Part shown: positions 1 through 53,762 of the stretch, in pieces
Layout of the letters: every line of letters starts with the position of its first letter
Position numbering within the stretch: position 1 is the first letter of the stretch
IMG/VR virus record: IMGVR_UViG_3300027710_000010
Coordinates: 1 to 53,762 of that record
Reading direction: 5' to 3' (one strand)
DNA length: 53,762 bases
From: a virus
Lineage: Duplodnaviria; Heunggongvirae; Uroviricota; Caudoviricetes
Program-made: the position numbers and the translations under genes
Notes under the pieces: model-generated
Seen by the model: only the letters and a program-made list of their open reading frames with translations
What the model was told of the DNA's origin: nothing
The model's database searches: none

Positions 1-2
1 AC

Positions 3-161
3 AAAATATGGGTCAGCTCCTGCTTCGTTTGCCTGTGTAAGTACGCTACTGGCTAGCATCATATGACCTTTATGACCCATACCTCTACCCCAACCAACAA
101 CTGCACTTTTGTTTTCACCAGTGCGGTCTAAATTTTCTATTAATAATTCGCGTAATCTCAT
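3..161 (-). CDS. Partial (runs off window) HxGH/cytidylyltransferase-like nucleotidyltransferase
   Basis: Not in ORF track. My translation: MRLRELLIENLDRTGENKSAVVGWGRGMGHKGHMMLASSVLTQANEAGADPYF. The GRGMGHKGH segment follows a hydrophobic strand, as in HIGH/HxGH Rossmann nucleotidyltransferases. ATG overlaps the upstream TAA (TAATG). Confidence 0.7.
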   Translation of the reverse strand, partial: MRLRELLIENLDRTGENKSAVVGWGRGMGHKGHMMLASSVLTQANEAGADPYF

Positions 162-1300
162 TAGTCTTTCCTTGGAGCCCAATTACCCTGGTCAATCGTT
201 TTAACAAACTGCCCTGGTAAGTCACGTTTAAATTCACCGCCCGGATGTGCTTGTACATAACCCTCTGGCTTTGTTTGTTTAATACCGCCGTGTGTTCCGG
301 CATTAAGAGAAGCAATAACTTTCATCTTTGCCTTAGTTAACATTTCTACTGCGTCTAGTACAACATTAAGGCCTGGATGGGTTAGAATCTTTTCTGCTTT
401 TCCACCAGTTGGGAATTCAGTTTTAACCCAATTCTCAAATTGACTCTTGACACCTTCAATGCGTAAGTTCTGATTATAAAACTTATACATCACATCGCCA
501 GGTTTAGTTAACCCTGGGACGCCAGCAATAAAGCTATCAATGACTTGGGCGTTTTGTTCTATATATTGTTCTGCCTGATCTAACTCTGTTTGATCAAATT
601 CTATTGGTTCCTGTACATAAGTTGTGCCTTGCACAATAACATCTTCAGTACTTAACTGTTCTGCATTTGGATAACGAGACTCTGTCGGATCTGCTAGGCT
701 ACTATAGTAACCAGTAGCCGCAACCATAAGTTTTGCATAGCCAATCTTTCCACCTAACTCACTATTCACTGGAATATGGAAGGTAGTAATGTTTGGAGTA
801 AAATCATATGTGTTAGTTGCTTTGTTTACAATTGGCATCTTGCCAGGATAGAATAATAAGCCGCCTTCAATAAATCCTTTTTCAGGACTAATGCTTTCAA
901 AATACTGCCAAAGATCTGCTAATTGTTTTGCATAACTTTGACGTTGTTTTTCTTTTCCAGGTTCTGCTTTGCCTGTATTAATAATAAAATTTTCAATATC
1001 AGCTGGACTTAGCATCAGTGTACTAACACCGTTAGTTGTTTCTTTTTTGCCACGCTTTAAATAGTCCCAGGCATTTTTTGGAATAAGCATGAATCTATCT
1101 TCAGCATCTCTGCCCCAGTACACAACAGGACTACCATCCCATTTTAATTCAATACTTCCGCCTTGTTGGCTCATCTTACGCATACGCTCAACGGCATGCA
1201 AGCCACCAGTACTACCGTTAGTGAATACTAAATCTTCAATGTGTTGATATTTGCGACCTACTGCTGGAGCTGCCGCTTCAAATAGTTCTCTTAATCTCAC
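161..1300 (-). CDS. DUF6267-like protein with RNA ligase/capping-type nucleotidyltransferase motifs
   Basis: KWDG (motif I), FIEGG (III), EGYV (IV), VKT (V). Start moved from 1330 to GTG at 1300, which has AAGGA upstream and a GTGA overlap with the upstream stop. Confidence 0.65.
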   Translation of the reverse strand: MRLRELFEAAAPAVGRKYQHIEDLVFTNGSTGGLHAVERMRKMSQQGGSIELKWDGSPVVYWGRDAEDRFMLIPKNAWDYLKRGKKETTNGVSTLMLSPADIENFIINTGKAEPGKEKQRQSYAKQLADLWQYFESISPEKGFIEGGLLFYPGKMPIVNKATNTYDFTPNITTFHIPVNSELGGKIGYAKLMVAATGYYSSLADPTESRYPNAEQLSTEDVIVQGTTYVQEPIEFDQTELDQAEQYIEQNAQVIDSFIAGVPGLTKPGDVMYKFYNQNLRIEGVKSQFENWVKTEFPTGGKAEKILTHPGLNVVLDAVEMLTKAKMKVIASLNAGTHGGIKQTKPEGYVQAHPGGEFKRDLPGQFVKTIDQGNWAPRKD

Positions 1301-2064
1301 GACAACATCCTTTTCATGCGACTGAACCATTCGTTAGTTCCGACGGTTGGTGTTGCAGCCTGCCAACTTGACGATGCTTTCGCTTTGTCAAAAATCTCAT
1401 TGCGGGTTGCTTCGTTTGGAATAGCGGCAAGTATTGATTCAACACTGCCTAAACTATCTGCATTAGCACCCCTGCCTAACAAATATTGTGCGATCTCATC
1501 TAAGTCATCACTTAAAAAGTCTGCTTTCTTACCATTCTCATCACGCTTATACAGTCCTTCATCTGGACTCCATAACAACCCTTGACTAGTAGCCAAGGTA
1601 TTCATCATCATTTGTTTGTTGACGCCTTTATACGGACTACCTGCAGGAATTTTATGTCTGTGAAATGCGGCAACTTTTTCTGCTTTGCGTACTACTTTAA
1701 TATCTACTTGATGAAACTTATCTTGGAACGGCAACAGTATGTGTACTGTTACACCTGCTTTGTATGTTTTAATGCCTTTGGATTGCAAATAATCGTCAAG
1801 TGCTTGTCTAGCGGCTTTATCTTCGTCTGCAAGTTTTTTCATCTTAGGAATATCAAAAAACTTTTTAACTAAATCCATGTCAGTCATGACGTCTAAGTCA
1901 CCACTCATTTTACCCGGAGTTGGTGTGGCAGCACTGCCAATTACGTGTACTTTTAATCCTGTACCTTGCAATAGCTTATCAGTAGCTTGATCTAAATCTG
2001 GTGCAATGCCCTGGTCAAATGGTTCTGACTCTGGCCAAATGTTACCGCCTTCGTTTAATATCAT
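1297..2064 (-). CDS. Pol-beta superfamily nucleotidyltransferase
   Basis: hGS-x10-DhD signature (IGSAATPTPGKMSGDLDV) plus a third acidic residue in HQVDIK; 255 aa. Confidence 0.7.
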   Translation of the reverse strand: MILNEGGNIWPESEPFDQGIAPDLDQATDKLLQGTGLKVHVIGSAATPTPGKMSGDLDVMTDMDLVKKFFDIPKMKKLADEDKAARQALDDYLQSKGIKTYKAGVTVHILLPFQDKFHQVDIKVVRKAEKVAAFHRHKIPAGSPYKGVNKQMMMNTLATSQGLLWSPDEGLYKRDENGKKADFLSDDLDEIAQYLLGRGANADSLGSVESILAAIPNEATRNEIFDKAKASSSWQAATPTVGTNEWFSRMKRMLS

Positions 2065-2459
2065 TTGTATAGTCCTTCACGCATATTTTTTAATTCTTCT
2101 TCGTGTATAGCTTTGCAAATTTCTTCAACCATTTCTTTATCTAACTCATCCCTAAGTTCACGCAATGGAAATTCATGTTGATACATTTTATATGCTTTTA
2201 CAACAGTTGGCTGAAACACTCTATGACTAAAAGATTGACCGTTGTCAAACTGTTTTCTGCATAGATTTAATACTGGAAAGAAACTTTTACGATAAAAGTC
2301 ATCGTTATGATGCATGAAGTAAATTAAGTCTTCAGCAAGGTCAAACGTGTATTCATCGTTTTCATTGCTGTCTTTTGATGGATCCTTATTGAACCCAACT
2401 TTGTTAATGCCTAATTCACTATCTAGCTTTTCTTTGTCAAAGATTTCTGTTATTTTCAT
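2061..2459 (-). CDS. Hypothetical protein, first gene of a late operon
   Basis: 132-aa ORF downstream of a GATAAATA motif; ATGA overlap with the next gene. Confidence 0.8.
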   Translation of the reverse strand: MKITEIFDKEKLDSELGINKVGFNKDPSKDSNENDEYTFDLAEDLIYFMHHNDDFYRKSFFPVLNLCRKQFDNGQSFSHRVFQPTVVKAYKMYQHEFPLRELRDELDKEMVEEICKAIHEEELKNMREGLYK

Positions 2460-2507
2460 TTTACCTGCCCTATAAGACTAATGGCAGTTGCACCAGTCCC
2501 GATCTAA

Positions 2508-2515
2508 TATTTATC
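2508..2515 (-). promoter_or_regulatory. T4-late-like promoter GATAAATA
   Basis: Intergenic TAAATA core upstream of 2459; the same core recurs before many structural genes. Confidence 0.6.
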
Positions 2516-2543
2516 GATATTAGTTTTTAAGGAGATAGATTGC

Positions 2544-3206
2544 TTAGACGGGTAATTCGTTAATAACGCGGTCGATTCTGCCGATTTCGGAGCCTAAAAA
2601 CATCTTAACCATGGTAAGACACTTTTCGTCCTTTACATAGAAGTAGCAACCACCCCAACTGCGATCTCGACCTAGATCACGTATAGCGGCATTGGTCATC
2701 TTTACTTTAGTATTATTTTCAGTCCATGCTATAAAACTAGCATAACTGTGTCTTGTTCTCCCCATAGTTACACGGAATCCGTAATTAATTTTAGGGAGAT
2801 AAACTGTATTTTTTTCTAATTTAGGTTGTAAAGCTGTACCAGGCTGACTTACATACTTTGTACGATTTACATCTACATTGCTCAGTGTAACAATGTCATT
2901 AAAATTGTTAGAGTAAAATGACAACAACGGATGTTCTACCCTAATGTCAAATCCAGTACGTTTTGACAATACTGATTCTAGTTGTAGACAGTAGTCTAAA
3001 TCTTGTTGTGTTTTTAATTTACTCCACAAGGGAGTGTCCAGCGGTAACTTTTTGCTATCAATTAGCAATAACTTTTCTTTAGCAAAATCTAAATTAACAC
3101 CTCTGAACCAGCTGGCAACAGGACATACCAGTACTGCCTTGTACTGGTATTTGTCCATAAACAGACGTTTAGTTGTTTTGACTAGAATCTTGGGGTTCAG
3201 TTTCAT
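2544..3206 (-). CDS. Hypothetical protein
   Basis: 220-aa ORF overlapping the clpA 3' end. Confidence 0.75.
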   Translation of the reverse strand: MKLNPKILVKTTKRLFMDKYQYKAVLVCPVASWFRGVNLDFAKEKLLLIDSKKLPLDTPLWSKLKTQQDLDYCLQLESVLSKRTGFDIRVEHPLLSFYSNNFNDIVTLSNVDVNRTKYVSQPGTALQPKLEKNTVYLPKINYGFRVTMGRTRHSYASFIAWTENNTKVKMTNAAIRDLGRDRSWGGCYFYVKDEKCLTMVKMFLGSEIGRIDRVINELPV

Positions 3207-5436
3207 TCTCTACCAATGTGACTTTGGGTGCTTTTACTTTCTTAGTTAGCACGACATTGTCCCCGTCTGTGGTAATATTGAGCATGCCGCCGTCCTTTAG
3301 TTCTCCAAACAACATCATTTTACTCAATGGACGTTTAATTAGTTGATCAATAGTACGTTGCAACGGACGTGCGCCCATTTTACTATCAAACCCTTTCTTA
3401 ATTAACAAGTCAATTGCATCGTTAGTAATCTTAATCTTAATGCCTTTTTCTTTAACTTGGTCACTAAGTTCACTAATAAATTTACCAACAATTTTAGTCA
3501 TTGTTTCTTTAGCAAGTTTCTTAAATGTTACAATAGCATCTAAACGATTACGGAATTCAGGAGCAAAGAATTTCTTAAGTTCCTTATCTTCATACTCGTT
3601 TTCTTGTGCGCCAAATCCAATCTTATTTTTCTCTGCGGCACTTGCTCCCGCATTTGTTGTGAGAATAAGAACAATATTTCGGCAGTCTGCTTTTTTACCA
3701 TTACTACCAGTAACAAATCCATTGTCCATAAGTTGCAACAGGATAGTGCTGACATCTGGATGTGACTTTTCAACTTCGTCAAACAACAGAACGCAATTAG
3801 GATTTTCTTGAATCTGTGTAATCAACAAGCCTGCATTTTCTTCAAAGCCAACATAACCTGGAGGGCTACCAATTAGCTTACTTAGACTGTGTTTTTCTTG
3901 ATACTCTGACATATCAAAACGCAACAGCTTAACACCTAAATTCTTAGCCAGTGCTTTAGCAGTTTCTGTTTTACCACAACCTGTTGGGCCCATAAACACA
4001 AAACTACCGATCGGCTTGTTTTCTGATTTTAGCCCTGCTCGAGCAACAAGAATTTTGTCCACTACTTCTGTAATAGCGTTATCTTGTCCGTAAACTTCTA
4101 ACTGTAGCTGACTTTCTAAATTAGCCAAGTTACTGCTTTCAGTTTCTGCAATAGCTTCAGCAGGCATTTGTACCATCTGTGCTAGTTCATATTGCACTTC
4201 GCTTTCACCTACGACACGTTCGTCTACCAGTTTGATGTTAAAGCGTGAGCAAGCACAATCAATTAAGTCGATTGCTTTATCTGGCAATTTTTTATCACTT
4301 TGATATTTCACACTTAGTTTAACTGCGGCACTTAATGCTTCATCTAAAATTTTAACTTTATGATGTGTCTCATAATACTTCTTAAGACCTTTTAGAATTT
4401 GCAATGCTACTTCTGGAGTAGGCTCATCAACAGTAATGCGTTGGAAACGACGCATCAATGCACGGTCTTTTTCAAAGTACTTACGATATTCATCCCAAGT
4501 AGTCGACGCAACAACTTTGATATTGCCCTTGCCTAGTGCAGGCTTCATCATGTTAGCAAGGTCGTTTGCACTGTTGCCTGCACTACCTGCACCGCTAATC
4601 ATATGTGCCTCGTCGATGAACAGGATAGTTTTACCTTTTTTCTCTAGACCTTTAAGAACTGATTTAAATCGTTCTTCAAAGTCTCCTCGATACTTACTGC
4701 CAGCCAGCATACTACTAATGTCTAAGTTGAATACTTGATAATCTTTTAGGAATTCAGGTACTGCGCCCTTAACAATATTAAATGCAAGACCCTCAGCAAT
4801 AGCAGTCTTACCAACGCCCGGCTCGCCTACAAGCATTACGTTATTTTTATTTCTACGTCCCATTGCAAGTGCAATGTTCTCCAACTCACTTATACGACCG
4901 ATAACAGGATCAATCTTATTCTTCTTAACTGCGTCATTAAGGTTAGTTGTAAATGCTTTTAACGCACGTTCGCTTTGTGTATCAGGCACTTCTTCTTCAC
5001 CGCTTTCAATTTCGTTATTCAAATAATCTGCAAACTTGTCCTTGTCAATTTCTGCTTGCTGGATATAGTACAATGCCCAACTACGTTTCTCGCTCATAAT
5101 TGCAAGGAACACATCTGTTGGTTCAATCTGTTGACGACCATTGAATAGCACTTGTGTAAATGCTCGATTAAGAACACGCTCAACTGCTTGAGTTTTCTTT
5201 GGTTTAGAAACATTAGTGACTACGATATCGCTAAGTTTTGTCTTTAGATAATGTTCTAAATTCTTTTTAATGTAGTCTGGATCTGCTCCATACCCATGAA
5301 CACATTTAGAAAAACTATCTTCGCATAGCATAGCAAAAAGCAAATGCTCGATAGTCAAATATTCATGTTGTAGTTTTTTGGCTACGTCAATAGCTTTTTC
5401 AAATACTAGTTTTAGATTTTCGCTGGGTTCTACCAT
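3169..5436 (-). CDS. clpA: ClpA-type AAA+ unfoldase (Clp protease ATP-binding subunit)
   Basis: Clp-N domain (EHLLFAML), two Walker A motifs (GEPGVGKT, GPTGCGKT), IDEAH and FDEVEK Walker B motifs, IGF ClpP-docking loop, GARPL; 755 aa with no long M-domain. Confidence 0.93.
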   Translation of the reverse strand: MVEPSENLKLVFEKAIDVAKKLQHEYLTIEHLLFAMLCEDSFSKCVHGYGADPDYIKKNLEHYLKTKLSDIVVTNVSKPKKTQAVERVLNRAFTQVLFNGRQQIEPTDVFLAIMSEKRSWALYYIQQAEIDKDKFADYLNNEIESGEEEVPDTQSERALKAFTTNLNDAVKKNKIDPVIGRISELENIALAMGRRNKNNVMLVGEPGVGKTAIAEGLAFNIVKGAVPEFLKDYQVFNLDISSMLAGSKYRGDFEERFKSVLKGLEKKGKTILFIDEAHMISGAGSAGNSANDLANMMKPALGKGNIKVVASTTWDEYRKYFEKDRALMRRFQRITVDEPTPEVALQILKGLKKYYETHHKVKILDEALSAAVKLSVKYQSDKKLPDKAIDLIDCACSRFNIKLVDERVVGESEVQYELAQMVQMPAEAIAETESSNLANLESQLQLEVYGQDNAITEVVDKILVARAGLKSENKPIGSFVFMGPTGCGKTETAKALAKNLGVKLLRFDMSEYQEKHSLSKLIGSPPGYVGFEENAGLLITQIQENPNCVLLFDEVEKSHPDVSTILLQLMDNGFVTGSNGKKADCRNIVLILTTNAGASAAEKNKIGFGAQENEYEDKELKKFFAPEFRNRLDAIVTFKKLAKETMTKIVGKFISELSDQVKEKGIKIKITNDAIDLLIKKGFDSKMGARPLQRTIDQLIKRPLSKMMLFGELKDGGMLNITTDGDNVVLTKKVKAPKVTLVENETEPQDSSQNN

Positions 5437-5465
5437 GTTGTCCTCTATGTGGAGTTAGTTTTTAT

Positions 5466-5493
5466 ATTTTACAGTAATCTATAGAAATGTCAA
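5466..5493 (-). promoter_or_regulatory. sigma70-type promoter TTGACA-N16-TAAAAT for clpA
   Basis: Read on the minus strand upstream of the GAGGA RBS and ATG 5436. Confidence 0.55.
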
Positions 5494-6335
5494 GAGTTAG
5501 AATTGAATTCGTTACGAATATTTTCTAATTTCTCTTTGATTTCTTCATTTGTAATAGCAGGCACGTTGATGTGAACGATGATAACAAAGTTGCCTGCCTT
5601 ACGTGTTCTTGAATTTTGAAAGCCCATTCCTGATGCGGCATATTCACCACCGTGACTAATGCCTGGTCGAACTTTGATTTGAATGTTTTTATCATCGATA
5701 GTGCTTACCTTTTTAGTACAGCCTAGCATTGCTTCAAATGCATCAATTTCTAAAACTGTACAAACATCATCACCACGACGTTCAAACTTATTGTCTGGTT
5801 CCACAATAACATTAACATTCAAATTACCGCGTTGTATATTAGGAAAGCTGTCGTCACCGAGCCCGTTATATCGAATGGTTTGACCATGCTCGATTCCAGG
5901 CGGTATTGTGATGTTTACAATTTGGCGCTTGTTTGATGGCAAAGTATATGTTGCTTCTAATTCTTTACCTATAAAACTATCTTTCAAACTAATACTAACA
6001 CGTAAACTTAAATCTCTGTTTTTACGCATCATGTGTTCATGTGCCGCAAATCCTGGACCAAACCTAAATATATTACCAAATATATTTTGTAAATCATCCA
6101 TATTCTGATAATTACCAAAGTCAAAGTTAGACGGACCACCGCCCATAAGTTGTTGGTCATACTGAGCACGTTTACTTGGATCACCCAACGTGTCGTATGC
6201 TACTGAGATTTCTTTGAATTTGTCAGAATCGCCACCTTTGTCGGGATGGTGTTTCATTGCCAGTTTACGATATGCTTTTTTGATATCGTCTTGGCTGGAA
6301 GTCTGTTCGACTCCGAGAATAGAATAATAGGTCAT
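5490..6335 (-). CDS. dnaJ: DnaJ/CbpA-type (type II) J-domain co-chaperone
   Basis: J-domain with HPD (KHHPDKGG), G/F-rich linker, DnaJ C-terminal domain, no zinc finger. ATG at 6335. Confidence 0.92.
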   Translation of the reverse strand: MTYYSILGVEQTSSQDDIKKAYRKLAMKHHPDKGGDSDKFKEISVAYDTLGDPSKRAQYDQQLMGGGPSNFDFGNYQNMDDLQNIFGNIFRFGPGFAAHEHMMRKNRDLSLRVSISLKDSFIGKELEATYTLPSNKRQIVNITIPPGIEHGQTIRYNGLGDDSFPNIQRGNLNVNVIVEPDNKFERRGDDVCTVLEIDAFEAMLGCTKKVSTIDDKNIQIKVRPGISHGGEYAASGMGFQNSRTRKAGNFVIIVHINVPAITNEEIKEKLENIRNEFNSNS

Positions 6336-6343
6336 CAATAGTA

Positions 6344-6372
6344 ATTATACTACATGATGACCCATCTGTCAA
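6344..6372 (-). promoter_or_regulatory. sigma70-type promoter TTGACA-N17-TATAAT
   Basis: Perfect consensus; the -10 box ends 8 nt before the dnaJ ATG. Confidence 0.8.
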
Positions 6373-6381
6373 CTAACTGGA

Positions 6382-6939
6382 TTAGATTTGTGGACGTTTA
6401 ATGCCCATTGTTGTCCCAGTTGGTTCAGCTGCCGTATCCGATAAAGCAAAAGTGCTTGTTGGAGTAGATGGTGTACTTACTGCTGGTTGACTTGCAACCG
6501 CTGGCGTTCCAAATCCTGCACTGCTACCAAAGCCGCTTGATGCTGGAGTTGTAGTTGGGGAGCCAAAGCTACTTGCTGGTGCACCGAATCCTGTTGAAGG
6601 TGTGCTAGGTGCTGTAAACCCGCCCGATGATCCTGTTGTTGGTGTTGTTGCTCCGCCATTGTTTGCTCCGCCTAATTTTTCTTGTGTACGACCAAATGCC
6701 GCAATACCTAACACTGCACCCATTGCGATGTGGAATAAACCAGCACCTTGTAATGTTAGAGGATTCCATTGTGTAATTGGTGCGTGTGTCATAGTCTGTA
6801 ATAGACTCCATAAGACTGGAAATATAACCATGTCCATGGTACATACTAACATATACATCCACCCCATCATTGGACGCCATTTGCTATTCATCCAATCTTC
6901 TTTTTTTGTTTCGCTTACGCTTTTTACTTCTTCGCTCAT
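6382..6939 (-). CDS. Membrane protein, probable holin (GTA-type 3TM-holin-like)
   Basis: KWRPMMGW motif, two hydrophobic segments, long S/T/G/P low-complexity tail; adjacent to lysin and spanin genes. Confidence 0.5.
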   Translation of the reverse strand: MSEEVKSVSETKKEDWMNSKWRPMMGWMYMLVCTMDMVIFPVLWSLLQTMTHAPITQWNPLTLQGAGLFHIAMGAVLGIAAFGRTQEKLGGANNGGATTPTTGSSGGFTAPSTPSTGFGAPASSFGSPTTTPASSGFGSSAGFGTPAVASQPAVSTPSTPTSTFALSDTAAEPTGTTMGIKRPQI

Positions 6940-6949
6940 TTTCCGCTCC

Positions 6950-6957
6950 TATTTATT
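6950..6957 (-). promoter_or_regulatory. T4-late-like promoter AATAAATA
   Basis: TAAATA immediately followed by the GGAG RBS of 6939. Confidence 0.5.
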
Positions 6958-6959
6958 TG

Positions 6960-7076
6960 TTACTTCTTTGCAATCATAGTTTGAATCTTTTCCTGAATAA
7001 TCTTAGCCCAAAATGGCTGTGGGAAATTCCAACCTACAAATGCTCCTACCGCTACCCAAAATAATGTATCTAACAT
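6960..7076 (-). CDS. Small membrane protein (38 aa), not in ORF track
   Basis: MLDTLFWVAVGAFVGWNFPQPFWAKIIQEKIQTMIAKK, with AGGAGA RBS 5 nt upstream; fills the gap exactly. Confidence 0.75.
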   Translation of the reverse strand: MLDTLFWVAVGAFVGWNFPQPFWAKIIQEKIQTMIAKK

Positions 7077-7096
7077 AACTTTCTCCTATTTAATTT

Positions 7097-7660
7097 TTAA
7101 AAAAACAAAAACAAGCCGTTGGCCGATAATAAAATACCAAACCCTGCTACCACAAAGCTACCCCAAAACATGGCCATACTAACTGCAAGAATACTTGCTG
7201 ATAATACAACAATGGCTAATTGGTATGCTGTACTTGCATATCCAATCCATGGACTACCTTTTTTTGCTTCTTCACGAACACGTTCCATTTCTCTTGCTGT
7301 GACTGAAATTTCTTTCTTATCTGCATCCATGCGATCCGCTTCTGCTTTAAATTCTTTCTTTAATACAGGATCGCTTGTTGTTTTAGATGCAATTTCATAA
7401 CTGACTAAACGGTTGTTCTTTGCTTGGTATTGCGCCCACATGTTGTTAGCGCCTAGTGTGTTGTTTAATACTGTGCTAGATAGTTTACCGCCATACCATG
7501 CGTTAACTGCCAACAGTAATGCAAATACGGAAATTACCATACCTGCTTTGTCTTTGATCTTTGCTTCACGCTCGCTACGTGAACCTGCTACCGGCTTGGG
7601 TGCATCTGGATCTTTTTGTTCTTTAGTGATTAATTTTAAAATTGTATCGTGTAATGCCAT
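7097..7660 (-). CDS. DUF4337-like inner-membrane protein
   Basis: N-terminal TM, WAQYQAK motif, coiled middle region, two C-terminal TMs; AAGGAG RBS. Confidence 0.6.
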   Translation of the reverse strand: MALHDTILKLITKEQKDPDAPKPVAGSRSEREAKIKDKAGMVISVFALLLAVNAWYGGKLSSTVLNNTLGANNMWAQYQAKNNRLVSYEIASKTTSDPVLKKEFKAEADRMDADKKEISVTAREMERVREEAKKGSPWIGYASTAYQLAIVVLSASILAVSMAMFWGSFVVAGFGILLSANGLFLFF

Positions 7661-7679
7661 TTGTTTCGCTCCTTCATGT

Positions 7680-7687
7680 TATTTACT
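7680..7687 (-). promoter_or_regulatory. T4-late-like promoter AGTAAATA
   Basis: TAAATA upstream of the AAGGAG RBS of 7660. Confidence 0.55.
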
Positions 7688-8441
7688 AACGACTTGCTAT
7701 TTTTGTCGGTTGCGGCTTTGGTGTCGCGGCCTGACCTGGTTTCTTAGGTTGTGCTTGTGCTAACTGTTGTTTTTGCTGTTGTGTTGCAGCCAAACGTTCT
7801 TTAGATTTAAGGCCAGCAGGATTAACAACCTTAGTAGCTTGTTTGGATGTTTTGCCCTTGCCTACTTTCATTTTAAAATATGCAATGGACGCCAGCGCGG
7901 CTTCCTTAGGATTAACTGAAAGTAGTGTTGGGTTGTCAATATAAATGCTTGGATTTTCTGGATGAACAGCCGCCCCAATTTTAGCATATAATTCTCTGCC
8001 AGTAATATGTATAAATCCTCGGCCTCTGTATTTCCAGCCATCTCCGCTCTTTTCATCACCGTTGCCATTTTTATTTGCTAATGCTCTATTAGCAAGGGCA
8101 ACTGGATTACCTACATACGGTGTTGCTTCTGCAGGTGTTTTGAAATTACTAGTGAATACTTTATAAATCCTTTGAGGATCAGTATAATTAAACTTTTCAG
8201 AAGCCGCTGTCCAGTTTGCTGTTTCAACTTGACATTGTCCTAAAAAACTAGACAAGTCGTTAGCTGTCTTTAATCCTTTTGCTTTGGCTAAGGATACTAG
8301 TGTTTCTTTATGTTGCGCCGGATTAAATGCTTGAGGTTCGTTAACTGCTATTTTAGGAATAACAGGTACAGGTGTTGGAGCTATCTGTGTAGGTTGAATA
8401 GCGGGTTTAGGTGCCCCGCCAAATAGTTCCCTTAAAATCAT
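7686..8441 (-). CDS. Glycoside hydrolase family 19 lysozyme/chitinase-like peptidoglycan hydrolase
   Basis: FLGQCQVET and GDGWKYRGRGFIHITGRELY match GH19 signatures. Confidence 0.85.
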   Translation of the reverse strand: MILRELFGGAPKPAIQPTQIAPTPVPVIPKIAVNEPQAFNPAQHKETLVSLAKAKGLKTANDLSSFLGQCQVETANWTAASEKFNYTDPQRIYKVFTSNFKTPAEATPYVGNPVALANRALANKNGNGDEKSGDGWKYRGRGFIHITGRELYAKIGAAVHPENPSIYIDNPTLLSVNPKEAALASIAYFKMKVGKGKTSKQATKVVNPAGLKSKERLAATQQQKQQLAQAQPKKPGQAATPKPQPTKIASR

Positions 8442-9058
8442 TTAACGCTTTCAAAAATTTTCTTTTGCTCTTTATACCACTCTTGCCACGCTTTTAATTT
8501 TTCTGCGTTTTCATGGCAGGCGCCGTAATTTTCGACGACTCGGTCGAGGAGACGACTGGCTTCAACTCCGCTGGGGGTTCCATCAGTTGCTTCGGCACGT
8601 CCGGCCACTTCATTACGACTGGCGCTGTCGTGCAAGCTGACAGTAGACTTAGGCAAAGTACACTGAGCATCAAGTTGCTTGCCAGCAACTTCTTTAATGA
8701 TTTCTCTATTGACATAAACGTTTTCCTTAATAACTTTTATTTTAGTTACTATCTTTTCTTCTATTACTGTATTAACTTGTTGACTTTTTTCTTCAGCTAC
8801 TCGTACCTTTTCTTCAAGGTCTTTTACTTTTTGTCTCCAAGCCATTTCTGTTCCATATCCGCCAAACATATAGGAACCGATAACCAACATTAATACACCT
8901 ACCAGTTCAGCAGGTAATTTATATTGACTTATAACTGGAATCCATGCAGTTAACTTGCTTACAACGTATAGTGTAAAGCCTGCACCTGCAATAAAATAGG
9001 TAATCCAAATAAGCAAACTATCTGGGATAAGACTCAACATCCATCCAAATTGCCACAT
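8438..9058 (-). CDS. Rz: Inner-membrane spanin (Rz-like)
   Basis: N-terminal TM segments, periplasmic coiled coil, two Cys, C-terminal NYGACHEN...WQEWY; contains a nested lipoprotein ORF. Confidence 0.7.
   Translation of the reverse strand: MWQFGWMLSLIPDSLLIWITYFIAGAGFTLYVVSKLTAWIPVISQYKLPAELVGVLMLVIGSYMFGGYGTEMAWRQKVKDLEEKVRVAEEKSQQVNTVIEEKIVTKIKVIKENVYVNREIIKEVAGKQLDAQCTLPKSTVSLHDSASRNEVAGRAEATDGTPSGVEASRLLDRVVENYGACHENAEKLKAWQEWYKEQKKIFESVK
8494..8715 (-). CDS. Rz1: Outer-membrane spanin lipoprotein (Rz1-like), embedded in the +1 frame of Rz
   Basis: KK plus hydrophobic core plus lipobox LLSA-C; Pro-rich mature part; own AAGGA RBS 9 nt before ATG 8715. Confidence 0.75.
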   Translation of the reverse strand: MSIEKSLKKLLASNLMLSVLCLSLLSACTTAPVVMKWPDVPKQLMEPPAELKPVVSSTESSKITAPAMKTQKN

Positions 9059-9059
9059 A

Positions 9060-9794
9060 TTAAGTTCTCTCCAGTACTAGTGCGTACCCTTTGTTTTCAA
9101 AAACAAAAACATTGTCTATCTTTGTTATGTTATAGTCACCTAAATACTTTGTTAAGAAAATGCATTCGCTAATATCTTTAGTTTCTATTTTTAAACGACC
9201 TTGAGTACGTTCATATACTTCTTTTTTACGTCCAAAGTCTTTGATCTTCATGTTAATGGATTCAGCAAACACTTTTTGAAATCTAATATCGTCATCTAGT
9301 ACAGCTACGTTTTCAATAAAACCTCTATTAAAAAAGTTAGAGAAGTTGTTCATTTGATTGTTAGCAATCCTGTCTTCATACTCTTCTGTATTTGTAGGGA
9401 TTGCATCTTTAAGAATATCCAATGTAGCAGGCATACTTTTAAAACTTTTATAATATCTAAATTTAAAATTATCAATCTTTGTTAATCTAGCAACACCGTC
9501 TAACAATTCGACGATCCTATCAGGAACATGTCGATCTCTTTTTATTTCAACAAACACTCTATGTTTGCCGTTGTCAGTCGGACCGCTTGTTGCATCTGCA
9601 TCTAATACAAACTCATAGCCCATCTCTAAAAAACGGGCTAAATCGTCTGCTGGTGCTTTATCTTCTACAGTAAAACTTAAGACAACCATATCGCCGTCTT
9701 CGCCAATTTTAGATTTAAAACTGTCGATGTCGAACACGTGGCTTACTAAGTGAGCCAAATCGCCGGCTAGTAAGTCTTCGTTAATGCGTTTCAT
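9060..9794 (-). CDS. Hypothetical late protein
   Basis: 244-aa ORF; ATG overlaps the upstream TAA. Confidence 0.8.
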   Translation of the reverse strand: MKRINEDLLAGDLAHLVSHVFDIDSFKSKIGEDGDMVVLSFTVEDKAPADDLARFLEMGYEFVLDADATSGPTDNGKHRVFVEIKRDRHVPDRIVELLDGVARLTKIDNFKFRYYKSFKSMPATLDILKDAIPTNTEEYEDRIANNQMNNFSNFFNRGFIENVAVLDDDIRFQKVFAESINMKIKDFGRKKEVYERTQGRLKIETKDISECIFLTKYLGDYNITKIDNVFVFENKGYALVLERT

Positions 9795-10342
9795 TATACA
9801 GGTGCTCCTGCGGTTGGAGCCGCTGGTGTAGCTGCCGCTGGTGCTGCCGCCGCCGGTGCTCCTGCTCCTGGGGCCGCTGCCTCTTTCTTAGTGGGATTTT
9901 TACTACTACGTTCTTCTCTGATGCGGTCCATATATCCATTAAAAATATCAAACACTAATTTTTTAGGCATCATGATTTCAACTAACCATACAGGCTTAGA
10001 ATCTAACTTGCCCTTCTTTGTTCCAGGACGTAAATCGTCTGGAGTACGAATTCTTCTAGGCTCTACTACGGTTGTTTTTTCATACAACACTTTACACCCT
10101 AAATCAGTCAATCGCTTGCCTGCTACAGGATCTGGCATTTTATCATAAGGCCACATGAACTCAGCTGTAACCCAATGTCGGTCAACTTTTGGTCCCGATG
10201 CTAATTCACCGTCTCTCCAGTTTTTATATACGTACATATCCATCTCGTCTAGGACTCGTTCAAAGTCCTTTAATATAGCCAAGCTGGAATTGTTATTATA
10301 AATGCTTTCTACGTTTTTGATAACTTCTAATATGTCACGCAT
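9794..10342 (-). CDS. Hypothetical late protein with Ala/Pro-rich tail
   Basis: Start moved from 10390 to ATG 10342 (MRDILE), downstream of GCTAAATA and an AGGGA RBS. Confidence 0.75.
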   Translation of the reverse strand: MRDILEVIKNVESIYNNNSSLAILKDFERVLDEMDMYVYKNWRDGELASGPKVDRHWVTAEFMWPYDKMPDPVAGKRLTDLGCKVLYEKTTVVEPRRIRTPDDLRPGTKKGKLDSKPVWLVEIMMPKKLVFDIFNGYMDRIREERSSKNPTKKEAAAPGAGAPAAAAPAAATPAAPTAGAPV

Positions 10343-10368
10343 GGATTTTCCCTGTTTTGATACTAATG

Positions 10369-10376
10369 TATTTAGC
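10369..10376 (-). promoter_or_regulatory. T4-late-like promoter GCTAAATA heading the operon that ends in the spanin/lysin genes
   Basis: TAAATA core 26 nt before ATG 10342. Confidence 0.55.
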
Positions 10377-10419
10377 TGGGCTGAAATCATACCGTATCAG
10401 TTTATATTTTGTCGTAATC

Positions 10420-10427
10420 GTTAAATA
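10420..10427 (+). promoter_or_regulatory. T4-late-like promoter GTTAAATA for phoH
   Basis: TAAATA core directly before the structured phoH leader. Confidence 0.45.
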
Positions 10428-10432
10428 TGATT

Positions 10433-10491
10433 GTAGGACCTCTGTAGTTATCGAGGCGGTCGCTACATGTCCTACTTTACCCAGAGTAGGA
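10433..10491 (+). promoter_or_regulatory. Structured phoH leader with mutually exclusive anti-sequestrator and RBS-sequestering hairpins
   Basis: GTAGGAC(10433-39) pairs with GTCCTAC(10469-75). Alternatively TCCTACTTT(10470-78) pairs with AGAGTAGGA(10483-91), covering the RBS. Confidence 0.55.
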
Positions 10492-10501
10492 GATAAACTG
10501 A

Positions 10502-11224
10502 ATGAGTAAACAACGAGTGAAAAAGCGTTTTACATCAGACGTTAAAGTGATAGATTTTCAACCATACCTTCCTCAGAAGAAGCAACGTGTAGTAATGTCA
10601 GCACGTTCGCAGAATCAGAAAGCATACTTACAAAAACTGCAAAACGACGAAACTAGCATTGTATTTGCTATCGGGCCAGCCGGCACGGGCAAAACTATGT
10701 TGGCTGTTATGCACGGCATTAAGTTGTATCAGGAAGGGTTGGTAGATAAGATTATTGTTACTAGACCCGCCGTTTCCGTAGATGAAGATTTAGGATTTTT
10801 ACCAGGTGACTTAAATGAAAAGATGGCACCTTGGACTCGTCCTATTTTTGACGTTATGGGAGAATATTATAAGCAATCAGACATAGCAGAAATGCTAAAG
10901 GAAGGTGTTATCGAAATAAGCCCACTCGCGTATATGCGCGGACGCACATTTAAGAATGCATATATCATAGCAGATGAAATGCAGAATGCTACTGTAAATC
11001 AAATGAAGATGTTGCTAACACGCTTGGGAGAAGGATCCAAGATGGTAGTGACGGGAGATTTGGCACAGGCAGATAGACGTAGCGATAACGGATTAATTAA
11101 TTTTTGCAACCTACTCGCAAGTAAACCAAATTTAAAACACATCGACATTGTAGAATTCGATCATAAAGATATTGAACGACATGATGCAGTAAGGGAAGTG
11201 TTGGGAATTTATGGTGACACGTAA
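10502..11224 (+). CDS. phoH: PhoH-family ATPase
   Basis: GPAGTGKT, RPAV, LGFLPGDL, YMRGRTF, DEMQN, GDLAQ motifs. Confidence 0.95.
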   Translation: MSKQRVKKRFTSDVKVIDFQPYLPQKKQRVVMSARSQNQKAYLQKLQNDETSIVFAIGPAGTGKTMLAVMHGIKLYQEGLVDKIIVTRPAVSVDEDLGFLPGDLNEKMAPWTRPIFDVMGEYYKQSDIAEMLKEGVIEISPLAYMRGRTFKNAYIIADEMQNATVNQMKMLLTRLGEGSKMVVTGDLAQADRRSDNGLINFCNLLASKPNLKHIDIVEFDHKDIERHDAVREVLGIYGDT

Positions 11225-11232
11225 TAGTCATT

Positions 11233-11257
11233 AAAAAAGGACCTTCGGGTCCTTTTT
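11233..11257. terminator. Bidirectional intrinsic terminator
   Basis: AAAAAAGGACC-TTCG-GGTCCTTTTT between convergent phoH and dCMP deaminase. Confidence 0.9.
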
Positions 11258-11258
11258 C

Positions 11259-11774
11259 TTATTCTAACTGTTCAACTCCGACCTGCGAAGCTTTAAGGAA
11301 ATCAATCCCGGAATTATCCCGATAAGCAGTGCGAAACCAAACTCGTTTAATACCTGCTTGGTAGATAAGTTTGGCACAGTCCAAGCAAGGAGCATGAGTA
11401 ACAAATAAATCCCCATCGAGACCAGACTCGTTACTTCTAGCCAATTTCGCAATGGCGTTAGTTTCTGCATGTAATACCTCTGGTTTAGTTTTGAGTCGGT
11501 AACGGCCTTGCATTGTGTTTCCGTCAGCATCTAAATAAGTGCCTTCATAAGGCCAACCTTCTATAATCTCTTCTGCACTTAGCCATCCGCCGGCACTGCA
11601 CCATTCTACATTTTCGCAATCGTTATCCCAACCTGCCGGCATACCATTGTAGCCGATAGAAATAATTCTATCATCCTTAACAACAATAGCACCGACATGT
11701 AACCGCTTGGCATGACTAAGCTCTGCGAATGTTTCCGCAGTTTTCATGTACGCTTCTTTTAATTTACTCTTCAT
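11259..11774 (-). CDS. dCMP deaminase
   Basis: GYNGMP, HAETNAI and PCLDC zinc-binding motifs. Confidence 0.92.
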
Positions 11775-12094
11775 TCTTCTAATAAGTCTAGCTTGTCAGG
11801 TTTATCTTTCCATTCAGCATGATCTGGTAATGGGTCTTTCTTTTTAGTAATAACAGGCCACTTGACGCTTAGACGTTTATTAAGGTCAGTCCACATCACA
11901 ACATTTACATTGACATCATTGTCAGCTACGATAGCATCGACCGGGCATTCTGGAACACATACTCCACAGTCGATGCATTCGTCTGGATTAATTACTAAAA
12001 AGTTTGGGCCTTCGTAAAAGCAGTCAACTGGGCATACTTCTACACAATCGGTATGCTTGCACTTGATACAGTTCTCAGTTACCAAATATGTCAT
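11771..12094 (-). CDS. fdxA: 7Fe ([3Fe-4S][4Fe-4S]) ferredoxin, FdxA/FdI type
   Basis: [17 protein letters not shown] and [12 protein letters not shown] cluster motifs. Confidence 0.93.
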
Positions 12095-13005
12095 AGATGC
12101 GACAATCTAATCAATGTTGCAGACAAGTTAATTTCCGGGTCAATAACCAAGGTATGATCAACCAGGCCTTGTTTAATAATTAAGATAGCTTTCTCTTGTT
12201 TAGCATCATCACCGAACAATGTGATGTTATCATACATCCAACGATATACTTCCTCCATCTCTTCTGGTCGAGCTTGACTACAAATTAGCTTACGTGCTTC
12301 GTTGATCTTGCCTAGCTTAAACAATTCTACCATGTCAATTTTGTAGTCCTGTTCACCAGTGTCGCCCTTTTCTGGACTATGCAGTAGCCCATCCAAGCTA
12401 TTCATCTGCACCATGTTAATGCATTTACGCAAATCTGGATACGTTACTTTGACAACAGTATCTAAAACATCGGCATCGAATTTAATATCTTCCGAATCCA
12501 AAATATGTACTACACGAGCAAACATCTCTACTTGATCGATTTTCTCAATATGAAATCCTTGGCATCTGGAATGTAGGGCAGGGATGATACGATTAGGATA
12601 ATTGCAAGTAAGTATGAAACGAGCGGTCGTGTGATATGTTTCCATGACTCCACGGAGGATAGCTTGTGCGTTAGGCGTAAGATAATCTGCTTCATCTAAT
12701 AGTACTACCTTAAAATCTCCAAACGGAATCATCTGGACAAAGTTTGTAATTTTATCACGAATAGTCTCTGCACTGTTTTCTCGTGATGCGTTAATTTCCA
12801 TAATGTCATATTCGTTAATTTCTAACTCATTAAACAATAATCTTGCCAGTGTTGTTTTGCCAATACCTGCATTGCCACTCAACAACAGATGCGGGATGGA
12901 TCCATCTTTAATCCATCTCTCAACTTGCGCTTTTTGATGTGCATCTCTAAACACATAACCATCTACAGTCTTAGGACGGTATTTTTCTACCCATAGTTCT
13001 TTCAT
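12091..13005 (-). CDS. Sliding-clamp loader AAA+ subunit (T4 gp44/RFC-like)
   Basis: [23 protein letters not shown] motifs. Confidence 0.93.
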
Positions 13006-13193
13006 TCTTTTGCCTTATTAATAATTTGTTGTGTAATTGGACTAATTCTATTATCTATTAATGATAGATCATGCAATCTATCAGCACATTTTCGTACATC
13101 ATCACTTAGTTGACCCTTACCAATAGCACTTTCTATAAGACGTGCAACATTATGCAATGTTATGACAGCGTCAACTAAATCAAGATTTCTCAA
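13002..13193 (-). CDS. Hypothetical protein
   Basis: 63 aa, TTG start coupled to the upstream stop. Confidence 0.65.
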   Translation of the reverse strand: MRNLDLVDAVITLHNVARLIESAIGKGQLSDDVRKCADRLHDLSLIDNRISPITQQIINKAKE

Positions 13194-13357
13194 ACCAATT
13201 CCTCAACGATGCCTAACACTTCTGCTAAAATTAAGCAAACGCCAGCCATTAGCAAGTTGCCTGTAATCAAACAGCCGCCCGCTACAATACGTACAGCACT
13301 CTTTACAATGCTGACATAAAAATGTCCCTTGCTAGTATCTTTAGGTTGAATTTCCAC
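13190..13357 (-). CDS. Small hydrophobic protein (55 aa), not in ORF track
   Basis: GTG start with AAGGA RBS: MEIQPKDTSKGHFYVSIVKSAVRIVAGGCLITGNLLMAGVCLILAEVLGIVEELV. Confidence 0.7.
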   Translation of the reverse strand: MEIQPKDTSKGHFYVSIVKSAVRIVAGGCLITGNLLMAGVCLILAEVLGIVEELV

Positions 13358-13508
13358 GTTTAAATAATCCTTTTATAAACTGTATTAGATTGTAAAATCT
13401 AAAATGATGAGTAGTCAGCATTGGAGTATGATGCGGACATCGCCCTTGCATGTAGTCGCAACTAGTTGAATAGGGCTTGTTACAAATATTGCAATTAATA
13501 GTATTCAT
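13341..13508 (-). CDS. Small Cys/His-rich protein (55 aa), possible zinc finger, not in ORF track
   Basis: MNTINCNICNKPYSTSCDYMQGRCPHH...; ATG lies 6 nt after a consensus -10 box. Confidence 0.65.
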   Translation of the reverse strand: MNTINCNICNKPYSTSCDYMQGRCPHHTPMLTTHHFRFYNLIQFIKGLFKRGNST

Positions 13509-13514
13509 GTCTAT

Positions 13515-13543
13515 ATTATACAGGTAAGAACAGGACTAGTCAA
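13515..13543 (-). promoter_or_regulatory. sigma70-type promoter TTGACT-N17-TATAAT
   Basis: Near-perfect consensus; the -35 box sits inside a hairpin. Confidence 0.75.
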
Positions 13544-13553
13544 TAGTCCTGTT
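13529..13553 (-). terminator. Probable terminator hairpin after groES, overlapping the next -35 box
   Basis: AACAGGACTA/TAGTCCTGTT 10-bp inverted repeat, followed by UUCUU on the minus strand. Confidence 0.5.
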
Positions 13554-13572
13554 AAGTTGGTTTACCAATTAG

Positions 13573-13896
13573 TTAATATTCGGAAGGAAGTTCGTCTGCT
13601 TGAAGCATTATTGATTTCACTTCGACCATTCGAACAGTAAGTTCTTTTCCATCTTCTTCAACTGTGATGCCTCTGGTCCATCGTCCATGTTCGACACATA
13701 TCCAATCTCCAACTTTAACATCTTGTTGATCAGGACCAACGGCCCAGACCTTACCCCAACGAGGTTTGATACCATCGCTTTTGCCATCCTGACTACGTAG
13801 GATGATTCCGACTTTACTTACTTCATCAGAAAAGTTCATGTCTGAAACAAGGATGTTGTCCTTGAGAGGGATGATTTTACCTTTTACAACATTCAT
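13573..13896 (-). CDS. groES: GroES/Cpn10 co-chaperonin
   Basis: IIPLKDNILV, GKVWAVGP, VKVGDWI motifs. Confidence 0.8.
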   Translation of the reverse strand: MNVVKGKIIPLKDNILVSDMNFSDEVSKVGIILRSQDGKSDGIKPRWGKVWAVGPDQQDVKVGDWICVEHGRWTRGITVEEDGKELTVRMVEVKSIMLQADELPSEY

Positions 13897-14114
13897 TATT
13901 CGCCTTTATTTGGTTTACCTTTAAAATACTCACTCATGATGTCTTCGCGTTTACGAATAATTTTGCCACCTGGACCAATTTCGTCTCCGCGAGCATTAAC
14001 ACGGGAATTTCCCACTGCTAATGTTAGCTCATTTTGAGCTCTAAGTTTTTCCATATCCACTTCTTTGCCGGATGCACTACGGTGGATAACTCTTTGTGAT
14101 TCTTTCATTGCCAT
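13896..14114 (-). CDS. Hypothetical protein
   Basis: 72 aa with AAGGAG RBS. Confidence 0.8.
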   Translation of the reverse strand: MAMKESQRVIHRSASGKEVDMEKLRAQNELTLAVGNSRVNARGDEIGPGGKIIRKREDIMSEYFKGKPNKGE

Positions 14115-14141
14115 TTTAATCTCCTTGGATTATAACAGTAC

Positions 14142-14648
14142 TTATCTTAGGAAGTCCTGCCAGTCTAAATTATATTTAATCGGGTCAATCTTATGAACAC
14201 CTATAATATATAACACATAACTGGCAACACTTGACCCCCGACCAACACCCCAGAGTATGTTGTTTTCTCTGCTAAACTCTACAAAATATTTAAGCCATCT
14301 TAACAAGTCTATCATATTTCTTCGATCAAACTCTTTTAGCTCTTCTTCAGCTCTATTATATGATACAATGTCTGGACAGTTACATAACACCCAATTTTTG
14401 ATATCAAGTGTTTTGTATTCTTCAGGCATGTTCCAATCTGACTGTAACGCTAAATCGTGTTCCTCTATACTAACATCAAAGTCGTTGGGGTACGGTTTTA
14501 AGAACAAAAATCCCAGTTGTTCTTCTAGTTGTCTTGTGTTGTTGTTTGAATTGACAAACATTTCCGGCGATAATGGTTGTCCATTATACAAGGCATCAAA
14601 AATGTCTTTTTCTTCAAAGATAGGATTACAGAATTTGTCAGATAGCAT
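14142..14648 (-). CDS. Stand-alone fragment of DNA polymerase III alpha (DnaE-like)
   Basis: EELKEF...WGVGRGSSVASYVLYIIGVHKIDPIKYNL matches the DnaE GRGS region; the ORF ends right after it. Confidence 0.75.
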   Translation of the reverse strand: MLSDKFCNPIFEEKDIFDALYNGQPLSPEMFVNSNNNTRQLEEQLGFLFLKPYPNDFDVSIEEHDLALQSDWNMPEEYKTLDIKNWVLCNCPDIVSYNRAEEELKEFDRRNMIDLLRWLKYFVEFSRENNILWGVGRGSSVASYVLYIIGVHKIDPIKYNLDWQDFLR

Positions 14649-14657
14649 ACAAGTATT

Positions 14658-14894
14658 TTAGTTTACTTGTATTAAATTGTCAAGATCTTTATTGCGTTTT
14701 TGTGATTGTTCTTGCCAAAGTTTGGCTTGACGAGCCTTGAGCTCTTCTTTATACATGTCAATGAACAGCGATATTTGATATTTGAGATCTGGACTGTTTG
14801 CGATCCAATACTTCTTACTAAGATCCTGAATTTTATTTTCTACTTCAGAATCTTTCAAACTACTCAAATTGTCAACTAACGGATTGATTACCAT
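14658..14894 (-). CDS. Hypothetical protein
   Basis: 78 aa, translationally coupled to its neighbours. Confidence 0.7.
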   Translation of the reverse strand: MVINPLVDNLSSLKDSEVENKIQDLSKKYWIANSPDLKYQISLFIDMYKEELKARQAKLWQEQSQKRNKDLDNLIQVN

Positions 14895-15472
14895 TATTCA
14901 AACACACCTACTAATTTTAAGTACACATCAGTACCGCCATTATATGTCCATGCTTCCACAATCTTGTCTTCAGTATCAGTTACTGTAATTTGTGGCGATG
15001 TGCTTGGAATAACAAATTCGCCACTAACAGTTTTGATAGCTCCGCCACCACCTGTCTCATTGCCGAATGTTACAGTACGATCAGCACCTAGACTCTTAAG
15101 GTGTAATTTAATTTTAGCATACAATCCACTCTCTGGCCAATTGCTAAATGTAATAGTTGCATCATTACTAAAACTAACAACTTGCAACGGGCCATTTGTG
15201 ATATCAATTGGGGTAGTAGTACTAACACCTGCTATTGTAAAAACTGAACCATAAAATTCATTAAATTCTGCATTTCTAATGATGTTTGTGTTGAAATCGT
15301 TTTCAGCATTTAGTTTGGCTGTATTGGTTTGCAATGTAGATATTTCACTACCAGCAGTATCTAATGCTGATTTAATATTTGTGAAGTTGTCTCTAAATCC
15401 TTGGCTGTTATTATCCTGCCCAGCTATAGGGAAGGCGCCGTCGATATTGCTTGTTATAATTGCACTGGTCAT
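14894..15472 (-). CDS. Virion structural protein (baseplate/tail associated)
   Basis: Beta-rich 192 aa (AGQDNNSQGFRDNF N-terminus) in the baseplate operon. Confidence 0.55.
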   Translation of the reverse strand: MTSAIITSNIDGAFPIAGQDNNSQGFRDNFTNIKSALDTAGSEISTLQTNTAKLNAENDFNTNIIRNAEFNEFYGSVFTIAGVSTTTPIDITNGPLQVVSFSNDATITFSNWPESGLYAKIKLHLKSLGADRTVTFGNETGGGGAIKTVSGEFVIPSTSPQITVTDTEDKIVEAWTYNGGTDVYLKLVGVFE

Positions 15473-17826
15473 GTTATAGTTACCTTGTCATCTTTAAATA
15501 CTAGATATTTATCGTTGCCGTATCCGGTCACGGAATCTATTATATATCTATCTACGGTATAGTCTAAATTCTTAAAATCAAATCCGCTATACTTAATGTT
15601 TAGCATAATATCTGCACTTGTTCCAGGTTTACAGAAACAAATTGGAACTGCTAAAACAAATCCTAATTCTTGCTTACTTTCGTCCTGGACACTACGCATC
15701 CATAGGGGTAAGTAATTTCGTTCTCTCGCACCAGCAGTCAGAATCTTATTTCTCCAAATACTAATTGAACTTGGATATCTTGTACTATAATTTGGATCGC
15801 TAGCAAATAAGTTTGTTTGATCAACTGTTATTCTATTATCAGGTCTTGGTAAGAATGGTTCGTCCCTGTCGCTGGTTTTCCAAATAGCATTACTGGCATC
15901 TGTTGTAATAGTTTTAGGATCTAATGGACGTTTTAATGTTGCGTTCAAATACTTATTCCCAATTTCTAATGGGTCAAACATTTCCACATAAACAACTTCG
16001 TATACTACTGTGTTTGTTCCTGTAATCTTTGCCTTAGCAGATTTAATGTCACCAAATGTAAAACGTTTTCTCTTGTGGTTTAATCCCATAGCACTAACAT
16101 ATTGTGCGGCAGTTTTAGTTTCGATGCCGCCAAAGATAGTCATTCTTAAATCTCGTTGTATACCAAAGTTAGGATCATTTGGTCTATAGACACTTTCTGC
16201 TGGAAATACATTACTGTTATTAATGAAGTCGTTAAACAATGCTCGCTTGTTTTGATTCATAAATGTTCTAGCAACAATACTGCTATACAGTCTATCATTA
16301 GGTGTGTCTATATTTAAAGTAAACTCTCTACTAATGCTACTGTACTTAAATTGATCTTGCGCTTTAATTACGAATTTAAATGTTCTATCTACTGAAGTAG
16401 TTCCACCATCAAATGTTTGATTAGTATATACCCCATCAGAGAATGTTGTTATGCCTGGCTCATTTACAGTGCCATACTGATTAACTTTGCCTGTAATCTC
16501 ACCGTCTAATTCTAAAGATAATCCTGACGGCAACGAACCTGACTCTAATGAATATACCAGTGTAGCACCTTCTATATTACTAGTTGCTAACACTCTAAGA
16601 TTACTGATAAAATTTGCATCAATAGTGCCTAACAAACTATCAGTCTCCCAAGTCATTATACTATCAACATCGCCTAACGTCTTAATTGTAAACGTTCTTT
16701 TTGTGGCTGCAATAGTACCATCACTATCATATCTAGATGCTGTTATTGTAAAATGGTATGTTTCAGTAATGGTTGGTTGATATGGAACTACACCAAATAA
16801 TTCTGAAGTAGCAATATCTAATTGTAATCCAGGCGGAAGTATACTAGCACTATTATCAGGATTTAACGAATCTAAATTATAAGTTATCGGGCCTAATTCA
16901 GGCGAGTCATAACAATCTAATACGATAGTCAAATAGTTATTAGCCCTGTGTGTACCAAGGTCCGTTGGTGTTAACCATATTGGGTTTCTTAAATATGTTC
17001 CGTCGACAGTGAATACACCATTGGCTGCTCTAGCAATAGTATTATCAGCACGTAAGAAATCGTCACCAACAACATATATTTTAAATTTTCTTTTACTAAC
17101 AGTGTCGCTATCACTTACGGATACAATAAATTCATAGTTCCTGTTTAGTTTGCGAGGAGGCAACGACGGTATAAAATAATCATAAAATACGCTATCGTAT
17201 ATAAAGCTATCAAATCCGTTATCTGGTCTGTTACCAAAATCGTAGCCGGTCACATCATATAGGTCGTTGCTATAGTTCCCATTGCCAACTTCTGAATCAA
17301 CGACAGTGTATGCTGGATCTATAAGACCAGTAATCTTACCATCATCGGTTAATGTTAGCCCTGGCGGTAATGTTCCGTCACCACTAGAGATAAAGTATTG
17401 TAGGGTTTGACCGGTTGCAGTGTCGTTATCAGATACACTGATTTGAAAATCTACAAAACTTGAGTCTAAAATAAAATATGTGTTATTTGGGCCTACTGGT
17501 AACGACCCCTCAGTAGTCGCAAATACAGGAACATCTGCACCTTCGATGGTTAATTTAAATGTTCTATCTGCTATCTCGCCGTTATAGGATGCTCTAATAC
17601 AGAATGTAAATTCAGTAACTCTCGGAACTTCAAAAGGCGTTCCTACAATGTGATCACCAGCCAATCTAAGTCCCGCAGGCAGTGATCCACTAATAATTTT
17701 AAATGTTGCTGATGATGAATCGGGTACTATAGAATCATATGTTACAGGCAATCCAAGATCTACAATAGATCCTTCTTGTATTGTACCAAATGTGTACCCG
17801 GATTTTTTAGTCCAAATGTTTAACAT
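15469..17826 (-). CDS. Baseplate wedge-like protein with putative Ig-like repeats
   Basis: Repeated (SG)xLP(P/S/A)GLxL...GxIxG...YxFxIxA units; 785 aa; late promoter upstream. Confidence 0.6.
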   Translation of the reverse strand: MLNIWTKKSGYTFGTIQEGSIVDLGLPVTYDSIVPDSSSATFKIISGSLPAGLRLAGDHIVGTPFEVPRVTEFTFCIRASYNGEIADRTFKLTIEGADVPVFATTEGSLPVGPNNTYFILDSSFVDFQISVSDNDTATGQTLQYFISSGDGTLPPGLTLTDDGKITGLIDPAYTVVDSEVGNGNYSNDLYDVTGYDFGNRPDNGFDSFIYDSVFYDYFIPSLPPRKLNRNYEFIVSVSDSDTVSKRKFKIYVVGDDFLRADNTIARAANGVFTVDGTYLRNPIWLTPTDLGTHRANNYLTIVLDCYDSPELGPITYNLDSLNPDNSASILPPGLQLDIATSELFGVVPYQPTITETYHFTITASRYDSDGTIAATKRTFTIKTLGDVDSIMTWETDSLLGTIDANFISNLRVLATSNIEGATLVYSLESGSLPSGLSLELDGEITGKVNQYGTVNEPGITTFSDGVYTNQTFDGGTTSVDRTFKFVIKAQDQFKYSSISREFTLNIDTPNDRLYSSIVARTFMNQNKRALFNDFINNSNVFPAESVYRPNDPNFGIQRDLRMTIFGGIETKTAAQYVSAMGLNHKRKRFTFGDIKSAKAKITGTNTVVYEVVYVEMFDPLEIGNKYLNATLKRPLDPKTITTDASNAIWKTSDRDEPFLPRPDNRITVDQTNLFASDPNYSTRYPSSISIWRNKILTAGARERNYLPLWMRSVQDESKQELGFVLAVPICFCKPGTSADIMLNIKYSGFDFKNLDYTVDRYIIDSVTGYGNDKYLVFKDDKVTIT

Positions 17827-17833
17827 GCTTCGC

Positions 17834-17856
17834 CCTTGATATAATATTTATCAAGG
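17834..17856 (-). promoter_or_regulatory. Late promoter GATAAATA (17845-17852) inside an RBS-occluding hairpin
   Basis: CCTTGATA/TATCAAGG inverted repeat; the 3' arm carries the AAGG RBS of 17826. Confidence 0.6.
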
Positions 17857-17865
17857 ACTAAGTTA

Positions 17866-19320
17866 TTAATTTAGGTCATCCCAAGTTGCGCCATTGTAGC
17901 CCGAAAACTTGCTAGTTCCAGTAAGGAAAACCATCATTCCAGCCTCTGGGCTAATGCTTAGACCGGTAAAATATGCATCTCGAGCAGTTGCATCAGCATA
18001 AGATGCGAGTTTAAACGGCACTAAACTTGATACTTTAGATCCAGTAAGTTCTAATTTAGTACCAACAGTTCCAGCAGAGTTGGAGACAAATAGATCTAAT
18101 TTTCCAGGAATAATATTTGATCCAACAGTGCCAATAACGCTTGCTAAGATTCCTGAACTAGCACGATAAGCAACACCATCATACCCAGAGAATACAAGTT
18201 GTTGTATCTGGTCGCCTGTCTGAACAATTTGTTGGGATAATATGTTACCCCTGCTTCTAGCAAAAGAAACGCCACCGGTCAACACAGCAGTTGAATGTGA
18301 TTCTAATATGTTAAGCGGCAATGATGTAGGAGACGAGGCAGCTACTAAAATAGTACCGCTACCACTTGCACCGCCTTGCCCTGCACTATAAATTGTTAAG
18401 CCAGTACTGTTTACGTTACCGACAACATCTAAAATACCTGACCCGTTTGGGTTAATTAAAATACTTTCATTACTGTTTAAAGTTGTAATGTTATTTTGAA
18501 AAACTCTAATTGACCCAGTGTTTAACTCACCATTTACTATTCCTGAAACATCGCCGACCAAGTCTCCAGTAAATATTGTACTAGTAACTCCAGCTAATCC
18601 AGATAATACTGTAGTCGAGTCACCAAGTGCAAGAACATCTGATCCAATAGTTATCGAACTATTAGCTAACATTGTATTAGTTACCGAGCCAACGTCAGTA
18701 GTATAAACACCGTTAGTTACTGTGGCTGCACTGCCTGAAATATTTCCAGATATCTTACTGCCTGCTAGACTAGTGATCCAGCTAGGGTCGTTATATGAAG
18801 CACTGGTATAAACACCGTTTGTTACTGATCCAGCATTGCCGCTTACGTTGCCAGTTACTGATCCTGTTAAGTTGCCAGTGATTGTTCCACTAACATCTAA
18901 TGCCCCAGTAATAACAACTTTGCCAGTACCTGACGGATCAATGTTGATGTTTTCGTTACTGTTAAGTCCTAGTATATTATTTTGTGTTAATCTAATAGAC
19001 CCGTTATTAATCTCATCAAATTGTGCTGCCGCGTTAATTGTTATGGCGTTCGTGCCACTGTTTGTGGTGATAGTTATATTATCACCGGCAATTAATGTTA
19101 GTAGTTCATTTGCTCCTGTTGAGTAAACAGTATCCTGTCCCCCAACTGCAACTGATCCAAAATATCCGGCACTGTTACCGCCAGTAGTAATTCCATCTCC
19201 GATGAATAATTTTTTACTATCAGTTGTATATAATAACTCGCCCTGTGCCGGAACAGGGGTAGCTACACCATTCATTAACGATCTTTCGTTATTGGTACCG
19301 CGTCTAATTTGTAATGCCAT
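17866..19320 (-). CDS. Tail fibre/virion protein with Mtd-N-like N-terminus
   Basis: MALQIRRGT...QGELLYTTDSKKLFIGDG; Gly/Thr/Ser-rich repeats. Confidence 0.65.
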   Translation of the reverse strand: MALQIRRGTNNERSLMNGVATPVPAQGELLYTTDSKKLFIGDGITTGGNSAGYFGSVAVGGQDTVYSTGANELLTLIAGDNITITTNSGTNAITINAAAQFDEINNGSIRLTQNNILGLNSNENINIDPSGTGKVVITGALDVSGTITGNLTGSVTGNVSGNAGSVTNGVYTSASYNDPSWITSLAGSKISGNISGSAATVTNGVYTTDVGSVTNTMLANSSITIGSDVLALGDSTTVLSGLAGVTSTIFTGDLVGDVSGIVNGELNTGSIRVFQNNITTLNSNESILINPNGSGILDVVGNVNSTGLTIYSAGQGGASGSGTILVAASSPTSLPLNILESHSTAVLTGGVSFARSRGNILSQQIVQTGDQIQQLVFSGYDGVAYRASSGILASVIGTVGSNIIPGKLDLFVSNSAGTVGTKLELTGSKVSSLVPFKLASYADATARDAYFTGLSISPEAGMMVFLTGTSKFSGYNGATWDDLN

Positions 19321-19336
19321 TATCTTCCCCTAATCC

Positions 19337-19789
19337 TTAAATGAAGTTTCCAAAATCAACGCCAAACATTGGGCTAGTAAATGATCCATAATCAATATTA
19401 CCCAATGATGCCGCTAACTCTCTTATGTCTATGCCGTATACTGTTGCTTGTATGTCACCAGTACCAACAATGTTATGTCCGTTTAAATCCAAGTCCCCAC
19501 CTAATTTAGGACTAGTTTCATCTTCTAAATTGCCCACGCCACCAATAGTAATAGCGTTTCCATCAGAAGTTAATGTAATGTTGTCACCTGCAACAAGGGA
19601 TCTAAACTCAAATATAGTGCCAATTTTTTGTTTAAAAACCTGTTCGCCAGTGCCCAAGTTTGCCCCAGCAGTAACATCCCTGTTATCGAGCAGGCCAAAA
19701 TTATTGTTTACTTTTTCAAATGCTGTGCGGAGATCGTCTCCAGTCCCGTCATTTGAGTAATTACCAATGTTAATTGTTTCTATGGTCAT
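19337..19789 (-). CDS. Baseplate/fibre protein with T4 gp9/gp10-like N-terminal motif
   Basis: INIGNYSNDGTGDDLRTAFEKVN; PKLGGDLDLNG. Confidence 0.6.
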   Translation of the reverse strand: MTIETINIGNYSNDGTGDDLRTAFEKVNNNFGLLDNRDVTAGANLGTGEQVFKQKIGTIFEFRSLVAGDNITLTSDGNAITIGGVGNLEDETSPKLGGDLDLNGHNIVGTGDIQATVYGIDIRELAASLGNIDYGSFTSPMFGVDFGNFI

Positions 19790-19804
19790 AATTGTCTCTT
19801 TTAG

Positions 19805-19812
19805 TATTTACC
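19805..19812 (-). promoter_or_regulatory. T4-late-like promoter GGTAAATA
   Basis: TAAATA 15 nt before ATG 19789. Confidence 0.55.
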
Positions 19813-20433
19813 TTAAACCGTTGTTGGTAATTCTACAGCATATATTCTAATATTTAAATCGTTGTTTATATTAGTTTGTGTTGTTGTAGCTGTGATTTCT
19901 ACCAAGTTTGATATATTGTTTCGACGTACTGCAATAGTAGCTAGGGCAGATGGACTTGTGTAAGTCACCCCGTATACTGATATATCTGGTTCAAGGGTGT
20001 TATTTTGACAAGCTATCATTGCTTCGCAAGTTTGCACATGTCTTAACCCAGTTGGATCACTATCATGATTACTTTCTATTAATATCGTTGCTTTGACTCC
20101 AGCTATACTTGTGTTAGAAAGGGTGTAAATAGTCCCGTCAATAGTGCCTACTGGTAATGTAATACTAGAAGCAGTTGTAATCACTTGGTTGATAGTTACC
20201 TGACTAGTGTCAACAACTCCGACAATTTTACCACCAACTCCGTCAACGAGCATAGTACTGTCATCAGCAAATACACTACCAATGATATCAGTACTAATAA
20301 TAGTACCATCAGTATTGTTGCTTAATAGATTATAGACTTCGGTAAAGTTATTGTTTACCTTTGTAAATGCCGTACGTAACGGATCGCCGTCACCTTTATC
20401 AGCTATCCCAATATTAATTATTTGTTGTGTCAT
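19813..20433 (-). CDS. Baseplate/fibre protein with gp9/gp10-like N-terminal motif
   Basis: INIGIADKGDGDPLRTAFTKVNNNF. Confidence 0.6.
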   Translation of the reverse strand: MTQQIINIGIADKGDGDPLRTAFTKVNNNFTEVYNLLSNNTDGTIISTDIIGSVFADDSTMLVDGVGGKIVGVVDTSQVTINQVITTASSITLPVGTIDGTIYTLSNTSIAGVKATILIESNHDSDPTGLRHVQTCEAMIACQNNTLEPDISVYGVTYTSPSALATIAVRRNNISNLVEITATTTQTNINNDLNIRIYAVELPTTV

Positions 20434-23400
20434 TATAGTCTCCCTACTGCAACTTCAATTATCCCTTTATTAGGATCTAACTTATCAGCAACTGCCTTAC
20501 CAATAATTGTGCCTATTTGTGGATTCATTGCCTTACAAGCATATCCTGGAATAGCCGATGTAGTAATTAAATCACCTTTCTTAATAACACCCAGTACTTT
20601 AATTGGAACACGCCCTTGTAGAGCAACACATGCTCTTAAGCCCTGTAGTTCTTTGTTCATAATATATGCTGGATTTGTTGTAACAACACCAGCAACTCTA
20701 CTGTCATTAGCTAATGTACTTTCTGTTACTTCAGCAGTGCCGCCAAATATTAACACTGTACCTGGTTCATATTCTCGATCGGCACTATAATATTCTGCCA
20801 AGTCAGCGTATGTGGCTTGAAGCTGACCATCTAAGTGCCAATCACCTTGAATATCGCCACGTGTCGCAGCCGCACCAGTAGTGATATTATCAACCTTAAT
20901 TTGACCTAATAGTGCATCAATAATACCAGTTGCTTGCAATGATAATTTACTTGCACCTTGTAGTACCCATGCACCAGTTAACTTACCTGCACCAGCTTCA
21001 CTTCCAGTTGTTATATCGGTAATAGTGGCAGTGCCTGTTAACGTAGTTGTACCGCCAACGGTCAATTTACCTGTCAGAGCATTAGTGCCAATTCCTGTGG
21101 TACTTATGACACCAGAGGCACTTATATCACTAGAACCAGTAATTGTACTATCTACCGTTAAATTATTTTTAACGTTAGTAGTACCAGTAGAATCAGTTCC
21201 AGTAGCTGTCATGAAAGCAAATGGTGCTCCACTCGCTCGTGGGCTATAGAGTTCAACGTGAGTACTTGCAGTATCAATTATCTTATAGCCATCGACCTTA
21301 AGTTGCTTGACGTCGATCTCACCAGCTGAGCCAGTTTTTACAATACTGTCATTACCGCCGTTAGTTGTAATTGAGCTAATTGTATATGTGTTTACATTGT
21401 TTGGCGAAGTGCCTGTAACAGCACTAACTGTTACTAGACCTACAGTATTAAATGCAGTTCTCAACCCTTCTTCAACTATTGTTTGACTAGAAATTTGTCT
21501 TGGATATGTCGCACTGCCTGTAAAGTTGCCAAGTATTGACTTGTTATCTATGTTGGCCAGTTCTGTTTGTGCAACACCGCCATCTTTAATACCTACCCAT
21601 CCGTTCGTAACTTCAAAGTTAGCACTGTCAAAACTTGCAATACCACTACCTGCTTGGATAGTATCTAATAAAATAGCAGTACCTGATCCTGATCCTACAC
21701 CAGTTGCTTGGAATATAACTCCAACTGTATTTGCACTTGCACCAATTGCTGTGAATGATGTATTACCTAATGCTGAAATTCTATATCGTTTGCCTATAAC
21801 AAATGATCCGCCGGATACACTTGTAGCAGTTGGAGTAGTTGAACTAGTAGTTGCCAAAGTCAATGCTAGTTTGCTTTGTGCAATTGCCGCATCTGACTTA
21901 ACATCCAAGTTAATAATAGTGTCAGGGTTGATTTGATAATCAACTTGCGCGGCACTAAGTCCTAAGACCGTTGCACCGATAGCATGTGTCGACGCTGTGC
22001 CGCCATATAGTTTACCACCATTAATTGGCGTCAGTACTGACAGTCTTGTTACTGTGTCGAATCGTTCAATGCCGCCCCCAGTTGTGACTGCGGCGTATTG
22101 GAATATTTCAGTACCAACCTGTATGTAACCAGATGTTGGGAATCCTGCGGCACTAGTAACAACGATTCCCGAATTAACAGATAGTTGTGTTGTTCCAGAA
22201 ATCGCTGTAGTCAGTGTAGTTCTATTTGCGCTGGACAGTGTAGCACTTAGATCACCGCCAACAGTCGCTGTAACTGAATGTGTTGAATTACCTGCAAATG
22301 CTAGTATATCTGCTTGTGCTGGAGTGAACAACGCTACGTCGTTCATCTTATTCAATCTATCAATATTTGCAACAGCACTATCCACATACGTTTTATTTGT
22401 GGCATCGTTGTTGGCAATCGGAGTAGCTACGTTTGTTAGTTTAAAACCGCCAATGTTTAAGTCAGCAGTTGCTGGTAAAATACCTGCACGATCCATAAAG
22501 CCTGGACCAACAGGAGTTAACCCTAAACTTGCTAACGGTACATTTGTCTTGTTTAGACCTAATCTACGATCAATATACACGCCAACAGCATTTTCTGTTG
22601 GAACTGTATCATCGGCCATGTCAATAAATTCGTTGTCATCAGAGAACTCTCTAACTTCTCGACCTGTCTTAAATCCCAAGCCATCCAAGTTAGTAAGTGC
22701 GATACTTGCTGAGAAACTTACACGTCCAGTACCTTGGTCAACTGTGAAGAATCTACCTACACGGAAGAAACCGTTTTGATCTGTTGAGATCCAGAATACA
22801 CGACCTTGTGTTCTTTCGTCAATTTCTTGACTTGTTACTGGAGTACCGCCACGACCATAAATCTTACTTGGGAAGTTAGTTTGGTTATAGCCGCCTGTGC
22901 CCACGTCTAAGAAGTCGTGACCAGTAGCACGACATGTACTAATGTTAACTAGAATTTCTGCATTTTCTTCAGACATTAAACCTGCTCTTAAAGAGAAAGA
23001 GGAATCTGATAAGTTAATGTTTGTTACCGCAGCCACACTAGTTTGCAAACCAGTTAGCACTGGTACAGCATTTTTATTGATATATGTGTCAAACGTTATA
23101 TAACCATAGGCAGCACTCACGCCCATGTCATAATAGTTCCTTACGGTGTGTACTTTACCACTCCAACCAAATTGCATTTGGCCACCATCTGCTAATAATC
23201 TATTAACTTCTGATGTGGTTATACGTGAAATAGCAATTCTTCTATCGCCAATCTTTGATCCTAGACTTGCTCTTGCACCGCTATATTTGAAATATACATT
23301 TCCAGTTACTATTTTTTGTGCTTCATCACTGCCAGTATTGCTATATGTGAATGTACTTGTTCCCGTTACTGTAACAGTTTTGGCAGTCCCGTCATATGTA

Positions 23401-26400
23401 TTATCACTAACGTCAACATCAACGAGGTTGCCAGTGACCAAATCGTGTGGTCTAGCAGTTGTTATAGTAACAGTATTGCCAGATCGTGCCACATAAGTTA
23501 CTGGCATTGAGTCTAACTTTGATGACACTAAAACACTTGCAATACCAACAGCTACTTTACTTCCTTCTGCAACTAATGTGCCAGTTGCATATGAGAACGA
23601 ACTGGTAGTAGGCGTTGCAGTCACTAATACTGCATCAGAATCATAAAGTGGGTCGCTACTACATTGTACAGTTACACGTTCACCCACCTGTAGACCATGT
23701 ACCGCATCTAGCACTACTGTTGCAACCCCACCAACAGTTCTACTAACTGTTGAAATATCTGCATCAATTATGCTAAACTGTTTGACCTGCATTGAAATAT
23801 ATCTGTAGCTTTGGTCAATTTGAATAATGGATTCTTTATTGGGAGTTACGAATCCAGTTGCAGGGGTTGTCGACACAGTCGACCCATTGTTTGTATATTG
23901 GAAAGTGTAATCGTCAACAACAGTTACAGTAGCCTGCGTATTATTAAATGATACATCAGACACATCAATTTCTGCATACTTGTTGGTTTGTAATCCATGA
24001 GGATCTGTTGTAACAACAGTAGCAATATTTGAACCATTTCTTGCTACGGTTGAAACTGCAATTCTTCCACCCTGTTGCATGGCATTACCAACAGAGTCGG
24101 CTGAACTATATCCAATAGCTCTATAAACTGCTGGAGCAGTTACACTAGGATCACCAGTGAACGTCATAGCAGTACTTGGTCTAATTGGATTAGTTTCTGT
24201 TATGTTGTAGAATCTAAATGACTGTAATGCACGGAGAGTAATTAAATCGTTATGTGTTAAGTTTGCAGCCAAACCAGTTGCAGTTGTGTCACTATTGTTG
24301 GCACCTAAGTACACACGAATTAATGTATTTGCGGCAAGTGGTGGACTTTCTAAATCACTTACGTCCTCTGCACGACTAATTTCGTATCTATAAATTCCTA
24401 CAGTTGCACCATGATTAATTTCAAGTTCAGTAATATTTTGTGGAATATAAGAACAATTATATAATACTAACGATGTGTCATTAGTTTCAGCTGTGCTGGC
24501 AAACACCCCGGCTTTATATACCTGAGCAATTTGAACCATGTTGTCTGCAAGTGTAATTGAATCTGGAACTTCTAACGGGTCACCACCTTCAGCAACAAGA
24601 CCATAAACGCCGTGTGCTGTTGAACCGTTTAATGAACGAATTTGTCCGCCATTCTTTGCATAAAACGCCGCATGGCAATAGTAACTGAATACAGATACTG
24701 TTTCAATTAGACCTTTGTTTGTAGCAATAAGTCCGTAGCCTAAGTCGTTTATTTGTGTGAAGTCATTTGACAACATACTAGTATTACCAGCACCAATAAT
24801 TGTTATAGTGTATGGTAAACTAGTCAATACAGAAATTGGAACCGGTGTCGATTGTGAAAGCAATAAGTTGTAAATGGCATATTGCCTTGTTGGAGCCGAA
24901 GTTGTACCATTTACAATTATTTCAGTCAACGTGTCTGTGATAAGAGTTTCGATTCTTGATAGTGAGCCGCTTTCGCCTGGATCTACTAAATTTGTTACTT
25001 GTGCATAGTCACTTTGTAATGGTGTCACTGTAGCATTTGTGACAATATCTAATGCTATTGTTTGGATATAATCAAATGCATCTAAGTAAATGCTTTTTAA
25101 TGTAGGCGAAAGTTGAAATTCTCTACCTACGTAATACATTAGTGCAGTCTCTAGCATCTCACTGTTACCAGTATACAATAGATCGTGTACTAACGCATCA
25201 ACAATATAACCAGTATCTCTAGTAGTCGTAGAAACTTTGTAATTTAATGTTGGATTATCTTGTTCTATTTTTGCAATAACTTGCGCTTTGATAAAATTCT
25301 TATTTTGTTTTAATAATGCAGCCGCATATTTGTAACCACTGCCATCAGCATGTACAGTATCAATTCTAAATCTATTTTCATTTATTTGGAAGAATGCAGG
25401 AGCTAGAGGTTTTCTATCTACGTTTGTAACAATAAGATTATATGCATCTGTTTTTGTAATAACACTGGCAGTTAAGTTGCCAGAAAAGCCGTCAACAAAT
25501 TGTCCGCCTCTAAATGCTTGTTTGTTAACTGATTGTGAGAAACTAGAACTTTGTTGGCAATATGGACTCTTACTTAATACTTGACCAATTGGATCAAGCA
25601 CCATCATAAAGCCTCCATGACCTTGCACACATATTTGTCTAACAATGACACTATCGTTACACAGGAACACATCCATGTCTTTATTATTCTTTGGAGGGTT
25701 GTATATACTTGCAGGATCGGTCTTGTTAATAATTGCTTTAATGGCCGTTATTTGTTCAGAAATTCGAGTATCAGAACCAGTTTCGCCTGCTGGCAGATTT
25801 GTTACCTGCGCTACAATACCACGCTTTGGACTAATAGATGAATTGTCAATAATTTGTTGAGCTAAGGTATTAACGTATTGAATACCTGCAAGTGTTTCAG
25901 TTAATTGTTCTGTGATAGCAACTAATGAATTACCTTGTGAAGTTAACCCTCTAAAGTAAGACTCACCAGAATTTAATACTCCGTCTATTAACCCAGTTTC
26001 TAAATCACCAGACATGTTGTCAACAATGTAACCAACATCACGAGCACACAGAGCTTGATTATAACTTAGTAATGGGTATGTAAAGTTAATATATCTAACA
26101 ACTTCATCTTTAATTAATTCTTTGTTAGCACGTAATAAAGCAGCCGCATTAGGATATGTTATCGTTGTATCTAAAATTAATGTGTTTACGGGTTTATTTG
26201 GATTTTGTAAGTAATGTTTACCGTAAGTTACTGTTTGATAGATGCTCCAATCGCCACTGCCCACACTGGTTAGTGCAGAGAATGGATCATGCATTGTAAC
26301 TGAGAATGTTGATCCGCCACTTACAGCAGAAATAACACCTTCGGCCTTAGGCAATCCGGCACCTTGGTTAGCAACAATGTATGCTCCCACCCATGCTGAA

Positions 26401-28556
26401 TTAGTAACGCCTGAGCCCAATGTTATAGTAATATCACCGTTAAGTTGGCTAGGTGTTATTGTCGTTGCTTCAGCCAAGTCCTGACCAGTATAGTTAGTAG
26501 TTCTCAACCCATCAAAAATTTTGTCTCTGTTAAACGCAATAGTGGCCCATTTAGATTTTGAAACACGGTCTTTAGGACGAACAATAGTCCTACGCATTTC
26601 ATCACCGATGATAGCAGTATTCGCTGGTAAGCGAATCGGCAAATCTTCATAGTAGATGCCACTTTCAATGTTAATAGTGATGTTTAAATCTTTTACTGAT
26701 TCACCAAATTTTAAATTTTCACCTAACTGGAAAGAGCCAGATAGTACATCGACATCTATGTAGTCCTCTCCAGTAGCAGACCCACCGTCTGCTCCGTAGT
26801 AATAAACAATATTTCCTTTGGCGTTTGATGCAGAACCTTGTAATAGTTTTCCAGGAATTATATCTGTATTGTTTGGATTTCCTTGATCAACTTCATTGCC
26901 TGCATTGTTACTAAAATATATTCTAGTATATCCACTTGGAGCTGTAGTAATTTGTGTAACCTCTGAAAGATTAACACCGTTAGCATAAGCAATTACCTGT
27001 TGGTATGGTCCTGGTTCTGGCTCTGCATCTTGGATTAACGATTCAGCATAATCGCAGGCAGCACTTATTGTTTTGAAAGCATATGCTAACGCACGACCTT
27101 CTTTGCCAGGCGGCGTATTTGTTTGTGCATCATCGCCTGTTGTTGCAACAAACAAGTTAATACTACTTGCAAAACTTGAGTTGTCAACATAATATTTTGT
27201 TGCGGCTTGCAAATCATCTGCACCGTTTGGTGTGCCTGACCCTGCTAGAGCACCTGGGTGATCATATAATGTTAATGCTCCAGTCATTGTGTCGCCTTGT
27301 CGACGAACAATAGACTTTCTAGGCATAGCCTCATTGCTTAACCAAAAACCTTCTAACTCAGTATCATAGAATGCATCTGTTATTGAATGTACATCAGTTG
27401 CAGTTATGCTAGTTGATGATACTGTTTGCGAATTAGAAACAATATATGTTCCTGTGCTACCTAATGCACCACCAACAGCAGTACTTGTAAGTTGTTGAAC
27501 GATAGTTGTGCCAGATGTAACTCCGCTACCCGATAGTACTTGACCTAGTTCAAGTGTGCCAGATGCAACAGCAGTAACGGTTAATGTTGTGCCACCGATA
27601 GATCCAGTTACTTGAGTAGCAAGCGGGGCACTGACTGAAATTCTGTTTGTGCCTTCTCTTGCATCATTGAATGTTGGATGGAAACTTAATTGTGCAGAGT
27701 TTACATACTTGAAGTAATAAACCGGACGTGCTGTTCCTGATCCGCTACCCGATGTTGATGCTTCAAATTTTGTTCCAGGTACTGAGCTGGTTGCGCCGAT
27801 AGCTTCCCAGTCTGTGTTACCTGTTGTTTCAATAATGTATGTTCGCCCAGCAATCAATGCAGATGGCGCAACGCTCATATAGATATTTGATGCATTTAGT
27901 CCAGTAGTATTGTAGGTAAATGCAATACCATCAACGCCGCTATCGTAACTATGCCCTGGAATACTGGCATTTCCATCAGAGAATGAGTCGATAGTTTTTG
28001 TATATTCAGCGGCACTTTCTGGCTCATCTCGTAAACGAATTTGTCCAGCACTTGAACCACCTGTTTGTTGAATGTATCTACGATCAGCGTATCCTTTATT
28101 AATAGCAAGATCATCGATAGTTACTGTAGTTCCGCCTGGACCGTGTACTGCATTAAACTGATTAACTGCCAGTGCGCTTGGTTCTGAAATTTTACCAATT
28201 GTAAATCCGTTTGCATTCAAAGGATTAGATAAACTTGGAACTAAGTCGTAGCCAACTGATCCGCCTGTGGCAGAAATTGTTAATCTTGATGGGTCAGTAG
28301 TGTCAATAGTAATACCACTGCCTTCAACTAATTCCCTAGCTAAGATGTTTTCGCCAGTCTCATCCGAAGTTAGTACACTATTTGAGCCGTAATCTACAGG
28401 AGTATCACTTAGGTCTTTGAACTTAATAGTTCCTTCAGACCCAAATATTGCGTACAATTCGTTAAAATTAGCATTAACTTTTCTAAACGATTCGCGGATA
28501 CTATCGCCAGTACCGTCATTACCTTGTACACCAATATCAATTGTTTGTTTTGTCAT
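20433..28556 (-). CDS. Giant virion fibre/appendage protein (~2707 aa) with C-terminal autocleaving intramolecular chaperone domain
   Basis: Start moved to ATG 28556 ([16 protein letters not shown]). gp9/10-like N-terminus; C-terminal YADLAEYY...NPAY...ALQGRVP..KGDL..GKA resembles the Peptidase_G2/IMC domain. Confidence 0.7.
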
Positions 28557-28561
28557 TTTTC

Positions 28562-28885
28562 TTATACTCCGAAGCTGGAACCGCAACCGCATGTCGACGA
28601 TGCGTTGGGATTGTTAATTGTAAAAGAAGCACCCATAAGTTCTTCTTTATAATCTATTTCTGCGCCTGTTAGGTACTGCATACTCATGCTGTCTACTAAC
28701 ACCTTGTATTCATCTAATGGAATCTCGAAATCATCTTCATTGATTTCATCGTCCAGTGTAAATCCGTAACTAAATCCACTACACCCGCCGCCCTGTACAA
28801 AGGTACGCAGTGATATTTTTGGATTGTTTTCTTCAAGGAGAATGTCCTTGATTTTTCTTTTTGCTGATTCAGAGATTGTTATCAT
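28562..28885 (-). CDS. iscA: A-type Fe-S cluster carrier (IscA/ErpA/HesB family)
   Basis: GGGCSGFSY and C-terminal CGCGSSF motifs. Confidence 0.93.
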
Positions 28886-28890
28886 ATTGA

Positions 28891-28927
28891 TATTTATCGA
28901 TACCGTTTTATAATCTTAATGTAAATA
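28891..28927. promoter_or_regulatory. Divergent pair of late-like promoters (GATAAATA minus 28891-98; TGTAAATA plus 28920-27)
   Basis: Each TAAATA is followed by 5 nt and an ATG with no RBS. Confidence 0.55.
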
Positions 28928-28932
28928 GTAAT

Positions 28933-29220
28933 ATGTACATTGGAACTGAATTTAGACTCAATCATTATGTAAGAACCAGCAATGCTGGCAAGGTTCATAC
29001 TTATAGCCGCAAAAAAACAGTTGTGGTTTTTAGGTGTGACTGCTGCCAGGGAGTGTTTAATCGAGACAAAGGGAAAATGGATCCCAAGAGATTAAGCAAT
29101 AATTTTTACCACGTATGTGGTAATTGCGATGCTAAAAAGTTTGCCCAAGAAAAGGGTGTCGAAGCACGTAGGGTTTGGGATATGCCAGTAAGTAGTCTGA
29201 AGACCATAGGACAACTATAA
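28933..29220 (+). CDS. Small zinc-ribbon-like protein
   Basis: CDCC and CGNC cysteine pairs; 95 aa. Confidence 0.7.
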   Translation: MYIGTEFRLNHYVRTSNAGKVHTYSRKKTVVVFRCDCCQGVFNRDKGKMDPKRLSNNFYHVCGNCDAKKFAQEKGVEARRVWDMPVSSLKTIGQL

Positions 29221-29223
29221 ATA
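29216..29223 (+). promoter_or_regulatory. Perfect T4 late promoter TATAAATA
   Basis: Exact T4 gp55 consensus followed by an AAGGAGG RBS and ATG 29245. Confidence 0.75.
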
Positions 29224-29244
29224 ACTCACAAGGAGGAATCCCAC

Positions 29245-29490
29245 ATGTTAGGATTTATTAAAAAGTTATTTGGTGGTAAAACAGAAACTCAGGTCGCTGA
29301 GGTACCATACAAAGTTGAAGTAGCAGAACCCGCACCTGCACCAGTAGTCGAGCCAGTTGCTCAAGCAGTAGTCGAGGTTGTTGCTAAGCCTGCCCCTAAA
29401 AAGGCTCCAGCTAAAGCGCCAGCTAAGAAGCCAGCAGGAGCTAAACCAAAGGGTCCACGCAAACCACGTGCCCCTAGGCAACCTAAGTAA
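29245..29490 (+). CDS. Small protein with basic K/A/P-rich (histone H1-like) tail
   Basis: AKPAPKKAPAKAPAKKPAGAKPKGPRKPR; strong RBS. Confidence 0.75.
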   Translation: MLGFIKKLFGGKTETQVAEVPYKVEVAEPAPAPVVEPVAQAVVEVVAKPAPKKAPAKAPAKKPAGAKPKGPRKPRAPRQPK

Positions 29491-30510
29491 TTACTTGGTT
29501 GTGATGTATTTGTGAAAGTTAAATGAGGCTAGATTTTTAGCCTTACTTTCACACATTATATCAAATTGGTCCCAGAATGTTGAGGCCCATTCATTAACTT
29601 CTTTATTCCAATAGAAGTTTGAGTGGGCTCTCATTTTTTGTTTCTTGTAACCACTGGCTAACAATTTAGCATGATCTGGACGAGTATTGGTACAGTGATT
29701 AATCAAATAGTCTTCACGACTAACTGAGTAGTGCATAGTTGGTCTTAGACCACGCCAAGATTCAACGACACGTAGTACCCTCGGGTCTGTAGGATCAATG
29801 TATTCACCTTCTCGAATCCAGTGATGATGTATATCCATAACAATGGGCAGGATATCAGTTAGTTCTAAGCAGTCCCCCAATCCCCACGAGTTTTCTTCGT
29901 TTTCGATTGTGATGCAGTTTCTTGCTTCGGGGGTAAGTTTTTTGTAGGCAGCTCGAATACCTTGGGGACCGGCTCGACCCGAGATGTGGACGTTGATTTT
30001 AAAGTCCTGAAATTGTTTACCGTAGCCCATGTACCTGACCATATCTGCATGATACTCAAACTCCTCTATTGATCGTTGAACAATATTTTGATCAACACTT
30101 GCAAGAACAGTAAACTGACCAGGATGCATAGAAAGACGGGTACCGCTTTTACGAGCACTATCACCAATAGGGCTAAAATTGCGCTCAAGATACTGAACAA
30201 CGTCAGGCTTACGCCAAAAATAACTCCAACTACGCTCGGTATAAGCAGGAAGAATGTCGCTACTAAGGCGAACCATCCTAAGATTTTCATGTTGCTCCCC
30301 TACTCGGTCAACTAACTTTTTTGTGGCTGTAATATTGCCTACCATTATGTCCCACAGCTTTTGCTCTGCGACATCCTTGGTCTGTCTATTTAACCAGGAT
30401 ATGGTAGTTCCCCCTGTGTTAAATTGTTTAGCATCGTCCTTAGGACTAATACCATCAACTTGATCTGGGCGATCAATCCATTTACATGCGAAGCCTATAC
30501 GTTTTTTCAT
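29491..30510 (-). CDS. uvsE: UV-damage endonuclease (UvsE/UVDE family)
   Basis: RIGFAC, RLSSD, LSMHPGQF, IENEE, DIHHH motifs. Start at 30510 preferred because 30516 abuts the -10 box. Confidence 0.92.
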   Translation of the reverse strand: MKKRIGFACKWIDRPDQVDGISPKDDAKQFNTGGTTISWLNRQTKDVAEQKLWDIMVGNITATKKLVDRVGEQHENLRMVRLSSDILPAYTERSWSYFWRKPDVVQYLERNFSPIGDSARKSGTRLSMHPGQFTVLASVDQNIVQRSIEEFEYHADMVRYMGYGKQFQDFKINVHISGRAGPQGIRAAYKKLTPEARNCITIENEENSWGLGDCLELTDILPIVMDIHHHWIREGEYIDPTDPRVLRVVESWRGLRPTMHYSVSREDYLINHCTNTRPDHAKLLASGYKKQKMRAHSNFYWNKEVNEWASTFWDQFDIMCESKAKNLASFNFHKYITTK

Positions 30511-30516
30511 ATTCAT

Positions 30517-30545
30517 ATTATACTACACTAGTTGATTAATGTCAA
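30517..30545 (-). promoter_or_regulatory. sigma70-type promoter TTGACA-N17-TATAAT
   Basis: Perfect consensus; the -10 box ends 6 nt before ATG 30510. Confidence 0.8.
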
Positions 30546-31366
30546 TATATACTTGTATGATTTTTGATTTTTATGGCAACTTTGGTGCTCTAAATAGTCC
30601 CCCAATTTTTGAAGCATTTGAAATTGGATTAAAGAAGCACGGGCATGAAGTAAGACACCATTCCGGCGATGGTGACGTAGCAGTGATTTGGAGTGTACTT
30701 TGGTATGGAAGGATGGCGTCAAATTATCCAATTTGGCAAAAATATCGTAACCAAAATAAACCTGTTATTGTTTTAGAAGTTGGAGCACTGAAAAGAGACG
30801 TTACTTGGAAGATCGGTATTAACGGAATCAACATGGGATCTTACTTTGTCAATAACAATATGGACAGTAGTAGGATAAACAGTTTTGGATTAACATTAGA
30901 TGACTGGAAAACAGGTTCTAATATTATTATTTGTAGTCAGCATGACCGCAGCCAGCAATGGCAGGGAAATAAATCCTTAGATCAATGGGTAACTGACACT
31001 GTCAATGAATTGAAAAAACACACAGACAAACCAATTAAGTTACGCCCGCATCCAAGATGTCCAGTTCGAGGCATTTCAAATATCAAAATTGACACTACTA
31101 CACCGTTTGCAACTGATTTAGCAACTGCATGGGCAGTAGTCAACTGGAATTCTAATCCCGGAATCGAATCAATAATCCACGGCGTACCTTCTTTTGTCGG
31201 TCCTACCAGTCTAGCCAGTCCCGTAGCCAATTTGCAGTTATCGCAAATAGCAAATCCAAATAAGCCTGACAGACAACAATGGTTTAACAACCTTGCTTGG
31301 ACAGAGTGGACAGTGGATGAAATGACTAAAGGTATTCCTCAGGAATACATTATCGCCAGTTTTTAA
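30539..31366 (+). CDS. Glycosyltransferase/capsule-modification-like protein
   Basis: IKLRPHP and VNWNSNPGIESIIHGVP resemble GT-B/KpsS-like C-terminal motifs; start may be 30557. Confidence 0.5.
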   Translation: MSIYTCMIFDFYGNFGALNSPPIFEAFEIGLKKHGHEVRHHSGDGDVAVIWSVLWYGRMASNYPIWQKYRNQNKPVIVLEVGALKRDVTWKIGINGINMGSYFVNNNMDSSRINSFGLTLDDWKTGSNIIICSQHDRSQQWQGNKSLDQWVTDTVNELKKHTDKPIKLRPHPRCPVRGISNIKIDTTTPFATDLATAWAVVNWNSNPGIESIIHGVPSFVGPTSLASPVANLQLSQIANPNKPDRQQWFNNLAWTEWTVDEMTKGIPQEYIIASF

Positions 31367-32045
31367 CTATAACTGGATCTTCAATAGTGTGAACATGTGG
31401 GTATCCATGAAATGCAATGATTGATGTGCTATCATGTATCGCTGGGTCTCTAATAGTTTTAAATTTACTTTGCGGACCTAAGGTGGTAAGCTCGTCCCTA
31501 CTACGAATTTCCCACTTGTAGCTACGTATCCATTCGTCAGGGAAGAATTTGATTTTGTCTCTGCACAATGACCATATCCAGTCTTGATCACCGTGATATT
31601 TTCTAGCAACATTTGGATCTGTTTCAAACCTATCCCAAATTTCAGAAAACTTTCCTGCTGGCCACTTGAGTACAGCACTACCTAACTTTTGATAATCTGG
31701 TCTAAAGACACGTCCAACATCTCGTAGGCCTACAAATTCTTCAGGAAGGTAATCCATATAATGATCAATACCTTTTACAATGACCATGTCTAGGTCAATA
31801 TAAAAATTAGTATCACCTTCTGGAAAATGATCTGCTTTAAATATGTAAGGCTTCCACCACCAACCTTGTATATTGTTGTGTGGTAGTAGTCTTACTTCTA
31901 TTCCAGGATTTAAATCTTTAGGGTCATCTGTAAAGCATACAAATCTATGAGGCATCCTGAGATGCCTCTGAATCATATTATATAGATTATTAGCATAGGC
32001 AGTACTATACTTTGTACCGTGCTTTAAACAAATGACGTTTAACAT
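31350..32045 (-). CDS. GT-A glycosyltransferase-like protein
   Basis: FVCFTDD, WWWKPYIF, DLD (DxD), GDQDW, FHGYPH motifs. Confidence 0.7.
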   Translation of the reverse strand: MLNVICLKHGTKYSTAYANNLYNMIQRHLRMPHRFVCFTDDPKDLNPGIEVRLLPHNNIQGWWWKPYIFKADHFPEGDTNFYIDLDMVIVKGIDHYMDYLPEEFVGLRDVGRVFRPDYQKLGSAVLKWPAGKFSEIWDRFETDPNVARKYHGDQDWIWSLCRDKIKFFPDEWIRSYKWEIRSRDELTTLGPQSKFKTIRDPAIHDSTSIIAFHGYPHVHTIEDPVIVKNWR

Positions 32046-32569
32046 TAACCTTCGTAGACTGCACTGTTGCCAGCATGTTCAAATACTTCAACTGAACGAA
32101 GTTTAACTCCGGCACCGACTGGATAACGTGCTTCAAAAAGGCGACCGTCTGGATGCGTCCAACTTGTGCCTGCTTGGTATGCTATCAAGATTTCGTTCAT
32201 TGTCTTATAAGCTAATTCGGCAAACTTTTCGCAACCAACTGCTTCTACTAGACGCAAATCTAGTACACCACCTTCTGCTTGTTTACCTAACTTGGCAAGT
32301 TCTTTAAACTTTGGAAGATGCGGATCGTCCAATGCCATAACAGTGGTGTGGTCAAACTGCCACTCACTCCACTCTTTAAATGCCTTAAGTCCACCAAAGT
32401 CCATAACCCAGTTGCGGTCATCCAATGTTTCTGATTCGAAAATTAATTTGATACCAATTGAGTATCCGTGTAGTAATGAGCAGTGACTATGTGTACTTCT
32501 CCACTGTCTAAAACAGCATGAAAGGCCGCGGTCGTTACCGTATGTTTTTGTTGAAAGATATTTTGCCAT
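32045..32569 (-). CDS. queD: 6-carboxy-5,6,7,8-tetrahydropterin synthase (QueD/PTPS family)
   Basis: HCSLLHGY, MDFGGLK, FDH, VFEH motifs. Start moved to ATG 32569 (AAGGA RBS). Confidence 0.85.
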   Translation of the reverse strand: MAKYLSTKTYGNDRGLSCCFRQWRSTHSHCSLLHGYSIGIKLIFESETLDDRNWVMDFGGLKAFKEWSEWQFDHTTVMALDDPHLPKFKELAKLGKQAEGGVLDLRLVEAVGCEKFAELAYKTMNEILIAYQAGTSWTHPDGRLFEARYPVGAGVKLRSVEVFEHAGNSAVYEG

Positions 32570-32636
32570 TGTTGTTTTCCTTGTTAACAATGACACGCAG
32601 AGTTTATATTGCGGGATGAGCGTCTAAGTCCGCATA
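32565..32636 (-). promoter_or_regulatory. Candidate preQ1-I-like riboswitch variant with start-codon-sequestering stem
   Basis: UGCGG/CCGCA P1 stem, loop ending AUC, A-rich tail AUAUAAAC, ACGC/GCGU pseudoknot, then UGUCAUUGUU/AACAAUGGCA stem over the AUG. Confidence 0.55.
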
Positions 32637-32641
32637 TAGTA

Positions 32642-32669
32642 ATTATACACGAATTACATCTAAAGTCAA
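32642..32669 (-). promoter_or_regulatory. sigma70-type promoter TTGACT-N16-TATAAT for queD
   Basis: Predicted start site near 32635, at the 5' edge of the leader stem. Confidence 0.7.
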
Positions 32670-33260
32670 ATTTCTGATATTCATCCACTCAACTGGATTT
32701 ACCCAATCGTCGTTGTGCCAATGTGTAAATTCTATATCAGGGAAGCTGTCAAAAATTTTCTTTAAATGGTATATCCAATAACTATGATTTACTGGCTTAT
32801 CTGTGGCCTTGCCATAGTTTTGTGTGTCTTTATAAATGTTGTTTAACTGTTTTGATGCGCTGTACATATCAAAGCCTAATAGATTAACTTGTTTAGGCTT
32901 CATATAACATGCAACTAATATGGCAAATGGTCCAGTATTCCAGTGCCAAGGATCATCAATTCTATCAGTACCAATATAAGGCAATGGCGGCACAACAGAA
33001 ACATTAGGATATTGTGTATAATGATTGACCCAGTCGGGTCTTGTATACACAGGAACGTTTTTATAAAGCGGGTTTGCTACGATTTCGTTGACCATGCGTC
33101 GGTCTACTGCTACAATTTGATTGCATACAAATTCTCTATGTATGGCATTGCAACCAATTGTATATCCTAACGATTTTAGTTCGTAAGATTTACGACTTTC
33201 GCCATTACCTACGACCCAAATTTCACTGGGACTGTATTTGTCCAAATGGCATCCATTCAC
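32643..33260 (-). CDS. Sialyltransferase/MAF-flag10-like Rossmann protein (sugar-transfer-related)
   Basis: VVGNGESR...IGCNAIHRE...LLGFD pattern; start may be TTG 33245. Confidence 0.45.
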   Translation of the reverse strand: MNGCHLDKYSPSEIWVVGNGESRKSYELKSLGYTIGCNAIHREFVCNQIVAVDRRMVNEIVANPLYKNVPVYTRPDWVNHYTQYPNVSVVPPLPYIGTDRIDDPWHWNTGPFAILVACYMKPKQVNLLGFDMYSASKQLNNIYKDTQNYGKATDKPVNHSYWIYHLKKIFDSFPDIEFTHWHNDDWVNPVEWMNIRNLTLDVIRV

Positions 33261-34755
33261 CGGGTGTTCCTTCTCTTACGCAAATCCAGCCCACATAGTC
33301 GGTTGCTTTAGGTTGAGTGTTCCAACAAATGTCGCCTACACTAAATCTTCCTACTGTTGGCCTTGCATCGCTTTTAACAAATCGTTTATTGTTAAGACTA
33401 ACTGGACCGTTTACAGTAAGTGCCATATTTTCTTCAGGACTGTTCGCACCAACAGAAACTTGACCATAGATTGAAACTTTTCTGTTTATATTTTGTTTGT
33501 TGCCTAGCTCAATAGAACCTTTACTGTCTACTTTAAACTCTTGTTCGTTATCACAAATAATATTAAAGTCGCTGTTTACTTTAAATCCATTGTTAGTGAT
33601 AGTAAAGTCGTTGCCGCCAGCGAACTGTATTCCATGCTGTGATAATGTAATGGCGTTATCAGTACCAACGGTCACGATGCCATAGAAGTTGCTATCGTTA
33701 TTAACTTCTAATGAATTTAAGCGACCTAATCTAGTTAAACTACTTTCAGTTACTGACTCGCCTAAACTATTTTTACTCAACACCATTGCATTATCAATGG
33801 CATAATATTTTTCATTTGACAGATCAATCGTTTCTGTGCTCCAGATACGATCTGGTGAACTCATGTACGTAAACTGTTTGGTGTCATTATTATGGTACCA
33901 AACAATACCAGTGCCATAAATGGTATTTCCGTTCTTAGCAACAAACGATAAAGGACTAGAACTTTCATTTGCTGTGACTAAACTGTCGACTTCTAATTTA
34001 CCGTGGATCCTAACTACTGCATTTTTATATTTTGCATGGCCAATATCGATCTCGCCTGTATTCTTTAACGTAATTCTAGCAGTATTGTCCGTGCCTAATT
34101 CTAAATTTGAATTATTATAAGTACCAATGTAAGCATAGTCGTTTTTATAACTGCCCAATACAATATCAACGTTGTTTTCATGAATACCAATAGCACCATT
34201 TGGGCTATCTGTATTAATACCAAATCTATTGTGTACATGGTTAAAAAATGCAAATTCTGCAAACTCAACCGCACCCGTAACATTCAATGATTTTAAGTTA
34301 CCAACTGTTTGTAATCCGCTATGCACAATTCCATCACCGAGACTTGTACTAGTAATAACTGGCACGCCATCAATACTGTATACTTTTTCTCTAGCTAGAT
34401 CCAAGTCCATTGTACTCCACATCTTATTGCCTTCTTTAAAGACAAATTGACGTGTTGCATGTCCATCTGTGAATCTAAATCCCCTGCCATCCAATTCTTT
34501 TTCTGTATTAGCGGAGAAGGAAACTGGATCTTTAACCCCGCCGGCTTCATCACAAATGATGTGTTTTACATTGATTGTGTCGGCAGTAATTGCACCTTTG
34601 ATATTGACATCTCTATCTATAGTTACCGTGTCGTTGAATTTAGTAGTTCCGACAACTTCTAAGCTACCGGCGTGAGTTAATGCACCTTCGGTGAATTTTA
34701 CACGTAGTTTATCAATAACTAGTTTGTCGTCTACGATTGAAAGCAGTTGATTCAT
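33223..34755 (-). CDS. Virion structural/fibre-like protein
   Basis: 510 aa, beta-rich, repeated internal module; C-terminal GDICWN...YVGWIC...GTPGEW. Confidence 0.55.
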   Translation of the reverse strand: MNQLLSIVDDKLVIDKLRVKFTEGALTHAGSLEVVGTTKFNDTVTIDRDVNIKGAITADTINVKHIICDEAGGVKDPVSFSANTEKELDGRGFRFTDGHATRQFVFKEGNKMWSTMDLDLAREKVYSIDGVPVITSTSLGDGIVHSGLQTVGNLKSLNVTGAVEFAEFAFFNHVHNRFGINTDSPNGAIGIHENNVDIVLGSYKNDYAYIGTYNNSNLELGTDNTARITLKNTGEIDIGHAKYKNAVVRIHGKLEVDSLVTANESSSPLSFVAKNGNTIYGTGIVWYHNNDTKQFTYMSSPDRIWSTETIDLSNEKYYAIDNAMVLSKNSLGESVTESSLTRLGRLNSLEVNNDSNFYGIVTVGTDNAITLSQHGIQFAGGNDFTITNNGFKVNSDFNIICDNEQEFKVDSKGSIELGNKQNINRKVSIYGQVSVGANSPEENMALTVNGPVSLNNKRFVKSDARPTVGRFSVGDICWNTQPKATDYVGWICVREGTPGEWMPFGQIQSQ

Positions 34756-34760
34756 GGGAT

Positions 34761-34820
34761 ATCTCTCTTATTCAGTATTTAGCTAGAATCTGTTTTACGA
34801 TAAATACTTCAAAAGAGAGA
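34761..34820. promoter_or_regulatory. Divergent late promoters (GCTAAATA minus 34776-83; GATAAATA plus 34799-806) flanked by inverted RBS arms
   Basis: TCTCTCTT(34762-69)/AAGAGAGA(34813-20) inverted repeat; each arm is the purine-rich RBS of one divergent gene. Confidence 0.55.
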
Positions 34821-34827
34821 GTTCAGT

Positions 34828-36351
34828 ATGCCAGTAGCAACAGCAGATGCGTTTAGACGCATAACAGTTCAACCAGATGATGTGACCATAGTAGCAGAAC
34901 AAGTGGGTGATACTCTCACACTTGTTGCTGGCACAGGTATTAGTCTAGTTGCAAATCCGACTAGTGATCAAATTACGATCGTTAATACAACTATCGCCCC
35001 GGCTAGTACTGCTAATTGGGATACTGCTTACAGTTGGGGCAATCATGCAACTGCCGGGTATTTGAAGACAGCGCCAGAATATAAATTTAATGTTGCTGCC
35101 GACGATTCTACACAGAGGATTATAAACAGCGGCGAAACGATTAAATTTATAGGCGCCTCAAACATAGCAACATCTACAGATAGTGAGGGCAATGTTACTA
35201 TCACAGGACCGAATTTATCAGGATACATTACTTCAGAAAGTGATCCAATATTTACGGCATCCCCTGCCAATGGAATTACCAATACAAATATTACAAATTG
35301 GAACACTGCTTATAGTTGGGGAAATCATGCAACTGCTGGTTATTTGACATCAATAGGCAGTATAGGCAATGATGTCACTATAGGCAGCATCAGGATCAAC
35401 ACGAATGTGATTCAAACCGTTGATAGCAATGCTGACTTAGAATTGCGAGCTTCTGGAACAGGCGATGTTTTAATTAGTTCTCCTGTACAATTTACTAGCA
35501 CAGTTAGTGGTGTTACTGCAACGCATGTAGGATTAGGTAATGTGACTAATGAGTCAAAAGCTACAATGTTTACATCGCCTACATTTACTGGTACGGTTAG
35601 TGGTGTTACTGCAACTCATGTAGGTCTCGGTAATGTGCTAAATGTGGCACAAGAACCGGCTATTACATTAGGAACGACAGCACAATATTTCCGTGGTGAT
35701 AAAACATTTCAAACTTTGAACTCGACTGCTGTTGGGTTAGGTAATGTAACTAATGAATCAAAAGCTACAATGTTTAGCAGTCCAACATTTACTGGAACTG
35801 TAAGTGGTGTTACTGCAACTCATGTGGGATTAGGTAATGTAACTAATGAATCAAAAGCTACAATGTTTAGCAGTCCAACATTTACTGGAACTGTAAGTGG
35901 TGTTACTGCAACTCATGTGGGATTAGGTAATGTAACTAATGAATCAAAAGCTACAATGTTTACATCACCTACATTTACTGGATTAACTACACTACAGCAG
36001 ACTACAGAAGTTCTCAACACTAAGACTAGTGCAACTGGCACAGTGGCTCACGATTTTTCAACTGGTGCTATTTGGCATCATTCTGCACCGTCTAGTAACT
36101 TTACAGTTAACCTTACTAACGTGCCTACAACAGAAAATAGAACTACTGTTGCTACGCTAATCATACAACAAGGTTTAACACCCTATATTCCCAATGCATT
36201 TCAAGTTAACGGAAGCTCGGTATCTATTAACTGGCTTGGGGGTTCTGCTCCGTCAGGTAACTCACTCAAGTTCGATGTAGTTAGTTTTACGCTAATACTA
36301 CGTTCAGGGGCTTTGCCAGCCTTATTGGGCAGTTTATCAACATACGGATAA
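34828..36351 (+). CDS. Tail fibre-like protein with 31-aa tandem repeats
   Basis: Repeated SGVTATHVGLGNVTNESKATMFxSPTFTG; duplicated WxTAYSWGNHATAGYL. Confidence 0.7.
   Translation: MPVATADAFRRITVQPDDVTIVAEQVGDTLTLVAGTGISLVANPTSDQITIVNTTIAPASTANWDTAYSWGNHATAGYLKTAPEYKFNVAADDSTQRIINSGETIKFIGASNIATSTDSEGNVTITGPNLSGYITSESDPIFTASPANGITNTNITNWNTAYSWGNHATAGYLTSIGSIGNDVTIGSIRINTNVIQTVDSNADLELRASGTGDVLISSPVQFTSTVSGVTATHVGLGNVTNESKATMFTSPTFTGTVSGVTATHVGLGNVLNVAQEPAITLGTTAQYFRGDKTFQTLNSTAVGLGNVTNESKATMFSSPTFTGTVSGVTATHVGLGNVTNESKATMFSSPTFTGTVSGVTATHVGLGNVTNESKATMFTSPTFTGLTTLQQTTEVLNTKTSATGTVAHDFSTGAIWHHSAPSSNFTVNLTNVPTTENRTTVATLIIQQGLTPYIPNAFQVNGSSVSINWLGGSAPSGNSLKFDVVSFTLILRSGALPALLGSLSTYG
35737..35961 (+). 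repeat. Perfect in-frame 93-bp tandem repeat (2 full copies plus a partial), diverged copies at about 35500-35640
   Basis: Units start at 35737, 35830 and 35923. Confidence 0.9.
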
Positions 36352-36357
36352 TATTAT

Positions 36358-37548
36358 ATGCCAAGATTATCAGCTCTTAGTTCAAGAAGTTTAACGGGCA
36401 TTGGCATACTAACACCTGTAGTGATTCCAACACTTGCCTCGTTTTCACAAACTGGATTAAGTCAACAAGGTGGTAATTATGTAGCCGCAGTTGACTTTGG
36501 CGGCCCGTCCTATTACAATCAAATTCAATTCGTTGCCGCTGTTAGTGCAGACCCTGCAATATACGGCGGTTCATATAATCCTACACTAGCAGATACTTTC
36601 CAAACAATTTATGACGGGCTACTAATAGGAAGTAAGTTTAATTTTAGTTATTATAACAATTCAAATGTCTTGGTCACACTCACCGCTCTAACATTAAGTT
36701 CAAAAACTATAAGCACAAATCCGCAAGGACGTCCTCAGTTAGAATTATATACTGTTGAAGATATATATTCTTTAATTGGCTCTGGTTCGGTTATAGAAAA
36801 TGAGCTAATGACTGATAACGCAGGAACCGTGACTATTACTGCGGCTAGCATACCAGTTAGTCCATATGTCAGTGGCGGAGTTTTAACATATAACTTCCAA
36901 GGAACAAACGGCGCAACAACAACCGCACGATCATCGGGTTCAAACACGCAGGCCGCAATTACGCTTTACAACGCACAAATTAGCTCACTTCGTGGACCAA
37001 CAGGCGGAACAAGTTTAAAAATAAACAATGTTAACGATGCAAGAGCTGATATTACCAACATGGGCATTGGCTCCGGAACAACTTTTACTATAGAAGGATG
37101 GGTATATTTTAATCAGTTATTCTCTGGGTGGTCGCCTAATATATTTGCTATAGGTGAAAACTCACAAAACTTGTTTTGTTTGAGATGGGGTAATCTTGGT
37201 GCTGGAGTCGAGTTTAGAACCAACCTAAACAACAGTTCTATTGGCCAAGGCGGTCAGAGTGGTGGCTCTGTTACTGGCCTTGCCGCAGGTGTGTGGCAAC
37301 ATCATGCACTTACAGCTAATGGTACTACATACAACTACTACCTAGACGGACAGTTAAAACATACTACATCAACCGGCACCTGGGGGTGGGGAACAACAGC
37401 AGGAAAAAATATTGCAACCTGGACCTTGGGTAACTGGTTAGTCTCCCCATTTGGTAGCCAGCAGGATCAATACATGTGGAACTGGAGATATTCTACCGGT
37501 GTGTTGTATACAAATAATTTTACAGTTAACAAAACTGGCTTAATTTGA
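36358..37548 (+). CDS. Virion protein with C-terminal LamG/concanavalin-like lectin domain
   Basis: FTIEGWVY...WQHHALT...YYLDGQL...WRYSTGVLYTNNF. Confidence 0.7.
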   Translation: MPRLSALSSRSLTGIGILTPVVIPTLASFSQTGLSQQGGNYVAAVDFGGPSYYNQIQFVAAVSADPAIYGGSYNPTLADTFQTIYDGLLIGSKFNFSYYNNSNVLVTLTALTLSSKTISTNPQGRPQLELYTVEDIYSLIGSGSVIENELMTDNAGTVTITAASIPVSPYVSGGVLTYNFQGTNGATTTARSSGSNTQAAITLYNAQISSLRGPTGGTSLKINNVNDARADITNMGIGSGTTFTIEGWVYFNQLFSGWSPNIFAIGENSQNLFCLRWGNLGAGVEFRTNLNNSSIGQGGQSGGSVTGLAAGVWQHHALTANGTTYNYYLDGQLKHTTSTGTWGWGTTAGKNIATWTLGNWLVSPFGSQQDQYMWNWRYSTGVLYTNNFTVNKTGLI

Positions 37549-37599
37549 AACTAGCATCAATACAGAAAGTATCCGCCGCCGTAAATAGCATCCCATTCT

Positions 37600-38802
37600 T
37601 TATGCTACTTTTAACAGGATAGTTTCTTCATTAATGCGTCCATTCATCTTAGTGTCAGTAGCATTAACGTCATCCAAGAACTTACGCAACTGTACCTTGC
37701 CTGCCGCCTTAAATTCCTTCAGCTTTTCTTCAGGCTTACGGATAGTCTTTTGAATACTCTTAAACTCATCAAAGTTAGTAATTGTAGTACCTTTGACATT
37801 TAGCGTGTTAAATTCAGCGGCAACGTAACGTCCCAACTTACGGGTCTTAGTATTAAAGATCCACAATTCCCCAGCGCCAATAATATCAATAGGATTGATA
37901 CTGACCAGTTTCAACGGCTCGTTTGTCTTCATAAACTTGAGTTTAGCAACAAGTTTGTCCTTGCTAACTGCCTTAGTCTTACGTGGAGCACGATTCACTT
38001 TTGCCTCTTGTGCAAGCATATCGCAAGCCATCATAATTTCTTGATAGAAAGCAATCAAGTTTTTAACTTGCTTTTTACTGCGGTGGCTGTAGCCCTCTTT
38101 CAATTGCTCGTCACCTTTACCGCTGGCAAGTTCTTCAAGCTCTGCCAAATCACGAGCATAAAAGTCTTTAATAATACGAGCATGTGCCGCCTTAACTTGC
38201 TTACCCTTTAGCAGGTTCAATACTTTGAACGCTTTTGGATCAAAGCTATCTGGATCTGTTTGGAATCCTTCAATAGCATCCTCCAATTCTTCAGTCATTC
38301 GATAGGCAGCTTCCTTAACACGATCTTGGATCGAAGGTGTGTATACTGCTGGCTTTGCGGCTTCAGCGGCTTTGACTTCATCCTCATCAACGTCATCTTT
38401 ACCTTGTGCAATAACTTCTACAATCTGCTTACGCAACCACACTGTAGTGTCTCTACCGTCATTAAAATCTGCGCGGACTGCTGGCATACCTCGGAGCAAA
38501 CAACTTGCAATAGCACCCATTGTAACATTGCAACGATTGTCTTTTGTTTTCTTAAATGCTACAATGTCTTTCTTGTCACACTCGATGCTGGTCATCCATT
38601 TAACAACTGCTGGCTTCAAATCTTTACCGCTAAATTCCAAACGGTAATATTCCATTGCAATATGCCAGTGACGCAAAAACTGATTTGCATCCATTTTTTC
38701 CACATCATCCCATGTAGGACTGTGATCCTTAACTGCACGGGTACGGTGGGCAATAACTTGTTTTTTAGTTATGCGAGTTTTAGATGCTGTTTTTGTAGCC
38801 AA
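37600..38802 (-). CDS. Hypothetical early protein
   Basis: 400 aa; TTG start with AGGAG RBS under a sigma70 promoter. Confidence 0.8.
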   Translation of the reverse strand: MATKTASKTRITKKQVIAHRTRAVKDHSPTWDDVEKMDANQFLRHWHIAMEYYRLEFSGKDLKPAVVKWMTSIECDKKDIVAFKKTKDNRCNVTMGAIASCLLRGMPAVRADFNDGRDTTVWLRKQIVEVIAQGKDDVDEDEVKAAEAAKPAVYTPSIQDRVKEAAYRMTEELEDAIEGFQTDPDSFDPKAFKVLNLLKGKQVKAAHARIIKDFYARDLAELEELASGKGDEQLKEGYSHRSKKQVKNLIAFYQEIMMACDMLAQEAKVNRAPRKTKAVSKDKLVAKLKFMKTNEPLKLVSINPIDIIGAGELWIFNTKTRKLGRYVAAEFNTLNVKGTTITNFDEFKSIQKTIRKPEEKLKEFKAAGKVQLRKFLDDVNATDTKMNGRINEETILLKVA

Positions 38803-38834
38803 TTTGTGCTCCTGTTGTGTTTAGCAATATGTAT

Positions 38835-38863
38835 ATTATATATGAGTTCGCATCGAAAGTCAA
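38835..38863 (-). promoter_or_regulatory. sigma70-type promoter TTGACT-N17-TATAAT
   Basis: Intergenic consensus match. Confidence 0.75.
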
Positions 38864-38876
38864 GCGATTTTTTACC

Positions 38877-38918
38877 AAAAAGAAACCCCGGGGGAGGCTA
38901 TGCCAACGGATCCGGGGT
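38877..38918 (-). terminator. Intrinsic terminator with a nested internal hairpin
   Basis: ACCCCGG/CCGGGGT stem, internal GGC-AUA-GCC, U-rich tail on the minus strand. Confidence 0.6.
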
Positions 38919-38923
38919 GTGTA

Positions 38924-39166
38924 TTATTTTTGAGCAGCCTCTTCTTTAGCTTTCTTTTTGGCTTCTCTTTCTTCTTTGGTTAGAGGTTTTTTGGTAACAT
39001 CTTTACATTTTGGATCTTTCTTCAAATCGCAATGTACTGCTGGTGTTTTTGGTGCTTCTGCTTTCTTTGCTGGCGCTGCCTTTTTGGCTGGTTCTTTCTT
39101 TGCTGGTTCTGCGGCAAATGCAGGAATTGCCAATGCTAGTGTAATTGCTAAAATGATATTTTTCAT
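38924..39166 (-). CDS. Small secreted K/A/P-rich protein
   Basis: Signal peptide ending AFA, mature AEPAKKE, one CxxxxxxxC pair. Confidence 0.8.
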   Translation of the reverse strand: MKNIILAITLALAIPAFAAEPAKKEPAKKAAPAKKAEAPKTPAVHCDLKKDPKCKDVTKKPLTKEEREAKKKAKEEAAQK

Positions 39167-39186
39167 ATCTTGCTCCTATGATAGTG

Positions 39187-39194
39187 TATTTATT
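39187..39194 (-). promoter_or_regulatory. T4-late-like promoter AATAAATA
   Basis: TAAATA upstream of the AGGAG RBS of 39166. Confidence 0.55.
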
Positions 39195-39201
39195 TGGAAA
39201 T

Positions 39202-39229
39202 AAAAAATGGGGCAATTAGCCCCATTTTT
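39202..39229 (-). terminator. Intrinsic terminator
   Basis: AAAAAATGGGGC-AATTA-GCCCCATTTTT. Confidence 0.8.
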
Positions 39230-39408
39230 CTTTATACTTCAATAATGCAAGTTGTCTAGCTAAAAATAGTTTCCATCTAATTCTTTCTGGTAACTCATCA
39301 GCATCATCTGGTTCTTCAACTTTTGGACGGGCGTAACCTCTATGGATTGCATCGTCAAACTCAAGTTCAAGTTCAGTATCGTCAGCTAGAACAACAATTC
39401 TTAAAGGA

Positions 39409-39633
39409 TTACTTCTTAGCAGGCTCTGCTTTTTTGGCGTCGCTTTTAGTAGGCTCAGCTTTCTTTTCTGCAGGTTTGGCTGCTGTGGGTGCGGTTGCAG
39501 GAGCACTAGCGGCTGGCGCAGGAGCGGCAACTGCTGGCTTTGCTTCTACTTTCTTTTCTTCTTTCTTAGCAGGTTCTGCGGCAAAAGCTGTAACTACGAA
39601 TAAACTAGCGATTAAAGTTGCGATCAATTTCAT
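39409..39633 (-). CDS. Small secreted K/A/P-rich protein, paralog of 38924..39166
   Basis: Signal peptide ending AFA, mature AEPAKKE; AAGGA RBS. Confidence 0.8.
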   Translation of the reverse strand: MKLIATLIASLFVVTAFAAEPAKKEEKKVEAKPAVAAPAPAASAPATAPTAAKPAEKKAEPTKSDAKKAEPAKK

Positions 39634-39718
39634 GATAAATTCCTTTTAGGTTAAACACAAAAACTTCTTGTGTTATATATACAACGCCTTAGAACTGTGT
39701 TTAGTTGACACAGTTTGG

Positions 39719-40558
39719 TTAAGTCCACAAACTTTGACGGATTTTAATAAGACGAATCATCATAGCTTCATCTTCTTTTTCGTAAGCGGCTTCGATTTTA
39801 CGAAGTAGTTTAAGTGCATCCGTACTCTTCTTTTTAAGCTCAGGAGTTTTATCCTCGCTACTCCAGCTTAACTTGCCACCGTTAGCAATTCGACTTGCAT
39901 CACAATAAGCTGACCATCCACTCGCATCATGCGGATCTGGACGATTACGATAGGTAGTAGTCCACCAAGTGTAAAGCTCAATGATTTCCTTAGCGGCTTG
40001 GGCTTGGTAAGTTGGCTCTCCGTAGTTTTTACTAGTTGGATCTGCACCCATGTCTTCGCCAATAGTTAATCCACTCGCCCACTGTAGATATTCCATCCCA
40101 GCTTCGGGACTGCGCCATGTGCGCCAGCGCAACCAGCCTTTTCGATACCACGGCACATTAAACTTAGTCTTGGCTTCGTCACTCCAAATACAGTGATGCC
40201 ATGCTTGCTCTACTTCAACAAAATCCACAAGCTCATTGAAAAGACAAGGAAGGAAGCGATTGCCAACATCTTGCCATTGCCCAGGCTTGATGTCTCTAGG
40301 GTGTGCAGTAAGGCTATGAGAGCGGCTGACCCAACGATTGTTGATATAATATCTAACGTCATTTAGTTTATCCGGAATGTAGTATACAACTGTTTGTAAA
40401 AAATCCAAACCTTCTTCAGCAATCCAGTAACGAATAGGATGAGCCTTAGCCGCGTCAGCGTACCAAGCATCCCACCCTTCGCTAGTCTTTGCATTACCCT
40501 TAGGAGTGCCTCGAATCCAGTCCGCAAATTTGCCGATGGTCCAATAATGACTACGCAT
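39719..40558 (-). CDS. Hypothetical Trp-rich protein
   Basis: Likely start ATG 40558 (MRSHYW) with AAGGA RBS. Confidence 0.75.
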   Translation of the reverse strand: MRSHYWTIGKFADWIRGTPKGNAKTSEGWDAWYADAAKAHPIRYWIAEEGLDFLQTVVYYIPDKLNDVRYYINNRWVSRSHSLTAHPRDIKPGQWQDVGNRFLPCLFNELVDFVEVEQAWHHCIWSDEAKTKFNVPWYRKGWLRWRTWRSPEAGMEYLQWASGLTIGEDMGADPTSKNYGEPTYQAQAAKEIIELYTWWTTTYRNRPDPHDASGWSAYCDASRIANGGKLSWSSEDKTPELKKKSTDALKLLRKIEAAYEKEDEAMMIRLIKIRQSLWT

Positions 40559-40559
40559 T

Positions 40560-41255
40560 TTATTCCTTTTTATCACCAAATAGTTGTAGTAAATTGATGA
40601 AGATGTTAATGAAATCCATATACAGTGTCAGTGCTCCGGAAACTTCTGCATTGCCTATGTCTCGATTAATACTGACCATTTCTCTAATTTGTTGTGTATC
40701 ATAAGCAGTTAACCCTAGGAAGATGATAATAGCCAAGGCACTAATCACAGTAGTTAACACACTACTGCCTACAAAGATATTCACAATACTGGCAATGATA
40801 ATTGCAATCAATCCCACAATCATGAATTGTCCAATGCTGGTCAAATCCTTTTTGGTAAAGTACCCGTACACACTCATAACTCCAAACAGTATAGCACTAC
40901 TTACAAATGCCATAAAAATACTACTTGTAGTATAGACTATAAAAATAGTAGATAGGCTCAATCCCATAAGTGCGGCAAATCCATGTAGCATAAGCTGTGC
41001 CCCAACTTTACTTACTTTGTCCATAAAAAAGCTAATTGCAAAAATAGCAACCAATGGAGCAAATAGAATAATCCATTTTAGTCCAGTGCCAAACAATACA
41101 GCCATCAGCTCAGGACTGCTACTAACCAAATAACTTACAACTGCGCTATTTAAAATAGCCATCATCATATAATTGTACACACGTGCCATTGCCGTGTTAA
41201 TTTCTGATGCTGATCGATATGTGTTAACCCCACCGGTATAACTAGTTCCAAACAT
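40560..41255 (-). CDS. yccA: Bax inhibitor-1/YccA family membrane protein
   Basis: About 7 TM segments; KKDLT, LTAYDTQ and ALTLYMDFINIF motifs. Confidence 0.9.
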   Translation of the reverse strand: MFGTSYTGGVNTYRSASEINTAMARVYNYMMMAILNSAVVSYLVSSSPELMAVLFGTGLKWIILFAPLVAIFAISFFMDKVSKVGAQLMLHGFAALMGLSLSTIFIVYTTSSIFMAFVSSAILFGVMSVYGYFTKKDLTSIGQFMIVGLIAIIIASIVNIFVGSSVLTTVISALAIIIFLGLTAYDTQQIREMVSINRDIGNAEVSGALTLYMDFINIFINLLQLFGDKKE

Positions 41256-41256
41256 A

Positions 41257-41628
41257 TTATTCTCCTTTAACGAATGGTTTCAGATCGGGCGGTACCCAGC
41301 CCACGGGTTTTAAAACTTTGCCATCTTCACGTTTACGCACCTTGCCAGTTTCTTTATCAATCTTGGCTAGATTAGTTCCGATGACTTCACGCCAGCCACC
41401 TTCACCGTCAAAGCCGCCACTATGAATAGCCCCAATAGTAACAACAATGAAATCTAGTAGTGCATCTAGTTGCTCTACTCGGTCTTTCTTATCTAGTGCA
41501 ACTTGCAGTTCTTTCCATTCTTCATCCATTAAGTCCAGGTACAATTTGTATTGCGACTCGTTAAGGTCACCGACACTCTGATCGCTGGCCCTCATAAATT
41601 TTTCTTGATCTCTAAACGGATTAGTCAT
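41257..41628 (-). CDS. MazG-like NTP pyrophosphohydrolase
   Basis: EEWKEL...EQLDALLD acidic helices; NLAK...REDGKVLKP. Confidence 0.8.
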   Translation of the reverse strand: MTNPFRDQEKFMRASDQSVGDLNESQYKLYLDLMDEEWKELQVALDKKDRVEQLDALLDFIVVTIGAIHSGGFDGEGGWREVIGTNLAKIDKETGKVRKREDGKVLKPVGWVPPDLKPFVKGE

Positions 41629-41839
41629 TTGTTAATTTTTCCCATGTTAATTCTTTTCCTTGTACGTGTGCTACCATTTTAATGTAGCCCTTAGCCATCG
41701 CATCGTTAATTGTATGCCTGTAGGATACAGGGCATTCTGGCAATACGTGTAGCATAGCACGTGGGTACAATACCAAGCCATCATTTAGATGAAAATTTGA
41801 ATCACCTTGTCTGATGGTTTTAATTTCGTGTCGTTTCAT
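41621..41839 (-). CDS. Hypothetical protein
   Basis: 72 aa, coupled to its neighbours. Confidence 0.7.
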   Translation of the reverse strand: MKRHEIKTIRQGDSNFHLNDGLVLYPRAMLHVLPECPVSYRHTINDAMAKGYIKMVAHVQGKELTWEKLTND

Positions 41840-42084
41840 TTTAGTGCTTCTAGAGTCTGCCGTTTAGCTTCTTCTTTAATCTCTTGTTGGTGTATTATTT
41901 GTAACCCACGGAACATATTTTCAACTATATGAATTATAGCAGTTTTTCCATCTTCTGTCAAGTGACTATATTCTGGACTTACGGTGCTCTCATGCCAAAC
42001 TAATTTATTTTTAGATAATTCCAAGAGACCTCCGTAGACAAGGTCTTTGTTCATACTACGTTTGATATCAAATTTTCTCGCCAT
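41836..42084 (-). CDS. Hypothetical protein
   Basis: Start moved to ATG 42084 (MARKFDIK) to avoid a 230-nt overlap with the ligase. Confidence 0.65.
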   Translation of the reverse strand: MARKFDIKRSMNKDLVYGGLLELSKNKLVWHESTVSPEYSHLTEDGKTAIIHIVENMFRGLQIIHQQEIKEEAKRQTLEALK

Positions 42085-43384
42085 TTGCAAAGCCTCTAAA
42101 ACGGAGAAATCGTGGAAAGCGTAAAGAATAACTGCCATCTTGATTTTGTGTAATGGCATCGGCACGAACTTCAACCACTTTGCCAACCACCTCATCACGG
42201 GCAATCCAATAAGCTTCACGGTCATTATCAGAAAAGCCACTACCAACGTTAACAACAATATTTTTTCCATCATCTTCACCTTCGCAAACAAATGCACCCA
42301 ACTTACCTACATTACGACCAGTGCCTTCTTCAACTGCTACGATAGTCAGCGACACTTCAATAAATGGTTTAAGTTTGAGCCATGACACGCTACGTTTACA
42401 TTCATAACCGGCATTCGGATCTTTAATCATAATGCCTTCATAACCGCCAGCAATAGCACGAGCATTGATATCTTTATATTGTTTTTGACCTTCTTCAGTA
42501 CTCAAATCAATATCTTCGTGGCTGAGAACTGTTACGTTGGCCAATTCAGTTTCATTAAGAGTATACCATTCTTGAAGTGCTTGACTACGTTTAACTTGTG
42601 CAGTTGAGCTTTTACCTTTCTCAAATTCTTCAAGTGTTAACATATCAAACAAGTTAAGCACAGCGTCTGTGCTTTGCACATCACTTTTACGATGCACCTG
42701 CTTCATCAAATCTTGGAAACTGGATGACATAATTTCACCATCTAGTACCATTGCTTCTTTAAAACCTTTTGCAACTTTTGCAATTTGTTCTTTAACATGC
42801 GGGAAGTTAACTAGTTCTTTACCATTGCGACTGAACTGGTCAACACGACCATCGGGATGCACAATAGTGATAACACGTACCCCGTCCAGTTTAACTTCAA
42901 TCAGTTTGCGTCCAACAACTTTGCTTTCGTGCCCATTGCTGTCATGTGCCAATTGGCAACTAAAAACTGGGATAGCATATTTCTTATATGTTTTGCCAAC
43001 TACCTTATTAACAGTAGTTTCGCTAAAACCAGCTCGCAAGTCTTTAATAAGAATACGTCGGTACCAACCATTCCACTGTGCTTTAGTGGAACTCTTCATC
43101 ATTGATTGGATCATGTCCCTTGCTGTATTACCGGTGACATTGCGAGTGACAAAGCCAGTAATAGCGAGAGTAAAACTATCCCAATCCATGCCAGGACCAT
43201 CTTCATCTTTTTTCTCCGGTATTTGTTTTAAACCAAAAGTTATCATGGAGTCTAGTGCCAGACGGCAACCTTCAAAGAATTCGTTATTACCGGCCTCAGC
43301 TTGGGCAAGGATGATTGCTTCTTTGTTTAAACGGCTAGGGTGGTTTTCTAAATCAGAAATTACTTGATAGCAGGGATCGCTCAT
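42068..43384 (-). CDS. ATP-dependent DNA ligase (T4 gp30-like)
   Basis: EVKLDGVR (motif I), LDGE, EGIMIK, WLKLK, SLRFPRF. Confidence 0.93.
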   Translation of the reverse strand: MSDPCYQVISDLENHPSRLNKEAIILAQAEAGNNEFFEGCRLALDSMITFGLKQIPEKKDEDGPGMDWDSFTLAITGFVTRNVTGNTARDMIQSMMKSSTKAQWNGWYRRILIKDLRAGFSETTVNKVVGKTYKKYAIPVFSCQLAHDSNGHESKVVGRKLIEVKLDGVRVITIVHPDGRVDQFSRNGKELVNFPHVKEQIAKVAKGFKEAMVLDGEIMSSSFQDLMKQVHRKSDVQSTDAVLNLFDMLTLEEFEKGKSSTAQVKRSQALQEWYTLNETELANVTVLSHEDIDLSTEEGQKQYKDINARAIAGGYEGIMIKDPNAGYECKRSVSWLKLKPFIEVSLTIVAVEEGTGRNVGKLGAFVCEGEDDGKNIVVNVGSGFSDNDREAYWIARDEVVGKVVEVRADAITQNQDGSYSLRFPRFLRFRGFANGEKI

Positions 43385-43412
43385 GATAGACCTTAGTTAA
43401 CTTGATGTAACT

Positions 43413-43441
43413 ATTATACAGTCTAATTATCAGTATGTCAA
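43413..43441 (-). promoter_or_regulatory. sigma70-type promoter TTGACA-N17-TATAAT for the ligase
   Basis: Perfect consensus. Confidence 0.8.
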
Positions 43442-44149
43442 GTGATTTGTTGTGCGAAATGGTTTACCAACATACGCTGATTCCAATTGTTTTAGAATCT
43501 TACGCTTCATTTGGCGAACTTTTGGATGATTGTGGTCGTACTCAAATGCTTTCATGAAACGTCCCCAACCATTTGGACGCACACGTTTTGGAACAGGGCT
43601 GTCCAAATAGTCTTTAATTGCCCTAGTATCCCAACCAAATTTATCAATCATGTCCTGTGCCAAATTAAATGAATGTGCGCCCATTTCATCTCGGTGGCCG
43701 TAATACTCTTGTTCTCGGCGATCCTTGGCATAATATGCTGTGCTTTCGTAGCCTGGTATATCTTTAAAGCTTCTAGCACGATATTGTCTAGTATGGATAA
43801 TTTCATGTAGTACAGTGTCAGCAAATAATCGACACATACGCTCCCAACGGTATAAACTAGTTTTCATAGTTTCTGCTGTTGTTGGAAATGCTAACTCTAC
43901 TTCGATAAAACGGTCTTTGCCCTGTTTATCGTAGTAGCTGTGATATGCACCGCCAATCCAAACTTCACCTTTTTTAACGGGCTTGTATCGATTACTGGTT
44001 ACTTTAACTGGGAGATGCGATTTGATGTGCTTACTCAAAATTCTAGTAATTTCGCTTATAGGTAAGCGCCTATCTACGATCTCAGGTTTGAGTTCGTAAA
44101 GCATTGAGTACAACGTTCCTCGATCTAACTGAGACCAATTAAAAGCCAT
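43430..44149 (-). CDS. Zincin-like HExxH protein
   Basis: VLHEIIHTRQ followed by YY...DEMGAHS. Confidence 0.55.
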   Translation of the reverse strand: MAFNWSQLDRGTLYSMLYELKPEIVDRRLPISEITRILSKHIKSHLPVKVTSNRYKPVKKGEVWIGGAYHSYYDKQGKDRFIEVELAFPTTAETMKTSLYRWERMCRLFADTVLHEIIHTRQYRARSFKDIPGYESTAYYAKDRREQEYYGHRDEMGAHSFNLAQDMIDKFGWDTRAIKDYLDSPVPKRVRPNGWGRFMKAFEYDHNHPKVRQMKRKILKQLESAYVGKPFRTTNHLTY

Positions 44150-44185
44150 AGTACACTCCTAGACATAGTTATTTAAGTGTACTAT
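44148..44185 (-). promoter_or_regulatory. Late promoter CTTAAATA (44170-77) splitting a 10-bp RBS/AUG-occluding hairpin
   Basis: AUAGUACACU/AGUGUACUAU stem; the 5' arm lies upstream of the TAAATA core. Confidence 0.65.
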
Positions 44186-44208
44186 AGATTTTTTAATGTA
44201 TGCGTATA

Positions 44209-44829
44209 TTACGGTCGTTTTTCAATGACTTTGTCTGCCAAGCCGTATTCTACAGCTTCAGCCGCACTCAAAAACGTATCAAATTTCATCGCTTCAAATA
44301 ATGCTTCGTAAGTCTTCCCCGCAGTATTATGTTTGACATACAGTTGGGTTAACCGTTGATTGATACGCTGGCTTTCTTCAAAACTACGCTTTGCATCTTC
44401 AAACTGTAGTTCTTGTACGTGAACGCTACCGCGTGTTCCAGGGGTACCTGAACTAACACGATGGATCATAGTGCGGCTTTCGGGCAAGACAAATCGTTTA
44501 CCTTTTGCTCCAGCTTGGGCAAGGAATGACCCCATACTACAGGCCTGCCCAATAACGTAGGTAGCAATATCTGGTTTGATGAACTGCATAGTGTCGTAAA
44601 TTGCCAAGCCCGCTGTAACACTGCCACCGGGGCTGTTAATAAACAAATTAATGTCTTCATTGCCTTGACTCTCCAAGAAGAGTAACTGCGCTACAATCAA
44701 ACTTGATGTGTGTTCGTTAACATCTGTGTCTAACATCAACACACGGTCTTTGAGCAAACGGCTATAAATGTCATAGGCACGTTCGCCTTTTGCTTCGGTC
44801 TCAATGACCATTGGTACCAAATTTGGCAT
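44209..44829 (-). CDS. clpP: ClpP serine protease subunit
   Basis: YDIYSRLLKDR, NSPGGSV, catalytic Ser (ACSMGS), His (MIH) and Asp (FDTFL). Confidence 0.95.
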   Translation of the reverse strand: MPNLVPMVIETEAKGERAYDIYSRLLKDRVLMLDTDVNEHTSSLIVAQLLFLESQGNEDINLFINSPGGSVTAGLAIYDTMQFIKPDIATYVIGQACSMGSFLAQAGAKGKRFVLPESRTMIHRVSSGTPGTRGSVHVQELQFEDAKRSFEESQRINQRLTQLYVKHNTAGKTYEALFEAMKFDTFLSAAEAVEYGLADKVIEKRP

Positions 44830-45275
44830 TATTGATAATCCTTATCTAAACTTACATTAGTCAAACCAGCGACGGTCTGAAACTTATCCCATGCCTTTTT
44901 AGCCATAGGATTCCTCTCTAATTCTTCACTTGGCAATACTGCTTCCAACCAAATCTCAGGACGGCGTGTTGGATGTGCGCCAAACTTGCGTGGCTGATGG
45001 AACTTACCTTGTTCCCAAAGTTCAATGCTGACACTGCGGAACAAGTCTTCTTGCTCATCAGTTCGGCCAGCCCATTCTGGCGCACTACGGCTAAATCCGC
45101 TGAATGAACTCATGGCGGGACTGCCGCCGCCGTAGCCATTCCAAATACTTTGCCACTGTTGATCATCATGCGGATCAAAATCTGTACGAGCAATGACAAC
45201 TAATACATCATTGATGTTCACAACACCGTCAACAATGTCTCGAACGCATCGACTATAACTAAGTCCGATTTTCAT
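44829..45275 (-). CDS. Hypothetical protein
   Basis: Likely start ATG 45275 (MKIGLSYSRC). Confidence 0.75.
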   Translation of the reverse strand: MKIGLSYSRCVRDIVDGVVNINDVLVVIARTDFDPHDDQQWQSIWNGYGGGSPAMSSFSGFSRSAPEWAGRTDEQEDLFRSVSIELWEQGKFHQPRKFGAHPTRRPEIWLEAVLPSEELERNPMAKKAWDKFQTVAGLTNVSLDKDYQ

Positions 45276-45276
45276 G

Positions 45277-45717
45277 TTATTCTGCTTTCTCGTATGTTTG
45301 TGCAAAAATATCTTTTTTAACTACACCGTAGTCGTTTTCACCATGTCGAACAATAACATCTTCGCCAGGATTGTAGTGTAACTTCTCACCCCAGCTTGTA
45401 TCAACTGTTCCTGAATGATCTGCTAATTTAGCAAACTTAATAATTTTCTTAGGTGTGCAAACACCGTCGCCTAAATCATCTTTAAGATCGTTAAACTTTT
45501 CTGGGCTAATAGGGTATTGTTCACCTTTAGGTCCAGTCATAATGTAATAGCCTGCAGGATACTTAACTGGGCCTTCTAACGTGTCAATAGTACCTGGCTC
45601 ATCTGCAATCTCATAACGTTCCTTAGCAGGACGCTTGTAGGTTTTGAATCCACCGTCCTTGAACCATGCATCGGTAATACCTTTACCTTCTACAATATTA
45701 ATAAATTCACGAATCAT
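45277..45717 (-). CDS. PGDYG-like protein with internal duplication
   Basis: TLEG...GYYIMTGPKGEQYPI repeated as TSWG...GEDVIVRHGENDYGVV. Confidence 0.6.
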   Translation of the reverse strand: MIREFINIVEGKGITDAWFKDGGFKTYKRPAKERYEIADEPGTIDTLEGPVKYPAGYYIMTGPKGEQYPISPEKFNDLKDDLGDGVCTPKKIIKFAKLADHSGTVDTSWGEKLHYNPGEDVIVRHGENDYGVVKKDIFAQTYEKAE

Positions 45718-45718
45718 A

Positions 45719-45958
45719 TTAGCCTCTCAAGCTAGTTTCAATTACTGAAATTTTTGGTCCTGTGCTGGTAAAATCCATACCAGCCATACGACCTTCGTAA
45801 AGTTTTCCGTTCCACTTCATAGGAATTTTTACACTTTTGTTGATTATAACATACAATGTATCTGACTCCTTGAAGTCTTGAACAACTGCCTCTACAATTT
45901 TATTGCTTGTGACATTTTTAACTTCACAAACATCACTGTGCCGTCGTATCGTACTCAC
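45719..45958 (-). CDS. Hypothetical protein
   Basis: GTG start at 45958 with GGAG RBS. Confidence 0.6.
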   Translation of the reverse strand: MSTIRRHSDVCEVKNVTSNKIVEAVVQDFKESDTLYVIINKSVKIPMKWNGKLYEGRMAGMDFTSTGPKISVIETSLRG

Positions 45959-46277
45959 GCTCGTCTCCAATCTTGAGGGTAACTTGTTTAACACTATCCC
46001 AACGGAAACTGCGCCAACCTTTGGCTTCTAAGTCATACACTGGCATAACTTCTTCGTTGACTTTCTTTTCTTTCTTAATTGGAAAATCAATTGGATTATC
46101 AGTGTTAGTCACATGTACTTTTTCTTCGACCAACGGAACAAGATCTGGATTGGTTGTGCATTCCATTACTCGTTCAGTACCGTCCTTTTTTGTAAAAGTT
46201 AATGTGACAGGCCCAAATGCTAAATGGCTAGTAAGCCATTTCTTAAACAACTTGAAATCTTTTTCACTTAAGGTCAT
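45933..46277 (-). CDS. WYL_2/DUF2693-like SH3-fold protein
   Basis: FTKKDGTERVMECT...VYDLEAKGWRSFR. Confidence 0.75.
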   Translation of the reverse strand: MTLSEKDFKLFKKWLTSHLAFGPVTLTFTKKDGTERVMECTTNPDLVPLVEEKVHVTNTDNPIDFPIKKEKKVNEEVMPVYDLEAKGWRSFRWDSVKQVTLKIGDEREYDTTAQ

Positions 46278-46407
46278 CGCTTAGTCTCCGTTTCATGTCT
46301 TGATTTTCTAACTCAAGTTTTTCAATATGAGCCGCCATCTGCATCAATAGTGCATATGTATTTTGAGCAGTTTCTCTTAGCATTTGAACTACATCTTTTT
46401 CCGCCAT
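46264..46407 (-). CDS. Small coiled-coil protein (47 aa), not in ORF track
   Basis: MAEKDVVQMLRETAQNTYALLMQMAAHIEKLELENQDMKRRLSDDLK; GGAG RBS; fills the gap. Confidence 0.7.
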   Translation of the reverse strand: MAEKDVVQMLRETAQNTYALLMQMAAHIEKLELENQDMKRRLSDDLK

Positions 46408-47262
46408 TTAAATCTCCAAAATTTTAGTTGGGTCCCAGCCTGTTTGTTCGCTGTAACCTTCATTTTCGTAACCACGTGGATTACATACAACTCGTGTCTC
46501 ACCAATCATGTAATCAAACGGGTGATGAGTATGACCGTGTGTCCACAGTTTGATCTGTGGATGGTCCATGATAAACTCACTCAAGTCACTGTGGTAGCCG
46601 CCGTTCATCAAAGTTTCATGAGCATACGTTGGATGCACACTTTGGAAACTTGGACTATGATGTCCAACTACAACAAACTTCTTGTCATGTTGTTCAGCCA
46701 GCACACTTTTAAAGTACTGCAATGTACGAGCATGACGACTAACAACGTCTCTAGCACTCATAGCGGCATAGTTACGTTTGTCGTTACGAATGATACGGAA
46801 GTCGTTCATCATGCCTTCAATGGCATGCATGGTCAAGGGATCACCCTTGTTCATGTCAGTCCACAGGGTAGCACCGATGAATGTTACATCGTCAATGACC
46901 TTAGTATCACATTCAAGAAAGTGAACGTTAGGGTACTTGGCGCACTCCTCACGCAGGTAATCGATACCAGCGTAGAACTTGCCGTTGTAAAACTCGTGAT
47001 TGCCAGCAATGTAGATTACATCTTTAAACTGGAAACTGCAACGCTTCAGGAAATCACGGAAGCGAGCAACTCTCTGCATCTTGCGGCTAAGGTCTGCCAA
47101 AGCACCATTACTATATGGATTAAAGTCAGCGGCATGATGATCGTGTAGATCTTGGGCGATCATAATGTCTCCACCCAAAATCAATACATCGGCACCTTCG
47201 TTATTGTTTACAAAACAATCCGAAAATTCCAAATGTAAGTCACTGACCAACTTAATCTTCAT
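46408..47262 (-). CDS. Calcineurin-like metallophosphoesterase
   Basis: DLH, GD, GNHE, HH and GHTH motifs. Confidence 0.9.
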   Translation of the reverse strand: MKIKLVSDLHLEFSDCFVNNNEGADVLILGGDIMIAQDLHDHHAADFNPYSNGALADLSRKMQRVARFRDFLKRCSFQFKDVIYIAGNHEFYNGKFYAGIDYLREECAKYPNVHFLECDTKVIDDVTFIGATLWTDMNKGDPLTMHAIEGMMNDFRIIRNDKRNYAAMSARDVVSRHARTLQYFKSVLAEQHDKKFVVVGHHSPSFQSVHPTYAHETLMNGGYHSDLSEFIMDHPQIKLWTHGHTHHPFDYMIGETRVVCNPRGYENEGYSEQTGWDPTKILEI

Positions 47263-47815
47263 TCTGTTCCTCTAACCATTCCTGAGCAGTTTCTTTAGTG
47301 AGCCGCCCTGCTTTAACTTCATCAACAGCATTTTGCAATGCCCGCTCAACTAGCTCGTTGAATGTAATATCCATACTATGCGCTAGTTTCATGTATTGTA
47401 ACATGTCTTCGTCGGACATGTCAACTGAAATCTGCACACGGGGATCATAAGATTCTTGTAATACTATAGCGTTAGCTTTTTCCAAAATATCTGCAGGCTC
47501 TTCCAAATCAATAAAGTCCATAGTATCGCAAGCAGTCTTAAACTCTACGTCATGCTTTTTACATGCCTTCTTGAATGCTTTGATGTAGTCAGGATGGATC
47601 CAGCGATAGCAACGGTCGTTTGAATAATCCCATGCTTCAACACTGTAGACAGTTTGATCTTCACTGTCAAAAATTGCGTTTACACTGAACTGATTTAGTA
47701 CAGGGCTATCGCAGTCCATGTAGCGAGCAGATTGACCAAAACAATCCCATTGATATTCGGTGCCACCAGTGACACGATAATTTACAGCTTCCAGATAATC
47801 TTTTAGTGAGATCAT
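47252..47815 (-). CDS. Hypothetical protein, possible C-terminal ribbon-helix-helix
   Basis: C-terminal ISVDMSDEDMLQYMKLAHSMDITFNELVERAL. Confidence 0.7.
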   Translation of the reverse strand: MISLKDYLEAVNYRVTGGTEYQWDCFGQSARYMDCDSPVLNQFSVNAIFDSEDQTVYSVEAWDYSNDRCYRWIHPDYIKAFKKACKKHDVEFKTACDTMDFIDLEEPADILEKANAIVLQESYDPRVQISVDMSDEDMLQYMKLAHSMDITFNELVERALQNAVDEVKAGRLTKETAQEWLEEQNED

Positions 47816-48075
47816 TGCAGTTTCCTTTTAAAGTCTTCAGTTAGGTCATCACTAATATCTAGTGCCCCCCGCAAAATTTGTTCTTGCACATCTTCTGGCA
47901 ATTCTTCAAAATCTTCTTCGCTCATGGGACGACTCATCGCTTCAATTTCTTCTGGAGTTGAGTTCGCAAACATATTTTGGATCTCTGCCAAAAGTTCATC
48001 AAGTTCTTCTTGAGTGCCTTCAAATTGATTAAATGCCCCAGGGGCAAATTCAACTTTAAGTTTTTTATCGGTCAT
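47812..48075 (-). CDS. Acidic hypothetical protein
   Basis: 87 aa, ATGA overlaps on both sides. Confidence 0.75.
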   Translation of the reverse strand: MTDKKLKVEFAPGAFNQFEGTQEELDELLAEIQNMFANSTPEEIEAMSRPMSEEDFEELPEDVQEQILRGALDISDDLTEDFKRKLQ

Positions 48076-48509
48076 AGTTCTAATCCATCTTTCTTTGCTT
48101 GTTCTTCAATACGAGCTTGTCGCTCTGCTTCGTGCAAATCGCACAACGTTCTAACCCAGCCACCACCTCTACGCTTGCCAATGCCACCACACTCTTCGCA
48201 GGCAACATCTGCCCATGCTTCTGCCATACGCACCATGCCAGCAACATTGTCATCACCACCTTGGTAATAAAAACGTAGGCCGCCAAACTTTTCTTTAATC
48301 TGTTCTACAACAACTTGAGGAACAACTTGGCTTTCTCTATTCTTCCATTCAAGGTGTTGCTGAATGTTAGAACTCAATCTTTCAATAATTGGATACCAAC
48401 CTTTGCCCACAGCAAAGCCGCCATACTTGCCAACATACATTTTAGGATAAGATTTCTCCATCCGTTGGGAAAACTTCTCATAGTCTATAAATTCTTGATC
48501 TTCGTTCAT
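48072..48509 (-). CDS. Hypothetical protein with C-terminal zinc ribbon
   Basis: QIKEKFGGLRFY; CEECG...CDLH. Confidence 0.75.
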   Translation of the reverse strand: MNEDQEFIDYEKFSQRMEKSYPKMYVGKYGGFAVGKGWYPIIERLSSNIQQHLEWKNRESQVVPQVVVEQIKEKFGGLRFYYQGGDDNVAGMVRMAEAWADVACEECGGIGKRRGGGWVRTLCDLHEAERQARIEEQAKKDGLEL

Positions 48510-49201
48510 TGTGCCGCCTTTACATAATGTAATCGTGTTTCACATTTTTTCAAACTCCAATGCGTACTGTGCTCTTTAACTTTTGCTTTTACAATCACGG
48601 CAGGACCTAAGTTCAAATTATTCCTACTAAACCAAGAGGCTAGCCTATTGTTTATTATAGCACTAACGTTGAATCCTTCATAACTTTTTGAGCGATTTAT
48701 CAAAATAATTTCTGCATCTAAATCAAAGATTGTTTCACCCAGATTACCCAAATATGCTTCCTCAAGTTCGTTGGCTTTTTTATCAAGTTGATTCTTTGCA
48801 TAGTCACGTTTATAAACTGACGGCAGACATGCAATAAATCCAAATTTATTTGTTGGGATTGTTTCGGAATTCAGTAACGAATTAACTTCAGTTTGAAATT
48901 CATTATCGCCTGCAATGGCCGCAAAAACTAACCTGCGATAATATTTTTTGATTTCGTTTGCAAGCTCATGATCTTCCATAGTTACATTGAGTACAGTGGG
49001 AACCATTTTTGGATCCGTATCTTTATTCAATTTAACTTCGCCTAGAGTGTGGAGCATACAAACTTTATTTGATTGCTTGTAATACATCAGCACATTGTCA
49101 TCCGCATAGACAGGCTGGATCTCTTTTACATATTCTTTATTGATGCGCTGTGCCGCACATGCCAACTCTAATACGGTTTGCATGGAGTACTCTTGTTTCA
49201 T
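48506..49201 (-). CDS. Hypothetical protein, possible C-terminal OB fold
   Basis: 231 aa, GGAG RBS, sigma70 promoter upstream. Confidence 0.75.
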   Translation of the reverse strand: MKQEYSMQTVLELACAAQRINKEYVKEIQPVYADDNVLMYYKQSNKVCMLHTLGEVKLNKDTDPKMVPTVLNVTMEDHELANEIKKYYRRLVFAAIAGDNEFQTEVNSLLNSETIPTNKFGFIACLPSVYKRDYAKNQLDKKANELEEAYLGNLGETIFDLDAEIILINRSKSYEGFNVSAIINNRLASWFSRNNLNLGPAVIVKAKVKEHSTHWSLKKCETRLHYVKAAQ

Positions 49202-49233
49202 TACACGCTCCGAAACACAAATTTAATAATTGT

Positions 49234-49262
49234 ATTTTACAGGAAAATGTAGTCTGTGTCAA
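49234..49262 (-). promoter_or_regulatory. sigma70-type promoter TTGACA-N17-TAAAAT
   Basis: Near-consensus; overlaps the 3' end of the upstream gene. Confidence 0.7.
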
Positions 49263-49944
49263 CCTTCATCAAGCGTACATAGATCTTTTTGGCTAACCGT
49301 TGCATTAATTCATGTTTGGTACTGCCAAAATGGCTAACATATGAGTTCAAACTTGGACTGACAAAATGGTTTTGAATTTTGAATCTACTCAAACTGCTTA
49401 GTCTTCCCATATAATGTAACGCACGATATTTGCCCAAATTACGACACAGTTCTATGGCAATTGATATAGCATAGGCATCGACTTCGTCTGGGTCAGCTAG
49501 ATATCTATGATAGGGTTCTTGTTCGTGTTCCGAGTAAACAATGTAGCGTCGGCTTCTACTTTGTCTTTGATGACGTAGCTCATGCACCACTGCATCAAAT
49601 AATTGTATTAACAGGTCAGTGACGTGCTTACGATCCCACAACAGCTTATCATCAAAATTATGAAATATTAAAACTTCTATGGGAGTTTCGTTTGTGCGGT
49701 CGTCTTCTGCATCGTAATAAGCATTGACGTAGAATTCTTCTGTGGTTAAGAATTTTTGACGTTTTGATTTGATTGTTAAATCAAAATCTTTGTTTTTAAA
49801 TATGCGTCTAGTTTTTGACAGCAATGTTTTGAAAGTTATAGGATAGTCACAGGTTTTTCTTACTGCGTTACATACTGAGTTAACTTGCTCTAGTATGCTA
49901 TTCATATTATAACCTATAAGTAATTCTGCCTTTGGATAAATCAT
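49237..49944 (-). CDS. Zincin-like HExxH protein, probable paralog of 43430..44149
   Basis: VVHELRHQRQ followed by YLADPDEVDAYA; start may be ATG 49905. Confidence 0.55.
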   Translation of the reverse strand: MIYPKAELLIGYNMNSILEQVNSVCNAVRKTCDYPITFKTLLSKTRRIFKNKDFDLTIKSKRQKFLTTEEFYVNAYYDAEDDRTNETPIEVLIFHNFDDKLLWDRKHVTDLLIQLFDAVVHELRHQRQSRSRRYIVYSEHEQEPYHRYLADPDEVDAYAISIAIELCRNLGKYRALHYMGRLSSLSRFKIQNHFVSPSLNSYVSHFGSTKHELMQRLAKKIYVRLMKVDTDYIFL

Positions 49945-50122
49945 ATGCGCTGGTCTCGATGCGTACTTTATCGCCTAAGATTATTTTAATCTTATTTTGC
50001 TTTAATCTTCCACCCAAGTAGCATAACATAATATGATCCGCTGTATCTACTTTTACTCTAAATGTGTTGTTGGGTAATACTTCCGAAACAACACCGGTCA
50101 GTTCAATTAATTCTTTGTTCAT
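49907..50122 (-). CDS. infA: Translation initiation factor IF-1
   Basis: IELTGVVSEVLPNNTFRV...GRLKQNKIKIILGDKV...YDLSKGRITYR. Confidence 0.93.
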   Translation of the reverse strand: MNKELIELTGVVSEVLPNNTFRVKVDTADHIMLCYLGGRLKQNKIKIILGDKVRIETSAYDLSKGRITYRL

Positions 50123-50292
50123 GCTTTTGACAGTATCATTGCACCATCTTGTACTTTGATATTAATTGTGTCGCCTTCTTTCCAGCCCTGTTGTTCGCAG
50201 ATCACTGGCGGTATTTTGAACATGACATTATCTGGATCTCCAGGAATCTCTTCAAAAAGTTCTTCTACTAAAAATGTTAATTTTTCCATCAT
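50119..50292 (-). CDS. AbrB/MazE-type swapped-hairpin DNA-binding protein (57 aa), not in ORF track
   Basis: FKIPPVICEQQGWKEGDTINIKVQDGAMILSK matches the AbrB/MazE pattern IP...LGxxxGDxLxIxxxxGxIxL; ATGA overlap with infA. Confidence 0.75.
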   Translation of the reverse strand: MMEKLTFLVEELFEEIPGDPDNVMFKIPPVICEQQGWKEGDTINIKVQDGAMILSKA

Positions 50293-50293
50293 G

Positions 50294-50301
50294 TATTTAC
50301 T
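50294..50301 (-). promoter_or_regulatory. T4-late-like promoter AGTAAATA, 1 nt before the ATG
   Basis: TAAATA-C-ATG-ATG. Confidence 0.5.
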
Positions 50302-50856
50302 TTATAGTTCTTCATCATTGTAAGGAACAGGCCTCCATCCTAACCGATTTAAATCTAATTCAATTTCTTCGGTTACTACACCTTCAGGTACGTAGCCATT
50401 TGCTCTGCGGTGATCTAAGCCGTAACCAGTTTCTTCGTTGCCAATGCCACTACAGTACCAATCAATGTAGTCGCCTTCTTCCTTCATGTCGGCAACTATA
50501 CCGCCAGCATGACGCCATGAGCAACCCCAAGTTTTACCCTTTAGTTCTTGCCAAAATTCTCTACTTTGCCAATCCATGTTGCACATTGCGGCATACAAGT
50601 TTTGGGCATAACTATCCGACTCTTTAACTTTATCGCATAGTTCTTTACTGCTACGCAAATCGTATTCCATGTTGTTCTTTTGCCAAGCAGGATCGTGGAT
50701 CTTGTTAGCTTCGTCGATCTTAATTTGATCCCACATATCAATGTATGATTGGTTAGGTTCTTCACCTTTTTCCTCTGCCCGTTTAATTGCACCTTCCTTT
50801 TGAAAGGTATGACGTTCGGGACTTGATGCTACTTTTTTATTCATTTTTTCCTGCAT
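50302..50856 (-). CDS. Hypothetical protein
   Basis: 184 aa; YAQNLYAAMCN and SWRHAGGIVAD segments. Confidence 0.75.
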   Translation of the reverse strand: MQEKMNKKVASSPERHTFQKEGAIKRAEEKGEEPNQSYIDMWDQIKIDEANKIHDPAWQKNNMEYDLRSSKELCDKVKESDSYAQNLYAAMCNMDWQSREFWQELKGKTWGCSWRHAGGIVADMKEEGDYIDWYCSGIGNEETGYGLDHRRANGYVPEGVVTEEIELDLNRLGWRPVPYNDEEL

Positions 50857-51178
50857 GCCAGTCGCCCTGGAAACAATGCATCATCTCATGTCCTACAGTT
50901 CGCATGTCTACTTTTTTAGGAACTATAACAACGCACTTGTTGTCCCAAAAGAATGTACATGCCAAAACACCGTAGCCGTAACCGTTGTTGCCAAATTTTC
51001 GACTCATCGTATCACACGTTTTTTGTATGTCTTTTTGATCTACGTATTTTAATTCAATAGTAGTTTTGTTGGTAATGTTCTTACTCATGTCAAAGGTGCG
51101 TCCACCGCTGTTATCAAAGCTCCATTGTGCTTGTGCGACAATTGGCAACATCAATAGTACTGCAAGTGCCTTTTTCAT
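50837..51178 (-). CDS. Secreted small protein with HExxH motif
   Basis: Signal peptide ending AQA; four Cys; GHEMMHC. Confidence 0.7.
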   Translation of the reverse strand: MKKALAVLLMLPIVAQAQWSFDNSGGRTFDMSKNITNKTTIELKYVDQKDIQKTCDTMSRKFGNNGYGYGVLACTFFWDNKCVVIVPKKVDMRTVGHEMMHCFQGDWHAGKNE

Positions 51179-51204
51179 AACTACCTTTCTGTATCTGTGT
51201 TAAA

Positions 51205-51302
51205 TGGTGTAGTCGGCAGGATTCGAACCTGCAAAGCATGACAATGTCACAAGCCCGTCCCTCCCCGAAGGGAGGAGGTATACCAGTTCCACTCACGACT
51301 AC
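51205..51302 (-). ncRNA. Class II (Leu-like) tRNA-like RNA with encoded CCA but a UUCG tetraloop in place of the anticodon loop
   Basis: GUAGUCG/CGACUAC acceptor stem, A73-CCA, GGAACUGGUA D-loop, GCAGG-UUCGAAU-CCUGC T-arm, CCUCCC-UUCG-GGGAGG arm, ~26-nt variable arm. Confidence 0.75.
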
Positions 51303-51308
51303 AATGTA

Positions 51309-51337
51309 ATTATACAGTCTATCACAATGTTTGTCAA
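51309..51337 (-). promoter_or_regulatory. sigma70-type promoter TTGACA-N17-TATAAT for the tRNA-like RNA
   Basis: Perfect consensus; predicted +1 falls at about the first base of the acceptor stem. Confidence 0.8.
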
Positions 51338-51366
51338 AAAAAATGGTGACCGAAGTCACCATTTTT
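51336..51366 (-). terminator. Intrinsic terminator ending the RNA-repair operon
   Basis: Minus strand AAAAAUGGUGAC-UUCG-GUCACCAUUUUUUUU. Confidence 0.9.
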
Positions 51367-51823
51367 AAGTGTACCAAATTTCGGTAAACCCTTCGTCCAA
51401 AGTTGGTTCATCAAAACCATCAATCATGCTACGCATAACATGGTTTGGAATGTTCTTCCCTGGACGACTTGCCAAACGCTTTTCCAATTCTTCAGAATCT
51501 GGAGTACGGAAGACAACCGCGATGTGCTCGTAATCGGGCAAGGTATTAAACTTACGCTTACGGCTGTTCTGTGTAGTCGAAGTTTGATCCCAAATAACAT
51601 CCAACCCGTTTGCTTGACAAACCAACGCTTGGTTAGCCATCAATCGAACAGCGATTGGCATATATTCGTCGAACACTTCGGAGTAAGTCTTACCTTGTTC
51701 CTTAGCGTATGCTTCAACAAAATTGTCAGTGGACACTACAGGAATATCCACGGCCCAGTCTTGATTCTTAATCCAAGTACTCTTGCCAGAACCTGGCACT
51801 CCAATTAATTGATAACATTTCAT
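51365..51823 (-). CDS. P-loop kinase, polynucleotide-kinase-like (AAA_33)
   Basis: GVPGSGKST, STD, IWDQT and R-x-x-x-R lid. Confidence 0.8.
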   Translation of the reverse strand: MKCYQLIGVPGSGKSTWIKNQDWAVDIPVVSTDNFVEAYAKEQGKTYSEVFDEYMPIAVRLMANQALVCQANGLDVIWDQTSTTQNSRKRKFNTLPDYEHIAVVFRTPDSEELEKRLASRPGKNIPNHVMRSMIDGFDEPTLDEGFTEIWYT

Positions 51824-52053
51824 GATTGAAAGTTGTCCCTTCCTTTTGTATCTTTACCGATATCAGCTATGGTTGCCCGTAGCATTTGAATTTCTTGTGC
51901 GGCTTCTTCTAGTAAGTTAGCAATCTTGTCAGGCTTGCCTTCTACGACTGCTAGTCTACCAGGAATCTGCCTACGTATCTCTGCCCGCTTGTACAACCGG
52001 AACACTAGGCTCTGTTGTGCTACGGGTAAATGACTTTCATCTTCGCATCTCAT
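51820..52053 (-). CDS. Hypothetical protein
   Basis: 77 aa, coupled within the operon. Confidence 0.7.
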   Translation of the reverse strand: MRCEDESHLPVAQQSLVFRLYKRAEIRRQIPGRLAVVEGKPDKIANLLEEAAQEIQMLRATIADIGKDTKGRDNFQS

Positions 52054-52054
52054 T

Positions 52055-52462
52055 TTATTCCTCCCAAGGCAAAGGTGCGGGCCAAATCACATTAAATGGT
52101 TTGCCTTGCCTCTTTGCATAATCATGTGTATACCAAGTACCGCCTTTAGGTTGCCATTCCATTTGTTTGGGCACAACCAGCAAAACTTCGCACTCGTCTA
52201 CAATAGCTCTATCACGTTCTAAGTAACCTGCCGGAGCATGTACAACATCTCCACCAAAGTGTCCTTGCTCCTCATCTGACTTTGGAGGATAGCAAACGAT
52301 CTTGTAACCTAACTCACGAGCAATAGCGGCTGCTTCTACATCTACCCCTCGACAGTCACCGTGATGGAACTCTGTACCAGGCAGTTGAGCAAGTACCTTA
52401 CGCACTTCCTTTGCCTGCCATTCCGTCATACCTTCACGGGTTCCTGTAATACCTATCTTCAT
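52055..52462 (-). CDS. SLOG/DprA-like Rossmannoid protein
   Basis: KIGITGTR, HHGDCRGVD, RDRAIVD, GGTWYT motifs. Confidence 0.7.
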   Translation of the reverse strand: MKIGITGTREGMTEWQAKEVRKVLAQLPGTEFHHGDCRGVDVEAAAIARELGYKIVCYPPKSDEEQGHFGGDVVHAPAGYLERDRAIVDECEVLLVVPKQMEWQPKGGTWYTHDYAKRQGKPFNVIWPAPLPWEE

Positions 52463-53340
52463 GCTAGTTGCTCACGTACCCACTCTAAACGAGCTTGCTC
52501 GTCTAATGCAGTGTACTCGACAATGTTAGCACGGATAGCATCCACTAGTGGATAGTATTCTTCGTCCAGTTGGTGCTTGATGTCCTTGTTCATGTCCACT
52601 AACTTATCTGTACGTGGATTGCGAGCAACCCACTTTGAAGTCAAGTAGTATGGCGACTTGATCTTAGCACTCACACCTTCATCAGTATAAAATACATAAC
52701 CTTCGTGCTTACATTCCTTAGCCAACACTTGTAATTGAGCCATGTTAGTCAGTATGCTTTCTGGTACAAAGCATCCAAGCGAGCGGCCCATTTCCATCAA
52801 CATGAACGGGTCATGTTCAACAGGAGTACCCCACTTGTTTTCACGATAACCCAGTATATACATACCTTCCTTTTCAGGAATAATGTGTGGGTCGTTCTTG
52901 TGAACGCACTCAAACATAAATGTATATCCTTCCCAACGTGAGCACAAGTCCAGGTACTTTGCTTCGTCGATTAGTTCCTTAGCCATTGTAACATAGTCGC
53001 TGTCTGTGCTACCAGTAGTAGACACTAACAGTTTTCCCTTATACAATGTCATAGCAACCATGAAACCATTTACCTTACGGTGAGCAGTTACCTTAGTATC
53101 TTTAGTCAGCACTGGTGCTTCCTTTTCGATACCATAGTTGTAGATCTTTGTGAATGGATAAGCAACCAAGTTGAAATCCTTGTCCACAATAGACCCACGA
53201 CATTCAGCAATGTACTCGTTCCACAGGTTGTCGTAGAACACTTTCTTCTTGTACTTTAGTACGTAGATACCTTCGCCACATTCTTTCATGTTAACTAGAT
53301 TGCTAGTGCTTACATACTCTTTCAACTTGTCCTTAAACAT
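52459..53340 (-). CDS. rnlA: RNA ligase 1 (T4 RnlA-like)
   Basis: ECRG, PFTKIYN, KVNG (motif I), FE, EGYV, KIKS. Confidence 0.85.
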   Translation of the reverse strand: MFKDKLKEYVSTSNLVNMKECGEGIYVLKYKKKVFYDNLWNEYIAECRGSIVDKDFNLVAYPFTKIYNYGIEKEAPVLTKDTKVTAHRKVNGFMVAMTLYKGKLLVSTTGSTDSDYVTMAKELIDEAKYLDLCSRWEGYTFMFECVHKNDPHIIPEKEGMYILGYRENKWGTPVEHDPFMLMEMGRSLGCFVPESILTNMAQLQVLAKECKHEGYVFYTDEGVSAKIKSPYYLTSKWVARNPRTDKLVDMNKDIKHQLDEEYYPLVDAIRANIVEYTALDEQARLEWVREQLA

Positions 53341-53761
53341 GATGACCTTTAATTTCGTTATCTTTAATCATGCGGATTGCACGTTCCATGGAGATTACAA
53401 TTTCACCAGTTGAGTCCATACCCACGTCTAACGCACGATACTTCTCCAACCCACTCACACCTCCGTGCAAGTGTCCGTGAAAGTGCAAAGCACCTCTGTG
53501 CATTTGATCCCACTCAGCAATTGGATAATGGAACATAACGCACTTGTGTCCGTCATATGTAATATCCAAGTACTTGTGGATTTCTTTAAATGCACTACGG
53601 AATGTTTCATCCATCAATGTCTTACGGTCATGGTTTCCCTCGACCAAAATCTTTACTCCATTCAAACGCATCATCATACGTCCAGCATCACTACCAGACA
53701 TAAATGCTACGTCACCCAAAATGTATACCAAGTCATCTTGTTCTACTCGGGCATTCCATTC
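53333..53761 (-). CDS. Calcineurin-like phosphoesterase, 5' partial (frame open to the window edge)
   Basis: EWNARV..DDLVYILGD, GNHD, HYP, HGHLH. Confidence 0.88.
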   Translation of the reverse strand, partial: EWNARVEQDDLVYILGDVAFMSGSDAGRMMMRLNGVKILVEGNHDRKTLMDETFRSAFKEIHKYLDITYDGHKCVMFHYPIAEWDQMHRGALHFHGHLHGGVSGLEKYRALDVGMDSTGEIVISMERAIRMIKDNEIKGHHV

Positions 53762-53762
53762 C

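What the first reader, a model, noticed from the sequence alone, without database searches (positions are those of the whole stretch)
32565..32669. Candidate phage riboswitch: preQ1-I-like pseudoknot variant controlling queD
Seen (minus strand): a sigma70 promoter starts RNA at about 32635: UGCGG-ACUUAGACGCUCAUC-CCGCA-AUAUAAACUCU-GCGU. This gives a 5-bp P1, a loop ending AUC, an A-rich tail and a 4-bp ACGC/GCGU pseudoknot. The pseudoknot's 3' strand abuts a 10-bp stem (UGUCAUUGUU/AACAAUGGCA) that buries the AUG with the AAGGA RBS in its loop. Established: preQ1-I riboswitches are small H-type pseudoknots with a 5-bp P1 and A-rich L3 that precede que genes. Differences: the usual UUC after P1 is ACU and the loop is longer. 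Inference: a variant aptamer, perhaps for preQ0, CPH4, guanine or another pathway metabolite, giving feedback control of a phage deazaguanine pathway.
Basis: partly seen in the sequence, partly recalled or inferred. Interest (0 to 1): 0.85.

Follow-up and report, generated by a model that had tools for sequence, protein, structure and literature searches.

The report
Phage queD-leader pseudoknot riboswitch candidate
The short leader in front of this giant lake phage's queD-like gene folds into a small RNA pseudoknot that hundreds of uncultured phages keep with compensating base changes; it matches no catalogued RNA family and looks like a new, virus-only relative of the preQ1 riboswitch, wired to switch translation on rather than off.

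Summary
On the minus strand, a near-consensus promoter (TTGACT-16-TATAAT) starts an RNA at about 32635. That RNA folds as an H-type pseudoknot at 32634-32592. P1 is 5 bp (UGCGG/CCGCA). P2 is GACGC/GUGUC plus CA/UG across an invariant U.C mismatch, not the proposed ACGC/GCGU.

About 195 distinct versions lie upstream of QueD/PTPS-like genes in uncultured phage contigs. These genes fall into several subfamilies with only 22-40% protein identity. P1, P2 and an L3-P1 triple interaction all covary, through many independent events.

No Rfam family matches, preQ1-I included. The motif was not found in cultured phages. In bacterial genomes it appeared only on short MAG contigs that look phage-derived.

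The P2 3' strand overlaps the hairpin that buries the AUG. The same holds in 228 of 230 distinct leaders. Pseudoknot formation should therefore open the ribosome site, giving ON logic rather than feedback repression.

The pocket resembles preQ1-I: an invariant C before the P1 3' strand and an A-rich L3. The ligand is unknown. This phage lineage has FolE but no DpdA/TGT.

The scan found this same motif earlier in at least 8 other genomes, with the same verdict.

The parts
32664..32669 (-). -35 hexamer TTGACT
   Evidence: Read directly. Promoter scan scores 11 of 12 with a 16-nt spacer.
32642..32647 (-). -10 hexamer TATAAT. It overlaps the TAA stop (32645-32643) of the upstream ORF. The predicted start is about A32635, one base before P1.
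   Evidence: In 49 of 242 distinct relatives a sigma-70-like promoter ends mostly 6-9 nt before P1, against about 6 expected.
32630..32634 (-). P1 5' strand, UGCGG
   Evidence: P1 is paired in 99.7-100% of cells, and 3 of its 5 pairs covary. The free positions were complementary in 100 of 100 and 96 of 100 unfiltered pattern hits.
32625..32629 (-). L1, ACUUA. C32628 and U32627 are invariant across 165 distinct parsed motifs. The rest varies in sequence and length.
   Evidence: Column composition; alignments A1 and A4.
32620..32624 (-). P2b 5' strand, GACGC. It acts as the anti-anti-start strand.
   Evidence: It pairs with 32596-32592. All core pairs covary, with 10-46 independent Watson-Crick type switches per pair on the protein tree.
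32617..32619 (-). U32619, the invariant U of a U.C mismatch, followed by the P2a 5' strand C32618 A32617.
   Evidence: U.C is found in 237 of 237 sequences. The C-G pair becomes U-A once, and the A-U pair becomes G-C in at least 3 events, with no one-sided changes.
32615..32616 (-). L2, U then C. C32615 is invariant and lies immediately 5' of the P1 3' strand, the same place as the ligand-pairing cytosine of preQ1-I.
   Evidence: C in 165 of 165. The preceding base is U 119, C 30, A 16. The preQ1-I comparison comes from PMC11625349.
32610..32614 (-). P1 3' strand, CCGCA
32600..32609 (-). L3, AUAUAAACUC. Three A's (32607, 32605, 32603) and the final UC are invariant. Positions 32606 and 32604 covary with the middle pair of P1.
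   Evidence: mutual information; 16 of 17 and 15 of 17 independent contrasts go the same way and none the other way, p about 3e-5 and 6e-5.
32597..32599 (-). P2a 3' strand U32599 G32598, followed by C32597, the invariant C of the U.C mismatch.
32592..32596 (-). P2b 3' strand, GUGUC. This is the switch strand; 4 of its 5 nt also belong to the AUG-sequestering stem.
32564..32595 (-). Expression platform: a 10-bp hairpin, UGUCAUUGUU (32595-32586) with AACAAUGGCA (32573-32564). The AUG (32569-32567) lies in the 3' arm and the SD AAGGA (32582-32578) lies in the 12-nt loop.
   Evidence: It is the MFE and centroid helix at -9.3 kcal/mol. Only 6 weak pairs (-1.1 kcal/mol) remain if P2b forms.
32045..32569 (-). 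Regulated gene: a 174-aa QueD-like enzyme of the PTPS (T-fold) family.
   Evidence: Pfam PF01242, E 5.9e-13. TIGR03367 QueD at 35.9 bits, below its cut-off of 89.25. phrog_2389 'QueD-like', E 3.3e-33. 45-50% identity to QueD-like genes of cultured phages.
31350..32045 (-). The next gene in the same transcription unit: a 231-aa glycosyltransferase-like protein whose start overlaps the queD stop.
   Evidence: phrog_1962 glycosyltransferase, E 2.1e-23. No Pfam hit.

Best explanation
The 5' leader of the phage QueD-like mRNA carries a 43-nt H-type pseudoknot aptamer of a previously uncatalogued class. It works as a translational ON riboswitch.

Shown:
- P1 is 5 bp.
- P2 is 5 core pairs, then an invariant U.C mismatch, then 2 nearly invariant pairs.
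- L3 covaries with the middle pair of P1, which points to base triples in the P1 groove.
- The junction between P1 and P2 is lined by invariant unpaired bases: C and U in L1, C in L2, and UC at the end of L3.
- The P2 3' strand is also the 5' arm of a hairpin that pairs the start codon. In other clades it pairs the Shine-Dalgarno sequence instead.

Inferred:
- Without ligand, the more stable hairpin forms and blocks initiation.
- A small ligand with a guanine-like face (a 7-deazapurine such as preQ1, preQ0 or CDG, or a pterin such as the QueD substrate 7,8-dihydroneopterin triphosphate) stacks between P1 and P2 and pairs with the invariant L2 cytosine.
- That locks P2, holds the switch strand, and frees the AUG and SD so that QueD is made.

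Architecturally it works like a preQ1-I riboswitch with a longer P2 and L3 and with inverted output. It is not a member of that Rfam family.
For: (1) Structure.
- In 139-149 distinct sequences, 87-91% of cells are paired, against about 71% in shuffles and 32-55% when the partners are slid. 0 of 500 shuffles reach the observed covariation.
- On a tree of the downstream proteins, each varying pair shows many independent Watson-Crick type switches: 43, 13 and 4 in P1, 10-46 in the P2b core, and 3 and 1 in P2a.
- RNAalifold recovers P1 on its own.
- P1 complementarity is not caused by filtering.
- L3-P1 triple covariation has p about 3e-5.

(2) Riboswitch hallmarks.
- The invariant bases sit in loops at the helical junction.
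- One conserved aptamer is joined to different expression platforms: AUG-sequestering in 180 leaders and SD-sequestering in 48.
- It lies at the transcript's 5' end, behind sigma-70-like or TAAATA promoters.
- It has a tight gene association: 141 of 145 distinct motif instances are followed directly by a QueD-like ORF. In three of the other 4 a QueD-like gene is the second gene, and the fourth is a 306-aa PTPS-like ORF.
- Protein-selected sets carry it in 76 of 80, about 77 of 80 and 75 of 80 loci.
- The QueD subfamilies involved share only 22-40% identity.
- There is one copy per genome.

(3) ON wiring.
- The switch strand against its own RBS gives -9.1 kcal/mol, against -6.7 with permuted partners and -3.5 when shuffled.
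- In the window the hairpin is -9.3 kcal/mol and falls to -1.1 when P2b forms.

(4) Likeness to preQ1-I.
- A 5-bp P1 topped by G-C, [U/C/A]C before the P1 3' strand, and an A-rich L3 (compared).

(5) A metabolite is the simplest effector shared by phages of different lineages, environments and promoter classes.
Against: - No binding or reporter experiment exists, and the ligand is unknown.
- ON logic is unusual for a biosynthetic gene, and all validated preQ1 riboswitches are OFF switches.
- The two P2a pairs rest on few compensatory events (1 and 3).
- The outer two P2b pairs are poorly supported (35-54% paired).
- Part of the sequence set came from a pattern that fixed UCUGC, UCAH and the G/C bases of P1. 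Invariance at those positions therefore rests mainly on the protein-selected sets, which the model then aligned.
- The protein tree used to count events is a FastTree, and recombination would inflate the counts.
- Pseudoknot energies cannot be computed with the tools used, so the ON/OFF balance is only approximate.
- This genome shows no complete 7-deazaguanine or pterin pathway.
Confidence: 0.6

Rival explanations
1. The pseudoknot is the operator of a protein, not of a metabolite. The protein could be QueD itself (autoregulation) or another phage or host RNA-binding protein. It would recognise the conserved junction and either stabilise or melt P2, in the manner of the T4 gene 32 leader pseudoknot or the T4 gp43 and RegA operators.
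For: Phage leaders with autoregulatory pseudoknots are established knowledge (T4 gene 32). The only gene that always accompanies the RNA is QueD itself. Invariant loop bases fit a protein footprint as well as they fit a ligand pocket.
Against: The associated QueD-like proteins fall to 22-40% identity while the RNA junction stays invariant. No other gene is a constant neighbour. The compact preQ1-I-like pocket, with its specificity-type cytosine and A-rich L3, is typical of small-molecule aptamers.
Confidence: 0.15
2. It is a ligand-independent structural device. The pseudoknot and the hairpin would form a folding-kinetics or temperature-sensitive gate, or a 5' stabiliser, that sets a fixed level or timing of QueD translation without sensing anything specific.
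For: Mutually exclusive helices alone can tune translation. The motif sits at the very 5' end of the transcript, where structures often protect mRNA.
Against: A pure folding gate needs only complementarity. It does not explain absolute conservation of about 15 unpaired or mismatched bases (U.C in 237 of 237; C and U in L1; C in L2; A, A, A and UC in L3) through many helix-swapping events.
Confidence: 0.13
3. One reading: an OFF-type preQ1-I variant in which a 4-bp ACGC/GCGU P2 stacks on the AUG-burying stem and strengthens it, so the pathway's end product represses queD.
For: ACGC and GCGU are complementary in this one sequence. Known preQ1-I switches are OFF switches before que genes.
Against: That register pairs in only 43% of cells across homologues, while the register 2 nt further 3' pairs in 83% and covaries. 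The supported P2 shares 4 nt with the stem, so the two cannot coexist. Rfam's preQ1-I model gives no hit even at E <= 10.
Confidence: 0.05

Closest known systems
preQ1-I riboswitch (Rfam RF00522; types I-III, for example B. subtilis queC, T. tengcongensis, C. antarcticus, E. coli; review PMC11625349)
   Same: Both are small H-type pseudoknots in the leader of a queuosine-pathway-type gene. Both have a 5-bp P1 capped by a G-C pair. Both have an invariant cytosine directly 5' of the P1 3' strand, preceded mostly by U (as in type I) or A (types II and III). Both have an A-rich L3 following P1, and here L3 covaries with P1 as expected for groove triples. In both, L1 is short with conserved pyrimidines.
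   Different: No match to the Rfam model even at E <= 10. L1 begins NCU, not UU or UC. P2 is 7-8 pairs including an invariant U.C mismatch, instead of 3-4 pairs. L2 is 2 nt instead of 4-6. L3 is 10 nt ending in an invariant UC. The aptamer is 43-49 nt rather than about 34. The P2 3' strand is not the SD but the anti-start or anti-SD strand, so the predicted output is ON. The motif has been found only on viral or virus-like contigs. Ligand binding is untested.
T4 gene 32 mRNA leader pseudoknot (protein-mediated translational autoregulation)
   Same: Both are H-type pseudoknots at the 5' end of a T4-like phage mRNA leader that control translation of the downstream gene.
   Different: The gene 32 element nucleates cooperative binding of gp32 and has no conserved ligand-like pocket. 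Here the loops are invariant and the downstream platform is a competing hairpin. No protein partner is known.
Other H-type pseudoknot riboswitches with groove triples (SAM-II/SAM-V, guanidine-III, preQ1-II)
   Same: All have a compact pseudoknot with a loop lying in a helix groove, and the ligand is bound at or near the triplex. Guanidine-III is thought to act as an ON switch.
   Different: No sequence or model similarity: the Rfam 15 scan of the window and of two motif instances found none of these families. The gene associations differ.

Membership tests
preQ1-I riboswitch (RF00522) | Scores against the Rfam covariance model at or near the gathering threshold | tested here: not met
   No Rfam hit at gathering in the whole window. 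No preQ1 hit at E <= 10 in window 32450-32750, nor in the most B. subtilis-like instance, L132:2230-2330.
preQ1-I riboswitch (RF00522) | H-type pseudoknot with a roughly 5-bp P1 and a P2 formed between the P1 loop and the 3' tail | tested here: met
   P1 is 5 bp and P2 runs from loop to tail, both with covariation. P2 is about twice as long as in preQ1-I.
preQ1-I riboswitch (RF00522) | Specificity cytosine immediately 5' of the P1 3' strand, preceded by U (type I) or A (types II, III) | tested here: met
   C in 165 of 165. The preceding base is U 119, C 30, A 16. The feature definition comes from PMC11625349. Whether this C pairs with a ligand is not testable here.
preQ1-I riboswitch (RF00522) | A-rich L3 after P1 that docks in the P1 minor groove | tested here: met
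   Three invariant A's in L3. L3 positions 33 and 35 covary with P1 pair 3-27 in 15-16 of 17 independent contrasts. Docking itself is inferred.
preQ1-I riboswitch (RF00522) | UU (types I, III) or U-C L1 directly after the P1 5' strand | tested here: not met
   L1 begins N-C-U, with C and U invariant and N being A 61, U 59, C 45.
preQ1-I riboswitch (RF00522) | The P2 3' strand includes the start of the SD (or P2 favours a terminator), so that ligand binding turns expression OFF | tested here: not met
   The P2 3' strand lies 10-38 nt upstream of the start codon and pairs with the AUG or SD region in 228 of 230 leaders, so P2 formation frees the RBS.
preQ1-I riboswitch (RF00522) | Binds preQ1 (or preQ0) selectively | not testable with these tools
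   Needs in-line probing, ITC or a reporter.
preQ1-I riboswitch (RF00522) | Association with queuosine or preQ1 biosynthesis or transport genes | tested here: inconclusive
   The motif is always with a QueD/PTPS-family gene. A QueE-like gene follows in 18 of 251 operons, while the other partners are glycosyltransferases, KdsA-like, UvdE, SDR and others. Six genomes of this lineage, the window's own included, have no TGT/DpdA.
Protein-operated leader pseudoknot (T4 gene 32 type) | Specific binding by the encoded or another phage protein | not testable with these tools
   No constant protein partner other than QueD was found.

The most novel reading that the evidence does not exclude
This is the first riboswitch class confined to viruses. 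It would be an offshoot of the preQ1-I fold with its output rewired into a translational ON switch. It would sense not preQ1 but the substrate side of the QueD/PTPS step, meaning 7,8-dihydroneopterin triphosphate or another pterin made by the phage's own FolE. That would give feed-forward control of a phage pterin or 7-deazapurine pathway, and it would be the first natural aptamer for such a pterin intermediate.
Probability: 0.2. Interest if true: 0.95.

Novelty: new variant of a known kind. Interest (0 to 1): 0.8.

Why it matters
Riboswitches are almost entirely a bacterial story. The few seen in phages are copies of bacterial classes. A structured, covarying aptamer candidate that is abundant in uncultured freshwater and marine phages would be new on three counts:
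- It is absent from Rfam 15 and from the bacterial genomes searched.
- It is tied to one enzyme family.
- It is wired as an ON switch.

If validated, it would be a new riboswitch class and would show a preQ1-I-like fold evolving a new output, and perhaps a new ligand.

It would also give a direct handle on what the widespread but unexplained phage FolE plus QueD-like genes are for in phages that lack DpdA. The ligand would name the metabolite the phage is monitoring.

The RNA is only 43-49 nt, so in-line probing, ITC and crystallography are immediately feasible.

Tried and rejected
- Rfam: gathering scan of the whole window and permissive scans of two instances gave no preQ1 or other real hit. 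The DUF2815-RNA (E 7.5) and snoU83D (E 3.2) matches are chance level.
- Megablast of the locus against deposited phages found nothing.
- Blastn of two motif versions against deposited phages gave only chance-level hits. The best, LR756508.1, lies inside an ORF and scores 5.6 bits with the model.
- The closest cultured-phage QueD examined, Synechococcus phage BUCT-ZZ01, sits mid-operon with no leader and no motif.
- The pattern scan of 185,579 species genomes gave 12 hits. Five are chance hits with a non-complementary P1. Seven are real, but all lie on MAG contigs, mostly short, that look phage-derived.
- 151 genomes of the order of one such MAG showed no other hit.
- There is no second copy in this genome or in five related jumbo genomes.
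- A short leader ORF (AUG CGG ACU UAG at the transcript start) is not conserved and was dismissed.
- One search failed on wrong coordinates.
- One search had a parsing bug; its P2 numbers are void and are replaced.
- Literature searches for a queD/PTPS-associated or phage-specific preQ1-like motif found no description.

Full report
**Where it is.** The window is the first 53.8 kb of a 299.6-kb IMG/VR record of a T4-like jumbo phage, 83% complete. Everything below is on the minus strand.
- A near-consensus promoter, TTGACT (32669-32664), 16 nt, TATAAT (32647-32642), scores 11 of 12 and is the best site in the region.
- Its -10 box overlaps the stop codon of the upstream ORF (32643..33260).
- Transcription should start at about A32635, one base before the structure.
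- The regulated ORF starts at AUG 32569-32567. It encodes a 174-aa T-fold enzyme: Pfam PTPS, E 5.9e-13; phrog_2389 'QueD-like', E 3.3e-33; TIGR03367 QueD at only 35.9 bits against a cut-off of 89.25; and 45-50% identity to QueD-like genes of cultured phages.
- A glycosyltransferase-like gene follows.

**Checking the observation.**
- P1 (UGCGG/CCGCA), the loop ending AUC, the A-rich tail and the 10-bp stem that pairs the AUG are all present.
- The proposed 4-bp P2 (ACGC/GCGU) fails the comparative test: 43% of cells paired across 139 distinct homologues.
- The register 2 nt further 3' holds: GACGC (32624-32620) with GUGUC (32596-32592), 83% paired, and every pair shows changes on both sides.
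- This P2 shares UGUC with the AUG-burying stem, so the two structures compete rather than stack.

**Comparative evidence.** Three sets were chosen by protein, not by RNA.
- A search with the QueD-like protein found more than 580 viral contigs, and their leaders showed an obvious shared motif.
- Two further protein-seeded searches used QueD subfamilies only about 40% identical to the window's.
- The covariance model R1 finds the motif just upstream in 76 of 80, about 77 of 80 and 75 of 80 loci. Most of the rest are cut off at the 5' end.
- In all, about 195 distinct motif sequences were collected.
- Of 145 distinct instances with a callable downstream ORF, 141 are followed directly by a QueD/PTPS-like ORF. 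In three of the other four a cupin, a methyltransferase or an unknown ORF is inserted before a QueD-like gene. The fourth is a 306-aa PTPS-like protein.
- There is one copy per genome here and in five related 214-382-kb genomes.

**Consensus structure.** Numbering follows alignment A1.
- P1: columns 1-5 with 25-29.
- L1: N-C-U plus 0-7 variable nt.
- P2b: core columns 15-19 with 43-47.
- An invariant U20.C42 mismatch.
- P2a: C21-G41 and A22-U40.
- L2: Y23-C24.
- L3: columns 30-39, W-U-A-H-A-H-A-Y-U-C.

**Statistics.**
- 87-91% of cells are paired, against 71-72% in shuffles and 32-55% with slid partners.
- 0 of 500 shuffles reach the observed covariation score.
- P1 complementarity is not produced by my filter. 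In 100 distinct unfiltered pattern hits, the two free pairs were complementary in 100 and 96.
- RNAalifold recovers P1 on its own.
- Cells count sequences, not events, so I mapped pair types onto a FastTree of 237 downstream proteins. The minimum numbers of switches between Watson-Crick types are 43, 13 and 4 for the three varying P1 pairs, 46, 33, 27, 26 and 10 for the P2b core, and 3 and 1 for P2a. U.C is 237 of 237.
- The two outermost P2b pairs are only 35-54% paired and are not part of the consensus.
- The P2a pairs were invariant in the first set. Rare variants from the protein-selected sets then showed A-U to G-C and C-G to U-A, with no one-sided changes.
- Mutual information singled out L3 positions 33 and 35 as covarying with P1 pair 3-27: C-G goes with Y33 and A35, while A-U or U-A goes with A33 and H35.
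- In 17 phylogenetically independent contrasts, these two positions went the same way 16 and 15 times and never the other way, p about 3e-5 and 6e-5.
- That is the signature of L3 bases reading the P1 groove, as expected for this pseudoknot topology.

**How it most likely works.**
- In 228 of 230 distinct leaders, the MFE fold of the part 3' of P1 pairs the P2 3' strand with the start-codon region (180) or the SD region (48).
- The switch strand binds its own RBS region at -9.1 kcal/mol on average, against -6.7 with permuted partners and -3.5 when shuffled.
- The P2 5' strand therefore mimics the start region. Where the second codon changes, both change.
- In the window the hairpin is worth -9.3 kcal/mol and P1 -6.1. 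P2 is worth about -5 to -6. Once P2b forms, only -1.1 kcal/mol of hairpin is left.
- So the hairpin (OFF) is favoured by a few kcal/mol unless something stabilises the pseudoknot. Since the aptamer is transcribed first, a bound ligand could lock it before the 3' arm appears.
- The conserved unpaired bases all line the P1/P2 junction.
- The invariant cytosine directly before the P1 3' strand occupies the place of the cytosine that pairs with preQ1 in class I preQ1 riboswitches (PMC11625349).
- My reading is therefore a translational ON riboswitch for a ligand with a guanine-like face.
- What is shown: the structure, its conservation, the competition with the RBS hairpin, and the gene association.
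- What is inferred: ligand binding, the pocket, and the direction of the response.

**Which ligand?** This is not settled.
- This record has no TGT/DpdA, FolE or QueE, and only a weak QueC-type hit inside a radical-SAM cassette.
- Five related jumbo genomes, two of them at least 98% complete, all have FolE, none has TGT/DpdA, and QueC matches are weak.
- In one of them FolE lies about 750 nt upstream of the motif on the same strand.
- Operon partners after QueD are heterogeneous: an unknown 378-aa protein, glycosyltransferase-like proteins, UvdE, KdsA-like, QueE-like (18 of 251), an epimerase/dehydratase, an SDR, DAO, and methyltransferases.
- The only constant is the QueD/PTPS step, and the wiring is ON. 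The enzyme's substrate pool (7,8-dihydroneopterin triphosphate or a related pterin) is therefore at least as plausible as preQ1, preQ0 or CDG.

**Comparison with known families.**
- The closest is the preQ1-I riboswitch. It shares the fold type, the 5-bp P1 with a G-C cap, the [U/A]C before the P1 3' strand, and the A-rich L3.
- Several defining features were tested and not met: no match to RF00522 at any threshold tried, a different L1, a P2 twice as long with an invariant mismatch, a 2-nt L2, a longer L3, and a P2 3' strand that is the anti-RBS strand rather than the SD.
- I therefore do not file it as a preQ1-I member. It works like one, with inverted output.
- The main non-riboswitch rivals are a protein operator of the T4 gene 32 kind and a ligand-free folding gate.

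**Distribution and novelty.**
- The motif was not found in deposited cultured phages.
- In 185,579 species-representative genomes, the strict pattern hit only 12 places. Seven are real, all on MAG contigs, mostly short, that look phage-derived.
- 151 genomes of the order of one such MAG had no other hit.
- Five literature searches found no description.
- Earlier notes of this scan report the same motif in at least eight other genomes, with the same verdict: ON-type, preQ1-I-like, absent from Rfam. I reached my reading before seeing them and tested it independently.
- Not mentioned in those summaries: the P2a extension across the U.C mismatch, the L3-P1 triple covariation, the event counts on a tree, and the FolE-yes, DpdA-no context.

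**Limits.**
- Part of the sequence set came from a pattern that fixed some consensus bases.
- Alignments A2 and A3 were fitted to the model.
- The event counts depend on a quick protein tree.
- Pseudoknot energies are approximations.

Noticed in passing
window 32642-32647 and 32643-32645 (minus strand): The TAA stop codon of the upstream 205-aa ORF (32643..33260, phrog_30607, unknown function) lies inside the -10 hexamer TATAAT of the queD promoter, so the coding sequence and the promoter overlap.
   Followed up: partly
related genomes G001-G005 (contigs of L128, L135, L168, L050, L157): All five related jumbo phage genomes encode GTP cyclohydrolase I (FolE). None has a TGT/DpdA homologue, and QueC hits are weak. 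In G003, FolE (82777-83304) lies about 750 nt upstream of the motif (81986-82030) on the same strand. FolE was not found in the window's own 83%-complete record.
   Followed up: partly
L373:797-832: A second, partial copy of the motif (P1 5' strand, loop and P1 3' strand, but no L3 or P2 3' tail; 21.8 bits) lies about 600 nt upstream of the complete copy in the same contig. It may be a decayed duplicate.
   Followed up: no
upstream regions of motif copies in L003-L376: Relatives use different promoter types before the same RNA. 49 of 242 have a sigma-70-like -35/-10 pair, as in the window. 59 of 242 have a T4-late-like TAAATA 2-16 nt upstream (about 6 expected for each). In the marine 149-aa QueD subfamily, the motif follows directly on the upstream gene's stop codon with no promoter.
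   Followed up: partly
window 29491-30516 (minus) and loci such as L102:10086-11252: A UvdE-type UV-damage endonuclease gene sits near queD in the window, and it recurs as a same-strand neighbour after queD in 33 related operons. The linkage is unexplained.
   Followed up: no
L184 and L177 (operons after the motif): Some operons put the QueD/PTPS-like gene together with an SDR, glycosyltransferase-like proteins, a KdsA-like DAHP_synth_1 enzyme and FkbM-type methyltransferases. This gene set is more reminiscent of pterin-glycoside or sugar tailoring than of 7-deazaguanine synthesis.
   Followed up: partly
window 32624-32635 (minus strand): The predicted transcript begins with a 3-codon mini-ORF (AUG CGG ACU UAG) that overlaps P1. 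It is absent from most relatives, whose P1 starts AG, so it is probably meaningless.
   Followed up: yes

Follow-up and report, generated by a model that had tools for sequence, protein, structure and literature searches.

A 98-nt cloverleaf RNA, encoded on the minus strand (51302..51205) of a T4-like jumbo phage genome, is very probably the product of a real and selected RNA gene; judged from its sequence and from those of its relatives, it is a class II tRNA-Leu look-alike with no ability to read codons. The overall explanation that best accommodates the data, and to which we give moderate credence, is that of a trans-acting, non-decoding tRNA-Leu mimic, which would engage tRNA-binding proteins that are blind to the anticodon. 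The window (i.e. the whole stretch of DNA that was analysed; 53,762 nt) opens an IMG/VR record of 299.6 kb, of which it covers the first 53.8 kb; the record is estimated to be 83% complete.

Structure and transcription of the RNA gene

The predicted features of the RNA gene and of its immediate surroundings are as follows:

51205..51302 (minus strand): whole RNA gene, a tRNA-Leu-derived look-alike (ARAGORN and Rfam tRNA matches, family covariation)
51296..51302 (minus strand): 5′ strand of the 7-bp acceptor stem (partner 51209-51215; compensatory changes in 5 of 7 pairs in the family)
51277..51293 (minus strand): D arm, loop GGAA..UGGUA (near-invariant in alignments A1 and A2)
51259..51276 (minus strand): arm replacing the anticodon arm, U.G plus six Watson-Crick pairs and a UUCG cap (MFE fold; loop 51269-51266)
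51233..51258 (minus strand): variable arm, 26 nt (compensatory changes in 6 of 7 pairs in the family)
51216..51232 (minus strand): T arm, GCAGG-UUCGAAU-CCUGC (100% paired in the family; compensatory changes in two pairs)
51215-51209 (minus strand): 3′ strand of the acceptor stem, followed by A73 (51208) and an encoded CCA (51207-51205)
51309..51337 (minus strand): sigma-70-type promoter, TTGACA (51337-51332), 17-nt spacer, TATAAT (51314-51309); 12/12 match
51339..51366 (minus strand): intrinsic terminator hairpin, GGUGAC-UUCG-GUCACC followed by U8
51365..51823 (minus strand): P-loop kinase (AAA_33), polynucleotide-kinase-like (Pfam and PHROG matches), last gene of an RNA-repair unit
50837..51178 (minus strand): operon ORF 1, 113 aa, bearing a signal peptide plus an HExxH motif near its C-terminus (39 loci have a homologue in this position)
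50302..50856 (minus strand): operon ORF 2, designated P0001, 184 aa (the best-conserved neighbour, used as the marker for relatives)

All of the sequence features pointed out in the first-pass annotation were verified at their coordinates. The 7-bp acceptor stem, A73-CCA, T arm, Leu-type D loop and oversized variable arm that it had claimed are all present on the minus strand. The 6-bp stem with a UUCG loop was described correctly as regards the Watson-Crick pairs, and an additional U.G pair is located at its base. The RNA carries the cloverleaf signature of a canonical tRNA (7-bp acceptor, D arm, T arm and the GG/T-loop tertiary signature). It scores 106 bits with covariance model R1, in whose seed the window copy is included. 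The D loop is of the GGAACUGGUAUAC type, as in tRNA-Leu, with A14, A15, G18G19 and A20a assigned by position, and it is similar to the D loops of the tRNA-Leu genes that the phage itself carries. The D stem is composed of just three pairs, one of which is G.U or G.G, and its register is shifted by one relative to that of the phage's own tRNA-Leu. The variable arm consists, in order, of an outer stem, a 2-nt bulge, an inner stem with a triloop and a conserved CUUU junction.

The 5-bp anticodon stem and 7-nt loop of a tRNA (with U33, the anticodon and a purine at position 37) are absent from the window RNA. The arm found in their place has a predicted folding energy of -12.7 kcal/mol with the UUCG tetraloop, and its loop-closing pair, C33-G38, has a pairing probability of 0.93 in the ensemble (both ViennaRNA). 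Two alternative structures can be compared with this fold: a 5-bp stem with an 8-nt loop, which is less favourable by 7.4 kcal/mol, and a slipped stem with a 7-nt loop, which is less favourable by about 12 kcal/mol. The slipped fold, with its C-A mismatch and anticodon UCG, had been put forward as a caveat in the first-pass annotation, and it is exactly this structure that ARAGORN reports, under the label tRNA-Arg(tcg).

The general tRNA model of Rfam (RF00005; gathering score 29) gave the RNA 30.0 bits only when the scan was confined to a region of 351 nt; the whole-window gathering scan gave no entry for the 98-nt RNA. A relative with a longer arm scored 14.4 bits with the same model.

The RNA gene is preceded by a promoter whose -10 box ends 6 nt before nucleotide 1, which places the predicted start of transcription at G51302, so that no RNase P cut would be needed to form the 5′ end. 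Upstream of the promoter lies the U-tract hairpin, with a fold of -15.3 kcal/mol (z = -4.5; none of 200 shuffled sequences was as stable), and its U-run (51343-51336) overlaps into the -35 box. The insulating terminator proposed earlier was thereby confirmed, and this hairpin is predicted to close the transcription unit of the kinase and the other RNA-repair genes. No terminator was found 3′ of the CCA: the trailer there shows no structure and, 27 nt downstream, the following ORF begins. Lacking a terminator of its own, the RNA would therefore come first, at the 5′ end, on the transcript of a conserved operon.

A family of related phage RNAs

Relatives of the RNA were retrieved in three ways: (i) by scanning viral contigs for the tetraloop combined with the T loop, (ii) by scanning viral contigs for the D and T arms alone, and (iii) independently of the RNA sequence, via the neighbouring protein P0001, for which 208 relatives were found in IMG/VR and 80 loci were kept. 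The first two scans each yielded dozens of loci of the same build. The element was present in all 80 loci fetched with P0001, scoring 75-121 bits with a covariance model constructed from 19 tetraloop-type sequences. The family comprises a total of 76 distinct sequences from 124 loci. An outlier placed outside the 76 (L050), to which the family model gives 61 bits, lacks the CCA and has a loop of 9 nt.

In the model alignment of the 80 loci (52 distinct sequences), standard pairs account for 97.9% of the pair cells and compensatory changes occur in 16 of 29 pairs, a number reached by none of 500 shuffles; slid registers of the same alignment came nowhere near the observed pairing. The overall architecture is beyond chance, since it recurs in 76 distinct sequences with compensatory changes. 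A73 is present in all 76 of them, with the 3′ end being ACCA in 73 and ACCG in the remaining three, and not one of the 76 contains a 7-nt anticodon loop.

The promoter is conserved to a comparable degree. The 17-nt spacer is found in 76/76 distinct sequences, both hexamers match the consensus in at least five of six positions in 75/76, and the distance from the end of the -10 box to nucleotide 1 is 6 nt in 73/76. The placing of a promoter to start at the first base of the RNA, which had been claimed for the window, is therefore a design conserved in the family. The argument of the first-pass annotation against a pseudogene or a local deletion also held, as no homologue has an anticodon loop, the body carries compensatory changes and the promoter design is preserved. 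A pseudogene was rejected on the basis of the family-wide compensatory changes, the conserved promoter and A73 in 76/76 sequences. In all of these respects (Leu-like body, no anticodon loop, sigma-70 promoter, ACCA end, position at the head of the P0001 operon) the window member fits the family.

A pattern scan for the D and T arms in 185,579 bacterial and archaeal genomes returned 19 loci, all of which were ordinary tRNAs scoring no more than 38 bits with the family model. The 1.2-kb region had no blastn match in cultured-phage records, and tblastn of P0001 against cultured phages gave a single weak and partial match, in a Bradyrhizobium phage. Within the limits of these searches, the data suggest that the family is confined to phages. 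It was not found in Rfam 15, either with the region and the whole window or with a long-arm relative as the query. Our search of the literature on anticodon-less or tRNA-mimicking phage RNAs brought up no description of the family; a candidate listed among the viral structured RNAs of a 2023 catalogue (PMC10690425), which in some cases coincides with tRNA-Arg calls by ARAGORN, might correspond to it.

Based on the arm that replaces the anticodon arm, the 76 distinct sequences may be divided into three types. Type A (20 sequences), to which the window RNA belongs, has the stem CCUCCC/GGGAGG capped with UUCG, UUUG or UUAG. Type B (16 sequences) has a 5-bp stem, in which A-U to G-C covariation is visible, with a CUUG-type cap. 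In type C (40 sequences) a 5-bp CCUCC/GGAGG stem is lengthened by a further hairpin, and 30 of these sequences contain the internal loop 5′-(U/A)AGUA ... GAAC-3′; a C-rich loop is present in most relatives. From its sequence, we read this internal loop as a putative bulged-G motif of the sarcin-ricin or loop-E kind. In A2, in which 19 type-A sequences were aligned, the stem of the hairpin is unvarying and the third loop base is C, U or A, while 11 pairs with compensatory changes are located in the acceptor and variable stems.

The arm types are scattered on the maximum-likelihood tree of P0001, with at least six changes of arm involving type A and at least five involving type B. The sister of the window copy on this tree (L054; 91% P0001 identity) has a longer arm. 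The arm is therefore labile and interchangeable and the body is conserved. As for the check proposed in the first-pass annotation, i.e. whether the tetraloop is conserved with covariation of its stem, what the homologues share is not the tetraloop itself: most of them have a longer hairpin and the type of arm has switched repeatedly.

The predominance of longer arms (40/76 distinct members, 30 with the (U/A)AGUA...GAAC internal loop), together with the longer arm of the nearest relative of the window copy, L054, would fit a model in which the body is a mere scaffold and the function resides in a module displayed by the arm, e.g. the AGUA/GAAC motif, the window copy being an emptied and decaying version. 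We consider this improbable. Bare caps are present in 36 of the 76 distinct sequences and have arisen repeatedly, and the bare-cap members have lost neither the promoter nor the ACCA end and continue to show compensatory changes in the acceptor and variable stems (11 pairs across the 19 aligned sequences of type A), which is not a pattern of decay. As judged from these sequences, the body is under purifying selection even where the arm is a bare cap. The conserved body of the bare-cap window copy argues for placing the function in the tRNA-shaped body itself, and it is rather more probable than otherwise that the RNA acts in trans by means of this body.

The variation of the arm also bears on the question of whether the RNA is a decoder after all, either as a tRNA-Arg(UCG) in the slipped fold or as a +1 frameshift suppressor with an 8-nt loop. 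The ARAGORN label points in this direction, and it is indeed possible to draw the 8-nt loop CCUUCGGG on a stem of 5 bp. However, besides the cost of both folds given above, a normal tRNA-Arg(UCG) is already encoded by the phage, the alternation of UUCG, UUUG and UUAG in near-identical bodies would swap the “anticodon” among Arg, Gln and Leu, and types B and C present no such loop. Decoding in either form is extremely improbable, and both candidates were rejected on the grounds of fold cost, loop variation and the missing loop of types B and C. A tRNA containing an intron was likewise rejected: removal of the inserts leaves no loop.

Genomic neighbourhood

The gene of P0001 is located 350-480 nt downstream of the element and its product shows 42-91% identity across the loci; it is followed on its 3′ side by several small and mid-size ORFs in a syntenic arrangement. 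P0001 had no match in Pfam, PHROGs or the protein atlas, and its family (727 representative clusters) is without a Pfam model. The AlphaFold model of the protein is confident (pLDDT 91). It gave no PDB match at E ≤ 0.001, and the matches in AlphaFold DB were unnamed clusters only. Neither the sequence nor the fold of this conserved neighbour pointed to a partner function for the RNA.

The unit upstream of the element in the window encodes (i) a phosphoesterase, (ii) a T4-Rnl1-like RNA ligase, (iii) a SLOG-like protein, (iv) a 77-aa protein and (v) the polynucleotide-kinase-like P-loop kinase. The location of the RNA beside an RNA-repair operon, which had been emphasized in the first-pass annotation, is thus correct for the window. 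It does not extend to the family: where 2 kb or more of the upstream DNA was available (111 loci), a repair kinase or phosphoesterase was present in only 11, and the link is for this reason a trait of a sub-lineage. Most relatives carry divergent radical-SAM/SPASM genes upstream, which start about 35 nt from the element.

An RNA-repair neighbourhood recalls the bacterial Y RNAs of the YrlA type (Ro60/Rsr), which are also non-coding RNAs with a tRNA-like module near genes of RNA repair or quality control. The two ends of a YrlA RNA are part of the stem to which Ro binds, and its “acceptor” is closed, whereas the ends of the phage RNA form a normal acceptor stem with CCA, and the RNA-repair neighbourhood is not conserved in its family. 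A Y RNA was rejected, since there was no Rfam match at E ≤ 10 in the region and the ends are those of an ordinary acceptor stem with CCA.

The 38 ordinary tRNA genes of the phage, including the normal tRNA-Arg(UCG) and three tRNA-Leu genes, are situated 7-15 kb away, and CCA is encoded in all of them except tRNA-His. The tmRNA of the phage was located by ARAGORN at 95167-95617 of the genome. The possibility that the element is a part of tmRNA was rejected, because its 3:70 pair is A-U and not the G3.U70 of alanine identity, G.U is never the commonest pair in the family and the phage tmRNA lies elsewhere. The family covariance model detected no second copy of the element elsewhere in the window or in the tRNA array.

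This single location suits a cis-acting 5′ leader just as well as a trans-acting RNA: the element always occupies the +1 position of one conserved operon, is not followed by a terminator, and has the first ORF 9-40 nt downstream in 75/76 distinct loci. Such a leader would be a tRNA “punctuation” that provides the operon mRNA with a stable 5′ end and a defined cut for 3′ processing, the RNA itself being a by-product. The t-elements of plant mitochondria, as outlined in PMC1920247, offer a precedent for such an arrangement. We regard this leader as the main rival to a trans-acting mimic, and as unlikely. A processing signal alone needs no invariant A73, encoded CCA, A15/U48, G18G19/A20a or covarying extra arm, and all of these have been kept. 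In 3′ maturation of the E. coli type, an encoded CCA marks the product for keeping.

tRNA-Leu ancestry and possible functions

The body of the RNA had been described as Leu-like on first inspection, a description that is borne out by the invariant A73, by the core nucleotides in their places and by the best model match. When model R1 was applied to the phage's own 38 tRNAs, the best match was tRNA-Leu(UAA) with 35.5 bits, the others scoring no more than 28.9 bits; in phage T4 the best match was also tRNA-Leu. The nucleotides of the tertiary core used by leucyl-tRNA synthetase (LeuRS), namely A14, A15:U48, G18G19 and A20a, are invariant in both A1 and A2, as far as assignment by position goes.

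In comparison to class II tRNA-Leu (RF00005), the phage RNA shares the 7-bp acceptor, A73-CCA, the T loop UUCGAAU, A14, A15, G18G19, A20a, U48 and a long variable arm. It differs in that (i) there is no anticodon loop, and so no leucine anticodon (NAG or YAA), (ii) the variable region comprises 26 nt compared to 13-15 nt, and the register of the D stem is shifted, and (iii) a separate promoter, placed for transcription to begin at nucleotide 1, serves the RNA, which is not cut from a tRNA array. A transcript starting at nucleotide 1 would retain a 5′ triphosphate, unlike a mature tRNA.

The anticodon arm is dispensable for the charging of tRNA-Leu by LeuRS, and the anticodon carries no LeuRS identity (PMC2377443, PMC9976931). 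Deletion of the whole anticodon arm of Aquifex tRNA-Leu lowered the affinity just 2.5-fold (PMC2377443). This construct and the laboratory “minimalist” tRNA-Leu, as cited in PMC9976931, resemble the phage RNA in having a Leu body without a functional anticodon arm, and by these accounts anticodon-arm-less tRNA-Leu constructs remain LeuRS substrates in vitro (PMC2377443; PMC9976931). In contrast to such engineered molecules, the phage RNA is a natural and conserved gene, known from sequence, in which a capped helix takes the place of the arm.

The presence and invariance of the nucleotides used by LeuRS make leucylation of the RNA by this enzyme plausible. On the other hand, the leucylation of Aquifex tRNA-Leu was considerably lower when a variable arm of Ser size was grafted onto it (PMC2377443), and the variable arm of the phage RNA is about twice the normal Leu length, so that charging could be poor or could be performed by SerRS. 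It may be SerRS that charges the RNA instead, and actual charging with leucine is a serious possibility which, in our estimate, falls a little short of probable. No class I synthetase was found in the phage record.

A trans-acting mimic of this kind could operate as follows. Transcription from the conserved, consensus early-type promoter would occur at the start of infection, and the RNA would be released by the ordinary tRNA 3′-end trimming of the host. Its upper body would meet host proteins that read the acceptor end, the elbow and the long extra arm, not the anticodon. LeuRS is the foremost candidate among these partners and, in such a scheme, would probably leucylate the RNA. With partners blind to the anticodon, LeuRS among them, the RNA would consequently behave as a long-lived, non-decoding tRNA-Leu mimic, serving either as a sponge or decoy for a tRNA-binding host factor or as a carrier of leucine outside the ribosome.

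A more specific version, in which the RNA would be a purpose-built aminoacyl-tRNA mimic, proof against nucleases and ribosomes, that delivers leucine to a non-ribosomal acceptor or soaks up a tRNA-directed defence factor, is tentative and appears doubtful. N-degron tagging that feeds the phage ClpS-ClpA-ClpP is an example of such an acceptor, and a CCA-modifying or acceptor-cleaving toxin is an example of such a factor.

The first of these examples corresponds to the leucyl donor for the phage ClpAP suggested in the first-pass annotation, according to which the RNA would be dedicated to the host L/F-transferase and the N-degron targets would be destroyed by the phage ClpS-ClpA-ClpP. One half of this proposal has a counterpart in the genome: among the phage genes are those for ClpP, ClpS and a ClpA-like ATPase (876 bits with TIGR02639, slightly under the cut-off), and ClpS is also encoded in 3 of 5 large related contigs. 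Moreover, a non-decoding Leu-RNA would presumably escape consumption by ribosomes. The other half found no counterpart, as no homologue of the Aat, Bpt or FemAB transferases was detected among the phage genes of the 83%-complete record. The L/F-transferase (Aat) of E. coli prefers G3:C70, C72, A4:U69 and C68 (PMC4105747), yet only C72 of these is present in the RNA, which has A3:U70 and a family-invariant G4:C69. The co-occurrence of ClpS inside one phage lineage is, in addition, not independent evidence. A dedicated donor is therefore decidedly improbable. The other role that had been envisaged, that of a modulator of the stringent response, is disfavoured because it requires codon pairing in the A site, which an RNA with no anticodon loop is unable to provide.

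The idea of a tRNA that is kept for its aminoacyl end and not for decoding has a parallel in staphylococci, in which certain non-proteinogenic tRNA-Gly species participate in cell-wall synthesis. These tRNAs have a normal anticodon loop and Fem transferases as partners; the phage RNA differs from them in that no transferase was found in the phage record.

Among phage-encoded RNAs, species 1 RNA of T4 (rnaC) is likewise stable and related to tRNA; its T arm is canonical (GGGUUCGAAUCCC), its ends are paired, and it has no anticodon. It is located in the T4 tRNA cluster, and no function is given for it in the T4 record. Unlike the RNA described here, which has its own promoter, rnaC is 139 nt long, is without a GG D loop and is cut from a tRNA precursor. 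Homology with rnaC was rejected, since R1 gave no match on it at E ≤ 0.1, yet matched the tRNA-Leu, tRNA-Ser and tRNA-Thr of T4.

To our knowledge, non-decoding tRNA look-alikes that keep the acceptor are known only as scattered cases, i.e. the tRNA-like domain of tmRNA, YrlA and T4 rnaC, and for the last of these we know of no function established in 50 years. The RNA of the window belongs to a large and strongly conserved family with a textbook early promoter (208 P0001 relatives, with the RNA in 80/80 fetched loci). If it is charged, the RNA would amount to a natural carrier of aminoacyl groups outside the ribosome, or to a tRNA decoy in the conflict between phage and host; a mimic proof against nucleases and ribosomes, if real, would add a new class to the counter-measures of phages or to the RNAs with which they take over the host. 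The window copy appears to be a natural “minimal” version, in which the arm has been cut to a tetraloop and the gene is still under purifying selection. It directs the search for a function to the acceptor end, the elbow and the long extra arm, and not to the variable insert. Such an RNA could also be of use as a compact natural tRNA scaffold.

Arm architecture and atypical members of the family

Inspection of the arms (the helices that replace the anticodon arm) revealed a conserved internal loop, 5'-(U/A)AGUA ... GAAC-3', in 30 of the 76 distinct family members. This loop is placed between a CCUCC/GGAGG stem, located below it, and a variable hairpin, as in the following loci of relatives:

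L106:2520-2637, arm with AGUA/GAAC internal loop
L072:2484-2594, arm with AGUA/GAAC internal loop
L124:2550-2659, arm with AGUA/GAAC internal loop

In its sequence, the AGUA ... GAAC loop agrees with the motif known as bulged-G (sarcin-ricin or loop-E), and it is a putative example of this fold. Many of the hairpins of these members are capped by a C-rich loop (ACCCC or ACCCCCA), and the stems beneath covary.

One relative departs from this pattern:

L050:690-790 (-), outlier relative (61 bits, family covariance model)

Its body and promoter are the same as those of the family, while its arm is composed of a 5-bp stem and a 9-nt loop (UUUUAAUAC). It lacks CCA, and ARAGORN made no tRNA call on it. 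In three family members (L003, L013 and L016), the encoded 3' end reads ACCG and not ACCA; these RNAs would need to be trimmed and then repaired by the CCA-adding enzyme.

Genes accompanying the element

Two ORFs located just downstream of the element were analyzed:

window 50837-51178 (-), first ORF 3' of the element, 113-aa protein (translation)
window 50302-50856 (-), P0001, 184-aa protein, highly conserved neighbour

A signal peptide is predicted at the N-terminus of the 113-aa protein, and its C-terminal part carries the motif HEMMH (HExxH); homologs (approximately 30-40% identity) occupy the same position in 39 related loci. P0001 shares 70-91% identity across 80 loci and is represented by 727 representative clusters in a library of 1.84 billion proteins. 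It belongs to no Pfam or PHROG family, and comparison of its confident AlphaFold model (pLDDT 91) gave no named structural match.

In most relatives, the promoter of the element is faced by a divergent cluster, in which two or three radical-SAM/SPASM paralogs are accompanied by a gene for a protein of ca. 200 aa:

L003:992-4612 and most other related loci, divergent radical-SAM/SPASM cluster upstream of the element

In the window's phage, the RNA-repair unit (with kinase, RNA ligase and phosphoesterase genes), a Ro60-like gene and the tRNA array intervene.

The phage genome also encodes a full ClpA-like (TIGR02639, 876 bits), ClpP (238 bits) and ClpS (94.6 bits) set, listed in order:

window 3169-5436 (-)
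window 44209-44829 (-)
genome 109938-110174 (-)

No L/F-transferase was found in this phage record. ClpS is present in three of five large related contigs.

Similarity to described RNAs

Among the candidate structured RNAs of viruses that were catalogued in 2023 is the motif DNAVirus_2961, which overlaps only sometimes with ARAGORN tRNA-Arg calls (PMC10690425). ARAGORN calls the window's copy, with its UUCG-type cap (type A), a tRNA-Arg. DNAVirus_2961 may be the same family as the element.

A further comparison concerned phage T4:

L053:1409-1547 (-), T4 species 1 RNA (rnaC)

Like the element, rnaC has a canonical T arm, and its AGUAG ... GGAAC pieces are reminiscent of the motif of the longer, type C arms. 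The family model did not detect rnaC; the likeness is therefore at most an analogy.

Outside the window, ARAGORN predicted a permuted (two-piece) tmRNA gene of the phage (genome 95167-95617, -), with AKTSTFKFFEVPASVARAANAERFELAA as its tag.
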